Positions 1 to 64,000 of a stretch of DNA of 64,000 bases are shown piece after piece. Under the pieces are notes generated by a model. That model was not told where the DNA came from, ran no database searches, and saw nothing but the letters and a program-made list of their open reading frames with translations. A program made the position numbers and the translations under genes. Source of the DNA: a virus. Where the stretch lies: IMG/VR virus record IMGVR_UViG_3300031673_008942, positions 49,637 to 113,636 of that record; one strand, written 5' to 3'. Within the stretch, counting starts at the first letter, position 1, and the number at the start of each line of letters is the position of its first letter.

Positions 1-2
1 AT

Positions 3-884
3 GCTCCTAAGAGATTGAGTATTGAAGAGGAGATGGCTAAGAGTCTTCAAGAGGGCAACAAGGATAATAAAGTATCTGCCGCAGGAATTCAAAAATTAGT
101 TGAGGCGGGTACAACTCCCGGTTCTTTGTATACTCATGATGTTACAAGCGAGGGATGGCTTGCTAAAATATATGGCTTTTTAACTCAATCGGGTTCTGGG
201 ACAACCTCCGAGGCTGAAAAAGCTAAGAAGGAAGTTGCAGATTTGAAGTCTAAGGAGCTAAAAAGCCTCTCGCCAGGAGACAAACTACAGAAGATAGTTG
301 CAGATAAGCAGGCCAAAGAAGCAAAAAAACTCTCACCTGGAGAGAAGATTCAGCAACAACTTGGAAAAGCTCAGTTGAAAGAGCGTGAGTTGAGAATGGC
401 TGAAATAAGAAATCCTTTAGCAGGAGGTGGACCTGGTGAGGATATAATGTCTGGGAAAACGTTTAAAGAATTAGGAAAGATTGAGAAAGAATCATTAAAG
501 AAAGATTCAGATAAAAAGGCATTGTTACAAACTCTTGAGAATACAACTACTGGATTGGGGATGACTCCTCTAGCTGAAGGTAATCAGCAAGTAGTTCCTG
601 AATCGAGCAAACTCGCACAGAATGCGGAGCAGGGTAAAAGAGAGGTAATGTCCCAAGAGAAAGTGGCTCAAAATTCCATGCAACCAAAGCCGGGTTTTGC
701 CGCTCCTTCAGGAGATTTAGGCGGAGGAGGGGGCGAGTTGCCTGCTTTAAAAATAACAGGAACCATGGAAGTGAAATTTGATAATCAGATGTTCCGCAAT
801 CAAGTGGTTACGATTGTTGGCGAGTCAATTAATACTGGCGAAATAAGAAAGTCGCTGGAACAATTAGTGGTATTTAAGACATAA
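3..884 (+). CDS. C-terminal part of a large virion protein, probably tape measure (5' truncated by window)
   Basis: Frame is open back to the window edge; K/E/Q/A-rich helical sequence; ends in a short 'LKITGTMEVKFD' beta segment typical of TMP C-termini; lies directly upstream of a tail hub-like gene. Confidence 0.45.
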   Translation, partial: APKRLSIEEEMAKSLQEGNKDNKVSAAGIQKLVEAGTTPGSLYTHDVTSEGWLAKIYGFLTQSGSGTTSEAEKAKKEVADLKSKELKSLSPGDKLQKIVADKQAKEAKKLSPGEKIQQQLGKAQLKERELRMAEIRNPLAGGGPGEDIMSGKTFKELGKIEKESLKKDSDKKALLQTLENTTTGLGMTPLAEGNQQVVPESSKLAQNAEQGKREVMSQEKVAQNSMQPKPGFAAPSGDLGGGGGELPALKITGTMEVKFDNQMFRNQVVTIVGESINTGEIRKSLEQLVVFKT

Positions 885-3415
885 TGAGCAATCCAGTAGC
901 GACAATCGGTAATTCAATTGTAGGACCTTCTGACCCTCAGGTGATTCGGAAGCAGTTCACTCGTATTGTGTATGACCAACAAGATTTCTTTGTCTATGCA
1001 CAAGGAGAATTTGACCCAACTTATACTACATTCGACCCTACCGAGTTGGGTGAGCGATTCTTTATTTTTGTTCCTTTGTTGGATGCCTTGGATGGCAATA
1101 GTCCTGTTAAGCCTGATTTTGTGACTCAGGAGAGTTGGGATGATACGGTTCAGAATTCTGCAAGTGGTTTTGTAACTGCTGTAAACTCGATAATGCCCAA
1201 ATTGATGGTTCCTTCTGAGATTTTGGTTGATAATGGTTTTGATAGTAGTGGGGCATTAAATAGTGTTTTTTGGGCAGAGGTTCAAAAGGGTACAAATGTT
1301 GGAAAAAATCTTTTCAATTGGACGATGACAGATATTAATGGTGGCGGAAGCCCTGGTACAGCATTCTATGAAAACGTTCAGACTGGTGCATTTTGGGGTT
1401 CTCAGTATGTTTCCGTTAAGCAGAAAGATGATGAGACAAATGCCAATACAACTACAGTAGAATTGGTAAATCCTACTGACCCACCTGTTGGTGATTGGTT
1501 GGCATCAGATAGCAGTGATTTGGTTGTAGGAGGGGCGTTTATCTTGATGTTGAATGTAGTCCCTCAAAGACCTGGTACAGCAGACCCTAGCGATGTCCAA
1601 GATAACCCATGGAGCATCAAGCTTGAGTTTGGAGAGGTGACATTGGACTTATCTGAGACTGGAGCTTTAAAGGCTGCTATTGGTGGGTTAGAGGATAATA
1701 CAATTACTGCCAACCTATCGGAGGGTAAGACTAAGGAAGGTCCTCCTCAGCAACAACATATTGATGATAAGTCTCCATTTATTATTCAGGTGTATCCAGT
1801 TTGGAATGGTATTGTGATTCAGAGTGGGGTTCAGGATAGTATTGCCAATGTAAAGCCTGCGAGTGTTTATGTTCCGAAGTTAAAGGCTCCAAGTGTCTTG
1901 AATCCTCCCTATAGCAGTGGTTTTGACCCTACTGCTCCAGCCGAGGTTGAGGTAGGTGTTGGTTCAGGAGCGACATTGGTGACGGTAGATTTTGGCAGTA
2001 CTCTTACGATGACTGCAAAGAATTGTCGTTATGACTTTTCTTATCAGCCTTTATTTTTCAGTAATCAATGTTGGTTTGATGAGTTTTTTGTTGGGTCTGA
2101 TGACCAAGGTGGTGTGGTTTCTTATGCTTATTCTGTTTATCCGATTTGGACTGCAAATGGCACAGCGGCGGTGTTGAGTCCTACTCCTGTGGTTACTCAA
2201 TCGACTTTTTCAGGACCGTTGCCAGATACTTCTTATTTTTATATAAACTGGCGTTTAACAGAGACTGCTCATAGTCGATTTGCTGGTGAGATATTTGGAA
2301 GCATTTTAGAGGTGGCTGAAACTCGTGAGTTCCCCATTAAGAATGGTAATGGTAGTTTTGATTTAACATGGACAGGAGGTACGGCGGGAGACCCTTCCCC
2401 AACGGGTGATTGGGTTGATTACATTCAAAGCATTTCTATCTCTATTACTACGGATGGTAGTAGTGGACAAATAGTTGTTGATAAGTTTGGGGTTGCCGGT
2501 CAGGATGCGATTGCTACTCAAGATATTGGGGCAATTACAATAAGTTGTTCAGGAGCGGAGGGAACCGTTGGAGGTTCTCTTTTCCAAGGATTAGCACAAG
2601 GTATATCTGAAACCAAATCCTCAGATGGGGCGACTTGGACTATCCCTCTTATTGGGTTGGAGAAGAAGCTTGATGATATTGCTTTAATCAATGTTCCATT
2701 TTTTGATGGGGAGAAGCTTTCTACTACTTTTGATTTCATGACTCGTTATGCAGGTATTGTGGATGACCAGAGTGGCTCTCCAAGCGCTGGCTCAATTCAA
2801 CTTTCTGTATCTCAAGATGTTAACGTGGCTCGTTTTGATTGGAAGTCGGGTACGAGTGTGAGAGCGGCCTTAGATGATATTATGGTAGATACTCAGCAGG
2901 GTTTTACGGTTTGGGATGGTAAAGTATTTTTATGGAATTTGGGGACGGATGGTTTGCCGACTTCTTTGGGTCCAGACCAGTCGGGGGCTTATCCTGATAC
3001 AAAGATGGTATTGGAAGACCAGACTCCTGATTTTGATGATGTAAGAAATGAAATTGTAGTAATTGCACTACAAGCGATTTCTGATGGCAAGGGGTCTCAG
3101 ATTGAGGATATCCCAACGATTCCTCGTTTCGAGACTCGTCAAACTACTACTACTCCTGATATTCCATGGGCAAAATCCCTTGTGCAACCATTGCCTGGGT
3201 TTTTAACTCAGTCGGAGATGAGCGATATTGCCGATAGGTTACAGAATGCTACTAAGGCTTACACGATTATTGGTAGAACGACGATTGCGGGAAATGCTGA
3301 TATTAGACCTTATGATAGATGGGGCAGTTTCATTATTTATAGTGTAAGCCATAATATAGATTTCCAGGCAAAGAGTTGGACAACAGATTTAGAATTTAGA
3401 ACATCAACATCATAG
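884..3415 (+). CDS. tail/baseplate structural protein with hub-like C-terminus
   Basis: 843 aa, acidic, G/S/T/D-rich beta protein; C-terminal 'TTIAGNADIRPYD...IIYSVSHNIDF...WTTDLEF' resembles gp27/gpD-type hub ends. Confidence 0.55.
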   Translation: MSNPVATIGNSIVGPSDPQVIRKQFTRIVYDQQDFFVYAQGEFDPTYTTFDPTELGERFFIFVPLLDALDGNSPVKPDFVTQESWDDTVQNSASGFVTAVNSIMPKLMVPSEILVDNGFDSSGALNSVFWAEVQKGTNVGKNLFNWTMTDINGGGSPGTAFYENVQTGAFWGSQYVSVKQKDDETNANTTTVELVNPTDPPVGDWLASDSSDLVVGGAFILMLNVVPQRPGTADPSDVQDNPWSIKLEFGEVTLDLSETGALKAAIGGLEDNTITANLSEGKTKEGPPQQQHIDDKSPFIIQVYPVWNGIVIQSGVQDSIANVKPASVYVPKLKAPSVLNPPYSSGFDPTAPAEVEVGVGSGATLVTVDFGSTLTMTAKNCRYDFSYQPLFFSNQCWFDEFFVGSDDQGGVVSYAYSVYPIWTANGTAAVLSPTPVVTQSTFSGPLPDTSYFYINWRLTETAHSRFAGEIFGSILEVAETREFPIKNGNGSFDLTWTGGTAGDPSPTGDWVDYIQSISISITTDGSSGQIVVDKFGVAGQDAIATQDIGAITISCSGAEGTVGGSLFQGLAQGISETKSSDGATWTIPLIGLEKKLDDIALINVPFFDGEKLSTTFDFMTRYAGIVDDQSGSPSAGSIQLSVSQDVNVARFDWKSGTSVRAALDDIMVDTQQGFTVWDGKVFLWNLGTDGLPTSLGPDQSGAYPDTKMVLEDQTPDFDDVRNEIVVIALQAISDGKGSQIEDIPTIPRFETRQTTTTPDIPWAKSLVQPLPGFLTQSEMSDIADRLQNATKAYTIIGRTTIAGNADIRPYDRWGSFIIYSVSHNIDFQAKSWTTDLEFRTSTS

Positions 3416-3425
3416 AGGTGATATT

Positions 3426-3620
3426 ATGAGCACATCAAGAACATGGTTTCAAAAAAATGCTAATCAGAATATGACTGCAAATTTGTCAAAGCTTCCGACC
3501 CTAGCAATGACAGGGCATTCCGCAGGTGCCAATCCTAATAATACCAATAAAGACAAGAATGGAAATAATGCTTTTGTGGTCGGTAAAACAGTAGTTGGAG
3601 GAGAGGAGGTTATCGGATGA
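3426..3620 (+). CDS. small hypothetical virion-module protein
   Basis: GAGGTG SD upstream; ATGA overlap with the next gene. Confidence 0.6.
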   Translation: MSTSRTWFQKNANQNMTANLSKLPTLAMTGHSAGANPNNTNKDKNGNNAFVVGKTVVGGEEVIG

Positions 3621-4525
3621 AAGCTTATAAGCAACGTACAAAATATTTGAACATCCCCGTAGTCGGTCTTGGAGATAGGATAGAGCCTTCCCAAGAATTG
3701 AAGAAGTATCAAATAATTGAAAATATGCTAATTGCCGGAACTCAGGGTGTGCAGTGTGTGGTTTTTGATGATGGTGATTATTCTTTAGAGAAGGAAACTG
3801 ATACAACTTATAAGGTGTCATGCCAGGCAACTGGTACGATGCCATGTGCTATTGGGATGGTTAATGGTGCTTACTTTAACGCTCATAGTAGAATTACATG
3901 GGAAGGTTTGAAGAAAGGTGTTCAGAACTGGCTCTATGTGAGAGGGTATGCTAAGACCTTTGAGGACTGTACTTATATTAAGACAACTTCTTCAATTAGG
4001 GATTTGGGTTCTAAGAAGACTCATTTGTTGATGGCTTATGTTGATTTACGAGAAGAGAGTCCTGTTTTAAATGTGTACCCTGATGGAAAAGTTTATTCTG
4101 ATGATGTGGCACGACATGCTTTGGATAATACTAACCCCCATGGGCGTAAGTTGATTCAAGATGAATTGATTATTAATAAGAATCTTCAGCTTGGGGATGA
4201 GGAGCATACTCCAGTTGTTTCTATTTTTACTGGTGGAGAGAAGAGGGAGTTTGCGATAGATGCGGTTGCATCTGCGGTTTCTTCTTTGGCGGGACAGAGG
4301 GCAATCTTCTTGGATTTTGAGACAGGAGGAACGGAGGGTATCCTGCTCTCGGTTGAAGATGGTTTGAAGGTTATATTTGCTCATCCTCAGGGCCCTTCTT
4401 TTTCTGGAGAATTTACTGTTGGCTATGAAAATTCTGATGAGAAAGTTGATAAGAGTAATGAGGTGATGGTGTATAATAGTGGGGGCACTAAAGAAAAAGC
4501 ACGTATCATGATAATTTGTGGATAA
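3617..4525 (+). CDS. hypothetical tail/baseplate-associated protein
   Basis: 302-aa ORF coupled to neighbours; 'HALDNTNPH' motif (H..D..NPH) seen in tail-fibre-related proteins. Confidence 0.5.
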   Translation: MKAYKQRTKYLNIPVVGLGDRIEPSQELKKYQIIENMLIAGTQGVQCVVFDDGDYSLEKETDTTYKVSCQATGTMPCAIGMVNGAYFNAHSRITWEGLKKGVQNWLYVRGYAKTFEDCTYIKTTSSIRDLGSKKTHLLMAYVDLREESPVLNVYPDGKVYSDDVARHALDNTNPHGRKLIQDELIINKNLQLGDEEHTPVVSIFTGGEKREFAIDAVASAVSSLAGQRAIFLDFETGGTEGILLSVEDGLKVIFAHPQGPSFSGEFTVGYENSDEKVDKSNEVMVYNSGGTKEKARIMIICG

Positions 4526-4528
4526 TCT

Positions 4529-7276
4529 ATGGCAAACGATGGTACCGACAAAAAGAATTTAGAATATAATAAATTTTTCCATGTTTCTCGACATATTGAA
4601 CCAGTAATTGTCAAGGACAGGGATGTTGTTGCATTCTGGCCAGATACTGTGTGGTTTGATGCTACGAGTGGAATAAATATTTGGCGTGATTCCACTAAGT
4701 CACGAGTGGTATATTCGGGTACTCCAACAACAATCGAAGAGAGTGAAAGAACATTGATGTGGGGGCGTGTAGGGGAGGGTGGAGATTTGGTTTCGGGGTG
4801 GAGGTGGGTCCCCTATGTTCCAAGCCTAGATGCAGATGAGAATGACCTTCTTCCTCTGAGGGAGGTTTATGCTCCAAGAGTAGTTTATGATAGGACTTCT
4901 AATACTATTCATTTATGGTTTTGGACGAATGTTAAGTATGGTTATAATGGGGATGAGTATGACCCTGACCAGATTTATTATATTGGTGTCCAGGATTACT
5001 TACCTGCGATTAAATCAAAGACGGCTCCAGAAGAGGCGGCCAAGAGGGTGCTTTGCTATGCGGTAGGGCAGTTTGGCCATTACTATATGGAAGGCGGTTT
5101 TGTAAGTGGTTTTCAAGGAGTGCAGGGGAACAAGGGTACTACACAAAATGCTGTAAATGATTTGGTGCCGATTTTCACTCTTCCCAAGATTATTAATAAA
5201 GATACAAGCGGAGGCACAGTTGGGCAGGGGATTATAACTGATGGGTGGTATCTTCCAACGGGTGCTTCAGGAAGCAGTGGGGCAACGGGATGTGATGGGT
5301 GCGAGTATGCTCCATTGTATGAGATTTCATGTGGGGCAGAGACCATTGAATTTTTGGCAGGTGTTTCAAGAGGAACGGAGGGATGTTGGGCAGTTGATGA
5401 GCCAGTTTGTGTAAATGTTCCCAAACCTGAGGGTGTTGATGCAGGGGCATGTTATCCAAAGCAGTTTCAAGGAAAGGTCACAGAGCTTCAACAAAGAACG
5501 GTTGGAGGGAGTCCCTATAATGGGGTTATTGTTAGTTTTGATGGGAATGTAGAATTTGATTGTTGCACTGAATGGGCTAGTGAGTTTGAATATGCCAATG
5601 GTGCAATGGGAATACAAGATGCCTCTAAGTGGACTTTTTGTCATGGGATTTGTCCTCCAGCAGGTCCAACGGGTTTCCAGGGATTTCAAGGCTTCCAGGG
5701 CTTCCAGGGATTTCAGGGTTTTCAGGGATTCCAGGGATTCCAGGGTTTCCAAGGCTTCCAAGGCTTCCAGGGTTTTCAAGGTTTTCAAGGGTTTCAGGGA
5801 CCTCAAGGGAATCAAGGATGGCAGGGACCTTCTGGTGGACCGGTTGGTCCAACGGGGGGTGTCGGAGGAACTGGAATCCAAGGCTTCCAAGGGGCTCAGG
5901 GTTGGCAGGGCGTTCAGGGATTCCAAGGGCCGCAAGGCTTCCAAGGTCCACAGGGTTTTCAAGGTCCACAGGGTTTCCAAGGTCCACAGGGTTTCCAAGG
6001 GCCACAGGGTTTCCAAGGATTTCAAGGACCACAGGGGTTTCAAGGGCCTCAAGGTTTTCAAGGTCTACAGGGTTTCCAAGGTCCACAGGGTTTCCAAGGG
6101 TTTCAAGGACCACAGGGGCTTCAAGGACCTCAAGGGTTTCAAGGACCTCAGGGGTCTCAAGGCGATGAGGGGACAGATGGAACAGACGGAGCTTCGGGGA
6201 GCCAAGGACCTCAGGGGCCACAAGGGGCCGGAGCTATTGGTTCTCAAGTTACATTTACAGTTGTTACAAATACTGATTATACAGACCCTACTTTTAAGCA
6301 AACTAAAAGACAAGTAACTGTTAATGGTATCTTAGGAGCCGAAGCAGAGACTACTGTATTTACGGCTGAGGATTGCGATGATGGACCGGGAGGGGGAGCT
6401 CAAGGTCCTCAAGGTCCGGCTGGGCTTCAGGGTTTTCAAGGTCATAAGGGTGATGATGGGGATGATGGGGATGAAGGTCCTCAAGGCGATGATGGTTCTA
6501 ATGGGACTAATGGTGAAGATGGTGCGACAGGAACAACTGGTCCTCAGGGAGTTCAGGGTTTTCAGGGTTTTCATGGTTTTCAGGGTTTTCAGGGACTTCA
6601 AGGCTATCAAGGCTATCAAGGGTTTCAAGGGTTTCAGGGTGGTCAAGGGTTTCAAGGATTACAGGGTGCAAGCGAATCTGAGCAGACAATTACTTTTGTC
6701 ACTGATAGTGAATTCAATTCAGGCAATGGTTCATTCGTCAATACTTTCAGGCAGATTACCTTTCAGGGAAGTTTGGGTTCAACCGGCTCCGATATTGTTT
6801 TTCAAGCTACGGGCTGTGCTCTTATAATCACTGGGGCTCAAGGATTAGCCGGTTCTGATGGCTCTAATGGAGTGCAGGGAAGCCAAGGTTCTGATGGTTC
6901 TGATGGTTCTGATGGTTCTGATGGAAACCAGGGTTTTCAGGGATTTCAGGGATTTCATGGGGTTCAGGGACCAACAGCTTGTAATATGCCTAAGTTGATT
7001 ACGGCAGGGCATTCTCCTTATAGTGCTCAATTTGGCGAATACTTGCTTGTAGATTCTACCGATAATTTAATAACTGTTAATTTGCCTACTCCAATCGCTG
7101 TTGGGGATTGTCCTCTTATGATGGTAGACCCAACAAGTAGTTGGAAGGTTAATGCGATTAATGTTGGAAGAAATGGTAACACAATCGGAGGTTTGTCTCA
7201 AGATGATACTCTTACGGGGGTTCAATGGACTGAATATGTTCCTGTAAGTACTTCGGATTGGAGGAAGAGAGATTAA
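4529..7276 (+). CDS. collagen-like (Gly-X-Y) tail fibre protein, GFQ/GPQ-rich, Cys-rich
   Basis: Long Gly-X-Y tracts ([12 protein letters not shown]) separated by beta modules; C-terminal '[14 protein letters not shown]...[10 protein letters not shown]' fibre-type domain. Confidence 0.8.
5672..5797 (+). repeat. 14 consecutive 9-bp units encoding (GFQ)14
   Basis: GGN-TTY-CAR repeated 14 times with synonymous variation. Confidence 0.95.
6887..6922 (+). repeat. perfect tandem repeat (GGTTCTGAT)4, encoding (GSD)4
   Basis: Read directly. Confidence 0.95.
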
Positions 7277-7657
7277 ATGGATTTTTTTGAATCATGGATT
7301 TGTAAGAGTAGGCGAGAATGTAAGAAATGTAGATTGTCTCGTGAGTATAGAATAGATGTAATAAAGAAATTTGATAATCCTGAAGAGATTGATTTTGAAT
7401 GTCCTTTGGGGAAGTCAGCGGATGACTATGCAACAACGTCTAAAATGGCATTTGGAGTGGCACAGGCAGCAGGTCGTACAGTTAAGGCGATTGCAACAGG
7501 AAAAAATGCTGTAGTGAATGATGAAGAAAAAAGAAGAAGACTTTCTATTTGTGGAGAGTGTGAATTTTATAAGAGTGGAAAGTGTGAGGCATGTGGTTGT
7601 TTTGTTAACTTCAAAGCCAGATTGGCAACGGAACATTGTATAAAAGGTAAATGGTAA
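7277..7657 (+). CDS. Cys-rich small protein (DUF6171-like C-terminus)
   Basis: 'RRLSICGECEFY..GKCEACGCFV..KARLATEHCIKGKW' plus an N-terminal CxxxxxCxxC cluster. Confidence 0.65.
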   Translation: MDFFESWICKSRRECKKCRLSREYRIDVIKKFDNPEEIDFECPLGKSADDYATTSKMAFGVAQAAGRTVKAIATGKNAVVNDEEKRRRLSICGECEFYKSGKCEACGCFVNFKARLATEHCIKGKW

Positions 7658-7687
7658 AAGGTAAAAGGTAAAAGGTAAAAGGTAAAA
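7653..7687 (+). repeat. intergenic heptamer tandem repeat (GGTAAAA)5
   Basis: Five exact copies spanning from the stop of 7277..7657 to the ATG at 7687. Confidence 0.95.
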
Positions 7688-9393
7688 TGGGTATATCTGC
7701 ATCAGTTATTGTAAAAAATGAGGAAGAAGTTCTTCCAAGAATGTTGGAATGTGTAAGCAAATGGGCAGATGAAATAGTAATCGTTGATACGGGCTCAACT
7801 GATAGAACCGTAGAGATTGCTCAGGCTCATCCGAAAGTGAGGTTTTTCTATAGTAATTTTTTTAATAAGGATACTGATATTTCTGATTTCCAATTTAATG
7901 TAGCTAAGAATGAAGCCATTGATAGGTGTAGGGAGGATTGGATTTGTTGGTGGGATGCTGATGATTTTATTGATGATGAGAATGCTTTTAAGATAAAGTC
8001 TCTGGCTCAAGGGGCACCAATTGCTCCTTCTTTATATACATTTGAGATGAGGTTTGAAGGGATGATTTTTGAGCATTGTCGTCTTTTTATGAATGGTTAT
8101 AATATTCGATTTGATGAGCATCATTCATGTCATGAATATTTAAATACATTGGGTCATCCTCATCACCATCGACGGGATATTGTGATTCAGCATCGACCTG
8201 GTAAAAATCATAGTAATAGTGCCACAAGGAATCTTAGTATTCTGGAGAAGGATTATTATAAAAGAGGGTATGATGACCAGAGAACATTGTTTTATTTGGC
8301 AAATAGTTATAGGGAAAGCGGTAAGCCGGAGAATGCTATTGGATTTTATGATAAGTATTTGAAGATAAGCCAATGGCCAGAGGAGCGATTTTTTGCGAGA
8401 CTTTATAAGGGCGGTTGTTTCCGAGCTCTTAATAAGCAAGTGGATGCTAGAAGGGAGTATTTACTTTGTTTGATTGAGGATTTTCGTTTTGCGGAGCCTT
8501 ATGCCATGTTGGGGGATATCTCTTTAACGGAGGGGGATTTAAATCGTGCTGAACACTGGTATAAGATGGCCTTGGCAACACCATTCCCTACTGATTCCAG
8601 GCTATTTGCTGTGGGTCAAATGTATGATTCTTATCCCAAGGGGCAATTGGAGTTGGTTTACAAAAAGCGAGGAGATAAGCCTTCTGAACCAAATGTTCCA
8701 AATCCTTATGGAGTGTCTCCGAAAGATAATTCAGTGTCTGATTCTCGCCCTGTGGTGAAATATGACCTTCCTGAGGATAGGCGTGAGATGTTTCTGGCAT
8801 TATCGGCTTTTGAGATATTGAGTGCGTGTAACGGGGTGTTGGTGGAGGTGGTATGTCCTGATGAGTTTTCTAAAGAGATTGCTGAAAGGGCATCATGCGT
8901 GAAGGTCTCTCAAGGAGAGGGCATGAAAGTCGGATTGCCTACAGATTTGAAAGATAAACATGGTGTGGAGTGGATGTGTCGGTCGGCAGGAATGGTGCCG
9001 AAGGGTATAGGTTCATTCTCATTGAATGGTAAATGTGCCCCAACTAAGAATAAGGTAGTAATTCAGCGTGGTCCTCAATGGGGGGAGGAAAATTGGAATC
9101 AATTACGAAATGAATTGCAAGATGTTAATATTGTTGATGTTACTGGTCGAGATGGGAGTTCGGTTGTTCACGAGATGGAGGATGCTCATTTGTTTGTGTG
9201 TGAGGGGGATTGGGGGCAACATTTGTCTAAAGCGATGGGTGTAGATACGGTGGTTCTATGGGGCGATTCTATGCCAGAGCAGAATGGATGGTTTGACCAA
9301 GAGAATATGGTTCATCCAAGAAATGGTAAATTAAATCTTATATCTCCCTCTTCTATAAAAGACTGTATTGAAAGGAGGTTGGATTATGCCTAG
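7687..9393 (+). CDS. GT2 glycosyltransferase with TPR repeats and C-terminal GT9-like domain
   Basis: 'IVKNEEEVL..ML', 'IVDTGSTDRT', 'WWDADD', 'HEYL'; TPR 'RTLFYLANSY..G..ENAI..Y'; tail 'HLSKAMGVDTVVLWG'. Confidence 0.85.
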   Translation: MGISASVIVKNEEEVLPRMLECVSKWADEIVIVDTGSTDRTVEIAQAHPKVRFFYSNFFNKDTDISDFQFNVAKNEAIDRCREDWICWWDADDFIDDENAFKIKSLAQGAPIAPSLYTFEMRFEGMIFEHCRLFMNGYNIRFDEHHSCHEYLNTLGHPHHHRRDIVIQHRPGKNHSNSATRNLSILEKDYYKRGYDDQRTLFYLANSYRESGKPENAIGFYDKYLKISQWPEERFFARLYKGGCFRALNKQVDARREYLLCLIEDFRFAEPYAMLGDISLTEGDLNRAEHWYKMALATPFPTDSRLFAVGQMYDSYPKGQLELVYKKRGDKPSEPNVPNPYGVSPKDNSVSDSRPVVKYDLPEDRREMFLALSAFEILSACNGVLVEVVCPDEFSKEIAERASCVKVSQGEGMKVGLPTDLKDKHGVEWMCRSAGMVPKGIGSFSLNGKCAPTKNKVVIQRGPQWGEENWNQLRNELQDVNIVDVTGRDGSSVVHEMEDAHLFVCEGDWGQHLSKAMGVDTVVLWGDSMPEQNGWFDQENMVHPRNGKLNLISPSSIKDCIERRLDYA

Positions 9394-9853
9394 TTTAGCG
9401 TTTTACAATAATACGCCACAGCCAGTGTGTGATTTTATAGGTATTTTGATAGCAGAGACAAAACTTTGTGGAATAATAAATAACTGTTCAAGGAGGCAAC
9501 CGATGCCATATACGCCTATTGATTTATATAAGGACAATGATAGAAGGTTACGAGTTTTCATTAAAGATGGTAATCTGAATGTTGTTGATGTAACGAATGC
9601 TGTTGGAATTTTTACTGTTAAGGATACCAAAGAAGATGCTATCATATTTCAGAAGAGTACTGCGGTTCCATCTGAGGGGGCGATTGGTTCTGGAGATGAG
9701 GGGGAAATGTTTTTCTATATTGTCCCTTCGGACACCACTTCTTTGACTGGGGGAGGTCAATATGTATATGATGTTCAGGTTACATTGGATACGGGATTGG
9801 TCTATACCACGGTAGAGGGTGTTATCAATCTTCTTCAGCCGGTTAATCCTTAA
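9386..9853 (+). CDS. BppU-like beta-sandwich virion protein
   Basis: 'FYIVPSDTTSLTGGGQYVYDVQVT' pattern; start is either ATG 9386 or ATG 9503 (AGGAGG at 9491). Confidence 0.55.
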   Translation: MPSLAFYNNTPQPVCDFIGILIAETKLCGIINNCSRRQPMPYTPIDLYKDNDRRLRVFIKDGNLNVVDVTNAVGIFTVKDTKEDAIIFQKSTAVPSEGAIGSGDEGEMFFYIVPSDTTSLTGGGQYVYDVQVTLDTGLVYTTVEGVINLLQPVNP

Positions 9854-9877
9854 ATTTTACTCCAATTGATTAATTTT

Positions 9878-9920
9878 AAAGAGCGTTTAGGGGTATAATT
9901 CCTTAGACGCTCTTTTATTT
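9878..9920 (+). terminator. hairpin plus T-tract ending the structural module; loop carries TATAAT
   Basis: AAAGAGCGTTTAGG-GGTATAATT-CCTTAGACGCTCTTT then TATTT. Confidence 0.7.
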
Positions 9921-9934
9921 AAATTCGGGATTGT

Positions 9935-11680
9935 ATGGCATATTTTAAGATTGACAAGGGTTTGATTAAGTTTCATGACGTATACAAGGTGAGGCGGAAG
10001 ATTCAGGAGGTCGGCGGGGTTTTCCGTGCTGATGAGAGTGTGTGGGTTCTCGCTTTTACCATAGAGAATTTAGAATTTGTTATTGATGAGATTCCTAATC
10101 TTTTTGTGCCAGACGGAATTGATGAGCTTGTTATTAATCAGCAGAAGAAAGAGAGGAAGCTTACTGAACTTAAGAAGGCTGCCAAGGATAATATCGAGAT
10201 AAGACTGAAGATTCCTGGATTAAAGGCTATTTTGTATCCCTATCAGAAAATGGGAGTGATGTATAGCCTTGTTAGTGGAAGTGGTATGCTGATAGCAGAT
10301 GAGATGGGTCTTGGGAAGTCTTTTCAAGCATTAGCATTGGCATTGATGTTAAAACATCAGGGAAGGGCAAAGAGCGCATTGTTGGTAACGCCTGCTTCTT
10401 TGAAGTTTAACTGGCCTTTAGAGATTGAGAAATTTACTGATGAAAAATACGTAGTGATTGATGGAACCCCGGAGCAACGTATTGCTCAGTGGTTGCGGAA
10501 AGATGTGTTTTTTTATGTGGTGAACTATGAATTACTTTTGGAGGATTTATTTGGTGGCAAGGAACCAAAGGAAAAGGATGATGAAACTTCAGAGCAAAGA
10601 GTGCGAAGAGAGAAGAGGCAATCCAAAATAGCAAAAAGGGAACGGATACTTTCTCCTTTGAGGGATAAAGTGTGGGATTTCATATCGGTAGATGAGATAC
10701 ATAATATAAAGAATCCTGGAAGTAAGCGAAGTAAGAATATTAAGAGTTTGAAGGGTGATTTTAGGATTGGCTTATCGGGCACTCCTTTGGATGGGAAGTT
10801 GGAAGAGTTGCATAGTGTTATGGAGTTTATTATGCCGGGATTATTGGGAAGCCGAACTCGTTTTCTTCAGAAGCATGCTGTTACTAATTGGAGTGGGGAT
10901 GTTGTTTCCTATAAGAATATAAATGAGGTTAGTGAGAAGATTGCTCCTTTCTTTATTAGGAGGCTGAAGAAGAATGTTTTGAAAGACCTGCCTGACAAGA
11001 TATATGAGAATAGGATTATTGAGTTAAGCCCGGCTGAGAGAAAAATATATAATGATATTAAGAAGAAGAGACATGAGATAACGGAAGATGCGGAGGCCAT
11101 GGTTCTGACGATTAGGTGTAAGCAATTTCTGGACAGTCCTGAGTTAATTGAAGAGGAGGGTGAGTCTTCCAAATTAGAGTCGTTTAAGGAGGTAATTCAG
11201 GAAGTTGTTATAGAGAATATGCACAAGGTTATCATTTTCAGCCAGTATAAAAAGATGACTGATATTCTTGTAAGAGTATTAGAAGAAATGGGTTTGAAGT
11301 GTCTTTACATTCATGGAGAAGTTCCTAAGGCTAAGAGAGCTCAGATGCAGGAGCAGTTTAATACGGATGATTCAATTGACTGTATTATAGGGACGGAAGC
11401 GATGTCCACAGGGCTTAATTTTATTGGGGGCGATATCGTTATTAATTATGATGATAATTGGGCTCCTGCCATTATGCGTCAACGTGAAGACCGTGCTCAC
11501 AGAATTGGTCAAAAGAATACAGTAACTGTAATAAATTTCATTTGTCGTGATACAATAGAAGAGCGTATTCGAGAGCGTCTCTATGAGAAGGAAATTGTCT
11601 CCAATGAAGTATTGGGGGATGGTTTAGATGAATATGTTTTAAAACGTTTAGGACCAAAAGATATATTAGGACTTTTATAA
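9935..11680 (+). CDS. SNF2-family helicase/ATPase
   Basis: 'LYPYQ', 'LIADEMGLGKS', 'DEIH', 'LSGTP', 'RRLKKNVLKDLP', 'QREDRAHRIGQ'. Confidence 0.95.
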   Translation: MAYFKIDKGLIKFHDVYKVRRKIQEVGGVFRADESVWVLAFTIENLEFVIDEIPNLFVPDGIDELVINQQKKERKLTELKKAAKDNIEIRLKIPGLKAILYPYQKMGVMYSLVSGSGMLIADEMGLGKSFQALALALMLKHQGRAKSALLVTPASLKFNWPLEIEKFTDEKYVVIDGTPEQRIAQWLRKDVFFYVVNYELLLEDLFGGKEPKEKDDETSEQRVRREKRQSKIAKRERILSPLRDKVWDFISVDEIHNIKNPGSKRSKNIKSLKGDFRIGLSGTPLDGKLEELHSVMEFIMPGLLGSRTRFLQKHAVTNWSGDVVSYKNINEVSEKIAPFFIRRLKKNVLKDLPDKIYENRIIELSPAERKIYNDIKKKRHEITEDAEAMVLTIRCKQFLDSPELIEEEGESSKLESFKEVIQEVVIENMHKVIIFSQYKKMTDILVRVLEEMGLKCLYIHGEVPKAKRAQMQEQFNTDDSIDCIIGTEAMSTGLNFIGGDIVINYDDNWAPAIMRQREDRAHRIGQKNTVTVINFICRDTIEERIRERLYEKEIVSNEVLGDGLDEYVLKRLGPKDILGLL

Positions 11681-13216
11681 ATGGCAAGTTTTGATGATAC
11701 TAGGGAATTGGAAAGAACATTTCTTAAGCTTCTTATGAAGACTAAGATGATGGCACGGTTAAATATATTTAAGGTGAGGAGGGAATGGTTCACTGGAAAA
11801 GAAAGATTGTTCATATGGGAATGTATTAAGAGCACTTTTGATAATTCTAAGAGTATTCTTACAAGACGTTTATTTTTATATGAGTTGCAGGGACGCATAG
11901 ATGATGAAAAGGAGAGGGATTATTATGCTTCGGAATGGGAGATGGTTGAAGATACTGAGGTTTTTGAGGATGCCGATGGGCTGATTAGTCGGCTTAAAGA
12001 GGCTGTTATTGGTCGTAGAATAATGGATGCGGCAGAGGAGATGGCTATGAAGCTTGAGTCTGCTAATATTCAAGAAGCTTTAGAATCTCTTAAAAGGTCG
12101 GCAATCTCTATTAACAATGATGGTGGAGATGACCATGAGATTGTTGAGATTACTGATTACCAACATCGTTTGAAGGTTTTACGGGATAAGCAGGAGCATC
12201 CGGAGAAGTATTTAGGGATTAAAACTGGCTTTCCTTCATTTGATAGGTGTACTGGTGGTTTGTTTAAAGAGGAGCTTTTATTGGTAGCAGGTGTAACAGG
12301 CTTGGGGAAGTCTACCTTTGTGAAGCAATTACAATATGGAATTATTACCAACAATATAGATAAGAATGTTTTACATATTGCGAATGAGGAGAGTCAAGAC
12401 CAAGTAGAAATGAAGTTTGACTCTCTCCTGACGGAAGTCCCCTATTTGGATTATAAGCTTGCTCGGACTTCTGAGGATGATATTGAGAAGTGGATTGAGA
12501 CGATGGAGAAGACTCTTAAAAATCCGGGAGTGGGTCGTATTTTCGTAAAAGAGGTTCCTCAGTTTACTGACGTCACCCTGGTTGAGCAGGCATATAACGA
12601 GCTCAAAGAAAAGGGGATTGATATTCATGTTATCATTATTGACCATTTACCCCATATTAAACCTATAGGTCAAGTCTGGGGTGAGAACGATGAAAGGGCA
12701 AAAGCGGCGGCAGATTGCAAGCAGTTGGCGAAGAATTGTAAATGTTCTGTGGTCATCCCTACCCAAGCTGCCACAGAAGTAGAGGAAAAACAATCAAAGG
12801 GGAAGAGGGCGGGAAGATTAGATGTGTATGGTTCAAAGGGGCAGATACATGTGGCAAATTCTTTCTTGATGATTACAAAGAGAGGGACTTTTGAAGAGGT
12901 TGGTAAACCAGATTATTTATGGGATGTTCATTGGCTTTGCGATATGAAGAAGAATAGAGATGGCCCTGGGTTCTACTTTGAAGCTCGGCATTATGTTGAG
13001 ATTGGAAAGGTTGAAGAGATATTAGGTGATAATGCTTTTGATAATTGGGATGATGAGCCAGAACCCTCTCCTTCTCCAGAACCCGAAATTTATAATGAAG
13101 ATGATGGGGAAGCTGAGGATGTTTCTGATAGTGGGGTAAAAATTGATGAGAATGTTCCAGAAAAATCCGAGAAAAAAAGTAGTTTTTTGGATAGATTGCC
13201 CAAGATTGGCGTATAA
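11681..13216 (+). CDS. dnaB: replicative DnaB-like helicase
   Basis: 'GIKTGFPSFD', Walker A 'GVTGLGKS', 'IIIDH', 'PTQ', 'KKNRDG'; acidic tail. Confidence 0.9.
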   Translation: MASFDDTRELERTFLKLLMKTKMMARLNIFKVRREWFTGKERLFIWECIKSTFDNSKSILTRRLFLYELQGRIDDEKERDYYASEWEMVEDTEVFEDADGLISRLKEAVIGRRIMDAAEEMAMKLESANIQEALESLKRSAISINNDGGDDHEIVEITDYQHRLKVLRDKQEHPEKYLGIKTGFPSFDRCTGGLFKEELLLVAGVTGLGKSTFVKQLQYGIITNNIDKNVLHIANEESQDQVEMKFDSLLTEVPYLDYKLARTSEDDIEKWIETMEKTLKNPGVGRIFVKEVPQFTDVTLVEQAYNELKEKGIDIHVIIIDHLPHIKPIGQVWGENDERAKAAADCKQLAKNCKCSVVIPTQAATEVEEKQSKGKRAGRLDVYGSKGQIHVANSFLMITKRGTFEEVGKPDYLWDVHWLCDMKKNRDGPGFYFEARHYVEIGKVEEILGDNAFDNWDDEPEPSPSPEPEIYNEDDGEAEDVSDSGVKIDENVPEKSEKKSSFLDRLPKIGV

Positions 13217-13250
13217 TAAAATGATAGTTTAAATGATAAAAATAGGATGA

Positions 13251-14204
13251 TTGAAGATGTCAGAACATGTATTGATAACACACCAAAATATTGGTGACTC
13301 TTTTAGTGGGGTTTATTATATTGAGCAATTACACATCAGAGAAACTACTGGTGGAAAAGATTTTACCGAGCTCATATTGAGAGATAAGAGTGGTTCCCGA
13401 AGTGTTAAGTACTGGGGCGTTGTGGGTGGATTGGCCAAGGGTGACTGGGGATTTGTAAGTGCCAGAGTAGAAGAATATATGGGTGGCCCAAGTATTATTG
13501 CTAAGAATTTGGAGAAGGAAGATGCTCCTTCGGATTTGTCAGCGTATGTCCCTGTGTCAGAAGACCATGATAAGAATCTTGAAAAGTTTTCTAAGCTAAT
13601 TGAGGAACTTCGTAAATTGTGTTCGGAGGTTGGTGATAATACGCCACTTATAATTGTGGAGTCTATATTTACTGATAAGTTCAGGGCTCAGTTTTGTGAT
13701 GCCCCTGGCGGTTATGGGTTCTATGGTTGCAAGGGAGGAGCCTTGGCTCGGACGGTTCGAGTTGGCATGAGTGTGAGATTTTTAAGTGGAAATTATAAGT
13801 TGTCTCCTTTGGATAAGGCTATCGCTGTAGCCTCTGCTCTGCTTTATTCTATTGGAGCAGCAGAGGTTTTCCATATGAAAGATTGTATGCCTGATGAAAA
13901 GACTTATGGTGCTCTTTTAGGGGTAGAGGGATATACTAACTCCCGTCTATTATCCGTCTTTAGAAAATTGGTAAAAGGAGGCGAGGCAGATAAAGACAGT
14001 GGCATGCGTGTTTTACATGCTGTTGCATCGGCTCGTGAGACTGCGGTTAAGGCAATGACTAAAGAAGGAATTATCTTGTCAATGGCAAATCGCATGGATG
14101 AAGAGGTTTCAAATGCCTTGAATTTTATTGATGATGATATTAACGAGGAAGAGGACTTTACCGCTTTCGACCCAAAGAGTAAGCGTCGATACCTCAAGGT
14201 ATGA
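13251..14204 (+). CDS. YhaM/Cbf1-like OB-fold + HD-fold protein with degenerate active site
   Basis: OB N-terminus 'LILRDKSG...YWG'; HD-family positions read 'GGALART' and 'ALLYSIG' instead of GGLxxHT / ALLHDIGK. Confidence 0.7.
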   Translation: MKMSEHVLITHQNIGDSFSGVYYIEQLHIRETTGGKDFTELILRDKSGSRSVKYWGVVGGLAKGDWGFVSARVEEYMGGPSIIAKNLEKEDAPSDLSAYVPVSEDHDKNLEKFSKLIEELRKLCSEVGDNTPLIIVESIFTDKFRAQFCDAPGGYGFYGCKGGALARTVRVGMSVRFLSGNYKLSPLDKAIAVASALLYSIGAAEVFHMKDCMPDEKTYGALLGVEGYTNSRLLSVFRKLVKGGEADKDSGMRVLHAVASARETAVKAMTKEGIILSMANRMDEEVSNALNFIDDDINEEEDFTAFDPKSKRRYLKV

Positions 14205-15307
14205 GTCTTAGCGAACAAGAAATTGCTCGTTACAAAGACATAGAGTGGTTGATGCCTCATGTGGACGTGGAGGATGTTCTAGACCGCTTGGGTGTTGAGC
14301 ATGGACATGAGCGAAATAGCGAAATAATGGCCTTTTGCCCTGACCATGAACATCATACAGGAAATTCTCCAAGTCATCCTAAATGGGGTTTAAATACTGA
14401 TACGGGAAAGACCTATTGCTTTACTGAAGACCGAGGTAGTAATTTGGTTTTCACGATTTGTAGAGTATTGGATTGTGGGGCTGATGCTGCGGTAAGTTTT
14501 ATGACTGGTAGCGATGTGACGAATCTAAGGGCTTCTGGTTTGAAGGGTAGAATATCCAAGCTTAGGCGTAAAGATGTAAAAAAGAGAAATGCTGAAGAGC
14601 CAGGCGAGGTATGGGGGTTGGATAAGATTCAAAAGGATTTGAACAATCGTCCAGTTTCAGACCATTTATATGATTTTTTCATGCAACCTCCAGGGAAGCC
14701 TCCAAGCAATATTGTACAGAATACCGTGGATAGGTTTGGGGTTTTTGAGAGGAGGTGGGGATATTATACTAATCGAGCTATCATTCCTTTTTATATGCAT
14801 GGAAAAATTATCGGTTTTTGTGCTATTGATATGCTTGGGGAGAGGGAGTGGGTGCAGATGCATCCATTGAAGGACTCATCAGATTATAGGAAGGTATTGT
14901 ATCCGCAAAATTTCAAATCAAACGAGTGTCTGTTTAATTATGATAATTGTGAAAAAGGGTCGAAGATTATATTGACTGAGGGGGCACGAGAGGTGATGAA
15001 GTTGAGCCAGGAGGGCTTCCCTAATAGCTTGGCAGTGTTGGGTTCTGGTCTGGGAAGCAGTGACCCATTGGAGGTTGGGGACTCACAGTTGAGACTTCTG
15101 GCAAAATTGGACCCAGAGGAAATCATTTTAATGTTTGACGGTGACAAGGCAGGATATAAAGCTACTGAAAAACTGGAGAAAAATCTATCGAGATTGTTTC
15201 CAGTTCGTCCGTGTAAATTGTTAAACGATACAGACCCGAAGATGCTTTGTCGTGATGAAATAAAAAAGATAATAAAAAGTTTTAAATTATCTTGTAATGA
15301 TTTTTGA
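14201..15307 (+). CDS. dnaG: DNA primase (Zn-binding domain + TOPRIM)
   Basis: 'FCPDH...YCF' Zn domain; TOPRIM 'LTEGARE', 'MFDGDKAG', 'DP'. Confidence 0.9.
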   Translation: MSLSEQEIARYKDIEWLMPHVDVEDVLDRLGVEHGHERNSEIMAFCPDHEHHTGNSPSHPKWGLNTDTGKTYCFTEDRGSNLVFTICRVLDCGADAAVSFMTGSDVTNLRASGLKGRISKLRRKDVKKRNAEEPGEVWGLDKIQKDLNNRPVSDHLYDFFMQPPGKPPSNIVQNTVDRFGVFERRWGYYTNRAIIPFYMHGKIIGFCAIDMLGEREWVQMHPLKDSSDYRKVLYPQNFKSNECLFNYDNCEKGSKIILTEGAREVMKLSQEGFPNSLAVLGSGLGSSDPLEVGDSQLRLLAKLDPEEIILMFDGDKAGYKATEKLEKNLSRLFPVRPCKLLNDTDPKMLCRDEIKKIIKSFKLSCNDF

Positions 15308-15460
15308 ACATGTAATATTGAATGATTATGCTTCCGGTGATGGTGTTACCTAAAGTATTTTGAGGCGTGCCCGTTTTGGGCTTTTTGTGGCAATTCCGTA
15401 TAGGAATTATTTATTAAAACTTGCCGATTTTCGGCTGTAGGCAGAGGAAGGAGAGGTGTA

Positions 15461-16282
15461 ATGGCTTCAGTTCTATTGGATGCGTATTGTGTCCAAAATA
15501 CCCGTGTTATAAAGCGTTTTCCAGTGGTTGATGCTTTAAGTTTCATTCGATTAAAAAGTTATTTTACGAGTGAGTCCCCCGTCAAACGAGTTGCAGTATC
15601 TTCTGTAGAAGAAGTTCCAGATATCCTGCATAGATTCCCCATAACCCAAGAGCTTGCGGCTGATATTATCGCTAATGGTTTACCGTGTGGTATGGAGTCA
15701 TCGAGCTATCCCAAGGAAGAATATATTATGGATGGCTTGTATCATAGTATATCAGCAATGGTATACAAATTATGTAGAAAATATACGGCGACTTGTACAA
15801 CTGACCTTGATGATTTGGCTCATGAGTGTTTGCATCGCATTTTTGCAAAGATTGGTCAGTTTAATAAAGATAAGGGGAAATTCACCACTTGGAGTTATCG
15901 GGTCTGCTTAAGTGTTTTGGCTCGTCGTTATCATAATGATAAGAAACGAAGTGACCGTTTTATTTCTGATGGGGAGGATGAGGAAAAGAATGAAAGGATG
16001 AGGAGTGGTATTGTCAGAGAGAAGGGAGTATCAGTTCTTAATGGTGAGATGAGGGAAGTTGTACGTAAGCTTTTGCGTGAATACCCTGAGAAGGCTGAGT
16101 TCGTTGAGGAATTATTTGGAAATATCAATAGTAATGACCATTTATTTCCTGTTTCGGTGTGCATTAGTGATTCTGCACGGAAGCTAGGTATAGAATATGT
16201 GGAAGCCTATACGTTTTTTAAGCGTGTCGTTCGTCCAATTTTTAAAGAATATTTTGAATACAGAGAGGTAACAAATGTCTGA
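15461..16282 (+). CDS. phage sigma70-family sigma factor
   Basis: Region-2-like 'DLDDLAHECL..IF.KI.QF...KGKFTTWSYRV'; C-terminal HTH-like 'ISDSARKLGI'; strong SD upstream. Confidence 0.75.
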   Translation: MASVLLDAYCVQNTRVIKRFPVVDALSFIRLKSYFTSESPVKRVAVSSVEEVPDILHRFPITQELAADIIANGLPCGMESSSYPKEEYIMDGLYHSISAMVYKLCRKYTATCTTDLDDLAHECLHRIFAKIGQFNKDKGKFTTWSYRVCLSVLARRYHNDKKRSDRFISDGEDEEKNERMRSGIVREKGVSVLNGEMREVVRKLLREYPEKAEFVEELFGNINSNDHLFPVSVCISDSARKLGIEYVEAYTFFKRVVRPIFKEYFEYREVTNV

Positions 16283-16706
16283 TATGAAGATGCATAGCCC
16301 AACCCAGGCTATAAAAATGGGTAGTTGTTTTGGTCACTACGATGAAAATGATAAAATTTGTGGTAAGTGTGTGGTAAACGGGGTGAGTTTCCCTTCTCCA
16401 TATTCATGTAATGTTGCTACTGCGAAGAGGCAAAAGGCAGAAAGTGCGGGTGTTGAAGACCTTGAGGACATTGATGCATGGGATTATTTGATGAAGTCCC
16501 TTCAGGGTAGGTTGGATTTATCAATTACTAAAAATGATAAAGCTATCAGTTATGATTTTGCAGCTGATGATGGAACTCACAAAATTCGTGTTATTTCCAT
16601 GATAGGTTCTGAAAGGGTAATGATAATGGCATCTGGCTTCAAGGAGAAGTATGAGAAGTTAGAGTCATTGGAATTTGTGGAGAATATTTTAAAGAAATTG
16701 CTATGA
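16275..16706 (+). CDS. hypothetical protein with N-terminal Cys/Zn motif
   Basis: 'CFGHYDENDKICGKC'; coupled to both neighbours. Confidence 0.7.
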   Translation: MSDMKMHSPTQAIKMGSCFGHYDENDKICGKCVVNGVSFPSPYSCNVATAKRQKAESAGVEDLEDIDAWDYLMKSLQGRLDLSITKNDKAISYDFAADDGTHKIRVISMIGSERVMIMASGFKEKYEKLESLEFVENILKKLL

Positions 16707-17617
16707 GGACTGTTAATTATCCTTATTTCCAACCTTCATTTGCAAACTTTAATAAAGCCCAGATAGCCGTTGTTCCTTATTTTGATGAGGATGTTAATTT
16801 GGTTGTGTCTTTTCCCACTGCGGTGGGCAAGACTGTTATCGCAGAATGTTGTTTTGGATACCATTTATCTACAGAGAAGGATAGTCGAGTAGTATATGTC
16901 TCTCCTCTTCGAAGGCTTACTTCTGAAAAATATGAGAATTGGAGTTCTGAGTCACAGTTTTGTGATTATGGAGTAATGCAGAGTACTGGAGAAGACCCTG
17001 CTCCCATGAAAGACTTTGAAAATTCCAGAATATCTTTACTTACGAGTGAGTCTTTTGATTCAAAAACCAGAGTAAAAACATATCGTGAATGGTTAAAGGG
17101 TGTTGCATGTGTGGTTATTGATGAGGCTCATTTGATAGGACATGAGAAGAGGGGAGGTGCTGTTGAGAATGCTTTAATGCGTTTTACTTCCATAAATACT
17201 ACTGCACGATTAATTTTATTATCAGCTACTATGAGTAACTCAATGGAGATTGCTAAATGGATAAAATCTCTTAATGGCAAAGAAACAAAGCATATTAAGA
17301 GTGACTGGCGACCGGTGAAGATAAACCGGGAGTTTTATGAAATACCGGATGGTAACGAGTCAAAGATAAGAGCCGTTGTCGCTCATCTTAAAAAGAGCAA
17401 TTTTACAGGAAAGACGATTGTTTTTGTTCATTCTAAGGCAGTTGGAAAAGAGATTGTGAATAGGTTAAGTAAAGAAAGAATAAAATCGGCTTTTCATAAT
17501 TCTGGTTTAAATAAGAGAAAGCGAGCCGAAATTGAAAAAGAATTTGATGATGCGTATTCAGAATTGAATGTACTGGTTAGTACGAGCACTCTTGGAGCAG
17601 GAGTTAATATAGGATGA
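16703..17617 (+). CDS. Hel308/Ski2-like SF2 helicase, N-terminal half (motifs Q to V)
   Basis: 'FNKAQ', 'PTAVGKT', 'YVSPLRRL', 'DEAH', 'LSATMSN', 'DWRPV', 'IVFVHSK', 'AFHNSGL', 'STSTLGAGVN' then stop. Confidence 0.9.
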   Translation: MRTVNYPYFQPSFANFNKAQIAVVPYFDEDVNLVVSFPTAVGKTVIAECCFGYHLSTEKDSRVVYVSPLRRLTSEKYENWSSESQFCDYGVMQSTGEDPAPMKDFENSRISLLTSESFDSKTRVKTYREWLKGVACVVIDEAHLIGHEKRGGAVENALMRFTSINTTARLILLSATMSNSMEIAKWIKSLNGKETKHIKSDWRPVKINREFYEIPDGNESKIRAVVAHLKKSNFTGKTIVFVHSKAVGKEIVNRLSKERIKSAFHNSGLNKRKRAEIEKEFDDAYSELNVLVSTSTLGAGVNIG

Positions 17618-18192
17618 ATGATTTAGACATATTAAAAAAAGAATGTTTGGGTTGTACTAAATGTGCAATTGGGGGTGTTCATTTGGATAATGGTCTTTCT
17701 AATGTTTTTTCCAATATGAATATTGATGCTGATATTATGGTAGTGGGTCAGAATCCAGGTTCTGATGAGGTTAAAGGTGCTGAACCTTTTATTGGTGATA
17801 GTGGTAAGTTTTTTGATAAAGTAATGTTGGAAGTTTGTGGCCTTTCAAGAGATGATTTTTATATTTCTAATGTAGTAAGATGCTACACTCCTGGAAATAG
17901 GAAGCCTTATCAAAATGAGATAGATTCCTGTAGGGATTTCCTTGATAAAGAGATTGAATTAGTTAAGCCCAAGTTCATTATAGGTCTTGGAAGTTTTGCT
18001 TTTAAGCAATTAACTGGAATGAGCGGTATTATGAAGCATCATGGAGAATTGGTATTCTCTATTCGATACAAAGTTAATGTTATTCCCTTGTTACATCCAA
18101 GTCCTTTGAATATTCAAAAGGGTGACTGTTTAGGAATGTTCTATGATGATTTAGAGAAGGTCAAATCATATTTGGAGAGTCTAGATGGCTGA
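17614..18192 (+). CDS. uracil-DNA glycosylase, family 4 (Fe-S type)
   Basis: 'CLGCTKC', 'VGQNPG', 'PFIGDSG', 'SNVVRCY', 'LHPS'. Confidence 0.93.
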   Translation: MNDLDILKKECLGCTKCAIGGVHLDNGLSNVFSNMNIDADIMVVGQNPGSDEVKGAEPFIGDSGKFFDKVMLEVCGLSRDDFYISNVVRCYTPGNRKPYQNEIDSCRDFLDKEIELVKPKFIIGLGSFAFKQLTGMSGIMKHHGELVFSIRYKVNVIPLLHPSPLNIQKGDCLGMFYDDLEKVKSYLESLDG

Positions 18193-19261
18193 CCGAGTTA
18201 TTATTACTGGTTCTCGGAGGGGAAACGAGGAGGTAACATTGATAGAGCTTGGACAGATGATAGGTCGAGCAGGTAGGGACCAATTTGGTGGTGATGCATA
18301 TGTAGATATTTTCCTTGAAAGGTGTGATTTCCAAAGAGTTGTTTCTCAGATAGATGATAAAAATAGCTTTCTGGTAAATTCTTCTCTGACTGATGAATCT
18401 TTGCTGTTTCATATTTTACCGGATATTAATTCTGGAAAAGTGAGGGATGTAAAAACTGCTAAGGAATGGTTTAAAAGAAGTTTTTTCTATTACCAGAAGG
18501 GTGAAAGGTTGGATATTGAAGATTCCTTGGATGCTTTGGAGAAGATGGGAGCAATATATTTAGAGAATGGATATCTTACAGCTACCGAGGTGGGAAATTT
18601 GTCGGCTCAGTATTACTACCATCCTGATGATATTATAAGTTGGAAGAATAATTTTACGGAATTGTTTGAGAGTTCCTTAGAGGATAATGACTTAGCCATT
18701 TCTTGGGCATTGGGAAATGTTTTATTCAGCTCTACTTATGGTAATTATGGTCAGGACTCGGATGTGGTAGAGGACTGTAAGGGAAGGATGCCGCCTGGCT
18801 TGTATATGCATTCAGGATGTGCTTCTACCATTACTTGTTGGTGGGGGGCTTTGGGTGGTGCTTCGATGGGGAAGATGCGGTCTTCTATGTTGGCATTGAG
18901 GGAGGATTATGGCCGATTGGGGAAAGTGCTTAGGGCATTAAATAAGAAGGTTGGGAAATGGGGTATGGAAGACTTTTTTGATGACTTAGATTATAGGATT
19001 CGTCGCTCTATTCCTATAAGTTTGTTCCAGTTATGTAAAGATATTGGTCTCAGTAAGGGGAGGGCATCTTTTTTATATAATAGAGGCATCCGCTCAGTAG
19101 AGGATTTGGTATATAATATGGATGGATTAGAAGGCGAAATTGATGATGAATTTTATGAAAAATTGAAGAGAGCCAGTGAATTATCAGGAAAGGTTGATAA
19201 AGGATTGCGTGAGAGCGATGCGGGATGGAAGAGTCTCGGACTTGCACGTAACAAGGATTAG
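18185..19261 (+). CDS. Hel308/Ski2-like helicase, C-terminal half (motif VI, winged helix, ratchet, HhH)
   Basis: 'RVII', 'QMIGRAGR', 'WFKRSFFY', 'ATEVGNLSAQYY', 'GLSKGRASFLYNRGIRSVEDL'; own GGAG SD. Confidence 0.88.
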   Translation: MADRVIITGSRRGNEEVTLIELGQMIGRAGRDQFGGDAYVDIFLERCDFQRVVSQIDDKNSFLVNSSLTDESLLFHILPDINSGKVRDVKTAKEWFKRSFFYYQKGERLDIEDSLDALEKMGAIYLENGYLTATEVGNLSAQYYYHPDDIISWKNNFTELFESSLEDNDLAISWALGNVLFSSTYGNYGQDSDVVEDCKGRMPPGLYMHSGCASTITCWWGALGGASMGKMRSSMLALREDYGRLGKVLRALNKKVGKWGMEDFFDDLDYRIRRSIPISLFQLCKDIGLSKGRASFLYNRGIRSVEDLVYNMDGLEGEIDDEFYEKLKRASELSGKVDKGLRESDAGWKSLGLARNKD

Positions 19262-19625
19262 CAAATGCGATAAGCCAATGAATGTTGAGTCGGTTGTTCC
19301 ATTCTTGCAGGATGGAGACCCATATATTCGCCTTTGTGCTGCGAGAGTGGTGGCGGCTAAGGGAGATATGGAAGGCCTGATGAATATGGCAATGATTGAG
19401 GAGAATCGAAATACTTTATTAGAGGTGCTGAAGCTAATAACTAATAGTGATGATGCTGTGACTCATTTGGTTAAGTTTTTGAAGTCTGAAGATACTCACT
19501 TACGTGAGGGGGCGATATCTATGTACCGTCGAATCGGAAGAGAAGACATGTTATTGGCTTTGGTCTTTAGCCATGATGAAGAATTAGCGAATAGGATAAA
19601 GAGTTATATTAATGAACGAGATTGA
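19176..19625 (+). CDS. HEAT-repeat protein
   Basis: 'LQDGDPYIRLCAARVV', 'LKSEDTHLREGAI' repeats. Confidence 0.7.
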   Translation: MNYQERLIKDCVRAMRDGRVSDLHVTRISKCDKPMNVESVVPFLQDGDPYIRLCAARVVAAKGDMEGLMNMAMIEENRNTLLEVLKLITNSDDAVTHLVKFLKSEDTHLREGAISMYRRIGREDMLLALVFSHDEELANRIKSYINERD

Positions 19626-20274
19626 TAAGATAGAAATACCTGAAGATAAGGTGGAGAGATTTTGGGTTTTGGTGCTTATGTTTGCTCAAGAGATGGGTAT
19701 TGAAGACCACAAAGATGTTTATCATAATGTTGAGCTTTTGGGAAAGAGTGTGGAAAGACACATTGTTGAAAGGAATCTTCCTATTTCTCCTCAGAAGAAG
19801 GTGAGTCGTTCCAGGGCGACGTTTATTGCTATATTTAAGAAGAGGTATTTACAGCTTACAGATTGTGAGTATACCCGAATCATAACGGCCGCCGAAGGCA
19901 AACTTATAAATCAAATAAATAAAAGCCTCCGAGAGAGAGATTTTGATTGTAATGATTATTTAAGGTGGCTTTTTGAGGATTTTTTACCCGATAATAAGAG
20001 ACTGTGTCCTCCATCTATTAAGCAGATATGTGCCAGATTTTATGTTGACAAATTTTTCTTTGAATATAAAGACGAAGCGAAAGAGCGGAAGACGACCAAG
20101 TTGAAACAATCAGAATCTGAGGATTTGGCTAATAGGTGTAGAGCCTTGGTTCGTGGTCCTGCACAGAAGATTAAGGATGAGATTCGTAAGGTAGTCTCTG
20201 ATTATAAAGATGGAAAAATATTTTTAGAGGATTTGCGTAAAAAAGTTGAAACTTGGGAAGGAGAATATAAATGA
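19612..20274 (+). CDS. hypothetical protein (replication module)
   Basis: 220-aa ORF overlapping both neighbours. Confidence 0.7.
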   Translation: MNEIDKIEIPEDKVERFWVLVLMFAQEMGIEDHKDVYHNVELLGKSVERHIVERNLPISPQKKVSRSRATFIAIFKKRYLQLTDCEYTRIITAAEGKLINQINKSLRERDFDCNDYLRWLFEDFLPDNKRLCPPSIKQICARFYVDKFFFEYKDEAKERKTTKLKQSESEDLANRCRALVRGPAQKIKDEIRKVVSDYKDGKIFLEDLRKKVETWEGEYK

Positions 20275-20858
20275 GTGATGTGATAAATAATATTGAAAAT
20301 TCTTGTGACTCGATGGGCACTATTGATTTGTCAGGTATAAAGCTTGAAAGTGCGGACCCTCGTCTTCTGGATGTGGGAGAGTTAGATATTGACCGGCATG
20401 TTGCCATGCAACCATCCGCAATGGCTTATTATGGTTCTTTGTTAAAAGAGTCTGGTCGAAGTCTTGGTACTTATAAGAAGGATACGGAAAGGTGGGAAAA
20501 GAAACAATTTGCGGTAGCAAAAGCTAATTTGACGGCATCCTCATCTACGAAACCGGTCAAGGAAGAAGTGGAGGCAAGATTTTATGTTGATAATGAAAAA
20601 GAGATTGCCCATAGAGATAAGACTCTGGATGGTCTTCAGAAGCAATATGACCTTCTTTCTGTATGGTTTGAAGCATGGAAGCAGAAGGGTTTCAGTATCA
20701 AAGAGTATGTTGATATTGGCGAGAATGAGCGATATAGCGTGAATGCTAGTCTTAAGGAAAAAAATGTGGGAAATGCGATTACTCCTGAAAAGAAAAAGAA
20801 GATACGGGATATAATAGGTAATAAGAAAAAGCGTCCTCATGGTGGGGTCGAGAATTAG
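20271..20858 (+). CDS. UvsY-like recombination mediator / coiled-coil protein
   Basis: 'DIDRHVAMQPSAMAYYG' followed by a long coiled coil; sits before ssb and recA. Confidence 0.5.
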   Translation: MSDVINNIENSCDSMGTIDLSGIKLESADPRLLDVGELDIDRHVAMQPSAMAYYGSLLKESGRSLGTYKKDTERWEKKQFAVAKANLTASSSTKPVKEEVEARFYVDNEKEIAHRDKTLDGLQKQYDLLSVWFEAWKQKGFSIKEYVDIGENERYSVNASLKEKNVGNAITPEKKKKIRDIIGNKKKRPHGGVEN

Positions 20859-20886
20859 GCAAACAGAACTAGGCGACGAACTAGGC
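20852..20886 (+). promoter_or_regulatory. three direct repeats GAA(T/C)TAGGC in the ssb leader
   Basis: GAATTAGGC 20852-60, GAACTAGGC 20866-74, GAACTAGGC 20878-86. Confidence 0.55.
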
Positions 20887-20911
20887 AAAGTAAAGTAGAG
20901 AGGTAACAAAC

Positions 20912-21961
20912 ATGTCAGTACTTGACAAAATTGCGAAGTTGAAAGAACGGGCTCCCAAGAGGAACAATTCTAGAATGAGCGGTATTTTCCATGATTATGA
21001 AGATGGGGATAATATCCTCCGATTAGTGGGAAATTTTGTAGAGGTTAGCACCCATTTTATTGCTCCGGTACCTAAGCGGAAGGAGCGTGGACTGTGTCAG
21101 GAAGATGCTTTTCAGGGTGACAATAAGATTCCAAAAGTAATCAATTGTCTTGATTGGGATTTGGAGAAGGAAGAAAAGCGTAAGGTTAAGGTTTGCCCTA
21201 TTTGCAAACTTAATAAAATTTCTTACAAGATAATGGATGAAATAGAAGAAGAAGTTGGTGGTAAGGATAAGCTAGATGATATTGACAATGCAGAGCTTAA
21301 AAAGCAGTATGATAATTATAAGGCTTTGGCTTCTCTTGCTCGTGCTCGTACATATTTGAAGTGGAACGTTATCGACCGTGATAATCCAGAGATTAAGATA
21401 ACATCCGAGGATGGGAAGGAAGAGAAAAAGCTTGGTTTGAAGATTGCAACAGTTGGCTCTGAAGCTTGGGGGGATATTGAAGGCATTTTTGACCAATGTG
21501 GTATCGACATTACTGACCCTGATGATGGTATTGATATTTGTGTCAAGAAAGGGCATAACGGTGCTCGTGTAGCTTACAGTGCTCAGGCTGTGATTGAAGG
21601 AACTGGCTTGAAGACTACTCCTTTTACGGCTGAGGAGAGGGCGTTGGAAGAGCATAATATTTTAGCCATTTGTGGCAAGCAGACTGATGCTGGTTTGGTT
21701 CTTGATGGGCTTCATGGTGATTACCGTGAGCTTTTGGACCTTAATGATGAGGGGGCTGAAGTTGCTGAAGTTGCTGAAGTTGCTGAAGTTGCTGAAGTTG
21801 CTGAAGTTGCTGCTAAGGAAGAACCTAAAGTTGAGACTAAAGTTGAGGCTACTCCTAAGAAAGCTGTGGCTGAAAAGTCCAAGGAAGTTTCTGTTGATGA
21901 CGTCGAAGAAGATGACGAATTCGATGACTTCCTTGATGGTGATGACGAAAAAAAAAATTAA
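20912..21961 (+). CDS. gp32-like single-stranded DNA-binding protein
   Basis: 'NILRLV', 'CPIC', 'WNVIDRD', 'DITDPDDGIDICVKK', very acidic C-tail; adjacent to recA. Confidence 0.75.
   Translation: MSVLDKIAKLKERAPKRNNSRMSGIFHDYEDGDNILRLVGNFVEVSTHFIAPVPKRKERGLCQEDAFQGDNKIPKVINCLDWDLEKEEKRKVKVCPICKLNKISYKIMDEIEEEVGGKDKLDDIDNAELKKQYDNYKALASLARARTYLKWNVIDRDNPEIKITSEDGKEEKKLGLKIATVGSEAWGDIEGIFDQCGIDITDPDDGIDICVKKGHNGARVAYSAQAVIEGTGLKTTPFTAEERALEEHNILAICGKQTDAGLVLDGLHGDYRELLDLNDEGAEVAEVAEVAEVAEVAEVAAKEEPKVETKVEATPKKAVAEKSKEVSVDDVEEDDEFDDFLDGDDEKKN
21755..21808 (+). repeat. perfect tandem repeat (GCTGAAGTT)6, encoding (AEV)6
   Basis: Read directly. Confidence 0.95.
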
Positions 21962-22027
21962 CTCAACAGCCTAAGTCTAGGGTGGAGGTTCCGAAGAAAG
22001 AAGTATCGGAGCCTCTACCCAGGGCTG
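21948..22027 (+). promoter_or_regulatory. candidate -1 programmed frameshift signal (A10 slippery run plus stem-loop)
   Basis: GAA AAA AAA AAT TAA at the ssb end; 15-bp stem 21980-21994/22006-22020 with basal extension 21967-72/22022-27. Confidence 0.7.
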
Positions 22028-22197
22028 ACGTTTCTGTTGAGCTTCCTGAGAATCAAGAAAAGTCCGAATTCAACTGGGAAAATGTTAATCCTGCTGAAGA
22101 CTGGCCATGTTGGACTGAGTATGATTCCTCTGATTCCGAGTGTAAGGAGTGCCCTTTCAAGGCAGATTGTTCCAAAGAGGCTGGTGTTCCACTTTAA
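21949..22197 (+). CDS. -1 frame ORF with C-terminal Cys4 Zn-finger-like motif (probable frameshift extension of SSB)
   Basis: Frame is open from the A-run (previous stop TGA 21943-45); 'CWTEYDSSDSECKECPFKADC'. Confidence 0.7.
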   Translation, partial: KKKLTQQPKSRVEVPKKEVSEPLPRADVSVELPENQEKSEFNWENVNPAEDWPCWTEYDSSDSECKECPFKADCSKEAGVPL

Positions 22198-22215
22198 TGT
22201 ATTTGGAGGTTTAAG

Positions 22216-23448
22216 ATGGCAAAAAAAGAATTAAAAAAATTAACTCGTGAAGAACGCATTCAGAAGATTTGTGAAACTGTCAATAAGGGTCAGTTTGGGG
22301 GTGAGAATAAAGATGCGGTAACTTACTTGGGTTCCAGGGAAGTTAAGAAGATTGGTCGTTTTTGTACCGGGTCTCCAGATTTGGATGCTGCCCTTGGGGG
22401 CGGTCTTCCTGTGGGTAGGTTTATTGAATTATTTGGAGCAGAATCTTCAGGTAAGACCACCTTGTGTTATCACATCATGAAAGAATTTCAAAAAGCTTAT
22501 CCTGAGGATGAGATTGCTTTGATTGATAGTGAATATGCCTTTGATGAGGTGTATGCTGAGCAGATAGGGTTAAATACAAAATATCTTATTGTTAATCAGC
22601 CCGAACATGGTGAGCAGGCGATGAATGTAATGGGGCAGTTGATAACTTTAGGGACTCGGCTGATTATTGTTGATTCTGTAGCAGGTTTAACAACTAAGGC
22701 CGAGATGGAAGGGGAGTATGGGGCTTCTCATGTCGCTCAATTGGCTCGATTGATGAGCAATTCGTTAAAGAAATTGGCGCAAGCGGCTGGAAGAACCGAG
22801 ACCACAATCATTTTTACCAATCAGATGCGTGACAAGATTGGGGTGACTTATGGAGACAAGAGTACGACTCCAGGGGGTAATGCTTTAAAGTTCTATGCTA
22901 GTGTTCGAATTAATCTTAGAAGGATGGATTCCGAGACTGAGACTGTTAATGGGCAAAAGGTTCGTATTAGTAATAGAGTTCGGGCTGAGGTTAAAAAGAA
23001 CAAGACTGCTCCTCCATTTCGTAGTGCCGATTTTCATATTACTTTTGGTATTGGGATTGATGAGGTTGGTGCCTTTTTTACATCAGCTATTACAAAGGGA
23101 ATTATTGACAAGAAAGGTGCTTGGTTTAGCTACGATGGAGAGAATCTTGGACAAGGTCAGGTTGCTTCAATTGAGGCTGTTAGGAATAACGAGATTCTGT
23201 GGGAGTCAATAAAAAATGCGGTCTTGTCTTGCACTGACGAGGAAGCGGAAACGGAAACGGAAACGGAAACGGAAACGGAAGAGCCTGAATCTCCTGAGGA
23301 AAAGCCAAAGGCTCCTATTAAGAAACCATCTATTTCTAAGTCTAAGGAAGGAACCAAGGCCAGCGATTCTGTTGTTGAGAAAGTAGCAGTAGAGGATGAT
23401 GACTTTGATGACCTTCTAGATGATGATGTCGAGGTTGATGATGTCTAA
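22216..23448 (+). CDS. recA: RecA recombinase with long acidic tail
   Basis: 'GAESSGKTT', 'IVDSVA', 'NQMRDKIGV.YG', 'GGNALKFYASVR', 'KVKKNK'-like 'VKKNKTAPPF'. Confidence 0.97.
   Translation: MAKKELKKLTREERIQKICETVNKGQFGGENKDAVTYLGSREVKKIGRFCTGSPDLDAALGGGLPVGRFIELFGAESSGKTTLCYHIMKEFQKAYPEDEIALIDSEYAFDEVYAEQIGLNTKYLIVNQPEHGEQAMNVMGQLITLGTRLIIVDSVAGLTTKAEMEGEYGASHVAQLARLMSNSLKKLAQAAGRTETTIIFTNQMRDKIGVTYGDKSTTPGGNALKFYASVRINLRRMDSETETVNGQKVRISNRVRAEVKKNKTAPPFRSADFHITFGIGIDEVGAFFTSAITKGIIDKKGAWFSYDGENLGQGQVASIEAVRNNEILWESIKNAVLSCTDEEAETETETETETEEPESPEEKPKAPIKKPSISKSKEGTKASDSVVEKVAVEDDDFDDLLDDDVEVDDV
23246..23280 (+). repeat. perfect hexamer tandem (CGGAAA)~6, encoding an ET repeat
   Basis: Read directly. 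Confidence 0.95.
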
Positions 23449-24388
23449 ACCTCCCAAGTTATTATTAATTGACGGTAGTAACCTTTGTTTTAGAGAGTTC
23501 TTTTCTAAAAAGAATCTTTCCCATAAGGGTAAGTCTGTGGATGTCCTTTTTGGTACATTTAAGAGCCTTATAAGCTATCACAAAGAATGGGAAGATTACT
23601 TTCGAGTGATAGCGTGGGAGGGAGGGTATGCCAGGAGACTGGAAGAATCTGAGCTTGCCAAAGAGAAGGGTATTGTCCCAGAGTCTTATAAGGAGAATAG
23701 GAGAAAGGCAGCGGAGGAAAGGACAGATGATGAGCTTGAGTCGCTTTTTGAGCAAATGGACCAATTAAAAGAAGATGCCTTCCCTTTGACCAATATTCTT
23801 CAGGCGAGAGTTAGGGGGTATGAGGCAGATGATGTTATTTATACTTATGCGAAGTGGGCTGAAAAGCGTGGAGGGGAGGCCATTATTATAAGTAGTGATA
23901 AGGATTTTTTTCAATGTCTTAGCCCTAATGTAAAAGTATATGATGCTCGAACGAAAGAGATGTGGACAGAAGAGCGTTTTGAATTGGATTTTGGATTTTC
24001 ACCCAAGTTGTGGGTTGAGGTTGGTGCCATTGAAGGGGAGATAGGGCCATCTAAGGATAATATTTTTGGAGTTGATGGGTGGGGGATAAAGACGGCTGTT
24101 AAATACATGAGCGAGCATGGGAGCATTGAGGGAATAGAAAATGCATTGAATGCCTTAGAGCCCCACATCGAGGGAAAGACTAGGAAGGGGCATCGTAAGA
24201 AGCGTGAGGAAGTTTTTATAAAAAGCAAAGAACGTCTAAGGCTGGCAAGGTCGTTAAAGCAGATGGATATCGCACCTGGAGTACCCAAATTGCGAATTTC
24301 TCATAACACAGATGAGGATGCCCTGAAGAAGTTTTTTCTTCAATACGGTTTTGCAAGTTTGTTGAAGGAAGCATGGAGGCTTGTGTGA
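23441..24388 (+). CDS. 5'-3' exonuclease / flap endonuclease (PolA N-terminal / T4 RNase H-like)
   Basis: 'LLIDGSN', 'YKENR', 'YEADDVI', 'SSDKDF', 'DNIFGVDGWGIKTA'; likely start at ATG 23441. Confidence 0.9.
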   Translation: MSKPPKLLLIDGSNLCFREFFSKKNLSHKGKSVDVLFGTFKSLISYHKEWEDYFRVIAWEGGYARRLEESELAKEKGIVPESYKENRRKAAEERTDDELESLFEQMDQLKEDAFPLTNILQARVRGYEADDVIYTYAKWAEKRGGEAIIISSDKDFFQCLSPNVKVYDARTKEMWTEERFELDFGFSPKLWVEVGAIEGEIGPSKDNIFGVDGWGIKTAVKYMSEHGSIEGIENALNALEPHIEGKTRKGHRKKREEVFIKSKERLRLARSLKQMDIAPGVPKLRISHNTDEDALKKFFLQYGFASLLKEAWRLV

Positions 24389-24981
24389 ATTCTAAGTATA
24401 TCTCTCTGAAAAGAGATGCAACAATTATTCGGGTCGAGGATGGTGGATATAGCTTAGAATTGGGAGAAATGAATCCTGTGATTGTGGATGAGTTTTCTGA
24501 AGAGGTTTTAGAAAGGGAATTGCATCCGGTAATTTGGGAACCATTCGCGGGACATACTGGTGAGAGCAATGCTCAAAATATGGCTGAAGATGTAGGGGTT
24601 CGTTTAATTAGTTATGATTTGGAGCCTTCCGATAATAGAGTTTTGTGTCGGGATAGTACCGAGATTGGCCCAGAGCAGCTTTGTGGAGGGGTTATCTTTC
24701 ACCCTCCTTATTTTGGTTCGGTGTTTTCAGAAAAGGATGGAGAAGTTTCTCGAAATTATGATAAGTATGAATACATAAAGAAGTTGGGTAAGACTGTTAA
24801 TTTTTGTAGAGAATATCTTCAAAAAGGTGGATTAGTCTGCGCAGTCGCTCGTGATTATAGAAATCATGGTAAGCGTATAAGATTGGATGAGTGGTTTTTG
24901 GAGTTGTTTGAGAATAAGTCTTTTAATTTGGTGGATGTATGGCTGAGTGAGCCAGATGTTGTATTAATATTGGAGAAATAA
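24373..24981 (+). CDS. small N4/N6 DNA-methyltransferase-like protein
   Basis: Motif-I-like 'WEPFAGHTG' followed by catalytic-like 'IFHPPYF'. Confidence 0.55.
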   Translation: MEACVNSKYISLKRDATIIRVEDGGYSLELGEMNPVIVDEFSEEVLERELHPVIWEPFAGHTGESNAQNMAEDVGVRLISYDLEPSDNRVLCRDSTEIGPEQLCGGVIFHPPYFGSVFSEKDGEVSRNYDKYEYIKKLGKTVNFCREYLQKGGLVCAVARDYRNHGKRIRLDEWFLELFENKSFNLVDVWLSEPDVVLILEK

Positions 24982-25529
24982 TGGGTTATAGGATTGGAAT
25001 ATTTGGATGCGCAGGAACGGGTAAGTCAACGGTAGGCGAGGCATTGGCTACAAAACTCGATATTCCTTTTTATGCTTCGAAGGATATTACTAAAGAAATA
25101 TTAGAGAGAGATGGTTATGATTATGGGGGAGGCATCCAGGTTGAGAAGTTTTTAGCAGCCGGAGGACGCCAAATTGAGATTATGGAGAGAACATTGGAAG
25201 TTCAAGAGGCTGATAAGGATTGGATTACTGATAGAACATTATTGGATTTGGCATCTTATGCGGTATTGGAGTTGGCTTATAGCGACACTAAGCTTTTGAG
25301 GAAGATATATGATAGGTGTGAGCAAAATATTGGGATTTATACCCATTTATTTTTGGCACCTTGGACGGATGTGACGCCTAATCAAAATCAGAAGCGGACG
25401 TTGAATCCATGGTATCAATTTCAAATACATTCAATGGTGGTTTCTTTAGTTCGCCAGTGGGGTGTGGAATGTCATGTATTGGAAGAAGATGGTGAGAAGC
25501 GAGTTCAGGAAGTCGTTGCTTTTCTGTAA
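24981..25529 (+). CDS. P-loop nucleotide kinase (NadR/AAA_28-like)
   Basis: 'GCAGTGKST', 'ITDRTLLD'. Confidence 0.75.
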   Translation: MGYRIGIFGCAGTGKSTVGEALATKLDIPFYASKDITKEILERDGYDYGGGIQVEKFLAAGGRQIEIMERTLEVQEADKDWITDRTLLDLASYAVLELAYSDTKLLRKIYDRCEQNIGIYTHLFLAPWTDVTPNQNQKRTLNPWYQFQIHSMVVSLVRQWGVECHVLEEDGEKRVQEVVAFL

Positions 25530-25551
25530 TCCAAGATTTTAACAATTTATT

Positions 25552-25582
25552 TATAATTTTCCCCTTGATATAGGAGGAAAAT
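25552..25582 (+). promoter_or_regulatory. TATAAT plus hairpin occluding an AGGAGG RBS
   Basis: ATTTTCCCCT-TGATAT-AGGAGGAAAAT before GTG 25587. Confidence 0.45.
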
Positions 25583-25586
25583 ATTT

Positions 25587-25985
25587 GTGTTTGATAAAAC
25601 TGGAAATTTACCTTTGCGGTCTCGTAGAGATTATGCCAAAGAAGACCAGACCAATAAGCCGCAAGACTATACACAAGAAGAACTTATGGAAAAGGCAAAA
25701 GAGACCACTGGGGTAGTCCCCGCAGGTTGGCGGCTTCCTCAGGGGGATATTATGGCTTCAAATGATTACTTAAACACTCCTCCTACTAAGTTAAATAGAG
25801 ACATTAAAAAGACCAAAAATAAGCATGAGAAGGCGGAAATGGAAGAAGCCTTGGATGCTTGGAGGACGGTAGTCCCAGGTCCATTTATTAAATCAAGTGA
25901 GGCTAATGTAAGGCAGGCTTATGAGCTTGTGGCATTGGCGAAGAGTATTATTGCCAATGAGCATAATTTTAATGTAGGAGTATGA
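25587..25985 (+). CDS. hypothetical protein with C-terminal 'AxELxxxAKxxxA' tag
   Basis: AGGAGG SD; 'RQAYELVALAKSIIAN'. Confidence 0.7.
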   Translation: MFDKTGNLPLRSRRDYAKEDQTNKPQDYTQEELMEKAKETTGVVPAGWRLPQGDIMASNDYLNTPPTKLNRDIKKTKNKHEKAEMEEALDAWRTVVPGPFIKSSEANVRQAYELVALAKSIIANEHNFNVGV

Positions 25986-25986
25986 A

Positions 25987-27255
25987 ATGAGTGATGATAA
26001 AAACTTGCCTCGTAGTCAATGGGCTACCTCTAAACCAGGAACTGAATCTGAGCCTGTAGTTGAGCCTGTAGTTGAGCCTGTAGTTGAGCCTGTAGTTGAA
26101 GATATTATTAATGATAGTGGGATGGATGATTTTATGATTGATATGCCAGATATCCCTGAGATTGATGATTCATCTGAGCCAACTGGAATCGTTGAAGATG
26201 AGTGTGATACTGCTTTTGATTTTTGTTTTATTGGAACAGGGCAGGGTGGTAGCCGTGTTGCTGAATCTTTCTGGAAGTTAGGGTATCGTCGAGTTTGCTG
26301 TATCAATACAACAAATCAAGACCTTACTGCTATTGATATCCCGGAAGCTAATAAACTTGTTATTGGTGATGGGGGAGCTGGTAAGGAAATGGCAAAAGGC
26401 GAAGAAGCTGCAAGGACAAATTATGAGAATATTTATGATTTGATGAAACGCTGTTTCGGAAAGAAGTTTGATAGGATTTTTGTTTGTATCGGGGCTGGTG
26501 GTGGGACTGGCAGCGGAACAGGTGATACAGTTATCAATATTGCTCATGATATAGCTCAGTCTTCCAAGATAGAGGAAGAAGGTGGAACATCAGCGGTTGG
26601 GGTGATTGCCTCGCTTCCAAAGACTGCTGAAGGAGTAAAGGTTAATGCAAATGCTCACGTTGTTATGGAGAGTTTATTTGCTCAAGCTGATGCAAAGACT
26701 ATCAGTCCATTGGTTATCTTGGATAATGAGAAGATTGGAGAGGTTTTCCCGAATGTGACTGTTAATAAGTTTTGGGATGTGGCTAACCGTAATTTGGCTA
26801 GTTTGTTTAATCTGTTTAATACGATTGCAACTAAGGATAGTCCTTATACTACTTTTGATAGAGCAGACCTGAAAGATATATTGGATGGAGGCACTTTAAG
26901 TTTTGGAGCTTGTCCAATCAAGCAGTGGCAGAAGCTAACGGATATTAGTTTTTCTATTCGTGATAACCTGACCAGAAATGTTTTGGTTGCTGGTTTTGAT
27001 TTTAAGAAGGCTCAAAAAGCTGCTTGTGTTTTTATTGGTCATCCAGATGTGTTGGGCAATATCCCTCAAAATTTCTTAGAACATGGTTTTGAAATGCTTT
27101 CCCGTACAATGGCTGATGACAGTGTTGTTCATCGTGGTATTTACCCCGGTGGTAGAGAAGGGATTGTTGTATATACGATGATGGGAGGCTTAGGTCGTCC
27201 TGAGGAACGGATGAGCGAGATTGCTAAAATAGGCAGAATTAATTCAGGAGAATAA
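25987..27255 (+). CDS. tubulin/FtsZ-superfamily GTPase (TubZ/CetZ/PhuZ-like)
   Basis: 'GTGQGG', 'INTT..DL', 'GGAGK', signature 'GGGTGSG', 'LDNE', T7-like 'FDRADL'. Confidence 0.92.
   Translation: MSDDKNLPRSQWATSKPGTESEPVVEPVVEPVVEPVVEDIINDSGMDDFMIDMPDIPEIDDSSEPTGIVEDECDTAFDFCFIGTGQGGSRVAESFWKLGYRRVCCINTTNQDLTAIDIPEANKLVIGDGGAGKEMAKGEEAARTNYENIYDLMKRCFGKKFDRIFVCIGAGGGTGSGTGDTVINIAHDIAQSSKIEEEGGTSAVGVIASLPKTAEGVKVNANAHVVMESLFAQADAKTISPLVILDNEKIGEVFPNVTVNKFWDVANRNLASLFNLFNTIATKDSPYTTFDRADLKDILDGGTLSFGACPIKQWQKLTDISFSIRDNLTRNVLVAGFDFKKAQKAACVFIGHPDVLGNIPQNFLEHGFEMLSRTMADDSVVHRGIYPGGREGIVVYTMMGGLGRPEERMSEIAKIGRINSGE
26050..26097 (+). repeat. perfect tandem repeat (GAGCCTGTAGTT)4, encoding (EPVV)4
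   Basis: Read directly. Confidence 0.95.
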
Positions 27256-27257
27256 TT

Positions 27258-27518
27258 ATGGGTACTTATAGACCAAACGTTACAGATAAAGAACAAGCTG
27301 ATATAGAAGCAGCAGCGGATGATTCTGCGATTCGTCTTCAGTGGTTTAATGGCAAGAAAGTGCAAGAGGGTGAAACCAAGCTTATTAAGGCTTACGATAA
27401 TCAAAATTCCACTAATGATAATGGAAGCCCGAATGACACTGTAAAATCATTAAATGGCAGTACTATTGGAAGTCATAATGATAATATTAGTAGTTTTGCG
27501 ACTCCTGGTAAGGCTTAG
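27258..27518 (+). CDS. small hypothetical protein
   Basis: AGGAG SD; directly follows the tubulin gene. Confidence 0.65.
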   Translation: MGTYRPNVTDKEQADIEAAADDSAIRLQWFNGKKVQEGETKLIKAYDNQNSTNDNGSPNDTVKSLNGSTIGSHNDNISSFATPGKA

Positions 27519-27540
27519 TTTTTCATAAAAGCGAATACGC

Positions 27541-27580
27541 ATTATCTCTTTCCCGTATATAATGGGGTAAAGGAGATGAT
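27541..27580 (+). promoter_or_regulatory. hairpin with TATAAT at the apex, occluding an AAGGAG RBS
   Basis: ATTATCTCTTTCCC-GTATATAAT-GGGGTAAAGGAGATGAT before ATG 27583. Confidence 0.55.
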
Positions 27581-27582
27581 TT

Positions 27583-27783
27583 ATGGATTTTGATACTGCG
27601 TGCCAAACTGAGATACCTTTTGGTAAATATTCTGGAAAGAATTTGTGGGATATTCTTCAAAAAGACCCCAAATATGTAGATTATATGTGTGGAATGAGTC
27701 TTTATGGAAAATTTAAAGAGGCGTTGGATGTTTTTGTTAAGAATTCAGATGTTTCTCGCAAAATAGACTTGGCTCTTGATTGA
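27583..27783 (+). CDS. small 'PFGKY' domain protein (ExoX C-terminal / DUF3820-like)
   Basis: 'IPFGKYSGKNL..I...DPKYVDYM'. Confidence 0.7.
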   Translation: MDFDTACQTEIPFGKYSGKNLWDILQKDPKYVDYMCGMSLYGKFKEALDVFVKNSDVSRKIDLALD

Positions 27784-28700
27784 TGGGTAGATTCATTTTT
27801 TATACAGACCCCCAACTTTCGGGGCAGACTCCGTCCCATCGAGTTGATAACTATCCTCAGGCCTTGGTGAACAAGATAGCTGAGATATATCAAGCAGCGG
27901 TGGATGAGAAGTGTGATTATCTTATTTGTGGTGGTGATTTCTTCAATTCTCATCGTATTTACAGCTATGAATTATTCAATGCATTGAAGGATATTATTGA
28001 TGGGGTAGATATTCCCACTTATATGATTATCGGACAGCATGATTTGTTTGGGTATAATAAGGGAACTTATAAGAGCAGTGCATTGGCGTTTGCAGTTAAG
28101 CATTGGGTCAATATGAATATTATTTGGGAGCCAGTTGATTTAGGCGATGTGGTATTGCATGCGAGTCATGTTTGGGAAGACCCTTACGAGAGTAAGGAAA
28201 GAGAAGTGGATGAGAGTAAGTTTAATATTTTGGTTGCCCATCATTTATTTACTGACCAAGATTTCTTTTTTGAGGTGGTGAAGACATTTGAGTATGCTCC
28301 TTCTCCTTACAATTTGGTTCTTACGGGAGACTTGCACACGGGTTATGCTCCTCATGAGGTTGAAGGGACTTGGTTTGTTAACCCTGGGGCTGTGGCTCGA
28401 CAGGCAATTAATGAAACCAAACGTATTCCAAAGTATGCTGTGATTGATGTGGTGAGTTCATCAGAGTGTAAGATAAAGGAAGTTATCATCAAATGTGTTA
28501 CATCTGGCGATGAGGCGTTTGGCGAGACCATTGCGGAGATTGCCAGGGCGCATGATGGATTTGACCCGACCAAATTTATTGAGAATATTGAAAAGTTTGA
28601 GATGGAATCTGTTGATGTCCATGAGCTTGTGCAGAACGTTGGCCGTAGTGAAGGGATTGAAAAGGATGTTTTGGATTATTTATTTGAAAAAAAATCGTGA
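27780..28700 (+). CDS. sbcD: SbcD/Mre11-like metallophosphoesterase nuclease
   Basis: 'TDPQ', 'GGDFFN', 'GQHD', 'VAHH', 'GDLH', 'NPGAVAR'. Confidence 0.85.
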   Translation: MMGRFIFYTDPQLSGQTPSHRVDNYPQALVNKIAEIYQAAVDEKCDYLICGGDFFNSHRIYSYELFNALKDIIDGVDIPTYMIIGQHDLFGYNKGTYKSSALAFAVKHWVNMNIIWEPVDLGDVVLHASHVWEDPYESKEREVDESKFNILVAHHLFTDQDFFFEVVKTFEYAPSPYNLVLTGDLHTGYAPHEVEGTWFVNPGAVARQAINETKRIPKYAVIDVVSSSECKIKEVIIKCVTSGDEAFGETIAEIARAHDGFDPTKFIENIEKFEMESVDVHELVQNVGRSEGIEKDVLDYLFEKKS

Positions 28701-28717
28701 AAAATTTTCAAAAGTTT

Positions 28718-28746
28718 TTCACAAACATGCTTTGATTAGGTATAAT
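28718..28746 (+). promoter_or_regulatory. sigma70-type promoter for the ParB-like gene
   Basis: TTCACA-N17-TATAAT; -35 overlapped by inverted repeat GTGAAAAATTTT-C-AAAAGTTTTTCAC (28697-28722). Confidence 0.65.
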
Positions 28747-28799
28747 GATTCATTGATTAGATTGACTAAACAAAAATGAACAACTGAAGGAGTTCAAAG

Positions 28800-30113
28800 A
28801 TGAGTGATGATGATGATTGGGGCGGTTTTGATGATGAAATATCTTTTGATGATGCTCCAACTGAAGTTTCAGCCAAGGCTGAACCTGCGGATGAGGTAGT
28901 AAAGACTGAAACGGTAGTATCGAATGATGAGCCTGATGTCTCATTGGATGATTTAGTGGATGAAGACAATTCTCCTGAGAAGGTTGAGGAAAAGGTTCCT
29001 GAAGTTCCTGTTGAGAAAGCTGAGAAAGCTGAGGAAAAAGCTCCTGAAGCCCCTATTGAAAAATCTAAGCCGAAGCCTAAGAAGAATGAAGGAAAGAAGG
29101 CATTTAAGCCTTTATCTAAGAAAGAGAAGTCCCTCCGTAAGATGTTGCGTCGTGCAGGATTGGATGAAGAGGGCGGTTTGCCTCCGATTGAGGAATTACT
29201 TGCAGGGAAGCAGGGTAAGAAGGTAAAGATTTCTGACATTGCTATTTTTATTAGTGATGTGGAGGATGATGTTTTAAGCGAGTTTGCTAAGAAGTGTCCT
29301 CATCGAAATCGAGTAAATTTGAGTGCCGAGGTCGAGTTGGCTCAAATTGAAAGTGTTGGAGCTAAGATATTGGGTTCTGGTCGAATGTATCAGCCTATTC
29401 AGGTAGCTAATATTTCTGATGGTGGTGCGTTGGAATGTACTAGTGGTCGTCATCGTTTAATCTTTTTAGCAATGGCTTATGGCGTGGATGAGAGTGTTCC
29501 TGTGTATATTGAGGACATGACTCTAAATGAGGCTCGTGATGCTGTTGTTTATGCAAATCAGGGTCGTAAGACGAAGGCATTGGAGCAGGCGGAACATGCT
29601 GTTCTACAAGCTATTGGTGGTAACATTGAAGCTGAGCAGGATGAGATATATCTAAAGACCATTACGAATAAGACAACGGTTAAGAAGTATTGCGTTTATA
29701 GCGTATTCGAGCGTGGACTTCCTCTGAAGTTTGCTTTCCCAGTGAGTATGACAAGTTCCCGTAAGGGTGGTGGGCTTACTACTTTGAAGGCTTTGGAAGC
29801 TTATTGGGGCTCTGCCTTGGAATGGAATAAGGGTATGGAAAGAATCGAGTTTGATGGCAAGCTGAAACAAAGTATTGAGTTTTTGAATGCTTTAGTGGAG
29901 GCTTTCCAGAAGGATGGTGCTTTTGAATCTGACCAACATATGGCTACGATGACTTTAAGTGCTATTGGCAAGTATTATCGAGAGCGTCAATCCATGGTTG
30001 GCGATTCAATGAGTCTTGTTGGTAATGTTGCTACTTCAATCATTGCTATGGGTGAGATTGGTCGCCAGAAGCATGAGGTTACTTATGAAGCCTTGGCTTC
30101 AATGATGAAGTAG
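28800..30113 (+). CDS. ParB/Srx-like domain protein with long acidic disordered N-terminus
   Basis: 'MYQPIQV...LECTSGRHRL' (GxxR box), 'VPVYI', 'AVVYANQGR'. Confidence 0.7.
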   Translation: MSDDDDWGGFDDEISFDDAPTEVSAKAEPADEVVKTETVVSNDEPDVSLDDLVDEDNSPEKVEEKVPEVPVEKAEKAEEKAPEAPIEKSKPKPKKNEGKKAFKPLSKKEKSLRKMLRRAGLDEEGGLPPIEELLAGKQGKKVKISDIAIFISDVEDDVLSEFAKKCPHRNRVNLSAEVELAQIESVGAKILGSGRMYQPIQVANISDGGALECTSGRHRLIFLAMAYGVDESVPVYIEDMTLNEARDAVVYANQGRKTKALEQAEHAVLQAIGGNIEAEQDEIYLKTITNKTTVKKYCVYSVFERGLPLKFAFPVSMTSSRKGGGLTTLKALEAYWGSALEWNKGMERIEFDGKLKQSIEFLNALVEAFQKDGAFESDQHMATMTLSAIGKYYRERQSMVGDSMSLVGNVATSIIAMGEIGRQKHEVTYEALASMMK

Positions 30114-30135
30114 GTAGTTTTCTCAGAGTTGTGCG

Positions 30136-30168
30136 AAAAGCCCCCTTCAGGCATGTTGGGGGCTTTTT
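30136..30168 (+). terminator. rho-independent terminator
   Basis: AAAAGCCCCC-N12-GGGGGCTTTTT. Confidence 0.8.
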
Positions 30169-30179
30169 AAATTAGGATT

Positions 30180-31145
30180 TTGTTTATGTATGAAGGGTTA
30201 TGGCGTTTTGATGAAGGAGAGTTTAGTTTTGATAGAGATGGCTCAACAGCTCCCATCTTACATCATATGGATTCCTTACTGGGGAGTTATTTTTTATCTG
30301 GCTATTCGGATGAGGCATTAAATATATGGGGTGACGGAAATGAGGCAAAATTTGTCGTGACCGGAATTACACCTGGGGGTGAAATCTATCACAGGGGGAT
30401 TTTGGTTTCAGAGATGGATAAGTACTCAGAGAGGATTTGTTTATCTGGTCCAATTATTGAATCTCCTTCTTTATTATCATATTTTTGTGAGAGTTATCCT
30501 AGTTCAACAATTTATGTATGCCCCCTTGTTCACGAATTGGATTCTTTTGGGGTTTGTGCTACTCATCTGAATAAAGATGGACATAAGCCATTCCGAGCAA
30601 ATTTGTATCATCCGAATTATGATGAGATTCCTGATAGTATTGAAGATATGGAATTCGATGATGGCTTAGAGGGTGATGCTTTGGGTAGAATGGCTCATAT
30701 TGTGGGGAACGGGGTGCCGGTTTTGAATGAGATACGTATTCCCGTAGGATGTTCTCCTTTTTACGGAAAGATAATTTCAGACCGTCCGCTTGGAGAGATG
30801 GGCTTTTATGCTATAAAGGGAGATTTGATTGATTTATACTTTCCTTATGAGCCAGTGAGCTTGAAGTATTATGCCTCTGCTACTGCATTTGTTGAAGTTA
30901 AAAATACTGAAAAGTTTAAGGAAGTGTCAGGATATGAGGGAGAAACTTTGTCTATTTTGAATATTTCTGATTATATCTATGATTTGCCAACTTTCATTAA
31001 ATTTTATGTATTGATTGCGAAGACTGGTTTTGTGGCAATAAATGAGTCCGAATTGATAAAAGGGAGAAAAACAGTACCTGTTTTTCGATATAATAAAGGA
31101 TATAGAGTAAATGCGAAAAGTTTAAAAAAATTGGGTGGGAAATGA
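30180..31145 (+). CDS. hypothetical protein
   Basis: 321-aa ORF; ATGA overlap with dnaE. Confidence 0.75.
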   Translation: MFMYEGLWRFDEGEFSFDRDGSTAPILHHMDSLLGSYFLSGYSDEALNIWGDGNEAKFVVTGITPGGEIYHRGILVSEMDKYSERICLSGPIIESPSLLSYFCESYPSSTIYVCPLVHELDSFGVCATHLNKDGHKPFRANLYHPNYDEIPDSIEDMEFDDGLEGDALGRMAHIVGNGVPVLNEIRIPVGCSPFYGKIISDRPLGEMGFYAIKGDLIDLYFPYEPVSLKYYASATAFVEVKNTEKFKEVSGYEGETLSILNISDYIYDLPTFIKFYVLIAKTGFVAINESELIKGRKTVPVFRYNKGYRVNAKSLKKLGGK

Positions 31146-34100
31146 GCAATCTTGAGAAGTTTTATTTTGAAAATGGAGTACCAAGGGAAGACCAGATTCT
31201 TCTTTCTAAAAATATAGTTATTACAGTTCCTGATTGTGACTTTGATTTAACTCCTGTTTTATTAAGATTGCGCCTATCTCCGTATGAGGTTGCCGTAACT
31301 TGGCCAAAGAAGGATGTCAATATGTTGGCTGAGATATGTGCTGTTAGTCCATTGTTTGTCCTTCAAGTGGGTCGGAAGTTTTTTAAGAAGTTCTCTTATA
31401 TTAATGGAGATGGAGATTGCGAAGACAGGGAATTGAGGAAGAAGTTAAAAGGTGCGTTGGCTGATATGTATGTGGGCTTGCATCATCATGATGAGTTTAG
31501 TATAAGAGATGGTCTTGGTACTGTTCACGACCTTATAGATTTATTGAAGTCTCAGCGAAGAAGTTTTTGCTGTGTGACAAATCATGGAAGTGTTGGTGGT
31601 TGGATTAAGCAATACAACGCATGTCGTAAGGCCGGGATAAAGCCTTTATTTGGGATGGAGGCATATGTAAATAATTATCGTGGTGATGACCCTGAGATGA
31701 AGAAGAAGCATCGTTCAAATAACCATCTCTTGTTGACTGCTAAAACCGAGGCTGGGTTCTACAATATTATTCGTATTCATAATGATGCTCAGCAGAATGG
31801 CTTTTATTATTCACCCAGGGCAAACTGGGGAGCTTTTGAGCAATGGGGAGATGGTATTTGCGGTACTTCAGCTTGTTTGGCGGGGGAAATTCCAAGGGCT
31901 CTTATGGATGATGACTGGGATAAGGCTGAGGAGATATATAAGTTTTATAATGAGGCGTTTGATGATTTTTACATAGAGCTTCAGATTATTGAGTTTGAGA
32001 TGCAGAGGGAGAGCAATAGGCGTTTGATTCAATTAGCTGAAAGAATTGATGCTCCAGTGGTTCTGGCATGTGATAGTCATTACTTGGAGCCAGAGCATTC
32101 GGAAACTCATGACCTTTTATTGATGATGCGACAGGGCAAGACTGTATTGGATAAAAGAGAGAAAGAGGAAGATGTCTGGAACTTTGATGTTCGTAATCTG
32201 TATTATCGGAATTCAAAGCAGATGGAAGATGTTTTTTATAATGGGTATACGGATATTGATGGTAATGAGCAACCTCCATTTAAAGATGATGTTTTTACCG
32301 AGAAGGTATTTAGAAGGGGAATGTTTAATACTCGGAAGATAGCTCTAGCAGCGGAGGATATTTCTTTAGATGACTCTATTAAGTTACCCCGTCTCTATGA
32401 CGATAGTGAGAAGATATTACGTGATAAAACGAATAAGGGATTTAAAAAGAGGGGGCTTCATCTAAAAGAAAATAAGTCTGAGTATCTTTCTCGACTAAAG
32501 CATGAATATAAGACAATTTGCAAATTAGGTTGGGCGGATTATTTCCTAGTAATGGAGAAAATCATCTCGGATGCTGATAGGGATTTCTCAGACAGGGTTG
32601 GAGAGTGGTCTATTGGTTATGGGCGTGGGTCTGCGGCAGGTAGTTTATTATCCTACTGTATCGGGCTGACTGATGTTGACCCTATTGAGCATGGGTTACT
32701 TTTTGAAAGGTTTTTGGATGAAGGGCGTTCTGACCCTCCTGATATTGATACGGATTTTCATCCTGATATTAGGGATGATGTTAAGAAGAATATTATTGAT
32801 TCATTTGGGGCGACTAATACTTGTAGTATTGGGACTTACAGCACTTATAAGACCCGTGCTGTTGTCTTGGATGTGGCGAGGACTCTCGGATTGGATGTTT
32901 ATGAGGCAAATGCTGTAACCAAGAAGCTAGACCCTTTGAGGTCTTTTAATGAAGAGGAAAGCGGAGATGGTGAGATTGTTGACGATATGTCTTTTGATGA
33001 TATCTGCTATCATTATCCCGACTTAAAGGATTATTTTGAAAAGTATCCTGAAGTGAGGTTTCATTCTGAGGTCATTCGTAATCAGATTAAGAATATGGGC
33101 AAACATGCTGGAGGGGTAATTATTAGCGACCTTGACCTTCGAGACCGTATACCTGTCTTGATGGATAAGAATGGTGATACATTGTCGGCCTGGTGTGAGT
33201 CGGGGAATGTGGCAGAGTTGAGTGCTGTTGGTTTGGTTAAATTTGATATTCTTGGTTTGAAGAATCTTCCAATTATTAGTGACTGTATTCGACTAATTGA
33301 AGAGACCACCGGAGATAAGATTAAGCGAGAAGATATTCCTACGGATGATTATAGAGCGATTAAGCAGGGTTCTCATCGTGATATGGTTGGCATTTTCCAG
33401 TTTGAGAACCCTGCAACTATGGAAATTGTAAGGGAGGTGGGCATGGAGTCGTTGAATGATGTGTCTGCTATCACTTCCCTTATTCGCCCAGGTCCGAAAG
33501 ATATGGGAATGGACATGATATATGCAAATCGTAAGAAGGGGGAGCCTTATGAAATGCCAGAATTTCTCCGAGAGCAGTTGAAGGAGACTTATGGTGTTGT
33601 CACATATCAAGAACAATGTATGCGTGTCTCTCAAGTCTTAGCCGGATTTACTCCTTCAGAGTCTAACAAATTAAGGAAGGCTATCGGTAAGAAGATACCA
33701 ACCTTAATGGCAGAGATGAAAGAGAAATTTATTAAAGGGGCTAAGGAAAGGGTTGATAAGGGCGAGATAACTCAGCAAGAGGTTGAGGATATTTGGGATA
33801 TTTTAGAAAGTTTTGCAGGATATGGTTTCAACAAATCGCATGCTTTAGCTTACAGTGTTATTACCACCATCGAGCTATGGTTGAAATATCATTACCCTAC
33901 TCAATATTTAACGTCTCTTTTATGTAATACCAAGCAGGGGGCGAAGAAGGGGTATGCGAAGAATTTGCTGACTTATTATATCAATTATTGTCGTAAGAAT
34001 CATATAGAGGTTTTGCCTCCTGATATTAATAATAGCAAGCAAGGTTTCACGATTCAAGACCATAAGATAGTGTATAGTTTTGGTCATATTAAGAATGTGG

Positions 34101-34723
34101 GGACTTCTGCTAGTGCGATTGTTGCTGCTCAGCCTTACGAGTCTATGGAGGACTTTTTTGAGAGAGCCCAGGTTGAGAGAAAGGTGAAGGATAAGGTTCG
34201 CTATCAGAAGCTAAACAAGAAAGTGGTTTTGGCTTTATGTACAGCAGGTGCTTTTGATTGTTGGGGAACTCGAAATGAGATGATGAATGAATATTTCAAA
34301 TTGCGTAATAAGAAGAATGAGGAAGCTCCAGAGTATGATGAGGATAAATGGATGGCCTTAGAGGAAGAGGCTTGTGGAATATGTTTATCAATTCCTTCAT
34401 TGCGGATGGATTATGCGGAGATGATTGAGGAGAAGAAGTGGCAGACGATTGAGCGAAGAGGCGATGTTACCCGTCCAATGGTATTTGGGCGTATTACAAA
34501 TATTAGGCCACAAACTTCAAAAAGAAGTGGTAATCAGATGTATAATTGTGAAGTGTCTGATGGTATGGATACGCTTAATTTCTATGTCTTTACGGCGGCT
34601 ATGGATAGTTGGAGGCATAATGTTAAGAGTGGTTATATTGTGGCTATACCAATGAAAAGCTTTGAAGACAGTGATACCTATTTTTATGATGATAGGCGTG
34701 AAGTAATTGTGGTAAAAAAATAA
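31142..34723 (+). CDS. dnaE: DNA polymerase III alpha subunit (DnaE-type) with N-terminal extension
   Basis: PHP 'LHHHDEFS..DG', 'CDSHY'; 'GRGSAAGSL', catalytic 'PDIDTDF', 'HAGGV', 'KFDILGL', 'YGFNKSHA', C-terminal OB fold. Confidence 0.97.
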   Translation: MSNLEKFYFENGVPREDQILLSKNIVITVPDCDFDLTPVLLRLRLSPYEVAVTWPKKDVNMLAEICAVSPLFVLQVGRKFFKKFSYINGDGDCEDRELRKKLKGALADMYVGLHHHDEFSIRDGLGTVHDLIDLLKSQRRSFCCVTNHGSVGGWIKQYNACRKAGIKPLFGMEAYVNNYRGDDPEMKKKHRSNNHLLLTAKTEAGFYNIIRIHNDAQQNGFYYSPRANWGAFEQWGDGICGTSACLAGEIPRALMDDDWDKAEEIYKFYNEAFDDFYIELQIIEFEMQRESNRRLIQLAERIDAPVVLACDSHYLEPEHSETHDLLLMMRQGKTVLDKREKEEDVWNFDVRNLYYRNSKQMEDVFYNGYTDIDGNEQPPFKDDVFTEKVFRRGMFNTRKIALAAEDISLDDSIKLPRLYDDSEKILRDKTNKGFKKRGLHLKENKSEYLSRLKHEYKTICKLGWADYFLVMEKIISDADRDFSDRVGEWSIGYGRGSAAGSLLSYCIGLTDVDPIEHGLLFERFLDEGRSDPPDIDTDFHPDIRDDVKKNIIDSFGATNTCSIGTYSTYKTRAVVLDVARTLGLDVYEANAVTKKLDPLRSFNEEESGDGEIVDDMSFDDICYHYPDLKDYFEKYPEVRFHSEVIRNQIKNMGKHAGGVIISDLDLRDRIPVLMDKNGDTLSAWCESGNVAELSAVGLVKFDILGLKNLPIISDCIRLIEETTGDKIKREDIPTDDYRAIKQGSHRDMVGIFQFENPATMEIVREVGMESLNDVSAITSLIRPGPKDMGMDMIYANRKKGEPYEMPEFLREQLKETYGVVTYQEQCMRVSQVLAGFTPSESNKLRKAIGKKIPTLMAEMKEKFIKGAKERVDKGEITQQEVEDIWDILESFAGYGFNKSHALAYSVITTIELWLKYHYPTQYLTSLLCNTKQGAKKGYAKNLLTYYINYCRKNHIEVLPPDINNSKQGFTIQDHKIVYSFGHIKNVGTSASAIVAAQPYESMEDFFERAQVERKVKDKVRYQKLNKKVVLALCTAGAFDCWGTRNEMMNEYFKLRNKKNEEAPEYDEDKWMALEEEACGICLSIPSLRMDYAEMIEEKKWQTIERRGDVTRPMVFGRITNIRPQTSKRSGNQMYNCEVSDGMDTLNFYVFTAAMDSWRHNVKSGYIVAIPMKSFEDSDTYFYDDRREVIVVKK

Positions 34724-34738
34724 ATAAAGGAGAAAAAT

Positions 34739-35089
34739 ATGATTAAGACTGGTGTCTATTTTAAGGCAAAGACTACGACAAAGGATGATGTGTTCGGAGA
34801 CTGTATCTGGAGGGTGGTAGAAGATGGCTTGATGCCTCCTGAAGAAGAGCGTCGAGAGGCCCATAGCGATGGGGTTAAATGTATTTTGATTGGTGGGACT
34901 GGACCTGCTGCTCGTCTTAAAAGGGGACTATCTCTAAGGGATAGCGTCTGGAAGATAAATATTGATATTTCTAATGGTACGACAGAGATAATCTCAGAGT
35001 CTGAGGGGAAAAAGTTTGAAGAATATTATGGAGACGATTCTAAGCCGAACCAGATTGCCGGAGGAAGTGGCATAGAAGTGGACTATTAA
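34739..35089 (+). CDS. hypothetical protein
   Basis: AAGGAG SD; 116 aa. Confidence 0.7.
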   Translation: MIKTGVYFKAKTTTKDDVFGDCIWRVVEDGLMPPEEERREAHSDGVKCILIGGTGPAARLKRGLSLRDSVWKINIDISNGTTEIISESEGKKFEEYYGDDSKPNQIAGGSGIEVDY

Positions 35090-35100
35090 GGGGGTATCTC

Positions 35101-35658
35101 ATGGATATGATTTTAGATAAGAAATTGGTAAGTTCTGATTGGTTGGATATTTGGAATATTGCCTATGGTCCCCATTATAAAGTTACTGCAAAACGTTTTG
35201 ATGGTACTTTTGAAGAGTTTGAGGATGTGAGGGGGTATGTAAAGAGTCAATCGGTTGATGCTGAAGGGCGTATTGCTTTTACGATGGAGGCCAAAAATCG
35301 CTTTAACGAGATGGTGATTCGTTATCCTTTTTATTATTTAAACAAGACCGATTTGGGTAATACTCTTTGCAGCTTTAAGAATTATAAAAATGAGATTAAT
35401 AATTCTTTCGGCATGAGCTACAGTTTATTCGCATTGGAGTGGGATAGTTGCATTATTGCCCATTACGATGGAGGCAGTATTACTATTTATCTTCTGAATA
35501 GAAAGGACTGGCAAGAGCGAGGAAGGATTGGTCATAATAATCGAGAGCTTCAGGTGTTTTTAGACCATGATGAGATTGATGTTCGGTTTGATAATATCGC
35601 TATCCTTCATGGAGGAATTCAAAATTGGCTCAGCGACTGCCTTGACAAGAAAAAGTAA
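35101..35658 (+). CDS. hypothetical protein
   Basis: 185-aa ORF in operon. Confidence 0.7.
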   Translation: MDMILDKKLVSSDWLDIWNIAYGPHYKVTAKRFDGTFEEFEDVRGYVKSQSVDAEGRIAFTMEAKNRFNEMVIRYPFYYLNKTDLGNTLCSFKNYKNEINNSFGMSYSLFALEWDSCIIAHYDGGSITIYLLNRKDWQERGRIGHNNRELQVFLDHDEIDVRFDNIAILHGGIQNWLSDCLDKKK

Positions 35659-36526
35659 TATCACGATAGTCATTTCTTTCCAGGCAGGTACTGAGGACAT
35701 TCTCGGTATCTGCTTGAATAGTATTAAGCGCCATACAGTCATGCCTCATAAGATTCTGGTTATTACACGAGATAAAGAGCTTGAGGACTTGTATAACCTA
35801 GTTAAGGGTTATGATGATATAAGAATTATGGAATTGGACATTGGAGAAGCTCCTGAAAGTGGCTCCAAGGTTCACGGCAAGATGCTTGATATGGCTATTC
35901 CTAGCGAGATAGATACTCCTTATTTTATTACTTTGGATTCTGATTGTTTCCCTGTGGCTGATGGGTGGCTTGATTATCTATTCAGTCTGAAAAAGGATTG
36001 TGTTGGTATTCTTCATCCGTGGGAGCCTCCTCCTGACTCTTTAGATAAGAGTACTATTGAATATCGAGTGCGGTATCAGCATTCTTTTAATATGACCCAT
36101 GTGGCGTGTCAGATGTTGTCAGTAGATTTGTTTAATGAGTTGTATGTGCCCTTTAATGGCGGAGATGATACGGGATTGATGATTCCTAATAAGGTTTTGT
36201 CTAAAGGTTTGAAGATTGGGGGTTTGAAAATAAGCAGATGTCCTTATCCGTTGGCTGAATTAGACCCTGAGTTTAATCGTTATATGGGGTTGGTGTTTGG
36301 GGATATGATTTATCATCATGGTGGGTGGACAAGAGTTAGTGTTTTTGGAGATTCTCCTGTTTGGGAACAAAATTATGGATGGGTTAAGGATAGGATTATA
36401 GAAGAAGATGGGGCTGAGTGGATTTTAGAGGATGGTTATGAGTTCCAGTTTGACAAGGAGGAGGAGGTAGCAAAGGAAAAGATGGATAGGTTGTTTGGGT
36501 TACGGTCTCAATTAATGAAGGGATGA
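35642..36526 (+). CDS. GT-A glycosyltransferase (paralog group A)
   Basis: 'TLDSDCFP' DxD; start placed at TTG 35642 by alignment with paralog 36671. Confidence 0.75.
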   Translation: MTRKSNITIVISFQAGTEDILGICLNSIKRHTVMPHKILVITRDKELEDLYNLVKGYDDIRIMELDIGEAPESGSKVHGKMLDMAIPSEIDTPYFITLDSDCFPVADGWLDYLFSLKKDCVGILHPWEPPPDSLDKSTIEYRVRYQHSFNMTHVACQMLSVDLFNELYVPFNGGDDTGLMIPNKVLSKGLKIGGLKISRCPYPLAELDPEFNRYMGLVFGDMIYHHGGWTRVSVFGDSPVWEQNYGWVKDRIIEEDGAEWILEDGYEFQFDKEEEVAKEKMDRLFGLRSQLMKG

Positions 36527-36687
36527 ATTTCACGAATCATAAAACGGAATATTTGATGGAGATGCTTAAAGCAATTAATTCGAGCAGGCATCCATTTGTA
36601 AGCAGGAAGAGCGATATAATAAAAGAATTGAAAAGGAGAGTGCCTCCAGGGTGCCTATTGGTGACGAATAATGAAAGACAAAACTGA
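36523..36687 (+). CDS. 54-aa ORF filling the gap between the paralogous GTs
   Basis: ATGA overlap with upstream stop; MNFTNHKTEYLMEMLK...ERQN*; not in the ORF track. Confidence 0.4.
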   Translation: MNFTNHKTEYLMEMLKAINSSRHPFVSRKSDIIKELKRRVPPGCLLVTNNERQN

Positions 36688-37594
36688 TGTAATAATAGCT
36701 TATAGCAATGGAACGGCAGATATGTTGGATATTTGCTTGTCTAACCTATTTAAATATACCGATGAAGAAGAGATTGAGGTTGTAATCGTTCATGATGAGA
36801 GAGAAGATTTTGATGCTTTAGTGGATGATTATTCGGTATCTGTAAAAAGCTATCCTGTATCTGAAAGGGGTTTAAGTGGGGCGAAGGCTCATGGAACCCT
36901 TATAGATGCTGCGGTGGCTGATACTTCTAATGCTTACATACTTACATTGGACTCTGACTGTTTCCCTATTGCTACGGGGTGGTTGGATTGTTTGCATAGT
37001 TTTATCTGTGAGAGTATGGGAGATACGCCAGTGTCTGGTATCTGCCATCCTTGGGCTCCTCCTCCTGAAGAATTAAAGAAAAGTCATATTGAATGGCGTA
37101 TTCGGTCAGGACATTGTTGGCTTAATACTCATGTGGCTTGCCAATTGGTTCTAAGGTCTTTCTTAGAGGATAATGGGTTAAAGTATTGTGCTGGCGATGA
37201 TACTGGTTTGGAAATTCCCATGAAGGCTCGTGAGATGGGTTTTGATGTGGGTATAATGCTGCCAACAAATTGTGTTCTGCCTAATGGGGAATATGTGAAA
37301 AGATTCAATCCAGAGCTTAATCGTCATGTTGGTATAATTTGGGGTGACTATATTTATCACCATGGTGGGGTTACCAGGAAGGTGAATGATTGTACTGTTG
37401 ATATGGAGACTGTATTCTCGAATGCTCTGGAGCAGGTAGTTAAGAGACGTGGGGCTGCTTGGCTGCATGATGAGAAGGAAAGTTCTCATTGGTATACTTT
37501 TGAGAATGAAGAAGCTGTGGCAGATTATAAGATGGAGTTAATGAAGCCTCAGATAATTAACTATTTAACTAATAATCAGAGTTTATTTAAATGA
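36671..37594 (+). CDS. GT-A glycosyltransferase (paralog group A)
   Basis: 'TLDSDCFP', 'HPWAPPP', 'THVACQ', 'GDDTGL' shared with 35642..36526. Confidence 0.75.
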   Translation: MKDKTDVIIAYSNGTADMLDICLSNLFKYTDEEEIEVVIVHDEREDFDALVDDYSVSVKSYPVSERGLSGAKAHGTLIDAAVADTSNAYILTLDSDCFPIATGWLDCLHSFICESMGDTPVSGICHPWAPPPEELKKSHIEWRIRSGHCWLNTHVACQLVLRSFLEDNGLKYCAGDDTGLEIPMKAREMGFDVGIMLPTNCVLPNGEYVKRFNPELNRHVGIIWGDYIYHHGGVTRKVNDCTVDMETVFSNALEQVVKRRGAAWLHDEKESSHWYTFENEEAVADYKMELMKPQIINYLTNNQSLFK

Positions 37595-38319
37595 TAAAGT
37601 TGGCACGGGGCGATTGCCTAGAGAAGATGAAAGGTATCCCTGACGGTAAAATAGATATGGTCTTATGCGACCCTCCTTATGGGGTGACTAGTTGCAAGTG
37701 GGATTCGGTTATACCGTTGGCCCCAATGTGGAGAGAACTAAAAAGAGTGGTTAAGCCGAGTGGGGCGATTGTTTTACATGCTTCACAGCCTTTTACAACG
37801 ACTTTGGTGGGTTCTAATAAGGAGATGTTCAAATATGGATGGATATGGCTCAAGAATGTTCCTACGGGAATGGCGCAGGCATCTTATCAGCCTATGAAGT
37901 ATCATGAAGAATTATTAGTGTTTGTTCAGTCTGGGAAGCCTACTTTTAACAAGCAGATGATTGAGCGTGAGGGGGAACGTAAGGATTGTTATCGTTATGA
38001 GCATTATTGTGGTGAGAACAATCATGTAAAGATGGATAAAGTGAAGAAACATTATGACCCAGACTTTGTTAATCCTGGTACAGTGTTGCTTTTCAATTGT
38101 GTTCCGAATAGAAAGGGGAAATTACATCCGGTTGAGAAACCAGTTCCCTTGTTGGAATATATGATTAAGACCTATACCAATGAAGGGGATGTTGTTTTAG
38201 ATTTTGCAATGGGTAGCGGTTCTACGGGAGTTGCTGCTGTGGGGAATAATAGAAGCTTTATTGGTATAGAATTAGATGATGAATATTTTAAGATAGCAAA
38301 AGAGAGGATAAGTCCATGA
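37591..38319 (+). CDS. beta-class N4-C/N6-A DNA methyltransferase
   Basis: 'GDCLE', 'DPPYG', 'HPVEKP', 'VLDFAMGSGSTG', 'GIELD'. Confidence 0.93.
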   Translation: MIKLARGDCLEKMKGIPDGKIDMVLCDPPYGVTSCKWDSVIPLAPMWRELKRVVKPSGAIVLHASQPFTTTLVGSNKEMFKYGWIWLKNVPTGMAQASYQPMKYHEELLVFVQSGKPTFNKQMIEREGERKDCYRYEHYCGENNHVKMDKVKKHYDPDFVNPGTVLLFNCVPNRKGKLHPVEKPVPLLEYMIKTYTNEGDVVLDFAMGSGSTGVAAVGNNRSFIGIELDDEYFKIAKERISP

Positions 38320-39029
38320 AGGGAATAATTTTAGCGGGTGGTACAGGGTCTCGTTTAATGCCATTGACCAAGGTTACGAATAAGCACTTATTGCCGATTG
38401 GTGGCAAGCCTATGTTGCAACATTGTGTAGATAAACTTGTTGGAGCAAATGTTGACGAGATAATGGTTGTTACAGGGGGCGAGCACATCGGTCATATTGC
38501 TGAGTTCCTTGGAAGTGGTAAGGATTTTGATTGCAATGTGACTTATCGCATTCAGGATAGGGCAGGCGGTATTGCGGAGGCTTTAGGGTTGGCGAGAGGG
38601 TTTATCTCTAAGGGCGAAAGCATGATAGTTTTATTGGGTGATAACGTCTTTGAGGATGAGCTTTCAGATTTTGTTATGTTCCATGAATTGAATGGAGGGG
38701 CTACCTTGATGTTGAAGGAGGTGGATGACCCTGAGCGTTTTGGAGTAGCTGAGATTGATGGCAAGAACCATGTTCTTTCTATTGAGGAAAAGCCAGATAG
38801 TCCTAAGAGTAATATGGCGGTGACGGGTATTTATTGTTATGACGATAATGTTTTTGACTATATTGATGGTCTGACTCCAAGTGAAAGAAACGAGTTGGAG
38901 ATAACGGATGTTAATAATATGTACGTCAAAGATGGAAGAGTTAATTTTATGAAGTTTAATGGGTGGTGGACGGATGCAGGAACTCATGAGAGTTATGCTA
39001 AGGCAAATGAACTAATAAGAGGAAAATGA
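38316..39029 (+). CDS. rmlA: glucose-1-phosphate thymidylyltransferase (short RmlA/SpsI type)
   Basis: 'GIILAGGTGSRL.PLT...NKHLLPI', 'LGDN', 'EEKP', 'ELEITD', 'WTDAGT'. Confidence 0.93.
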   Translation: MKGIILAGGTGSRLMPLTKVTNKHLLPIGGKPMLQHCVDKLVGANVDEIMVVTGGEHIGHIAEFLGSGKDFDCNVTYRIQDRAGGIAEALGLARGFISKGESMIVLLGDNVFEDELSDFVMFHELNGGATLMLKEVDDPERFGVAEIDGKNHVLSIEEKPDSPKSNMAVTGIYCYDDNVFDYIDGLTPSERNELEITDVNNMYVKDGRVNFMKFNGWWTDAGTHESYAKANELIRGK

Positions 39030-39664
39030 AAATGGAAATATTAAAGTTATTAGATGATTATGTGCCCACTGCTACGAGCACAGAGAGCGTTGTCAGAATG
39101 CAATTGGAGCGTCCTGTTAAGGGTGAAGATGGTAATATCGGTGATTGGAAGAAAGAGGATGTTAATGCACGTTTCTTACATGGAGCAATTGGGCTTGTTA
39201 CAGAAACGGGAGAGCTTGAGGAGTCAATATATAAAGCGAAATGGAACAAGGAAAAATGGGACACCGTGAATGTCATAGAGGAATGTGGTGACGTGATTTG
39301 GTATCTGGCTATCGTTGTAGATTCGCTTGGGTTATCTTTTGTAGGCTTGGATGTTCAAAGTGCATGGATTGATAAAAATATTGCGATTAGCAGGATGATT
39401 ATATCGGCAGACCAAATTATTGACAAGGCAAAGAGAAATATCTTTTATGGAAAGCCTCTTGAAGAGGATGCTGTAAAGAGAGAACTCGGAAATCTAATTG
39501 GAGCTATGGATTGTTTATGCAAGCATGCTGATGGAAGTATCGAGCAGGCGATTGACAAGGTTACTTATAAGCTTACGAAGGTTCGCTTTAAGGATGGTTT
39601 TAATCAGGAAGATGCCTACAATCGTGATTTGAAAGAAGAGCGTGATGCACTAGAAAGCAAGTAA
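39026..39664 (+). CDS. MazG-like all-alpha NTP pyrophosphatase
   Basis: 'GLVTETGEL', 'EECGDVIWYL', duplicated second motif 'RELGNL'. Confidence 0.8.
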   Translation: MKMEILKLLDDYVPTATSTESVVRMQLERPVKGEDGNIGDWKKEDVNARFLHGAIGLVTETGELEESIYKAKWNKEKWDTVNVIEECGDVIWYLAIVVDSLGLSFVGLDVQSAWIDKNIAISRMIISADQIIDKAKRNIFYGKPLEEDAVKRELGNLIGAMDCLCKHADGSIEQAIDKVTYKLTKVRFKDGFNQEDAYNRDLKEERDALESK

Positions 39665-39692
39665 AATTAACTTATAGGAAGATTATTTTACA

Positions 39693-40394
39693 ATGAATGG
39701 TATAAGCATATGCGTTCTTACATATAATGTATTGTTTTATAACAAGTTGCAACTTAAACAAGTGCGTGAGCTTACTCGCTTAATGCCTTATGAGTTGATA
39801 TTTTATGATAATGGCAGCACTGATGGGTCGGTTGAATATCTGGAGTCTCAGGAAGATGTGAGGCTTATTAAGGGTACGAATAATTCACTGAGGCATGGTG
39901 AGGCACTTGATGTATTGGCAAAAGAGTCTAAATATCCTATTACGTGTACTTTAGATTCTGATGCTTTCCCTATGAGTCCAGATTGGCTCACGCCTGCTTT
40001 TTTCTTGGATGATGATTGTGTGCTTGCTGGTATTGATAGAGGATGGGGCAGGCAGTTCCATCATTATGTGTGCCCTTCTTATCTGTTTGGATGGACTGAT
40101 TGGATAAAGAAGCATACGTTCGCTGATACGTGGCCGACGGCTGATACTGGAGAATTGATGGGTAAGGCATGCGTTGAAGAGGGAAAGCACCAGAAGCTGT
40201 GGAAATATAGTTGTACCGACTGGGGGGATAAATTTAAATCAAATAAACCGAATAACTATAATGGATGGGTTTGGCATACTTGGTGGGGAGGTCGTTCCAA
40301 ATCTATTCCTGGATTGGCTGGTGATGAATTTGAGGTTGATTATCACGATTATGTTGAAAATATGTTAAGAAGAAAGTTTAATTTGGATTTTTAG
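39693..40394 (+). CDS. GT2 glycosyltransferase
   Basis: 'YDNGSTDGS', 'TLDSDAFP', 'DTG'. Confidence 0.85.
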   Translation: MNGISICVLTYNVLFYNKLQLKQVRELTRLMPYELIFYDNGSTDGSVEYLESQEDVRLIKGTNNSLRHGEALDVLAKESKYPITCTLDSDAFPMSPDWLTPAFFLDDDCVLAGIDRGWGRQFHHYVCPSYLFGWTDWIKKHTFADTWPTADTGELMGKACVEEGKHQKLWKYSCTDWGDKFKSNKPNNYNGWVWHTWWGGRSKSIPGLAGDEFEVDYHDYVENMLRRKFNLDF

Positions 40395-40403
40395 GAGGTT
40401 TTT

Positions 40404-41336
40404 ATGAATGCCGTGTTGTTGCCTTTAACGGAAGAATGGGTTGTTGCTGAGATGGTTGGCAAAAAATTAAGTGTTGGCATCAATAATCTTCCCACTCCTG
40501 ATGTGGAGATAATGGGTTTTGCGATTCTTGGTGATGGGGGTTCTATGGAATCTGACGTGGCTTCCAAATGGGAGGTGACAGATAGCGTTTTGGAGCTTCA
40601 GGATGAGAGAGGTAAGGTAATTTACCGATTTAGTGGAGCTCTGGCTTCTAATGGAAGTCTATTTTTGAGTGGGGATTCTCTGAGGGATGCGAGCTTGAAT
40701 GGTTTCACTCGGACGATTATGTATCCTTTTGTTTCAGTTGGGGATAATTTTGGAGTATTGGTTAGCTCTCATGCCGACTATTACCAGAATGGGCCGGTAG
40801 ATTTATTGATTACATCATTGATTCGCCATGGTATATCTGAAGAACGTATTCGAGTGGTGGTGGCAGGAAGCAGGGATGATAGCGAAGAGGAACAGCCTGG
40901 ACACCTTCACATAGAGGGTAATCATTTTGGATTTAGCGGATTGAGTGGGTTGGATGATTCTTATCCATATTGGATGCTGTTGCATGATACCTGTGAGGTA
41001 ATGGGTGATTTTAAGGAGAAGTCTTCTTTGATAGATGTCGGATTGAATTATGATTCAATTCTTTTCACTCCAGAGAAGCATAATGGGGTGGGTTTATATC
41101 GAACTGATTTTGTAAATGAAATTAATTGGAGTGAGGTAAGAGGAGACCGATTATTTGACCACATAAAGAATTCATCTAAGCTGAGAATGTTATTGGGAGG
41201 TCGTGCGAATAGTGGTATGGCTTCGCAAGGGAAAAGAGATGTGTATGGAAATGGAACTCTGAGGAAGGTGTTCTATTTAGAAAGTATTGGTATAAAGAAA
41301 TATTCGTCGGATTCATTGACGGTAAAGGCTCCATAA
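40404..41336 (+). CDS. hypothetical protein with C-terminal GT-A-like domain
   Basis: 'WMLLHDTC' resembles a GT-A DxD-type strand; located in the GT island. Confidence 0.5.
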   Translation: MNAVLLPLTEEWVVAEMVGKKLSVGINNLPTPDVEIMGFAILGDGGSMESDVASKWEVTDSVLELQDERGKVIYRFSGALASNGSLFLSGDSLRDASLNGFTRTIMYPFVSVGDNFGVLVSSHADYYQNGPVDLLITSLIRHGISEERIRVVVAGSRDDSEEEQPGHLHIEGNHFGFSGLSGLDDSYPYWMLLHDTCEVMGDFKEKSSLIDVGLNYDSILFTPEKHNGVGLYRTDFVNEINWSEVRGDRLFDHIKNSSKLRMLLGGRANSGMASQGKRDVYGNGTLRKVFYLESIGIKKYSSDSLTVKAP

Positions 41337-41756
41337 ATGGTGGTTACTTGTAATGGTTGTTTTGATGTGTTGCATTCGGGGCATTTATTTTTTCTTGGGT
41401 ATGCATTGAGTCGAGGTACATCTCTTGTTGTGGGTATCAATTCTGATGATTATATTCGTCGAACTAAGCGTCTTGATTTTATTCCTCAAGAAATTCGTCG
41501 GGAAAATCTCTTAAGTTTGGGCTTTATAAAGACTGTAGAGATTTTTGAGGAGGATTCTCCAATAGAGTTTATTCGTAGAATTCGTCCTAATATTCACTGT
41601 ACAGGTGTAGAATATAGTGAAAACTGTGCAGAGACCCAAGTATGTGATGAGTTGGGTATAGAACTCGTATTTATTCCACGAGTTGGCGACTGGTCTACAA
41701 CTTCAATAAGAGAGAAGCAGAATGCAGGAAACGACAAAGGCTTACCTGAGACGTAA
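41337..41756 (+). CDS. RfaE/HldE-domain-II / TagD-like nucleotidyltransferase
   Basis: 'NGCFDVLHSGH', 'VGINSD', 'R..NL', 'STTSI'. Confidence 0.9.
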   Translation: MVVTCNGCFDVLHSGHLFFLGYALSRGTSLVVGINSDDYIRRTKRLDFIPQEIRRENLLSLGFIKTVEIFEEDSPIEFIRRIRPNIHCTGVEYSENCAETQVCDELGIELVFIPRVGDWSTTSIREKQNAGNDKGLPET

Positions 41757-43707
41757 GAATGATAAATTTTGGGACAGAGTTTTCAAGGGTAATGGTATTG
41801 ACATAGGCTCTGGAGATGACCCGTTTAAAGAAGAATGGTTTACTGGTATTAAATCTATCAAGCCTTTTGACTTAGAGGATGGGGATGCTCAATTCTTATC
41901 TCGGTATGTAGGTTCTGAATCCTTTGACTTCGTACATAGTTCGAATTGTTTAGAGCATATGCATGACCCTGTGGGAGCTCTTTCGGAATGGTGCGAGGTT
42001 CTTAAGCCAAATGGATATTTGGTTTTTACAGTTCCTGATGAAGATTTATACGAGCAGGGTATTTTCCCTTCGAGATGGAATGGAGACCATAAAGTAAGCT
42101 TTACGATATGGAAGAATGATTCTTGGTGTGATAAGTCTATGAATATTTCTGAGCTTGTTTCTCAGGTTCCGGGAATGCAGGTAAAAAAGATTGAACTTGT
42201 TGATACTAATTATGATTATTCCAGAAAGAATTATGACCAGACTTACCATTCGAATGCGGAATGTTTCATTGAGGTGGTGCTTTGGAAGAATCCGGTATTG
42301 GCTTATGAGAGAGTGGGGACAAAAGAGATTGAGAGAACGTTCAAACATAGTGGGGCTCGTGGTGATTTGATTTATGGATTATGTGCGATGAAGGCACTTG
42401 GAGGTGGAGAGCTGTATATTAATCTTGATGCCAAACATCATTATGTAGGAGTGGGAATTGATGAGAATGATGTGAAGTGGTTTAAGGAGCTTTTAATATC
42501 TCATGATTACGTGGATGATGTCCAAGTTTGGGATGGCCGAGATGTTGGATACGATTTGGATAATTTCAGAGATTTTGATATTGATGCCAATTTGTTGAGC
42601 TGGTCTCATCTTAATCGTTTCAAGGCAGAGGCAGATTTGAGTTTGCCTTGGTTGGAGATGGATAAGATTCCTAAAATTTATGAAGGGGATATCGTTATTT
42701 CTCGAAGTGCGAGATATCATGGTTTCTTGGATTGGGGCGAATTAAAGGGATGGGAGGATAGATGTGTGTTTATTGGTATGCAGGAAGAGTGGGAGGATTT
42801 TAGAAAGAATGTAGGGCTTCATATTCAGTATCGTCCCGTTTCGAGTTATATAGAGATGGCAGGAATTATAGCTGCCTCGAAGCTGTTTATCGGAAATCAG
42901 TCTTTCCCCTATAGTTTGGCAGAAGCGATGAAGGCAAATCGAGTTTTAGAGGTATGCATCTCTTGTCCTAACTGTGACCCTCAAAGTGATAATGGACATG
43001 TAAGATTGACTCAGAATATTCTTAATCACTATGTGGTTAAAGAGAGGGAACTGAAAGAATTTGAGAAAGAGACTCGTAGTCATAATCCTTGGAAGTTGAG
43101 CAAGGTTAGGGTGCCAGTAATGCAGAAGCCCGGTTTATGGGAAAGGATAAAATCCCCTCAGCAGTTGAAAGACCGTCCCTTGGTGAGCGTTGTGGTTTGT
43201 GCTCTGATAGGTAAAGAGGATGATATTCAATTTATGGATAAAAATATTAATGATTGTGACTTGATTAAGTTTTTACAGAAAGATAGGGATTTGGAGGAGT
43301 CTGTTATTGCGATGGGAACGATTAAAACATTAGCCACTAATATTAATAATGCAGCTTTACTGGCGAACGGTGATTATATTGCGATTGTGGATGCAAATAC
43401 TACTCTTTCCCCTGGATGGTCAAGTGATATGAGAGATTGCTTTGTGGATGAGAGCGTAGGAATTGTTGGTACTGAACGTTCTTTCAAAAAAACTCCTCAT
43501 ATGAAATTTGGGTGTTTGATGATTGCGAGAAGGGCCTATGAGGCATGTGGATTATTTTCAACAAAAATTGATGATTGGAATGAGCAGGCTTTAGACTTGG
43601 CAGTGAGATATGGGAAACAGGGATATGGTTCTCGACAATCTTCGGACCGGTCTATTGAGATTAGCTCTCATATAAAAGAGTACTATGAGGTCAAAAATGA
43701 TTATTAA
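41722..43707 (+). CDS. SAM methyltransferase + GT9-like + degenerate GT2 fusion
   Basis: 'GIDIGSG', 'HSSNCLEHM'; 'HSGARGDLIY', 'SKLFIGNQS..YSLAEAM'; 'PLVSVVV'...'YIAIVDA'. Confidence 0.8.
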   Translation: MQETTKAYLRRKNDKFWDRVFKGNGIDIGSGDDPFKEEWFTGIKSIKPFDLEDGDAQFLSRYVGSESFDFVHSSNCLEHMHDPVGALSEWCEVLKPNGYLVFTVPDEDLYEQGIFPSRWNGDHKVSFTIWKNDSWCDKSMNISELVSQVPGMQVKKIELVDTNYDYSRKNYDQTYHSNAECFIEVVLWKNPVLAYERVGTKEIERTFKHSGARGDLIYGLCAMKALGGGELYINLDAKHHYVGVGIDENDVKWFKELLISHDYVDDVQVWDGRDVGYDLDNFRDFDIDANLLSWSHLNRFKAEADLSLPWLEMDKIPKIYEGDIVISRSARYHGFLDWGELKGWEDRCVFIGMQEEWEDFRKNVGLHIQYRPVSSYIEMAGIIAASKLFIGNQSFPYSLAEAMKANRVLEVCISCPNCDPQSDNGHVRLTQNILNHYVVKERELKEFEKETRSHNPWKLSKVRVPVMQKPGLWERIKSPQQLKDRPLVSVVVCALIGKEDDIQFMDKNINDCDLIKFLQKDRDLEESVIAMGTIKTLATNINNAALLANGDYIAIVDANTTLSPGWSSDMRDCFVDESVGIVGTERSFKKTPHMKFGCLMIARRAYEACGLFSTKIDDWNEQALDLAVRYGKQGYGSRQSSDRSIEISSHIKEYYEVKNDY

Positions 43708-44431
43708 ACTGTCGGGTGGCTTAGATAGGGTTTTGATGTTAGCTCCGGTATTGCGTGAGTATAAATTTAGAAATCCTTATGAGAAGATTTATTTTGAGAC
43801 TGACTATCCTTTGTTCACTTGTGAGGAGGCAGATAAGGCAGCGGTGTTTATTGACCGAAAAGATGAGTCTGTCTTGGTGTTGGATATTTTTAATGAAATT
43901 TCTGAGGATATGCATATTATGGACTTATATGCGAGTATAATTTTGGGAGATACTCGGATTCGGAATAGGATGATTGATAATATCCCTTATTTAAATAATC
44001 TCAGAAAGGTGGCTTCCCCTAATATTGTTATTGATTCACGTTTTGTTAAAATGGTCCCTGACTTGGAGAAGTACGGAAAAGTAGAGGTGGCAGAATATCA
44101 TAACAGTGGTTTGGATAATATCCTTTTTATAGGTTATGATGATGACCTTTCTTATCTGGCAATGACTTCGAATACTCCCATGATAATGATATTTGACAAA
44201 AGGTCTCCCAAGTATGTAAGGCCTTTTAGGAAGAATATCTTTTTTGAAGCAATAGAACCATCTTATGAGGTATGCTCGTCGGCTCCATTTTGTTTACGTA
44301 AGAATGGATTGATTGAGTTTAAAAATGTATATGGGGTTAAGTGTGATAATGAGACTCCTTTTGCCTGTGAGAATTATGTGACTTATGAGATGGTTATGGA
44401 GTCGGTGAAAAGGATATTACATGAATGTTGA
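43697..44431 (+). CDS. degenerate GT9-like protein
   Basis: 'GGLDRVLMLAPVLREYK', 'LFIGYDDDLSYLAM..NTPMIMIF', C-terminal Cys cluster. Confidence 0.55.
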   Translation: MIIKLSGGLDRVLMLAPVLREYKFRNPYEKIYFETDYPLFTCEEADKAAVFIDRKDESVLVLDIFNEISEDMHIMDLYASIILGDTRIRNRMIDNIPYLNNLRKVASPNIVIDSRFVKMVPDLEKYGKVEVAEYHNSGLDNILFIGYDDDLSYLAMTSNTPMIMIFDKRSPKYVRPFRKNIFFEAIEPSYEVCSSAPFCLRKNGLIEFKNVYGVKCDNETPFACENYVTYEMVMESVKRILHEC

Positions 44432-45182
44432 CTGGGAGTATAATTCAGTCAGCGTTGTCTTGGCTTCTTATAATCAAGTGAGAACATTGCCCTTAGTATT
44501 GGAATCTCTTAACCGACAATACTGCCCACCTATTGAGGTTATTGTGAGCGACGATGGCTCGACAGATGAGACTATTGATTATTTGGATACTATTCCTGAT
44601 GATAAGTTTAATTTTGATTTGCGTTATGTGTTGGGTAAGCATGTTGGTTATAATTTGGTTGGGGTTAATAATAGAGGGTCTGCCCAGGCAAAAGGCTATC
44701 GTATTCTCTTTACTAATTCAGATATAATTCACTCCCCAAGCTCGGTTTGTTCGCATGGTAGCTTGGGTCCAGAGTATATTGGAGGGGGTTTTATAAATGG
44801 CATATCTCTTCCTATGTCAAATGAGGTAAAGCTTAAGGATGTGGAGAATTTTGGTATTGTGGAGGATATGAGTAGGAGATTTCCTCCTAAAATGACTAAC
44901 ATTGATTATTTCAGAGGGCCGGCAGAGGCTGGGTTTTATGGCGTATGGGGTGGAAATTATTCTGTCCCAAAATGGATGTGGAAGGCGATTAATGGTTTCA
45001 ACGAAGGGTATAAAATGCTATATGGCGGAGAGGAAGCTGATTTTATTCAGCGTTCTCGTAAGATTGCCGGTGCCAAAGTAGAATGGGCTAAGGATTCAGA
45101 GTCTTTTCATTTGGAGCACGAGCCAAGGACATATAGGAAATTAGCGAAAGGCAATGACAAATATAGGAAAGAGTATTTATGA
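44421..45182 (+). CDS. GT2 / GT7C-like glycosyltransferase (paralog group B)
   Basis: 'SDDGSTD', 'ILFTNSD', 'WGGNYS', 'NGFNEGY..YGGEEADF'. Confidence 0.85.
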   Translation: MNVDWEYNSVSVVLASYNQVRTLPLVLESLNRQYCPPIEVIVSDDGSTDETIDYLDTIPDDKFNFDLRYVLGKHVGYNLVGVNNRGSAQAKGYRILFTNSDIIHSPSSVCSHGSLGPEYIGGGFINGISLPMSNEVKLKDVENFGIVEDMSRRFPPKMTNIDYFRGPAEAGFYGVWGGNYSVPKWMWKAINGFNEGYKMLYGGEEADFIQRSRKIAGAKVEWAKDSESFHLEHEPRTYRKLAKGNDKYRKEYL

Positions 45183-45589
45183 ACACTATAAAAATATCCT
45201 CCTCTAATAAGGAAGCTCGTTTGCCTGATGGTAATCCTTTCAAGTTTTATGTTTTAGATGACATAAAGATTTATGGTAGCGAGTCAACGGTTATCCCTGT
45301 GGGTTATACTTTTGACGTTGGTAGGTCTCACACTCTTATTGTTGAGTCTTTAAGACCTGACTTGATAATAGTTGACTATGTGAAATTGGTCGATGAGATT
45401 GGGATTGTAGTTCAGGCAGTGGAATATCTTCAGGTTGAGCTGAATAAGGATGAGCCATTTGCTACAGGGAGGATTGTCGAAACTCCTCTTGTTAAGTTGA
45501 GGTTTGCGGTATTTAATGAAGAGAATAAGCGTAAAATATTTGGAGGAGTATCTAAAATTGAAAATAGTGATTCAAAAACAGACCAGTAG
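45179..45589 (+). CDS. dUTPase-fold-like protein lacking catalytic motifs
   Basis: N-terminal 'ARLP...FYV..DIKI...STVIPVG' layout of trimeric dUTPases; no RSG / GxID motifs. Confidence 0.35.
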   Translation: MNTIKISSSNKEARLPDGNPFKFYVLDDIKIYGSESTVIPVGYTFDVGRSHTLIVESLRPDLIIVDYVKLVDEIGIVVQAVEYLQVELNKDEPFATGRIVETPLVKLRFAVFNEENKRKIFGGVSKIENSDSKTDQ

Positions 45590-46343
45590 TCCAGAGTCTT
45601 CATTCATAGAGAAGACATTGGAAGATGCTGTGGTCTTCAATCAATATGAGAAATTGGCTCATTGCGAATATTATGATGTGGCTGTGTGTCTTGGACCTGT
45701 AAGGCAACGTCCAAGAGCTAAAAAATCTATTCTCTTTGTTTTTGGAGAGACTATGTTGCATCATGACCTAGAGTGGGACTTGGTGGTGGTTACATGCCGA
45801 AAAGCATTTAAGAATGCGATGAGGGTTTTTGGCCATAAGTGTAAAGTTGTTATTGCCGCTCCTGCATTGGCTGATTTACATATGGGGCAAAGACGTATTG
45901 TAGGTCAAAACCGATTTGGGCTGTATGCAGGAGCAAGAATATTTAAAGATGTTGTGTATCAAATGAACCTGTGGGATAATTCTAATCACATAGATTTGCA
46001 GACATTTAATATTAAATCTAGAGTTCCGGGAATGGAATGTGCTCTTAATATTGAGATTTATAATAGTTTGGAGTTTAACAGCTTGGTGAGAGGGGGAGCA
46101 GTCGGCATTTACCCTTCTTGTATGGATGATGGATATGATATTCAGGTTAGAAGGCATTTGGCCCTTGGTGGGGCTGTGGCATGCCCTAAGGATGCGGAAG
46201 TGATTGGAGAATTAGTGGATGTTGTTTATGACATTAATGATGTCATTCATTTTGAAAAGGTTGAAAGGAGAGAAGGTAGATTGGAAGAAGTGGCTTCAAT
46301 CTCTTTATATTCTGACCTAATAAAAGAAATAGTAGGCTTATAG
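45504..46343 (+). CDS. hypothetical protein, possible divergent GT-B
   Basis: 'GIYPSCMDDGYDI....LALGGAVAC' resembles GT4 'PS..EGF....EA..G.PV'; true start may be downstream (~45558-45567). Confidence 0.45.
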   Translation: MRYLMKRISVKYLEEYLKLKIVIQKQTSSPESSFIEKTLEDAVVFNQYEKLAHCEYYDVAVCLGPVRQRPRAKKSILFVFGETMLHHDLEWDLVVVTCRKAFKNAMRVFGHKCKVVIAAPALADLHMGQRRIVGQNRFGLYAGARIFKDVVYQMNLWDNSNHIDLQTFNIKSRVPGMECALNIEIYNSLEFNSLVRGGAVGIYPSCMDDGYDIQVRRHLALGGAVACPKDAEVIGELVDVVYDINDVIHFEKVERREGRLEEVASISLYSDLIKEIVGL

Positions 46344-47558
46344 ATGGCAGGGAATTTACCAATAGTATGTATATTTGGAGTGGAGAATATTGAACTTGAG
46401 TCCTTGGGACCGGTTGCTCATTTTGAGACAACAAAATTAGATTGTCGGTGTTATCTCACTGATGATAATCTCCATTCTATTCTGGCAAAGGTGAGACCTG
46501 ATGTGATTGTGAGTTTTGGAGAAATGTTAGATTTCCCCAATTTGACTAATTCTCAGTATGATGTTCGTAAAAGGTGGATTAATTTTGAAGATACCCAAGG
46601 GCTAGCAGATAAAGGCATGAAAACTTTTTGGTGCTATATCAGGAATGCGGTTGAAGAGCAAAAAGATTTTCCATTGGTTAGTGTTTTTACGCCTGCTTAT
46701 AAAACCGGTGATAAGATAATGCGTCCGTATCATTCTCTTATTGCCCAGACGTATTCGAACTGGGAGTGGGTTATTATTGATGATTCTGATGATGATGGGG
46801 AAACATGGGAGATGCTTCAAGCCCTCTCTAATAAGGATGGGCGTATTCGTATAATTCGAGAGAAAGCTCATTGTGGAGTTATTGGGAAACTTAAGAGACT
46901 GGCATGTAAAATGTCTGAGGGAGAGTATTTGGTAGAGCTAGACCATGACGATGAGTTGCTTCCTCATGCATTGGACTATGTTGTAAAGGCATATCAAAAA
47001 TATCCTGAGGTCGGCTTTGTATATACGGATTTTGCAGAATCTTTTGAGGATGGTAGTGTGGTGACTTATGGCGACAATTGGGGGTTTGGCTATGGAAGCT
47101 ATCGTGAGGAAAGGCACAATGGAGTGAAGTATATGGTGGTTAATGCACCTAATATTAATCCTAAGACCATTCGACACATTGTAGCAGCTCCTAATCATAT
47201 TCGGTCATGGAGGGCGACATCTTATTGGGAGATTGGTGGACATTCCTCCAGGATTCATGTAGCAGATGATTACGAGATAATGGTGAGGACATTTTTAGGT
47301 ACTCGAATGTGTCGAGTACCTCGTATGTGCTATATCCAATATCGCAATGAAGGCGGAAATACCCACAAAGTTAGGAATCAAGAGATTCAGAGATTGGTGA
47401 GGTATTTTTCCAATTGGTATAATGAGGCTATTCATCAACGTTTTATTCAGTTAGGGGTGAATGACTTTGTTTATGAAGGCGACAAGACTTGGATTAATTT
47501 GAATCAGGTCATTAACCCTAAAGAGGAACCTCATTGTACGATACTGGCAGATATTTGA
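46344..47558 (+). CDS. GT2 glycosyltransferase
   Basis: 'LVSVFTPAY', 'WEWVIIDDS', 'ELDHDD', 'ADDYE'. Confidence 0.9.
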   Translation: MAGNLPIVCIFGVENIELESLGPVAHFETTKLDCRCYLTDDNLHSILAKVRPDVIVSFGEMLDFPNLTNSQYDVRKRWINFEDTQGLADKGMKTFWCYIRNAVEEQKDFPLVSVFTPAYKTGDKIMRPYHSLIAQTYSNWEWVIIDDSDDDGETWEMLQALSNKDGRIRIIREKAHCGVIGKLKRLACKMSEGEYLVELDHDDELLPHALDYVVKAYQKYPEVGFVYTDFAESFEDGSVVTYGDNWGFGYGSYREERHNGVKYMVVNAPNINPKTIRHIVAAPNHIRSWRATSYWEIGGHSSRIHVADDYEIMVRTFLGTRMCRVPRMCYIQYRNEGGNTHKVRNQEIQRLVRYFSNWYNEAIHQRFIQLGVNDFVYEGDKTWINLNQVINPKEEPHCTILADI

Positions 47559-47559
47559 T

Positions 47560-48399
47560 ATGGCAAAATATGTAATAACTTTAGTGGGAGGGATTGGTAA
47601 TATAATCCAAACTACTCCTTTTATGCTTTGGCTGAGGTCTCAAGGGCATGAAGTATATGGAAAGGCTGATAAGAATTCTTATAGCCTTGAATCGTGCGAA
47701 TTGGTGTCATGTGCATATGATGAGTTGATTCAAGATGGAGAGATGATAGAAGGCGCTATTGATAAGGGTAATCTTCTATGTAGTCCTTTTAAGAGTGCTG
47801 TAAAGAAAATGCCTGAGTGGGAAGCTTGGTTCAGGTGGCATAAATTTGAGGTCCCTGAGACAGTGGAGACTAGAACTAATAAAGATAGTGATTTCTCATT
47901 GGGCTTTGATATGGTTTTAGCTCCCACAGGAAAGCCTTCTTGGCCAATGAAAAGGTGGCCATATTGGCAGGAATTAATTTACAAGTTGCCGGGTTGTGCT
48001 GTTGTCGGATTAGAGGGAGATGGGGGGAATCTTGATGGTGACTTTCATGATTATCGAGGGAAGCTCTCTTTGGGACAGGCAGCTAGTTTTTTTGCCAATT
48101 CTAAAATAGTGATTGCAGAGGAAGGGGGGATGAGTCATCTGTCTTGTGCCCAAGGGACCAGAACATTGATTTTATTTGGTGGGACAGACCCTTTGAAAAA
48201 TTTACCTCCTCATAATGGTATAGTCGTAAAGACAAATAAATTATTTGACTGCCAGCCATGCCAATTGAAAGGACTTCTCCATAGAACGGGAAAGGGCCAG
48301 AATACTACTTACCATGGATGTCATCCTAATGATAAAATAGATGGATATTCAAGATGTATGCATAGTTTAAATTTAAACAATGTGCTGGGACTCTTGTAA
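47560..48399 (+). CDS. GT9 (heptosyltransferase-like) glycosyltransferase
   Basis: 'GGIGNII', 'KRWPYW', 'GKLSL', 'EEGGMSHL...GTRTLILFGGT', 'CQPC'. Confidence 0.85.
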   Translation: MAKYVITLVGGIGNIIQTTPFMLWLRSQGHEVYGKADKNSYSLESCELVSCAYDELIQDGEMIEGAIDKGNLLCSPFKSAVKKMPEWEAWFRWHKFEVPETVETRTNKDSDFSLGFDMVLAPTGKPSWPMKRWPYWQELIYKLPGCAVVGLEGDGGNLDGDFHDYRGKLSLGQAASFFANSKIVIAEEGGMSHLSCAQGTRTLILFGGTDPLKNLPPHNGIVVKTNKLFDCQPCQLKGLLHRTGKGQNTTYHGCHPNDKIDGYSRCMHSLNLNNVLGLL

Positions 48400-49040
48400 T
48401 GGTCATCTATACAGCGATTTTTGGCGATTATGATATTCTTCGTGAGGGGGAGCATAAAGGAAGGAAAGTTATTTTTACAGATAGGGAGCAGGAAGTTACT
48501 TCTTGGGAGGTTGTTCGGTGTGCCTCGGAGTTTGAAGACAGTACTCGAAGTGCTAGGCAGAAGAAGATATTATCTCATATCGTCTTCCCAGATGAGGATT
48601 ATGTAGTGTGGATGGACGGCTCTTTGGAGATGAAAATTGATTTTAATGAAGATATTTTAGAGTCTTTATTAGGCAGGTATGATATGGCTTTATATCCTCA
48701 TAAATATCGTAGTTGTATTTACCAGGAGGCACGAGCGTGCAAAGATAGAAATAAGGATGACCATAATATTATTAATGCTCAAATGAAACGGTACAGGGAA
48801 GATGGGTATCCACCAGGGATTGGACTTGCAGAGACTGGTTTCCTTATCAGGAGGAATACCCAACAGGTGAAGGAGTTTAATGAGATGTGGTGGAGTGAGG
48901 TTCAAAAAGGAAGCCGTAGAGACCAATTGAGTTTTAATTATTGTCTATGGAAGTTGGGTACGAAGGTTCGGCTGATTAGACCAGGTGATGTTTATGGTAA
49001 TAATTATTTTTGTTGGGTTCGACACCCAAAGAAGGCATGA
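48399..49040 (+). CDS. DUF616 (TOD1/MUCI70-like) glycosyltransferase, copy 1
   Basis: 'IYTAIFGDYD', 'KILSH..FP', 'WMDG', 'H..R.CIYQEA', 'RDQLSFNY'. Confidence 0.85.
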   Translation: MVIYTAIFGDYDILREGEHKGRKVIFTDREQEVTSWEVVRCASEFEDSTRSARQKKILSHIVFPDEDYVVWMDGSLEMKIDFNEDILESLLGRYDMALYPHKYRSCIYQEARACKDRNKDDHNIINAQMKRYREDGYPPGIGLAETGFLIRRNTQQVKEFNEMWWSEVQKGSRRDQLSFNYCLWKLGTKVRLIRPGDVYGNNYFCWVRHPKKA

Positions 49041-49699
49041 TGGTTACTTATACGGCAATTTTTGGTGGATATGATATTTTTCGTGAGGGAGGCAATGAGG
49101 GGAGAAAGGTTCTTTTTACTGATAGTAAAGAGGTTTATTATGATACCACTCCATGGGAAGTTGTTCACTGTGGCTCAAGGGCGTTTGATGACCCCACTAG
49201 GGCTGCTAGGCATAAGAAAGCCCTATCTCATCATTTATTCCCCACTGAGGAGTATAGCTTATGGGTTGATGGGTCTTTAGAACTGAAGCAGAATTTTAAT
49301 GAAGAGCTTTTGAAGTCTATCTTGGGAGATTTCGACATGGCTATATATCCTCATAACCAGCGTAATTGTGCCTATCAGGAGGCACGGGCTTGTAAGAAGC
49401 ACAATAAGGATAGTCATGATGTTATTGATACCCAAATGAAAAGATATAGAGAAGATGGGTTTCCAGAGGGGATGGGACTTCCAGCAAGTGCTTTTCTTAT
49501 TAGAAGGAATACTCCACAAGTGAGCGAGTTCAATGATATGTGGTGGGATGAGATTCAGAGAGGGAGCAAGAGAGACCAATTGAGTTTTAATTACTGTTTA
49601 TGGAAGTTGGGTATGGAAGTGAAGTGGATTCGTTCTGGTAATATTTTTAAGAATGCTTATTTCGATGTGCATCGGTATCATCCACGGGAGGGAGAATGA
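49037..49699 (+). CDS. DUF616 (TOD1/MUCI70-like) glycosyltransferase, copy 2
   Basis: Same motifs; near-duplicate of the upstream gene; ATG 49037 overlaps the upstream stop. Confidence 0.85.
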   Translation: MMVTYTAIFGGYDIFREGGNEGRKVLFTDSKEVYYDTTPWEVVHCGSRAFDDPTRAARHKKALSHHLFPTEEYSLWVDGSLELKQNFNEELLKSILGDFDMAIYPHNQRNCAYQEARACKKHNKDSHDVIDTQMKRYREDGFPEGMGLPASAFLIRRNTPQVSEFNDMWWDEIQRGSKRDQLSFNYCLWKLGMEVKWIRSGNIFKNAYFDVHRYHPREGE

Positions 49700-50310
49700 T
49701 TGATGTAATGTTAGTGAAGTTCTGTGTAAAGCCCCATATTGAGCGTCAATTTGAGAGGATGGTTGATTTCTTGAAGAGCGACTCTCCTCTTCTTAATGTC
49801 GAGATATGGGATAATGATGAAGACAATATTGGTTTGACCAAGGCTCGTAATAAACTTTTAGAGCGGACATCTTCTGAGTTTGTATGTTTTATGGATTTTG
49901 ATTTAGATGTAACGCAGCTCAATATTGATTGGCAAGCGATGTGTGAGAAGATGAGCCAAAATAAGATGATAGGTCTCACAGTCCCTTATACCTTAAATGA
50001 ATCCGGGAAGAATGATTTATTGGAGTGGGAAGAGAAGTATTATTTGCCATGCCATTTTATGATAGCGAGAAGGCAGGTAATAATGGAAGAGCTTGGTGGG
50101 CTTGATGACAGATTCTTTGTGGCTTATCAGGATTGGGATTTGATTAAGCGGTTGGGAGACCTGGGTTATATCACCCTTCAGCATAATAAGTCATTGATAT
50201 CTCACTATGGTTATTCAAAGTATAGTTTGGATAAGAGGTCTTTATGGAATGCAGATTATCGTCAATATATTAGCAAATGGGGAAAGCCATTAGAGAAGAG
50301 GAATATTTGA
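49696..50310 (+). CDS. GT2 glycosyltransferase
   Basis: 'NIGLTKARN', 'FMDFD', 'GGLDDRFF..YQDWD'. Confidence 0.8.
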   Translation: MIDVMLVKFCVKPHIERQFERMVDFLKSDSPLLNVEIWDNDEDNIGLTKARNKLLERTSSEFVCFMDFDLDVTQLNIDWQAMCEKMSQNKMIGLTVPYTLNESGKNDLLEWEEKYYLPCHFMIARRQVIMEELGGLDDRFFVAYQDWDLIKRLGDLGYITLQHNKSLISHYGYSKYSLDKRSLWNADYRQYISKWGKPLEKRNI

Positions 50311-50969
50311 TGGAGAGCATTACATGTATAACTCCAAGTTTGCCTGAGCGAGAGGAATTTAGAGGTCAGTGCATTAGATATGTTGAGAGGTTTAGGAGAT
50401 TTAATCCTTATCGTCGAATAGAACATATTGTTGAGGTAGGTGGGACGTTGTCTTCTTTATTGGGAAAGATGCTTCCTAGAGTTGAGACTGATTTTATTGC
50501 AATTATTGAAGATGATGATGTTTATACTGCGGATTATTTAGAGTATCAGATTGGTAATATTAATCACTATGGTGTTAGCGTTATGGGTATGAACCCTACT
50601 GTTTATTATCATTTGAAATGGTCAGCGTATACCGAGATTACTCATAATAATCGAGCTTCTTTATTTACAATTGTAGGTAGGACAAATGTTATTCGGCCTG
50701 CATTGATGTCTATTGTTTCCGAATCTGAGGAAGTTCCTTTTATTGATTATCGTTTATGCCAAGATTTAGGAGATGGGCGTTCTGGGTGTATTCCTCATTT
50801 TAATAAAGCAATTGGTATAAAGCATAATATAATAGGTAGAAGCAGTGGCAAGGGGCATGAGTGGGGGAATGATAGGTTTGAGAGAAAAGATGATGAATTG
50901 GAATTTCTTCAAAATGCATGTGGAGAAGAGTTTATAGAATTTTATAAGAATATGGCGGAGACATTATGA
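50310..50969 (+). CDS. GT-A glycosyltransferase
   Basis: 'ITCITP..PER', 'IAIIEDDDVY..DYL'; start at ATG 50310. Confidence 0.7.
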   Translation: MESITCITPSLPEREEFRGQCIRYVERFRRFNPYRRIEHIVEVGGTLSSLLGKMLPRVETDFIAIIEDDDVYTADYLEYQIGNINHYGVSVMGMNPTVYYHLKWSAYTEITHNNRASLFTIVGRTNVIRPALMSIVSESEEVPFIDYRLCQDLGDGRSGCIPHFNKAIGIKHNIIGRSSGKGHEWGNDRFERKDDELEFLQNACGEEFIEFYKNMAETL

Positions 50970-53266
50970 AAAATAAAGTATTGATATATGACAAAAATGG
51001 TGACCATATTGGACCTTGGTTGAGTGGGCTAATGGGATATTTGGCTTCCAAGGGTTTAGAGCCAGTCGCTATAATGGGTGTTCATAAGGATGAATATTGG
51101 GAATCGACTGTTGCTGGCTATCATCATGTATTTATGTGGAATGGGACGGAGGATGCTTATTTGCCTCTTCGCAGGATTTGTGAGGAGAAGGGAATTAAGT
51201 ATCATATTTGTGAATGCGCATGGTTCCCTCAAAAGAAGTATTGGTATTTTGATAATGAGGGAATAAATGCTTCATCCAGTTTAATGCGAGATGATTTAAG
51301 TTGGGTTGGAGATGCTCAGTTTGATAAGTTGAAAGATATTCGAGATAAACATATTGGTAGTCGAAAATGGAATTATCCAGGCAAGTATATTTTGGTTCCT
51401 TTGCAGTTAGAATGGGATACCAATATTATTCAACACTCTCCGTTTCAGAAGATGCAGTCATTTATTGACCACGTTGAGGAAAGGTTTAAGGGTGAGAGGA
51501 TTATCGTCAAGAAGCATCCTATAGACATGCACACCTATACTACCACCACTGCTGAATTTATTGACTCAGGTTCTTTTTTAGACTACGCTCAGGATGCGAG
51601 CTTGGTTTATTGTTTAACCACGACTTGCCTTTATGAGGCCGCCTTAATGGGTGTTCCTGTTGAAGTAATTGGTGATGGGTATTTGAGGGCTCATGCGGAA
51701 GAATGGCAAAAGACCTTAGCAGCCATGGCGGACAGACAGATTCCTGTCTCTTCTTCGGATTTAGATTATTGGTTGAAGGATATTCTTTTCCCCGAAACTC
51801 TTGTGACGGGGGGAAATGCCAAGGTAAGTGTGGTTATCCCATGTTATAATCAGGGGCAGTATTTGAAAAGAGCAGTAGGGAGCGTTTTAAATCAAACAAT
51901 TAAGGCTGAGATTGTCATTGTGAATGACGATAGTCCTGATGATACAAAGTCTATTTGTATGGAGTTGTTAAAAGACCATCCAGATATTGTTTATGTGGAG
52001 CAAGATAATAAGGGGTTGCCGGGAGCTCGAAATACAGGTTTTAAGAATTCTAACTGTGATATTATTTTCACCTTGGATGCTGATGATTCGTTAGGAGCAT
52101 CAGATGTCTTAGAGAAGTGCCTTTCTCGGATGAGTGATGATATTGGGGTAGTTTATTTGGATTTGAAGAAGATGTCTGATGGGAGCATGACTAATTTCTC
52201 GCTAGATTTAACGAGATTGAAGGCAGAGAATACTATAGCTTCTTGCGCAATGATACGGAAATCTACCTGGGAGAAGGTAGGAGGTTACTGGGAGGAATTG
52301 CGTGAAGGTTATGAGGATTGGGATTTTTGGATAGCCTGTATTGAACATGGAGTGAAGTTTGAAAAGTGCCGAGGAGTCTATGTGTTGGTTGATGATACAC
52401 ATGATGGCAGAATGACTCCATATGTTCAAGAGCCCAAGAATTATTGGAGGTTGTTGGATAAGATAAGAGCTCATCATCCTAAGTTTTGGAATATTAAGGT
52501 AGCGGTCGATAAGTCTTCTAATGAAAATGGAGTATCTGTGGTGATGAGTAGTTACAATCAAAAAAAAACTCTAGAGATGGCTCTTGAGGCAATGTATTTC
52601 CAAGAGGATTTGCCTTTGGAGGTCATTATTGCAGATGATGGTTCGACTGATGGTACCTTGGAATGGTTGGATGAAGTAGGCGACCGATATCCTTTTCCCG
52701 TGAGATATATTACGAGGAAACATACTTGGTATCGTCTGGCCTCGTTGAATAATTTAGCCGCTCAGCATGCAAAAGGAAGAAGGATACTTTTTACAAATGG
52801 CGACCAAGTGCATTGCCCTTCTTCGATTATGTCTCATGGAATGTTGGATAGCAACACTGTTGGTGGTGGCGTTTTCAAAGGCATTAAGGAGCCATATTCT
52901 CATGATGTTGATATTCAGATGGTAAGAGAGTGGGGCGTTTTAGAAGACTTGGCGACAACGAATCCTTCTACGAAAACAAATGTTTCTTACATTGCATCGG
53001 TAGACCCAAACAAAGACCCTATCGGAGTATGGGGAGGCAATGTGAGTGTTCCCGTTGCTCTGTTTGATAAGATTGGAGGGTATGATGAGGGATTTGATGT
53101 AGGATGGGGCGGAGAGGAGAATAACTTGGTAAGGCGTTGTTTGGAGAAGGGTGGTAAAGTGGAATGGGTAATGAAGTCAGTGATTTATCATTTAGACCAT
53201 CCTTTAAAGGCTTATAGCTTGTCACAATTAGGTTCAAAGAGATATGTTGAGATGCTTAATTCGTAA
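50966..53266 (+). CDS. three-domain glycosyltransferase: KpsS/KpsC-like + GT2 + GT2
   Basis: 'ECAWFP..FDNEGINA', 'PLQLEWD' (QxxxD), 'KKHP'; 'VVIPCYN..LDADD..YEDWD'; 'ADDGSTD..FTNGD..WGGEE'. Confidence 0.85.
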   Translation: MKNKVLIYDKNGDHIGPWLSGLMGYLASKGLEPVAIMGVHKDEYWESTVAGYHHVFMWNGTEDAYLPLRRICEEKGIKYHICECAWFPQKKYWYFDNEGINASSSLMRDDLSWVGDAQFDKLKDIRDKHIGSRKWNYPGKYILVPLQLEWDTNIIQHSPFQKMQSFIDHVEERFKGERIIVKKHPIDMHTYTTTTAEFIDSGSFLDYAQDASLVYCLTTTCLYEAALMGVPVEVIGDGYLRAHAEEWQKTLAAMADRQIPVSSSDLDYWLKDILFPETLVTGGNAKVSVVIPCYNQGQYLKRAVGSVLNQTIKAEIVIVNDDSPDDTKSICMELLKDHPDIVYVEQDNKGLPGARNTGFKNSNCDIIFTLDADDSLGASDVLEKCLSRMSDDIGVVYLDLKKMSDGSMTNFSLDLTRLKAENTIASCAMIRKSTWEKVGGYWEELREGYEDWDFWIACIEHGVKFEKCRGVYVLVDDTHDGRMTPYVQEPKNYWRLLDKIRAHHPKFWNIKVAVDKSSNENGVSVVMSSYNQKKTLEMALEAMYFQEDLPLEVIIADDGSTDGTLEWLDEVGDRYPFPVRYITRKHTWYRLASLNNLAAQHAKGRRILFTNGDQVHCPSSIMSHGMLDSNTVGGGVFKGIKEPYSHDVDIQMVREWGVLEDLATTNPSTKTNVSYIASVDPNKDPIGVWGGNVSVPVALFDKIGGYDEGFDVGWGGEENNLVRRCLEKGGKVEWVMKSVIYHLDHPLKAYSLSQLGSKRYVEMLNS

Positions 53267-53311
53267 TAATATTTTAATACTCGGATATCCTTCAAATGAA
53301 GGATTGACAGG

Positions 53312-53623
53312 ATGAGCAAGAGAGCTATAAGAAAGGCAAATCGCTCCGGCGGAATGGCATGTCCAATTTGTAATCGAGTTGGCATACTTGTTGAGCATCA
53401 TATTCATGGGCGTGAGGTAAGAAATGCCAATCATTTGTGGAATATTGTCTTTATCTGTGGGGCCTGTCATGATGAGGTTCATACCGATTTGCCCAATAGA
53501 ATTATCATTATTGATTGGTTTAAGACTACGAAAGGGAAAGAGCTAATTTGGCATCGAAAGAATGAACCCAGGCCAGAGGGCTTCCCAGAGGGTGCTAGCC
53601 CTCCAATTTTCGGTGAATCTTAA
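53312..53623 (+). CDS. HNH endonuclease
   Basis: 'CPIC...EHHIH...N...ICGACHDEVH'. Confidence 0.85.
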   Translation: MSKRAIRKANRSGGMACPICNRVGILVEHHIHGREVRNANHLWNIVFICGACHDEVHTDLPNRIIIIDWFKTTKGKELIWHRKNEPRPEGFPEGASPPIFGES

Positions 53624-53642
53624 GATTTTTAATAATTTATGA

Positions 53643-53674
53643 AGCCCAAGTCTTTTGACTTGGGTTATTTTTTT
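53643..53674 (+). terminator. rho-independent terminator
   Basis: AGCCCAAGTC-TTTT-GACTTGGGTT then ATTTTTTT. Confidence 0.85.
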
Positions 53675-53742
53675 GTAAAATTCCGTAATTTGCCCGTGAA
53701 AATGCTATAGAGTAATGAATCTAATGACATATTGAGGTTAAA

Positions 53743-54123
53743 ATGTACAGAAAGCTACAAAAGATAGAGGGCTACACTAGAAAGCAGATAGTATCTTATA
53801 TGAGGCTCCGGCTTCGGTATGATTGGAACTGGACATCTCAGGCATTATTGAGGCTTTATGAGTTTCAGACTTTATCTGAGAAAACGAGCGGAGTGAGTGT
53901 AGAGCAGAATGGGATGGGGTTTAGTGGGTTTGATGCTCCTTTCTTGTCTCATGTGGTTTGTCGGCTTCGGTGCCATGCTAATTTTGCTCCTGAAATGAAG
54001 GATAAAATTCAGCGCAAGGTGCGCAGATATGCTGAGCAGGTTGTGGAAATTTCGGATATGGACAAGTTGAAGGTAGCCCTTGACCGTTATTATAATGTTG
54101 ATGAAAATATTGAAGAGGAGTAA
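53743..54123 (+). CDS. conserved phage hypothetical protein
   Basis: 'LYEFQT..E......NGMGFSGFDA.FLS' motif; GAGG SD. Confidence 0.7.
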   Translation: MYRKLQKIEGYTRKQIVSYMRLRLRYDWNWTSQALLRLYEFQTLSEKTSGVSVEQNGMGFSGFDAPFLSHVVCRLRCHANFAPEMKDKIQRKVRRYAEQVVEISDMDKLKVALDRYYNVDENIEEE

Positions 54124-54124
54124 T

Positions 54125-55291
54125 ATGATGAGATTGATATTGATATTTATTTGTTTGTGTTTTGTTGTTTCCGCCGGTGACGTAACTGATTACAGGAATG
54201 GAAAGTATCTCTATGAAAAGGCACGAAAATTGGATAAAGAGGGGAAAGATAAATCTGCTCTGGTGAAGTATGAAGAAGCTAGAAAGATTTTTGCTTCTTT
54301 GGTTAAGCGTGGTGCATTCAAGACCTACGAGGATTTTAACACAAAGTATAGCCACACCTTGGAGAAGACGGGACATTATTTTGATGCGATGATATATCGT
54401 GAGAAGATAATTCGTAATTACAAGAAGCGTGGATTGAATAATGAGATGATTGAGGAGGAGGCAAGTAGTTTTGCCAGTATGTTATTGCGGATAGCCAGAG
54501 CCTTGGAGAAAAAGAATAAGGATAACGATGAGATAGATGCTAAAAGCAATCCTGTGTTTTATTATCAGAAGATTTTATTGTTGAATGAATATACTGGCAG
54601 GCAACCGAAGCAAGGCGAGGAGGCGATGAGGGCTCTTTTCCGGTTACGCCCTGATATTGCGATTATCATGACCCATGCTTATAGAATGGGGAAAGAGGCA
54701 GATAAGTTAGAGAAGAGCAAAAGGGATGATTTAACAGATGCGCAGAAAGAGAAGTTTGCTACCAATTTGCGTATGGCAGAACGGAAATTGTATACATCAG
54801 CCTATGGAGCTTCCCCTGACAAGAATATTTTGAATACTCCAATAAATTCTTTGGCATATGGCTGTACGTATTCATTGAGTCCTCGAATAAGAGATGATGG
54901 TGAGCTTACTAATGGGAATACAGAAGATGCTCATAAATGGACAGGGAAATCTAAGGTTGAGGTGGTTATTAACTTGAAGACCCAAGCATCCTCTGAGCCA
55001 CGAGCTCCACTGATAGTAGCTTACACAGTGTCTGAATTCAAAGTTTATCTTCATTCGATAAAAGGAGTTAAAGCACCTTTAGCAGTAATGGCATACGGCT
55101 CTATGAGCGATAAGGGTCCTTGGGTCTTGGCAGGTCAAGATGTTGAGGTTGAAAATAAGACGGGTTGGGTGAAGATAGACGCTTTGAACAAGGCACGTTA
55201 CCGCTATGTTAAATTTGTATTTTTAGCTCGTGAGGGCGATGAGGGTAATAAATCTCCGATTATGGTCGGCGAGATTGACGTGATAAAATAG
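54125..55291 (+). CDS. secreted protein: signal peptide + TPR-like helices + C-terminal discoidin/CBM-like beta domain
   Basis: 'MMRLILIFICLCFVVSA-G' signal; GAGGAG SD; 'ARYRYVKFVF...IMVGEIDV' ending typical of F5/8-type domains. Confidence 0.6.
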   Translation: MMRLILIFICLCFVVSAGDVTDYRNGKYLYEKARKLDKEGKDKSALVKYEEARKIFASLVKRGAFKTYEDFNTKYSHTLEKTGHYFDAMIYREKIIRNYKKRGLNNEMIEEEASSFASMLLRIARALEKKNKDNDEIDAKSNPVFYYQKILLLNEYTGRQPKQGEEAMRALFRLRPDIAIIMTHAYRMGKEADKLEKSKRDDLTDAQKEKFATNLRMAERKLYTSAYGASPDKNILNTPINSLAYGCTYSLSPRIRDDGELTNGNTEDAHKWTGKSKVEVVINLKTQASSEPRAPLIVAYTVSEFKVYLHSIKGVKAPLAVMAYGSMSDKGPWVLAGQDVEVENKTGWVKIDALNKARYRYVKFVFLAREGDEGNKSPIMVGEIDVIK

Positions 55292-55335
55292 CCCTTTAGG
55301 AATTAAGAATTGCTTTATTCAGGTATAATGTATGT

Positions 55336-56703
55336 ATGATAAAGCGTATAGAACTTAAGAATTTTGAAAGCCATAAGCATTCTGTCATTGAGGGGTTATC
55401 AGAACGTTTAACCTTGATTTGCGGAATATCCAATTCGGGTAAAACGGCTATTGTTCGAGCTATTAAGCTTGTGGCTTATAATGATTTCGACCCTTCCTCT
55501 GTTCGTACTGGCTGTAAAAACTGTGAGGTGACGATTACGACAGATAAGGGAGCGGTCAGAGTAACCAGGGGGAAAGACAATATTTGGGACATCAGGCGTA
55601 GGGGTGTCTGGTTTTGCACCTCTTGTGAGAATATCTGGAATTCCATGGAAAAGGTTGATTGTCCTTCATGTGGGAATCCAGAGGTTTCGAAGACTGTTAC
55701 TTTCAAAAAGATTGGCAAGAATGCGGTTCCTGATTTGGTTGGCGAGGTTTTAGGTTTTGGAATGATAGGCTTGGGTGATGTTGAGGTCCCTGTCAATATT
55801 ATGAATCAAGAAGAAAGCCATTTTATGCTGAGGGGTCTTGGCGACAAGAAGGCATCAGGGAGTATTAGAGCCCAAGTGGTTGATGAGATAAGTGGGTTGT
55901 CCGGGATTGAGGGTTTGATTAAATCTGTGAGTTTAGACCGCCATCGGCAGGGTACTGATATTCGAGAGAATGAGGAGCGTATTGAAAAAATAATTTCTGA
56001 GATGCATGATGAGGATGGATTAAAGAAGGAAAGAGTAATTTTAGATAAAGTTCAAGAGTTGAAAGAAGAACGTCTTGAGTGCAAGGAGGTGAAGAGGGAT
56101 ATAGAGGGTGTGGTTTTAAGGGCAAAGGAGGCAGTTTTATCCAAGAAAGAAATTGAGGAGAAATTGTCTGAAGTTCCCGATACTGAGAAAGTGGAGAGGC
56201 TTATTGGGATGTCTGATGATAATATCCATTCATTGGTGAGCATGGCAGATGTTTACCGCAGATTTTTTGAATCAGACCAGAGTAGGGAGAGGATTGAGTT
56301 CGAAATTGACCAGATGATGGATGTGGATTCGGCCATGGGGCTATTAAATGGAGTGGATGAGTTGTTTAAGGAGATGGATGGTAAGATGATGATGCTATCG
56401 GGTTATCGGGCTATCGCTGGTACGGGAAGAGCGAAGAAGGAAGAATTGGAGTCGATTCCTGATTCTGATGTGGTAATTGGTTTATTGGATGAGGCATCTA
56501 TAGTCATTGCCAAGGACTCAGGGATGAATAATGTATTAAAATCTTATAATGAGCTTATTTCAAGTATAGAATTAAAGGAAGAAAAGCTAGCAGCATGCGA
56601 GGTCAGATTGGCTGAGGCTATTGAAGAGCGAGATGCATTTGATGTTTGTCCTTTATGTGATGGTAGTATTGAGTCGCATGAGTGCTTAACCGAAAGGAGT
56701 TAA
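55336..56703 (+). CDS. sbcC: SbcC/Rad50-like ATPase, N-terminal half ending at the Zn hook
   Basis: 'IKRIELKNFESH', Walker A 'GISNSGKT', Q-loop 'NQEE', coiled coil, terminal 'CPLCDG'; no signature or Walker B. Confidence 0.85.
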   Translation: MIKRIELKNFESHKHSVIEGLSERLTLICGISNSGKTAIVRAIKLVAYNDFDPSSVRTGCKNCEVTITTDKGAVRVTRGKDNIWDIRRRGVWFCTSCENIWNSMEKVDCPSCGNPEVSKTVTFKKIGKNAVPDLVGEVLGFGMIGLGDVEVPVNIMNQEESHFMLRGLGDKKASGSIRAQVVDEISGLSGIEGLIKSVSLDRHRQGTDIRENEERIEKIISEMHDEDGLKKERVILDKVQELKEERLECKEVKRDIEGVVLRAKEAVLSKKEIEEKLSEVPDTEKVERLIGMSDDNIHSLVSMADVYRRFFESDQSRERIEFEIDQMMDVDSAMGLLNGVDELFKEMDGKMMMLSGYRAIAGTGRAKKEELESIPDSDVVIGLLDEASIVIAKDSGMNNVLKSYNELISSIELKEEKLAACEVRLAEAIEERDAFDVCPLCDGSIESHECLTERS

Positions 56704-56714
56704 AGGAGTTAAAG

Positions 56715-57146
56715 ATGGAAGAATATATTGGAAGAGAGGTAACCTTTATTATTGATGGTGTTCCTCGTCCGTTTACCGGAGAGGTGTTAAGGAATGAGAA
56801 ATCATTGGTTTATGTAAAGTCATCTACTGATAAAAAGGGAAAGGTATTTCGTATTCCTAAAAGTAAGATAGCAATGTTTGCCCCAGAGGAGGAGCAGTTT
56901 GATTACATTCCGTTCCAAGTTCTTTATTGCGAGAATAAGAAGATTGGATGCGATGGGGTACAGTTGATTAAAGCTGGTGATGGTGTTTCTGATAATGATT
57001 TTAATGCATTCATGGGAGACTGCCCTTTGAAGTGTGATACGTGCAAACACGGAAAAAAGAAAGAATTGAGGTCTATTGAGTCTTCCTACTTAAGGCCACT
57101 ATTGGATGGGACAATGTATGGTGACTATCCAGAGGAGAGGAAATGA
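56715..57146 (+). CDS. hypothetical protein (Sm/SH3-like N-terminus, Cys-containing C-terminus)
   Basis: AAGGAG SD before ATG 56715; 'YIGREVTFII....FTGEVL'. Confidence 0.65.
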   Translation: MEEYIGREVTFIIDGVPRPFTGEVLRNEKSLVYVKSSTDKKGKVFRIPKSKIAMFAPEEEQFDYIPFQVLYCENKKIGCDGVQLIKAGDGVSDNDFNAFMGDCPLKCDTCKHGKKKELRSIESSYLRPLLDGTMYGDYPEERK

Positions 57147-57397
57147 GCGATATTGAAGACAAAATTAAGCGACTGAAGGCTGCTAAAAAGAAAGCAGAGG
57201 AGGAAGGCCAGAAGCGTTCTCGTTTGACGGGCGAATTGGATGCCATTAAGAAGCAATTGAAAGATATTAAGGCTGAGTGTAATGAGAAATTTGGTTGTGA
57301 GGTAAAGGAACTTCCTGGCATGATTAAAGAATTAGATGAACTTGCTGAGAAGAATGTTTTGGAGGCTGAGACCCTCTTGGGTATAAATGAAGGTTGA
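57143..57397 (+). CDS. small coiled-coil protein
   Basis: Heptad K/E-rich 84 aa; strong SD. Confidence 0.75.
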   Translation: MSDIEDKIKRLKAAKKKAEEEGQKRSRLTGELDAIKKQLKDIKAECNEKFGCEVKELPGMIKELDELAEKNVLEAETLLGINEG

Positions 57398-58160
57398 GCA
57401 TTTATCAGCATCTAGAATTAAAACCTACAAGCAGTGTCATTTAAAGTATCATGCTACTTATGACTTAGGATTGAAATCGGAAGCTCATCCGTTGACGGTG
57501 ATGGGCTCTGCTGTTCATAAAGCCTCAGAGATATCTACGAGAGCCAGAAGGCTTGGACTTCATCCAAAGCTGTGGAATCCAAAAGATTTGACATCGGCTG
57601 TAATGAAGAAGTATAAAGTTCAAGGTGATTTGCGCATACTGATGGAAGAACTGCTCGATAATGTCTCTGAGTGGGGCTATTTTAGGAAGATTGATAAGTT
57701 GGTGGGAGAAGAAATTGAGTTTAATGAATTGTTGCCAAATGGTATGTCGGTTAAGGGATTCATTGACAGGTTGGATTGGATGGGAGATGGGTTTGATATA
57801 AAGGATTTGAAGACCCAGAAGGCGGCATTTAGTGAGCCTGAATTGGCAGATAATTGGCAGGCTCATATTTATAATTTTGCAGTTCGTAGGATGTATCCCG
57901 ATGTTACTGGTGTGGTTATGGTATCATTTTGGGTTTTAAGACATTATGTTCAAAGAGTGAGCCTTACGCTTGAGGATGCTAAGAGGACTGAGGAAAGGCT
58001 TGTTGAGGTTGGCAATGAGATAGAGTCTATAATAGACCCTCAGCCTTCCCCATCCGGCTTATGTCCTTGGTGTCCTTATTACAGTCAATGTGATGCATCC
58101 AGGGAAGGAATTAAGGCTAGAATGAAAAGGAAAGGTTATGGTAGAAAGAAGAGCAGTTGA
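57387..58160 (+). CDS. RecB/AddB/Cas4-like PD-(D/E)XK exonuclease with Fe-S Cys motif
   Basis: 'LSASRI..Y.QC..KY', 'G.IDRLD', 'DLKT', 'Q..IY', 'CPWCPY...C'. Confidence 0.9.
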   Translation: MKVEHLSASRIKTYKQCHLKYHATYDLGLKSEAHPLTVMGSAVHKASEISTRARRLGLHPKLWNPKDLTSAVMKKYKVQGDLRILMEELLDNVSEWGYFRKIDKLVGEEIEFNELLPNGMSVKGFIDRLDWMGDGFDIKDLKTQKAAFSEPELADNWQAHIYNFAVRRMYPDVTGVVMVSFWVLRHYVQRVSLTLEDAKRTEERLVEVGNEIESIIDPQPSPSGLCPWCPYYSQCDASREGIKARMKRKGYGRKKSS

Positions 58161-58749
58161 GGATGTAAATAATACAGGTACAAATAGGGTAATAGTTGCA
58201 GGCTTAGATATGTCCTATTCTGGAACTGGTTTTTTCTTAAAGAATGAAGATACTTTTGATATTAAGACAATTAAGACCACTCCAAAAACTTGTGCAAATG
58301 AGTTGCTACGGATTCGATATATTGTTGATTCGGTGATGGACCGCTTGCCAGAGCCAGATAAGGTATCTGTGATTGGCTTGGAAGATTTTTATATTCCTCA
58401 GTCAAAATTGCAGATGGGGTCGGCAATGCGTTTGGTAATGTTAGGGACGACCATGCGATTAGCATTATATGAGAATGGCTATTCTTTTTATATTCCTACA
58501 GCTAATCAGATAAAGAAGTTTGCGACCGGGAAAGGAAATTGTGATAAGAGTATCGTGGTGAGGGAAGTATTTAAGAAGTGGCACATTGAGGCGGCTGATG
58601 ACAACCAGGCAGATGCCTGTGCAATGGCATATATGGGATTGGCTATTTATGATGTCTTAAATGGCAATGATTTGGATTCATGGGTGAAGTACCAAGTTGA
58701 GACGGTCAAGAAGGTTGTAAAAGAAAGACCGAATTTCAATCTTGATTGA
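58138..58749 (+). CDS. ruvC: RuvC-like Holliday junction resolvase
   Basis: 'AGLDMS...TG', 'GLED', 'IKKFATGKGNCDK', 'DDNQADA'. Confidence 0.88.
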   Translation: MVERRAVEDVNNTGTNRVIVAGLDMSYSGTGFFLKNEDTFDIKTIKTTPKTCANELLRIRYIVDSVMDRLPEPDKVSVIGLEDFYIPQSKLQMGSAMRLVMLGTTMRLALYENGYSFYIPTANQIKKFATGKGNCDKSIVVREVFKKWHIEAADDNQADACAMAYMGLAIYDVLNGNDLDSWVKYQVETVKKVVKERPNFNLD

Positions 58750-59710
58750 TTGAGTCTTCCAAAATGTCTCTCAGGGAGTGAATGGGGGTTGCTCCTCTTT
58801 TTCTTATTTGAAAGATGAAGACCTTATTAAAACTTACTGATGCCCATTTTATCTCTTTTGTGGCTTTCCTTATTAATTCTCTTGAATATGTTTTACGATT
58901 GGTTGGGAGTCCGAGGTGGGTAAACAATTTTTTGTCTCCAATTTTGTAAATCTTTTTATTGCTCTGGAAAGATAACCACCATTTCAGAGTGAGGGTCGTC
59001 ATTTTAGGGGTTACAACATCATCCATAGTAAAGAACCAAGGATTATCTAAGAGGGCTGCAAGATAATCGGGCGACATATGGATTTCTACATCATTTTTTT
59101 CTCGGTGGTAAGAAAGGATGAATTCCTTGAGATAGAGGTTCCCCATTGATTTATCGAGGCTTTTATTGAAGGCACTTCCTGGGGTTTTCCCCAACAACTC
59201 CGCAAAGCGTCTGCTGTTAAAATTGATGATTTTTGAGTCAAGGTGTCCATTAAGTATGTACCACCCAAGACCAAGAATGGTTTGAAAGCTGATGAGTCCA
59301 AAATATCCTTCTTTTGTGGTCTTAGTGCCGTGGGCAAATTGGATATCTAGATTTCTTGGGAATGTCGTCCAATTAGCAATGTGGATACTTTCGGGATTAG
59401 AGGTTTTCTGGTAGGGGTGTATTTTCTGGTGGCATTCAGTGCATAAGGTACAATGTTCGACTTTATCTTCCTGGTGAATGGAAAGAGCATGTTGGAATAC
59501 TGATTCCCAGTCCCCATATAGTCCCCACAATCCCTGAAGGATGTGATAAAGGGTAACGATGTGATGACATTCCAAGTTTTCGTTAGTATCGCATGACAGG
59601 CATCCAATACCGATATTCCGTTTTACCCAGTCATCGTATATTTTGCTATCTCGAATACGTTTTTCAGTTTGTTTTATTTTAGAGAAGTTGCCCATGAGGT
59701 TATTATACAA
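58736..59710 (-). CDS. HNH domain fused to a Rep/TrfA-like winged-helix region; only minus-strand gene
   Basis: 'CLSC...LECHHI...LCTECHQKIH'; C-half 'INFNSRRFAELLGK', 'LKWWLSF....YKIG..KL..HLGL'. Confidence 0.7.
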   Translation of the reverse strand: MYNNLMGNFSKIKQTEKRIRDSKIYDDWVKRNIGIGCLSCDTNENLECHHIVTLYHILQGLWGLYGDWESVFQHALSIHQEDKVEHCTLCTECHQKIHPYQKTSNPESIHIANWTTFPRNLDIQFAHGTKTTKEGYFGLISFQTILGLGWYILNGHLDSKIINFNSRRFAELLGKTPGSAFNKSLDKSMGNLYLKEFILSYHREKNDVEIHMSPDYLAALLDNPWFFTMDDVVTPKMTTLTLKWWLSFQSNKKIYKIGDKKLFTHLGLPTNRKTYSRELIRKATKEIKWASVSFNKVFIFQIRKRGATPIHSLRDILEDSINQD

Positions 59711-59905
59711 TTAGAATATGCATTTCAGATTATAGAATTTGCATTACACTCCAAAAAGTAAAAATATAGACGTATATGTCTTATTTTTAATGATTTATGT
59801 ATACCCTTCAAGAGTCGCTATATGTAAAGATGTGTAAAACGCATCAAAAATACTTCATTTTGTGGTGATATTTATTTTATAATTACCTAAAAGGTAGAAA
59901 CGATT

Positions 59906-60178
59906 TTGGAGATATTTGAAAAGATGAGTTTTTATATTGTAGAGAAAGATGGAATTGGGATATCTGTTAGGGGTATCGCAAAATCTAGGTCAGCAGCATC
60001 GAAGGTTGCGAATAGCAATACAACGATTGTTGATGAGGATGGTCTTCGACAGCTTAAAAGTAAATTCATTGTTACCTCTGGGGCGAAATTAGCGAAAGTG
60101 ATGGTAGGAGATGGTTTGCGAGATGAGGATTTGATAGCAAGTGAAATATTGAAAATAGCTAAGGATTTAATCTCCTGA
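59906..60178 (+). CDS. hypothetical protein with C-terminal tag IASEILKIAKDLIS
   Basis: ORF track; tag shared with neighbouring ORFs. Confidence 0.7.
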   Translation: MEIFEKMSFYIVEKDGIGISVRGIAKSRSAASKVANSNTTIVDEDGLRQLKSKFIVTSGAKLAKVMVGDGLRDEDLIASEILKIAKDLIS

Positions 60179-60184
60179 TTTATT

Positions 60185-60424
60185 ATGAACAATGTATATG
60201 TCATTAGCGTGGATGGTGATGGGTTTGATATTGAGGTTTATTACATTGAGGAGGAGACTTCTACTATGATACGGGCTCGAAAATCTAAGGATTCGTTATT
60301 GTTGGTTAATAAGGACAGGCATGAGAAATACAGGGTTGTATCTGGCATGAGGCTTTTTTTTGATGAAGATATCGAAAATGATAAAATTGAGGAGATTATT
60401 CCTCAGTTAATTAAGGAGTTATGA
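60185..60424 (+). CDS. hypothetical protein
   Basis: 79-aa ORF in operon. Confidence 0.6.
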   Translation: MNNVYVISVDGDGFDIEVYYIEEETSTMIRARKSKDSLLLVNKDRHEKYRVVSGMRLFFDEDIENDKIEEIIPQLIKEL

Positions 60425-60780
60425 TGAGAAAAATTGCTAAAGAGGTATTGAGGATATCTACCTCTATTTTGGTGGGGGATTTCGAGATAACATTACCGAG
60501 TGGGGTTCGTCGGAAGATAAGTGGTGATATGAGTAAGTTTCTTTCAAATAGTTATTTTAGAGAGGTTCCATTGAAGAAGATGTTTGGAATTCTTGAAAAG
60601 CATAAGGTTACTCCCATAGATGATGATGGTACTTACTGGAGTGGATTCCTTACGGGAAGAGATGGTCGGGCTTCAATTGGGCTTGCCTATAATGGAGGTA
60701 CCGTCAAGAACGCATCTTTACAAGTTCAATGGCATAAGATGGACTCAGGGAATTATGAAGTTAATGCTTATATGTTATGA
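60421..60780 (+). CDS. hypothetical phage protein with N-terminal tag
   Basis: AAGGAG SD; 'RKIAKEVLRISTSILVG'. Confidence 0.7.
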   Translation: MMRKIAKEVLRISTSILVGDFEITLPSGVRRKISGDMSKFLSNSYFREVPLKKMFGILEKHKVTPIDDDGTYWSGFLTGRDGRASIGLAYNGGTVKNASLQVQWHKMDSGNYEVNAYML

Positions 60781-60789
60781 GGTCAGATT

Positions 60790-61247
60790 GTGAGATATCT
60801 ATTTATTGCCGGGGCGGGTCGTTCAGGTACTAGCATACTTACTGAACTGATATCTAGCCATCCTGAAATTAGCTTGGGGATGGAGCGGTTTAAAAGATTG
60901 TACAATAAAAATGTTCTTAGTAAGGGGCATTTTAATGAAAAGCGTTTCAATTTATTTGATGCCAGTGAAACCAATATTATGGCAGATTCAGAACAATACT
61001 TAAATTATTACAAATTGATTCTATCAAAATATTCAGAATCAAAAATTGTTGGAGATAAGTGTCCTCATTTGTTTAAGAATTATGATTATCTAAATTCAAT
61101 TTAATCAAAAATAAATATGAAGCGAAAATAAAGCACAAGAAGAAGTGTGTTTTCGAGGGACAGGAAAAGTTGATTAAAGAGAAAGCTGATATGGTTCAGC
61201 TTAATAGATTATTAGATAGGATTCCAAGTTGTGAGATTGGGATTTAA
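60790..61247 (+). pseudogene. sulfotransferase remnant (PAPS-binding N-terminus plus out-of-frame C-terminal fragment)
   Basis: 'LFIAGAGRSGTS....ISSHPEI...ERF', 'VGDKCP' then stop at 61104; a short open frame follows (61086-61247). Confidence 0.6.
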
Positions 61248-61257
61248 TAAAAGGAAA

Positions 61258-61485
61258 ATGAAAATGAAAATGAATAAGGTTCGTATAGCACAAGAATTAT
61301 TAATGGTTGCTAAAGATTTGGTAGCCGCCGAGGGGGATAAGTGTGGGCCTAAGGGCTGTATCCGTAGTATTGGAGGAGCGTGGCGCATCATGTCGGGGAA
61401 GACAGGTAAGTTGTGGCCACAGGAATATGAGAGCCAAGCTGAAGCTGAAAAGGTTTTGGATGCTTATCATGCAGGAGTTTTTTAA
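61258..61485 (+). CDS. small hypothetical protein with N-terminal tag
   Basis: (AAAATG)3 start region; 'VRIAQELLMVAKDLVAA'. Confidence 0.7.
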   Translation: MKMKMNKVRIAQELLMVAKDLVAAEGDKCGPKGCIRSIGGAWRIMSGKTGKLWPQEYESQAEAEKVLDAYHAGVF

Positions 61486-62479
61486 TGAGTCGGGTTCATT
61501 GATGTTAAAAATTGGTAGAAGATTAAGAGGAGCTGATATTTTCCCCGAATCAAGTGGGGATGATAGTTCCTATTTGCCTTCTCCTGAGGAGGTCCCTCGT
61601 GGTTTGACCAAGAAGCAGAAGGAGGCCAAGGCAGAAGAGGTAGAAAAGACCGCCCCTGGAAGCCGAAATGACTGGCGTATTACTTATAGCACGGGTTCTC
61701 AGAAGTGGACGGATGACCGCCCTGGTGATGGAGAGAATGACGAGAAGGAGAAGGAAATAGACCGTTTATTAAATAATGATGCGGTTCAAGAAGCGTTACA
61801 GATGTTGGAGGATGCCATAAATGCCCTTTTAAGTGGCAACGGTTCTCCTGAGGATTTAATGAAGGCTGTTGCCATGTTGATTGGGGAAATTGGTGAAGAC
61901 AAGGCTAGGTTGCTTATAAATTCGATTTACAAGGAAGAGACTAAGCAATTGAAAGCCATGGAGACCAAGGATGCCTCTGAGGAAGAAATAGGAGTTCAGA
62001 AGGAAATAGTGGAAGCTTTGAAGACAGTTAAGGGGTCGTTGAAATCAGCATCTTGCCGAGAAGCCAATGTGAAAGATGTTTTGAATAAGATAGTTCGTAA
62101 GATTCGAGATGATGAGTTGGCGAAGTCGTTGATTAATAAGGTGGTGGAATATTACAAGACCAAAGATGAATCGAAGGATTTAAGTCTTTCGGATTCGAGT
62201 AAGATATATCGAGATGTGGATTATGGAGATGACGTTTCTTTGAGTAAGAGGAAGAAATTGGATATTGATTGGAGTAATCATGCTGAGTATCGGAGCGATT
62301 TGAGAGATGTTAACCCTGAGATGGTTAATCGGTTGGTAACTGAGCGGTTAAGAACGAAGTTGCCGAAGCCTGACAGGAAGAAAGTTAAGTTCAAAGAGCC
62401 TGGATTGGGTACTATGGTGGTTGATTACGATATGACAAAAAACCCTGCGGATGCCAAGGTTGTGACTGTTTGGGGTTGA
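61469..62479 (+). CDS. hypothetical protein; C-terminal DUF4258/RelE-like 'HAxxR' domain
   Basis: 'WSNHAEYRSDLRDV...VVTVW'; start at ATG 61469 or 61502 rather than GTG 61343. Confidence 0.55.
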   Translation: MQEFFNESGSLMLKIGRRLRGADIFPESSGDDSSYLPSPEEVPRGLTKKQKEAKAEEVEKTAPGSRNDWRITYSTGSQKWTDDRPGDGENDEKEKEIDRLLNNDAVQEALQMLEDAINALLSGNGSPEDLMKAVAMLIGEIGEDKARLLINSIYKEETKQLKAMETKDASEEEIGVQKEIVEALKTVKGSLKSASCREANVKDVLNKIVRKIRDDELAKSLINKVVEYYKTKDESKDLSLSDSSKIYRDVDYGDDVSLSKRKKLDIDWSNHAEYRSDLRDVNPEMVNRLVTERLRTKLPKPDRKKVKFKEPGLGTMVVDYDMTKNPADAKVVTVWG

Positions 62480-62512
62480 TTATTTTTTTATTTTTGTTTA
62501 GTAGATAAAGAT

Positions 62513-63043
62513 TTGAATAGGAAAACAGTTATGAATATTGAAAAAATTGCCAATAAGATTGTAGAATCGAATTTTGTAAGTGCGGATGAGATGGAAGAAT
62601 ATTGTCCCGTTTGTGCTTCTCAAATTCGAGCAGGCGAGTATCAAATTAGTCGTGTCGAATTTGAGAAAGAATTGGGTTATGTCGCTGCGGTTACAGATGT
62701 TAAGGAGGAGGTTCCTGTTGAGGGAGAGCCTTCTCATACAGATGAGACTTTGAAGCCTTCTACAGAGGCTTCAATGATTGACCGGATTGCTGATTACTCC
62801 AGGGTGGCTCTGAATAAAGATACTTTGGTCATGATAAGTGACCAAAGCAATTGGAGTGCTTATTTTGTTGATAAACTCAATAAAGCTAGAGGTACGACTG
62901 ATAGGAGTGCCATGGAAAGTGCCTTAGAGGCAGAAGACACTATTACGATGGGAAGGGTGATTGTGACTCCTTATCGTTATTTTTCCAATAAAGACAAGAA
63001 TAATTTCAGAATGTATGGACTAGATAAAGTTTTCGAGGTTTAA
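62513..63043 (+). CDS. hypothetical protein
   Basis: 'IEKIANKIV', 'EYCPVCASQI', 'IDRIAD'. Confidence 0.7.
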   Translation: MNRKTVMNIEKIANKIVESNFVSADEMEEYCPVCASQIRAGEYQISRVEFEKELGYVAAVTDVKEEVPVEGEPSHTDETLKPSTEASMIDRIADYSRVALNKDTLVMISDQSNWSAYFVDKLNKARGTTDRSAMESALEAEDTITMGRVIVTPYRYFSNKDKNNFRMYGLDKVFEV

Positions 63044-63044
63044 A

Positions 63045-63851
63045 GTGATGGATGATAGGATTGAGTTAATATCTGACAAGATTGTCATGGCAGACCGTAT
63101 CGCGGGAGGTACGATTAGGGGCCTTTTCAATGAAGAGTATCCTAACGATAGCAAATATGCGAAGTTGATGTCTCAATATTTCGGCACTCCTATTAATTCA
63201 AAATACGAGAGTAAGCTATGGGATATGTGGCGTGACTGGGCAAAGAAGCGTAGGCTTTCTCTGAAAGATATGAAGGCAATGTTAACTGCTTATGATTCTG
63301 GCGTTGTGAATAAGGTTTTAGGTGGCAATCCGAGAGGTCCTAAAGACCTTAATGAGATTGCTTCTAGATTGAGAATTTCTGGGAAGATAAATTGGCGAAA
63401 AATATATGAGGATTTGGATGGGGTAGATGTTCGTGTTTCCTATGATACTCTAACAACCCTGGAAGATTTGATTGATAGGAATTTTAGAGATGTTCACGAA
63501 GACCATTTGCGTTATGCTATTCGAGGATTAGAGCAGAACCTTAAGATGATTAGTAGTGATGAGGAAAGACCTATTGTGGAGAATGCTATTCGGGCTCTTA
63601 CGTTGGAGATGAAGGCTCAAAGTAAGGGGAGACATGCCTCTCTGAACAAGGTTGCTGCTCGTTTTGTTCTTTATCATCGTTTTGGTACAAGTGATAGTCA
63701 ACGTAAGGCAATTAAGAAGGGTTCGTTGGCAACTCTTAACCGATGGGCGCAGGCGCAAGGTTTTGATTGGGTTAAGAAGAATAGCAATGTTTTTGGTGGT
63801 TATTGGGAAGACCCGGTAAGCCGTGACACTTATGAATTTGATACTGTTTGA
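63045..63851 (+). CDS. multi-segment hypothetical protein
   Basis: Segments separated by 'DRIAG', 'LNEIASRLRIS', 'LNKVAARF'. Confidence 0.7.
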   Translation: MMDDRIELISDKIVMADRIAGGTIRGLFNEEYPNDSKYAKLMSQYFGTPINSKYESKLWDMWRDWAKKRRLSLKDMKAMLTAYDSGVVNKVLGGNPRGPKDLNEIASRLRISGKINWRKIYEDLDGVDVRVSYDTLTTLEDLIDRNFRDVHEDHLRYAIRGLEQNLKMISSDEERPIVENAIRALTLEMKAQSKGRHASLNKVAARFVLYHRFGTSDSQRKAIKKGSLATLNRWAQAQGFDWVKKNSNVFGGYWEDPVSRDTYEFDTV

Positions 63852-63867
63852 TTGAAAGGGCTGTTGA

Positions 63868-64000
63868 ATGAAAAAGATAGAAGCTTATTCCTATGGTTGT
63901 ATTATGGCAAACTTGCCAAAAGATGTGGCTGCTCGTACAATGGCCTATGCTAACCTTATCCCGGATGATGAGATATATGATAATGGGGATGAAGAGCATG
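63868..64000 (+). CDS. N-terminus of a possible 2H-phosphoesterase (Acb1/T4 57B-like), truncated by window
   Basis: MKKIEAYSYGCIMANLP...IPDDEIYDNGDEEH; catalytic HxT motifs would lie beyond the window. Confidence 0.4.
   Translation, partial: MKKIEAYSYGCIMANLPKDVAARTMAYANLIPDDEIYDNGDEEH

What the first reader, a model, noticed from the sequence alone, without database searches (positions are those of the whole stretch)
16703..19261. Hel308/Ski2-like helicase split inside RecA2 with a uracil-DNA glycosylase between the halves
Seen: gene 1 carries motifs Q to V and stops at 'STSTLGAGVNIG*'. Gene 3 starts 'MADRVIITG...QMIGRAGR' and continues with winged-helix, ratchet and HhH. Joined, they reproduce the canonical 'TLAAGVNLPARRVII' with no residues lost. 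A complete family-4 UDG lies between them and overlaps both (ATGA at 17614-17; 8-nt overlap at 18185-92). The C-half has its own GGAG SD, and both halves keep intact motifs. Established: Hel308/Ski2 helicases are mainly archaeal/eukaryotic single polypeptides; large bacterial Lhr helicases have been linked to UDG activity. Inference: a naturally split helicase that reassembles in trans, co-translated with UDG as a repair or fork-restart unit.
Basis: partly seen in the sequence, partly recalled or inferred. Interest (0 to 1): 0.8.

Follow-up and report, generated by a model that had tools for sequence, protein, structure and literature searches.

The report
Two-piece phage helicase with cargo slot
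A large soil phage encodes its Hel308-like repair helicase as two separate genes, cut at one fixed point inside the motor domain, and the gap usually (not always) holds a uracil-DNA glycosylase gene; the layout is old, widespread and under selection, not a broken gene.

Summary
ORFs 16703-17617, 17614-18192 and 18185-19261 are the N-half of a Hel308-like SF2 helicase (motifs Q to V), a family-4 UDG, and the C-half (motif VI, winged helix, ratchet, HhH). The overlaps and the SD site are as described.

The split is not a recent disruption. Among 116 distinct related loci, 63 are split at exactly this residue and 51 are intact. All split forms can be placed in one clade. Both halves keep their catalytic motifs, and dN/dS is 0.04-0.13.

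About a third of the best 150 cluster representatives in a 1.8-billion-protein library are stand-alone C-halves that start at this same residue.

UDG fills the gap in 48 of 56 classifiable loci. Eight split loci lack it, and five of those sit among UDG-bearing relatives, which points to repeated loss. One UDG-less pair still shows purifying selection on both halves.

In relatives the gap also holds GIY-YIG and Vsr-like nuclease genes, DNA methyltransferases and small ORFs. Inteins occupy the same five-residue loop in intact homologues.

Best reading: an obligate two-chain helicase whose break point became a cargo slot. Assembly of the halves is inferred, not shown.

The parts
16703..17617 (+). 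Helicase N-half (304 aa): RecA1 plus the first two thirds of RecA2, with motifs Q, I (GKT), Ia, Ib, II (DEAH), III (SAT), IV, IVa and V (STSTLGAGVN). It stops 2 residues after motif V.
   Evidence: Hits: DEAD E 3e-24; Helicase_C profile positions 2-81 of 110; NCBIfam Hel308-type models E 1e-33 to 1e-42, all below their equivalog cut-offs. The motif residues are retained across the split clade.
17614..18192 (+). Family-4 uracil-DNA glycosylase gene (192 aa) in the gap between the helicase halves. Its ATG overlaps the N-half stop (ATGA), and its last 8 nt overlap the C-half start.
   Evidence: PF03167 E 2.6e-32. TIGR00758 UDG_fam4 scores 130 bits against a cut-off of 125.3. Best solved relatives are 4zbx, 1l9g/1vk2 and 1ui0. 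C11, C14, C17, C90, C106, the GQNPG motif, and S163 and P164 of the HPSP motif are invariant; H161 and P162 are nearly so. dN/dS is 0.07 for L004 versus L007.
18185..19261 (+). Helicase C-half (358 aa): the last third of RecA2 (strand RVIIT, motif VI QMIGRAGR), then winged-helix, ratchet and helix-hairpin-helix domains.
   Evidence: The profile matches Hel308 chain 9b15 at residues 340-489 and 584-667 (E 1.3e-28). The AF2 model has pLDDT 92. Foldseek top hits are Hel308 (9b15, 2p6r, 2va8) and Hjm, followed by the Pol theta helicase domain and Brr2.
18174..18177 (+). GGAG Shine-Dalgarno-like site, 7 nt upstream of the C-half ATG and inside the end of the UDG gene.
   Evidence: Read directly from the sequence. 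Most other split loci examined also carry SD-like purine runs before the C-half start.
17597..17605 (+). GGAGCAGGAG: the codons for the motif V residues G-A-G, which also form SD-like sites 8-13 nt upstream of the UDG ATG.
   Evidence: Read directly from the sequence. That these sites work as an SD is an inference.

Best explanation
This is an ancient, fixed gene-in-pieces form of a phage Hel308-like SF2 helicase. The coding sequence was cut once, exactly between the motif V loop (G-x-N-x-P/G) and the next beta-strand of RecA2 (A-x-R-V-I-I).

The N-chain carries the ATP-binding and DNA-contacting motifs Q to V. The C-chain carries motif VI (the arginine finger) plus the winged-helix, ratchet and HhH domains. 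Neither chain alone can therefore form a complete ATPase site. The two chains must reassemble non-covalently, completing the RecA2 sheet, to give a working two-subunit helicase. This assembly step is inferred, not shown.

The break point has since behaved as a permissive cargo slot inside the replication/repair operon. A family-4 UDG gene has occupied it in most descendants for a long time. In this window the UDG is sandwiched by overlapping stop/start codons, so N-half, UDG and C-half are probably made from one mRNA with translational coupling (inferred).

UDG is a frequent passenger, not an obligatory partner. It has been lost from the slot several times. Homing-endonuclease-like genes, DNA methyltransferases and small ORFs have entered the same slot in relatives.
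For: (1) Anatomy and junction.

(2) Intact single-chain homologues exist in other large phages, for example LR756511.1 (675 aa, 31-33% identity), with the junction contiguous.

(3) The identical split point (N ends ...AGVN[ILMV](G)*, C starts M[AS]DxV[IV]) is seen in every split locus examined in detail. By stop-codon position it holds in 63 of 116 distinct related loci from viral and metagenome contigs.

(4) About 50 of the best 150 representatives (50% identity clusters) in the 1.84-billion-protein library are stand-alone C-halves starting at that residue.

(5) Phylogeny: 61 split or split-like rows form one branch (SH-aLRT 97) and the 50 intact rows form another (99). A tree with all split forms held together is not rejected and scores 78 lnL units better than the free quick search (p-AU 0.96).

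(6) Purifying selection: dN/dS for L004 versus L007 is N 0.05, UDG 0.07, C 0.09. All catalytic motif residues are kept in 92-100% of split-clade sequences.

(7) The break lies in a loop. In the AF2 model of an intact homologue, the cut (P315|A316) ends a 5-residue coil before strand 318-322, in one of the lower-confidence stretches of RecA2.

(8) UDG is dispensable in the slot. There are 8 distinct UDG-less split loci. L190 is sister to UDG-bearing L084 (support 100), and L197 and L151 sit inside a UDG-bearing clade. The UDG-less pair L164/L168 has dN/dS of 0.044 (N) and 0.057 (C).

(9) Slot cargo in relatives: GIY-YIG (L212), DUF559/Vsr-like nuclease (L160, and by BLASTP clustering its L159 homologue), C5 and N6/N4 methyltransferases (L184, L214), a SLOG protein (L084), and a 12-member small-ORF family.

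(10) No intron or intein could rejoin the halves. Rfam gives nothing. Pfam finds no intein domain in either half. The relative frame of N and C differs between loci, and the gap ranges from -4 nt to more than 2 kb.
Against: Physical association of the two halves and ATPase or unwinding activity have not been tested here; they rest on motif logic and conservation.

The single complex-prediction job went to the UDG question, so N-C docking was not scored.

The order of events is unresolved. The split lineages placed at the base (L187 and L198, both without UDG, and L183, content unknown) sit in an unresolved polytomy on long branches. UDG may therefore have caused the split and later been lost there, or it may have entered a pre-existing split.

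UDG-less genomes could carry UDG elsewhere; their records were not held, so this could not be checked.

UDG retention in 86% of loci, together with tight overlaps, could still reflect a functional coupling that these data cannot see.
Confidence: 0.82

Rival explanations
1. Helicase-UDG machine. UDG is a functional third subunit or obligate partner of the split helicase. The three proteins act as one uracil-repair or fork-restart complex, and the gene order exists to ensure stoichiometric co-assembly.
For: UDG sits in the slot in 48 of 56 classifiable distinct split loci. It clusters as one group on the UDG tree, with a topology broadly like the helicase tree. It is under purifying selection. 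In this window it overlaps both halves. E. coli Lhr joins an SF2 helicase to UDG activity (PMC10953399).
Against: Eight split lineages lack UDG in the slot. At least 4-5 of these absences sit inside UDG-bearing clades, and the halves remain under strong purifying selection in one of them. In many loci other ORFs separate UDG from one half, so tight coupling is not conserved. UDG and both halves carry no extra tails or docking segments compared with stand-alone relatives. Related jumbo phages with intact helicases keep a UDG more than 100 kb away.
Confidence: 0.13
2. Recent disruption or pseudogene. A UDG cassette landed in a helicase gene and inactivated it, and the halves are decaying remnants.
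For: Intact homologues exist in related phages.
Against: The split form is deep and diverse (aa identity 28-59% between members). All motifs are kept. dN/dS is 0.04-0.13 in both halves. No member examined has internal stops, except one probable frameshift in L151. Start codons, and in most loci examined an SD-like site, are conserved for the C-half.
Confidence: 0.01
3. The halves are rejoined into one chain by RNA splicing, protein trans-splicing (split intein) or ribosomal bypass or frameshifting across the insert.
For: In this window N and C are in the same frame and the insert is exactly 570 nt. Inteins are common in this helicase family, including in the same loop. Phage 'fractured genes' with split inteins are known (PMC2677866).
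Against: Frame identity is not conserved; L003 and L012 differ. The insert ranges from none to more than 2 kb with varied genes. There is no Rfam intron hit. There is no intein sequence: the N-half ends 0-4 residues after motif V, the C-half begins with helicase sequence, and Pfam finds no intein domain. UDG is in another frame with its own start.
Confidence: 0.02
4. Homing-endonuclease origin. The split was created by a free-standing homing endonuclease, or by intein-associated cleavage, that targets the motif V coding sequence. UDG arrived as a hitch-hiker or a later replacement. The slot stays a target for such elements. This is compatible with the best explanation and adds an origin story.
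For: LAGLIDADG inteins sit 4 residues upstream in the same loop in intact homologues: L028, by insert position also L045, and 14 of 82 long representatives. GIY-YIG and Vsr-like (DUF559) nuclease genes occupy the slot in L212 and in L160/L159. The Vsr-like family was proposed as homing endonucleases in fractured phage genes (PMC2677866). There is precedent in the Aeh1 nrdA gene split by mobE (PMC3045599).
Against: No nuclease gene is present in this window's slot or in most split loci. Nuclease-bearing loci are few and not basal on the tree. Cleavage specificity is untested.
Confidence: 0.3

Closest known systems
Archaeal Hel308/Hjm helicases (PDB 2p6r, 2va8, 2zj8, 9b15) and the Pol theta helicase-like domain
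   Same: SF2 Ski2-like motifs, a DExH box, and RecA1-RecA2-winged helix-ratchet-HhH domain order. These are the best sequence and fold matches.
   Different: Those are single polypeptides; here the chain is cut inside RecA2. Scores are far below the NCBIfam Hel308 equivalog cut-offs (about 115 + 35 bits against 1200). The protein is encoded by a large phage, and its nearest family is PHROG 6819.
Phage Aeh1 NrdA-a/NrdA-b, split by the mobE homing endonuclease gene (Crona et al. 2010, PMC3045599)
   Same: An essential DNA-metabolism enzyme of a phage is fragmented into two genes by an inserted gene. Function is restored by non-covalent assembly, not by splicing.
   Different: There the insert is a homing endonuclease, and new terminal tails created by the insertion are essential. 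Here the insert is a UDG, with no nuclease in this window. There are no tails (0-4 extra residues), and the split form is old and widespread rather than a single case.
'Fractured genes' of phage metagenomes (Dassa et al. 2009, PMC2677866)
   Same: DNA synthesis or repair genes are broken in two with a free-standing gene in between. Vsr-like nuclease genes appear in some slots, mostly in phages.
   Different: Fractured genes are flanked by split-intein halves that re-ligate the protein. Here no intein sequence is present at the break. The helicase type reported there was gp41, not Hel308-like, and no glycosylase is mentioned in that paper.
E. coli Lhr helicase with uracil-DNA glycosylase activity (Buckley et al. 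2023, PMC10953399)
   Same: An SF2 DNA repair helicase is paired with UDG activity.
   Different: [quoted passage not shown] Here UDG is a separate family-4 gene, and it is missing from the slot in several related lineages.

Membership tests
Hel308 / Ski2-like SF2 DNA helicase | Complete set of SF2 motifs (Q, I, Ia, II DExH, III, IV, V, VI) | tested here: met
   Motifs Q to V are in the N-half and motif VI (QMIGRAGR) is in the C-half. They are retained in 92-100% of split-clade sequences.
Hel308 / Ski2-like SF2 DNA helicase | C-terminal winged-helix, ratchet and helix-hairpin-helix domains | tested here: met
   The profile hits Hel308 9b15 at residues 340-489 and 584-667. The AF2 model has pLDDT 92, and Foldseek top hits are Hel308/Hjm (E 2e-11 to 5e-9, TM-score normalised to the query 0.52-0.58).
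Hel308 / Ski2-like SF2 DNA helicase | Single polypeptide carrying both RecA domains | tested here: not met
   A stop codon follows motif V, and the C-half is a separate ORF with its own ATG and SD.
Hel308 / Ski2-like SF2 DNA helicase | Score above the NCBIfam Hel308 equivalog cut-off | tested here: not met
   NF040935 scores 114.7 bits (N) and 34.8 bits (C) against a cut-off of 1200. The intact phage homologue L001 scores 208 bits. This is a distinct phage branch, not an orthologue.
Hel308 / Ski2-like SF2 DNA helicase | ATP-dependent 3'-5' DNA unwinding | not testable with these tools
   Needs biochemistry.
Family-4 uracil-DNA glycosylase | Score above the TIGR00758 UDG_fam4 cut-off | tested here: met
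   130 bits against a cut-off of 125.3. The best solved relatives are family-4 UDGs: 4zbx, 1vk2 and 1ui0.
Family-4 uracil-DNA glycosylase | Conserved cysteines for the 4Fe-4S cluster | tested here: met
   C11, C14, C17, C90 and C106 are invariant in 45 sequences. Assigning them to the cluster rests on homology to family-4 structures and is an inference.
Family-4 uracil-DNA glycosylase | Motif A GE(A/G)PG and motif B HPS(P/A) | tested here: inconclusive
   Motif B (HPSP) is present. Motif A reads GQNPG, invariant or nearly so in this subfamily, where the solved family-4 enzymes have GEAPG or GEGPG. The effect on activity is unknown.
Phage gene-in-pieces made by insertion of a free-standing gene (nrdA/mobE type) | Conserved enzyme gene interrupted between codons, with intact homologues elsewhere and both pieces conserved | tested here: met
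Phage gene-in-pieces made by insertion of a free-standing gene (nrdA/mobE type) | The intervening gene is a homing endonuclease | tested here: not met
   The window's insert is a UDG only. Nuclease genes (GIY-YIG, DUF559/Vsr-like) occur in the slot only in a few relatives.
Fractured gene with split intein | Intein N- and C-fragments flanking the break | tested here: not met
   Pfam finds no intein domain in either half. The N-half ends 0-4 residues after motif V, and the C-half starts with helicase sequence.
Group I/II intron-interrupted gene | Intron RNA structure across the insert | tested here: not met
   No Rfam match at E <= 1 in 16000-20000. The insert content and length vary between relatives.

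The most novel reading that the evidence does not exclude
The split is more than a tolerated scar. Cutting RecA2 between motifs V and VI makes the helicase ATPase depend on assembly of two chains. The gene placed between them, usually UDG, may act as a physical or kinetic third component. Examples would be docking on the re-formed RecA2 domain, or timing C-half synthesis through translational coupling. The result would be a uracil-sensing helicase-glycosylase machine, analogous in logic to Lhr but built from three chains.
Probability: 0.12. Interest if true: 0.8.

Novelty: new variant of a known kind. Interest (0 to 1): 0.6.

Why it matters
Naturally fragmented enzymes that work by non-covalent reassembly are rare and instructive. 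The papers found here describe single cases or small metagenomic sets, such as Aeh1 NrdA and 26 fractured-gene loci.

Here an SF2 motor is cut inside one RecA domain, so that the ATP site needs two chains. The two-chain form has persisted across a large, deep clade of big soil and sediment phages.

This gives helicase biochemists a ready-made natural split point. It gives phage biologists a clear case of a break site turning into a slot that collects repair, modification and selfish nuclease genes. It also gives annotators a warning that these 'truncated helicases' are halves of one enzyme.

Finally, it tempers the attractive helicase-UDG-unit idea: the pairing is frequent but not obligatory.

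Tried and rejected
- **Complex prediction (N + C + UDG, UDG as partner):** no support (score 0.00, controls not run). This counts neither for nor against binding.
- **The search for related loci with the single C-half in viral contigs, and with the 5-row profile in metagenome contigs:** no confirmed relatives. Later scans with profiles A2, A3 and A8 succeeded.
- **The look-up of sequencing runs:** no RNA holder listed, so nothing can be said about expression.
- **The genome search on metagenome loci L164, L187, L190, L197 and L184:** the records are not held, so whether UDG-less lineages carry UDG elsewhere is unknown.
- **L085 (the nearest UDG outside a split context):** its 110-kb record shows no helicase match, which is uninformative.
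- **Promoter/terminator scan:** fewer promoter-like sites than in shuffles, and no convincing terminator inside the three-gene unit. This is weak support at most for one transcript.
- **Literature searches:** searches for Hel308 + phage + UDG, Hel308 + jumbo phage, and 'split helicase' + phage found no prior description in the held library.
- **In-frame read-through:** considered because N and C share a frame and the insert is 570 nt. Rejected because the frame relation is not conserved in relatives.
Full report
**Observation**

The window holds three tightly packed + strand ORFs.
- ORF 1 is 16703-17617 (304 aa).
- ORF 2 is 17614-18192 (192 aa).
- ORF 3 is 18185-19261 (358 aa).

The N-half stop overlaps the UDG start (ATGA, 17614-17617). 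The UDG's last 8 nt overlap the C-half start (ATGGCTGA, 18185-18192). A GGAG lies 7 nt before that ATG.

- Pfam finds DEAD and a truncated Helicase_C (profile positions 2-81 of 110) in ORF 1, UDG (E 2.6e-32) in ORF 2, and nothing in ORF 3.
- PHROG 6819 covers ORF 1 at profile positions 21-302 and ORF 3 at 322-462.
- NCBIfam Hel308-type models hit both halves in register, and TIGR00758 (family-4 UDG) passes its cut-off for ORF 2.

A profile of the C-half hits the solved Hel308 chain 9b15 from residue 340 onwards, that is, inside RecA2. Its AF2 model (pLDDT 92) matches Hel308/Hjm best, then the Pol theta helicase domain and Brr2.

A contig from a run not flagged as the source (X4, 4740 nt, identical) spans both junctions.

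The record is an IMG/VR virus contig of 113.6 kb, estimated 34% complete. It is therefore a fragment of a large phage. The locus sits in a replication/recombination module with SNF2, DnaB-like, primase, sigma-like and RecA genes.

**Is it a broken gene?**

No. Intact single-chain homologues exist. One is a 675-aa ORF in the 595-kb phage LR756511.1, where the two query halves abut with one codon between them. About 60 IMG/VR loci are also intact.

The split form, however, is itself a large family.
- Four stand-alone C-halves at 28-42% identity all start MA[DR]RV.
- In a profile search of 1.84 billion cluster representatives, 68 of the best 150 are shorter than 400 aa, and about 50 begin at exactly this residue.
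- Scans of viral and metagenome contigs with C-half, UDG and N-half profiles gave 154 classifiable loci and 116 distinct N sequences. Of these, 51 are intact and 63 are split at the same codon. The split set breaks down as 48 with UDG next, 8 without UDG, and 7 with unknown downstream content.

All catalytic motif residues are kept in 92-100% of split-clade sequences.

dN/dS values show purifying selection throughout.
- For the closest UDG-bearing pair (L004/L007): N 0.05, UDG 0.07, C 0.09.
- For a UDG-less pair (L164/L168): N 0.044, C 0.057.

On an N-half tree, 61 split or split-like rows form one branch (SH-aLRT 97) and the 50 intact rows another (99). Holding all split forms together is not rejected and gives a better likelihood than the free quick search (p-AU 0.96). 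One ancient split with long persistence is the simplest reading.

**Where the cut lies**

Aligned to intact proteins, the junction is N-I-G|(M)A-D-R-V-I-I against N-L-P|A-R-R-V-I-I. Nothing is lost, one Met is gained, and the otherwise invariant Pro is replaced.

In the AF2 model of an intact homologue (pLDDT 88.7), the cut falls at the end of a five-residue coil after motif V and just before a RecA2 strand. This is one of the lower-confidence stretches of RecA2.

The same coil hosts LAGLIDADG inteins four residues upstream in intact relatives. Examples are L028, by insert position L045, and 14 of 82 long representatives.

The N chain holds motifs Q to V. The C chain holds motif VI plus the WH, ratchet and HhH domains. 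An ATPase site therefore requires both chains. I infer non-covalent reassembly; this was not measured.

**Routes to a single chain are unlikely**

- There is no Rfam intron.
- There is no intein sequence at the break.
- The shared frame of N and C in this window is not conserved in relatives.
- The insert ranges from a 4-nt overlap to more than 2 kb.
- No long representative carries a fused UDG domain.

**The role of UDG**

UDG is the usual occupant of the slot: 48 of 56 classifiable distinct loci. Slot UDGs cluster together on a UDG tree, with a topology broadly like the helicase tree.

However, eight split lineages lack it. L190 is sister to UDG-bearing L084. L197 and L151 sit inside a UDG-bearing clade. 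L164/L168 and L196 are also inside the main split clade. L187 and L198 sit in the basal polytomy.

Many loci also have extra ORFs between UDG and one half. Cargo found in the slot:
- a GIY-YIG nuclease (L212);
- a DUF559/Vsr-like nuclease (L160, and by BLASTP clustering its L159 homologue);
- C5 and N6/N4 DNA methyltransferases (L184, L214);
- a SLOG protein (L084);
- a 12-member small-ORF family after UDG.

Neither UDG nor the halves carry extra tails compared with free-standing relatives. Three of five jumbo-phage records with intact helicases encode a UDG of this family more than 100 kb away.

So UDG is a long-retained passenger of the slot, not a demonstrable subunit. Whether UDG made the split or entered it later is open, because the basal split lineages are unresolved.

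**Comparison with known systems**

The helicase works like, and folds like, Hel308/Hjm. It fails the equivalog cut-offs and the single-chain criterion, so it is a distinct phage branch.

The genetic arrangement is closest to two known kinds.
- Phage genes-in-pieces such as Aeh1 nrdA split by mobE (PMC3045599). The difference here is that the insert is not a nuclease and no assembly tails exist.
- The 'fractured genes' of phage metagenomes (PMC2677866). The difference here is that there is no split intein. The Vsr-like nuclease class described there does appear in some slots.

The Lhr helicase-UDG link (PMC10953399) is a conceptual parallel only.

Searches of the held literature found no description of a split Hel308-like phage helicase.

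**Verdict**

The split-helicase inference is well supported by comparative evidence, although assembly is not shown. The helicase-UDG unit is not supported as an obligate arrangement.

I rate it a new variant of a known kind, of moderate to high interest.

Noticed in passing
L104:3447-5102: In one split-clade relative the slot UDG is a 551-aa ORF. It carries a LAGLIDADG intein (Intein_splicing plus LAGLIDADG_2) inserted near UDG residue 90-96, next to the conserved Cys and the TPGNR segment.
   Followed up: partly
L028:3727-7047; L024:3973-7053; L196:2842-7581: Inteins are frequent in this helicase family. They occur in the motif V loop (L028, L045), in the P-loop after GK (L024, L025). Insert-sized gaps at the same P-loop position in the N-halves of L178, L184 and L196, and an insert after QMC of motif VI in the 764-aa C-half of L196, look like further inteins but were not run against Pfam.
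   Followed up: partly
window 17591-17622 (table 7): Small contigs in runs X5 and X6 match only the 32 nt that encode the end of motif V and the stop/start, with unrelated sequence on both sides. This is probably a related co-occurring phage with a different sequence after the N-half stop.
   Followed up: no
window 16275-16706 and 19176-19625: The flanking genes are syntenic across the split clade. Upstream is a ~140-aa Cys-rich protein with no Pfam hit. Downstream is a ~150-aa protein with a sub-threshold HEAT-repeat hit, ending ...RIK.YI.E. The longest downstream ORF overlaps the C-half 3' end by 86 nt, so its true start may be the ATG near 19276.
   Followed up: partly
window 17746-17760 (UDG residues 45-49): UDG motif A reads GQNPG, and this is invariant or nearly so across 45 relatives. 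The solved family-4 enzymes have GEAPG or GEGPG. This may mark a distinct phage-associated subfamily with altered catalytic chemistry.
   Followed up: partly
L184:5334-9000; L162:1341-2360: In some split-clade contigs the N-half is followed by a run of DNA-modification genes: a C5 methylase, a weak thymidylate-synthase-like protein and an N6/N4 methylase. The C-half is not found within the fetched flank (4.5 kb in L184, about 1.1 kb to the contig end in L162), so the slot may have grown into an island or the C-half may have moved.
   Followed up: no
window 9935-16282 and 22216-23448: Context genes: SNF2-family helicase, DnaB-like helicase, Toprim primase, a sigma-70 region-2-like protein and a RecA with an acidic tail. 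This is a replication/recombination module, all on one strand.
   Followed up: partly

Follow-up and report, generated by a model that had tools for sequence, protein, structure and literature searches.

A candidate programmed −1 frameshift in a phage gp32-type ssb gene, predicted to append a Cys4 mini-domain

The ssb locus and its recombination-gene setting

The gene considered here belongs to an uncultured phage with a genome of 113,636 bp (~114 kb) and lies within a window of 64,000 nucleotides, the whole stretch that was analysed and to which the coordinates below refer. The ssb gene occupies 20912-21961 on the + strand, stop codon included, and its 0 frame encodes a gp32-type SSB of 349 aa, the short isoform of the scheme developed below. 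Upstream on the same strand is a gene for a UvsY-like recombination mediator (20271-20858), an assignment that comes from a weak match to phrog_231 (E = 7.6e-4), and downstream, also on the + strand, is a gene for a RecA-family recombinase (22216-23448; Pfam RecA, 2e-79) that has its own SD, GGAGG, at 22206-22210. A 5'-3' exonuclease gene follows with a start at 23420, overlapping the 3' end of the RecA gene by 29 nt. The RecA gene contains a 6-nt repeat at 23241-23280 that encodes (ET)n, and the C-terminus of its product is an acidic tail of its own, with a D/F/L motif closely resembling the SSB tail, which suggests a common partner docking on both tails. Neither the SSB nor the Cys4 module described below had a relative among the deposited phage genomes searched by blastn and tblastn, the only match being to recA of a Bacillus phage, and no relative was found among the prokaryote genomes scanned.

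The ssb product matches the phrog_1192 SSB family (E = 5.7e-7). Pfam gave no match for this phage's SSB, PF08804 being present on one homolog (P0033), and a search of the A1 profile against PDB sequences found nothing. Structure comparison was far more informative. The AF2 model of the SSB (pLDDT 80.6) matched 8gme, 1gpc, and 2a1k with a Foldseek probability of 1.00, and in VIA it aligned to the cores of RB69 gp32 (Z = 11.5) and T4 gp32 (Z = 11.3) over ~180 residues with an rmsd of 3.3-3.8, the next unrelated structural entry reaching a Z of only 3.8. On this predicted model the ssb product is a gp32-type SSB with the gp32 core fold. Residues 281-349 mostly have pLDDT values below 50 and are predicted to be disordered; they include an acidic C-terminal tail, rich in D/E with F/L, encoded at 21896-21949 (+).

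A protein search returned 58 SSB homologs, the closest of which are P0002 (96% identical) and P0003 (65%). Nearly all of the 58 terminate in KK followed by K, N, S, T, A, or D, with the acidic motif immediately preceding the terminal KK(K/N), and a few longer homologs have the Cys4 motif in frame after KKK. The linker of the SSB is encoded in part by a perfect 9-nt tandem repeat, GCTGAAGTT, present in 6.4 copies at 21755-21812 and specifying (AEV)n. The copy number of GCTGAAGTT differs in P0002, and it is at this repeat that the Logan contigs end in every run.

A slippery A-run and an open −1 frame at the end of ssb

The 3' end of ssb reads GAC GAA AAA AAA AAT TAA. The run of 10 adenines (21948-21957, +) contains two in-phase heptamers of the X_XXY_YYZ form, A_AAA_AAA (21949-21955) and A_AAA_AAT (21952-21958), and the 0-frame stop codon TAA (21959-21961, +) lies directly 3' of this slip site. 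The −1 frame has a TGA at 21943-21945 and is open from 21946 to a TAA at 22195-22197; a shift that joins the two frames is possible within 13 nt only, which is essentially the A-run itself. Translation of the −1 frame gives an extension at 21955-22197 (+) of 80 codons plus stop that is reached only by a shift, and the resulting fused product, the predicted long isoform, has 428 aa. In this predicted long form the acidic tail is kept and is followed by a 36-residue linker and a 45-residue Cys4 module. The sole start candidate in the −1 ORF is a GTG at 21982, which falls inside a 15-bp RNA helix and is not preceded by a suitably spaced SD.

An initial annotation, made from the letters of the sequence, had described this ssb ending with its A10 run and both heptamers, a −1 frame that opens after the TGA and continues for ~80 codons to a Cys4 motif, and a GTG buried in a stem with no clear SD. 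All of these readings hold when checked against the sequence and its translation. It had also raised the concern that an assembly error might conceal a true run of A11 or A8. Logan contigs from four runs, including one that belongs to a different study and habitat, all show A10 with no indel, in a comparison of contigs that would hide minor length variants; the runs listed as containing the phage included no RNA run.

This A10 is the longest homopolymer of the whole 113.6-kb genome. The only other long run of the genome, an A9 at 52560-52568, is in frame within a 766-aa ORF (50966-53266) and showed no sign of recoding or of an alternative frame. A low-depth contig of 527 nt (run X1, record 6) matches both flanks of 21919-22223, but where this genome has 303 letters separating the ssb tail from the start of recA, the contig has 205 others; its source is probably a related phage from the same soil with a different extension.

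Structured RNA downstream of the slip site

A stem-loop that is a candidate frameshift stimulator spans 21963-22040 (+) in the MFE fold. Its core is a 15-bp helix (21980-21994 with 22006-22020) that includes 2 G-U pairs, as had been read from the sequence initially, and the MFE fold of 21940-22040 has an energy of −40.3 kcal/mol (z = −5.8), a stability that 0 of 200 shuffles matched. The outer helix begins at 21963, placing it 7 nt past the first heptamer and 4 nt past the second. The strongest helix starts 16-25 nt past the heptamer in this phage and in several A9 relatives, where the classical spacing of 5-9 nt is given by weaker outer pairs only.

Structure at this position is also common among the related loci described in the next section. 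The 80 nt 3' of the stop had a median z of −3.14 in the relatives versus −0.56 in 165 control windows taken from within ssb (Mann-Whitney p = 9e-8), and z was below −2 for two thirds of slip sites versus 10% of control windows. Covariation was assessed in three subgroups other than this phage's own, with 4-6 sequences each, and compensatory changes appeared in all three: in 7 of 27 pairs of the A3 consensus stem, which starts 8 nt past the heptamer; in 5 of 11 pairs of the A4 stem, which starts 6 nt past it; and in 8 of 24 pairs of the A5 stem, where the strongest helix is further from the heptamer.

The hairpin was also considered as a terminator and rejected, as it has no T-tract and a terminator scan found nothing at the site. 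An Rfam search with the hairpin returned sub-threshold noise only and no known RNA family. The hairpin loop AGAAA (21995-21999) could pair with TTTCT (22031-22035) to make an H-type pseudoknot, a pairing read from the letters that would form at the expense of the outer MFE helix. Upstream of the slip sites, the energy of the duplex with the anti-SD was slightly below that of controls (medians −3.4 versus −3.1, p = 0.004), a difference confounded by the Gly/Asp codons in this region.

Conservation of the proposed recoding site in related phages

DNA of relatives was obtained for 20 loci from IMG/VR and 59 from JGI metagenomes, and the tally given here was made after removing duplicates and truncated loci. 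It comprises 33 nonredundant recoded loci whose SSBs are 41-56% identical; these loci share ancestry, and the counts are not counts of independent events. In 33/33 the ssb stop lies 0-6 nt past an in-phase X_XXY_YYZ heptamer (0 nt in 18 loci, 3 nt in 14, and 6 nt in 1) and the Cys4 module is in the −1 frame, where no stop codon interrupts the linkers of 13 to ~196 residues that separate it from the heptamer. The combination of heptamer, immediate stop, and −1-frame Cys4 seen in this phage is thus kept throughout the recoded set. By comparison, in-phase heptamers within ssb bodies occur at 22 of 7,920 codon positions (0.28%).

The heptamers themselves are A_AAA_AAG (13 loci), A_AAA_AAA (11), A_AAA_AAC (5), A_AAA_AAT (2), G_GGA_AAC (1), and C_CCA_AAA (1). 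Runs of A9-A10 were found in 23/33 relatives, 21 of them being exactly A9, and runs of A3-A8 in the other 10; among the latter, G_GGA_AAC in L035, C_CCA_AAA in L038, and the A6 of L044 (A_AAA_AAC) are all in phase. Between the ssb stop and the module, the −1 frame is devoid of ATG, GTG, and TTG in 16/33 loci, and an ATG is present in only 3/33.

The module was present in every locus with sufficient downstream sequence. In 14 further relatives it is fused to the SSB in frame through a join without an A-run, and these in-frame fusions indicate that the Cys4 module is a true C-terminal domain of this SSB family. Two loci are run-length variants: L045 is fused in frame through A10, its own relatives having A9 and a stop, while in L051 the run is A9 and the module falls in +1, so that inserting a single A would bring it back to the common arrangement. 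Both cases may reflect either misassembly or genuine variation in slip-site length at the DNA level.

A Cys4 mini-domain at the C-terminus of the predicted long form

The module encoded at 22060-22194 (+) was delimited from alignment and AF2 modeling as a C-terminal Cys4 mini-domain with the spacing C-X10-C-X2-C-X5-C and with cysteine codons at 22108, 22141, 22150, and 22168. In alignment A2 (49 sequences) four Cys and one Glu are invariant, and the AF2 model of the module (pLDDT 90) consists of three short helices. Pfam gave weak, motif-level matches only (DDE_Tnp_1_6, 0.011; zf-POGZ, 0.009; Whib, 0.035), and no informative match to the module came from PDB profile, Foldseek, VIA-wide, or ESM Atlas searches. 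The spacing C-X2-C-X5-C also occurs in 4Fe-4S proteins, and judged by its spacing the module would suit an Fe-S site and Zn equally well. The initial annotation had proposed two SSB isoforms, one with an acidic tail and the other with a Zn-finger extension. The two forms and the extension of the SSB are supported, but the label "Zn finger" finds no backing in a Pfam, PDB, or fold match, and the acidic tail would be retained ahead of the linker and module rather than replaced.

A profile search of 1.84 billion proteins gave 106 matches, nearly always with the module at the extreme C-terminus. One group of matches consists of small ORFs of 40-150 aa, produced where gene callers took the −1 frame for a gene of its own, and a second of SSB fusions of 350-450 aa. 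A third contains a few cellular-looking proteins with 2-3 tandem C-terminal copies of the module (P0101, P0111, P0137, P0143, and P0121), which follow either HEAT repeats and a cNMP-binding domain or TPR repeats, with an Mrr nuclease domain in one case. The occurrence of the module on HEAT/cNMP-binding and TPR proteins makes it a mobile mini-domain that is not specific to SSBs. Its position after an acidic tail of the protein-binding kind suggests that its role is probably tethering or partner binding.

Proposed mechanism and alternative explanations

We propose, with a probability of roughly 0.8, that two forms of a gp32-type SSB are made from one gene by a −1 shift at the A-run. Most ribosomes would halt at the TAA at 21959 and release the 349-aa SSB with a free acidic tail, while some would slip one base back by tandem slippage on A_AAA_AAA or A_AAA_AAT, aided by the immediate stop codon and by the stable stem-loop 4-7 nt downstream. 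Shifted ribosomes would translate 80 more codons to give the 428-aa SSB, in which a linker and a predicted metal-binding Cys4 mini-domain are added after the acidic tail. The module would probably serve as a tether, for a partner or for DNA, at the machinery of replication and recombination. Judging by the comparative evidence, the frameshift and its long product very probably exist, and that the recoding is real and selected seems to us highly probable. The same core reading of the initial annotation, two isoforms from a stem-aided −1 shift at the A-run, is supported by the 33 recoded and 14 fused relatives, by the nonhomopolymeric heptamers in two relatives, by the missing starts in half of the recoded loci, and by the structured RNA downstream.

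How the shift is made is a separate matter, since an A-run of this length could also act at transcription. RNA polymerase adding one A would yield exactly the −1 frame with no shift by the ribosome, and the hairpin would then have some other role. The lengths found here (A10 in this phage, A9-A10 in most of the relatives) favor such an explanation, as A9 exceeds what a heptamer needs and such lengths are known to slip at the polymerase (PMC5009743). Against slippage as the whole account are the 10 relatives with A3-A8 that nevertheless keep the phase of the heptamer, including G_GGA_AAC, C_CCA_AAA, and A6, and the conserved downstream structure, for which slippage has no need. Sites such as G_GGA_AAC and C_CCA_AAA and the short runs cannot slip at the polymerase, which points to ribosomal −1 frameshifting as the common mechanism of the family. 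Because the run in this phage is A10, polymerase slippage that puts one extra A in the mRNA probably supplies the same long product here. We therefore regard it as a likely contributor and unlikely as the sole mechanism, an account in which slippage does everything and the ribosome nothing being improbable. Ribosomal frameshifting is fairly likely to be a main route in this phage, and both routes would be expected to feed the long form.

The other explanations dispense with recoding altogether. Gene callers predict many small ORFs of 40-150 aa like the one here, and a GTG does exist at 21982, from which a separate gene of 71 codons could be read with the A-run and hairpin as incidental features, the hairpin acting for instance in the processing or stabilization of the mRNA between ssb and recA. 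Both the two-gene reading and this use of the hairpin are very improbable in our judgment, since that GTG has no SD and lies within the 15-bp helix, the relatives lack any start codon in the frame in 16 of 33 cases, the module's frame is without exception −1 and has no stop codon as far back as the heptamer, and the domain is fused in frame to the SSB in 14 relatives. Slightly less remote, though still improbable, is an origin at the DNA level, in which the true genomes are one A longer or replication slippage yields a mixture of fused and unfused ssb genes. An under-call of one base would likewise place the module in −1, and the run length does vary between assemblies, as in L045 (A10, fused) and L051 (A9, module in +1). 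However, a 0-frame stop within 0-6 nt of the heptamer has a chance of ~13% per locus if the frame is unselected, and its presence in 33/33 indicates that termination there is selected. In addition, short or nonhomopolymeric sites (A6, A7, G_GGA_AAC, and C_CCA_AAA) are not error-prone, and A10 was identical in four runs from two studies, within what contigs reveal of minor variants. The reading that we prefer thus remains a −1 shift at the A-run.

Comparison with known recoded genes

In Escherichia coli, the tau and gamma products of dnaX arise by −1 programmed ribosomal frameshifting at A_AAA_AAG with a 3' stem-loop. The phage ssb gene resembles dnaX in having a heptamer or A-run of lysine codons with a downstream stem-loop, and in the predicted production of a replication protein both with and without a C-terminal domain. 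It differs in that dnaX encodes a cellular clamp-loader subunit whereas the gene here encodes a gp32-type SSB in a phage, in that the shift gives the short form in E. coli dnaX and would give the long form in the phage, and in that a strong upstream SD stimulator is not evident at ssb. Among other dnaX genes, that of Thermus thermophilus undergoes transcriptional slippage at its A9, and in some variants a shift is required for the long product and a 0-frame stop lies directly after the site, a topology shared with ssb (PMC5009743).

Among phages, the main case of frameshifting is the tail assembly chaperone G/GT, and the classes of frameshifted phage genes that the same source names do not include SSB (PMC10885494). 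The ssb locus is like G/GT in its conserved, here predicted, −1 shift near the end of an ORF that would add a C-terminal extension at a set ratio, but G/GT is a morphogenesis gene and ssb a gene of replication and recombination. The usual heptamer of G/GT is also another one, and it lacks a stable stem-loop like that at the phage ssb. With the gp32 proteins of T4 and RB69, the SSB shares the core fold, the acidic disordered tail, and a setting among recombination genes (UvsY-like and recombinase), although sequence identity is only ~13%. The known control of gp32 is translational autoregulation at its 5' end, and to our knowledge gp32 has neither a frameshift nor a C-terminal Cys4 module. The transposases of IS1- and IS3-family elements (A_AAA_AAC and A_AAA_AAG) offer a further parallel in their heptamers, −1 direction, 3' structure, and fusion product. 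These are transposases of mobile elements, with a longer frame overlap and, as a rule, no immediate 0-frame stop.

The conserved programmed frameshifts that we know of in bacteria and phages are few, namely dnaX, the IS transposases, the tail chaperones, and a handful more. A full-text search of the literature, which included the 2016 recoding review (PMC5009743) and the PRFect paper (PMC10885494), turned up no account of an SSB or gp32 gene that undergoes frameshifting. The site described here is a probable −1 programmed frameshift site of a known class in a gene family with no described case in the literature searched, and the same literature describes no frameshift for any phage recombination gene. 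The comparative signal is as clean as in the classical frameshift cases, and it points to a regulated stoichiometry of two SSB forms at the hub of replication and recombination.

Evolution and annotation of the probably recoded ssb genes

In a quick, midpoint-rooted tree of the SSB core, nearly all members of one large group are recoded, and most of the always-fused forms branch outside it. If the midpoint rooting holds, this arrangement hints weakly that recoding arose from a fused ancestor, and the effect of recoding would be that most SSB is made without the module. Since the distant, always-fused relatives have the module on every SSB, recoding may mainly serve to make the module-free version.

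A broader and more tentative picture can be drawn from these observations, though we think it rather doubtful as a whole: an uncultured lineage of large phages, descended from an always-fused ancestor, would set the ratio of its SSB forms by recoding, as cells do with tau and gamma of dnaX, using a previously undescribed tethering Cys4. Under such a scheme the long form would tether a replication or recombination partner to SSB-coated DNA, most SSB being module-free, and the Cys4, which also ends cellular HEAT/cNMP-binding and TPR proteins, could be a redox-sensitive Fe-S site.

Gene callers systematically misannotate loci of this kind as an SSB gene followed by an orphan small ORF. The alignment and profile matches described above define a new and widespread Cys4 mini-domain and make its function accessible to experiment.

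The −1 extensions of some relatives are considerably longer than that of this phage. Those of L003 (3439-4158) and L032 reach ~240 aa, and in some of the long extensions double zinc-ribbon (DZR) domains lie ahead of the terminal Cys4, as they also do in the proteins P0082 and P0087.
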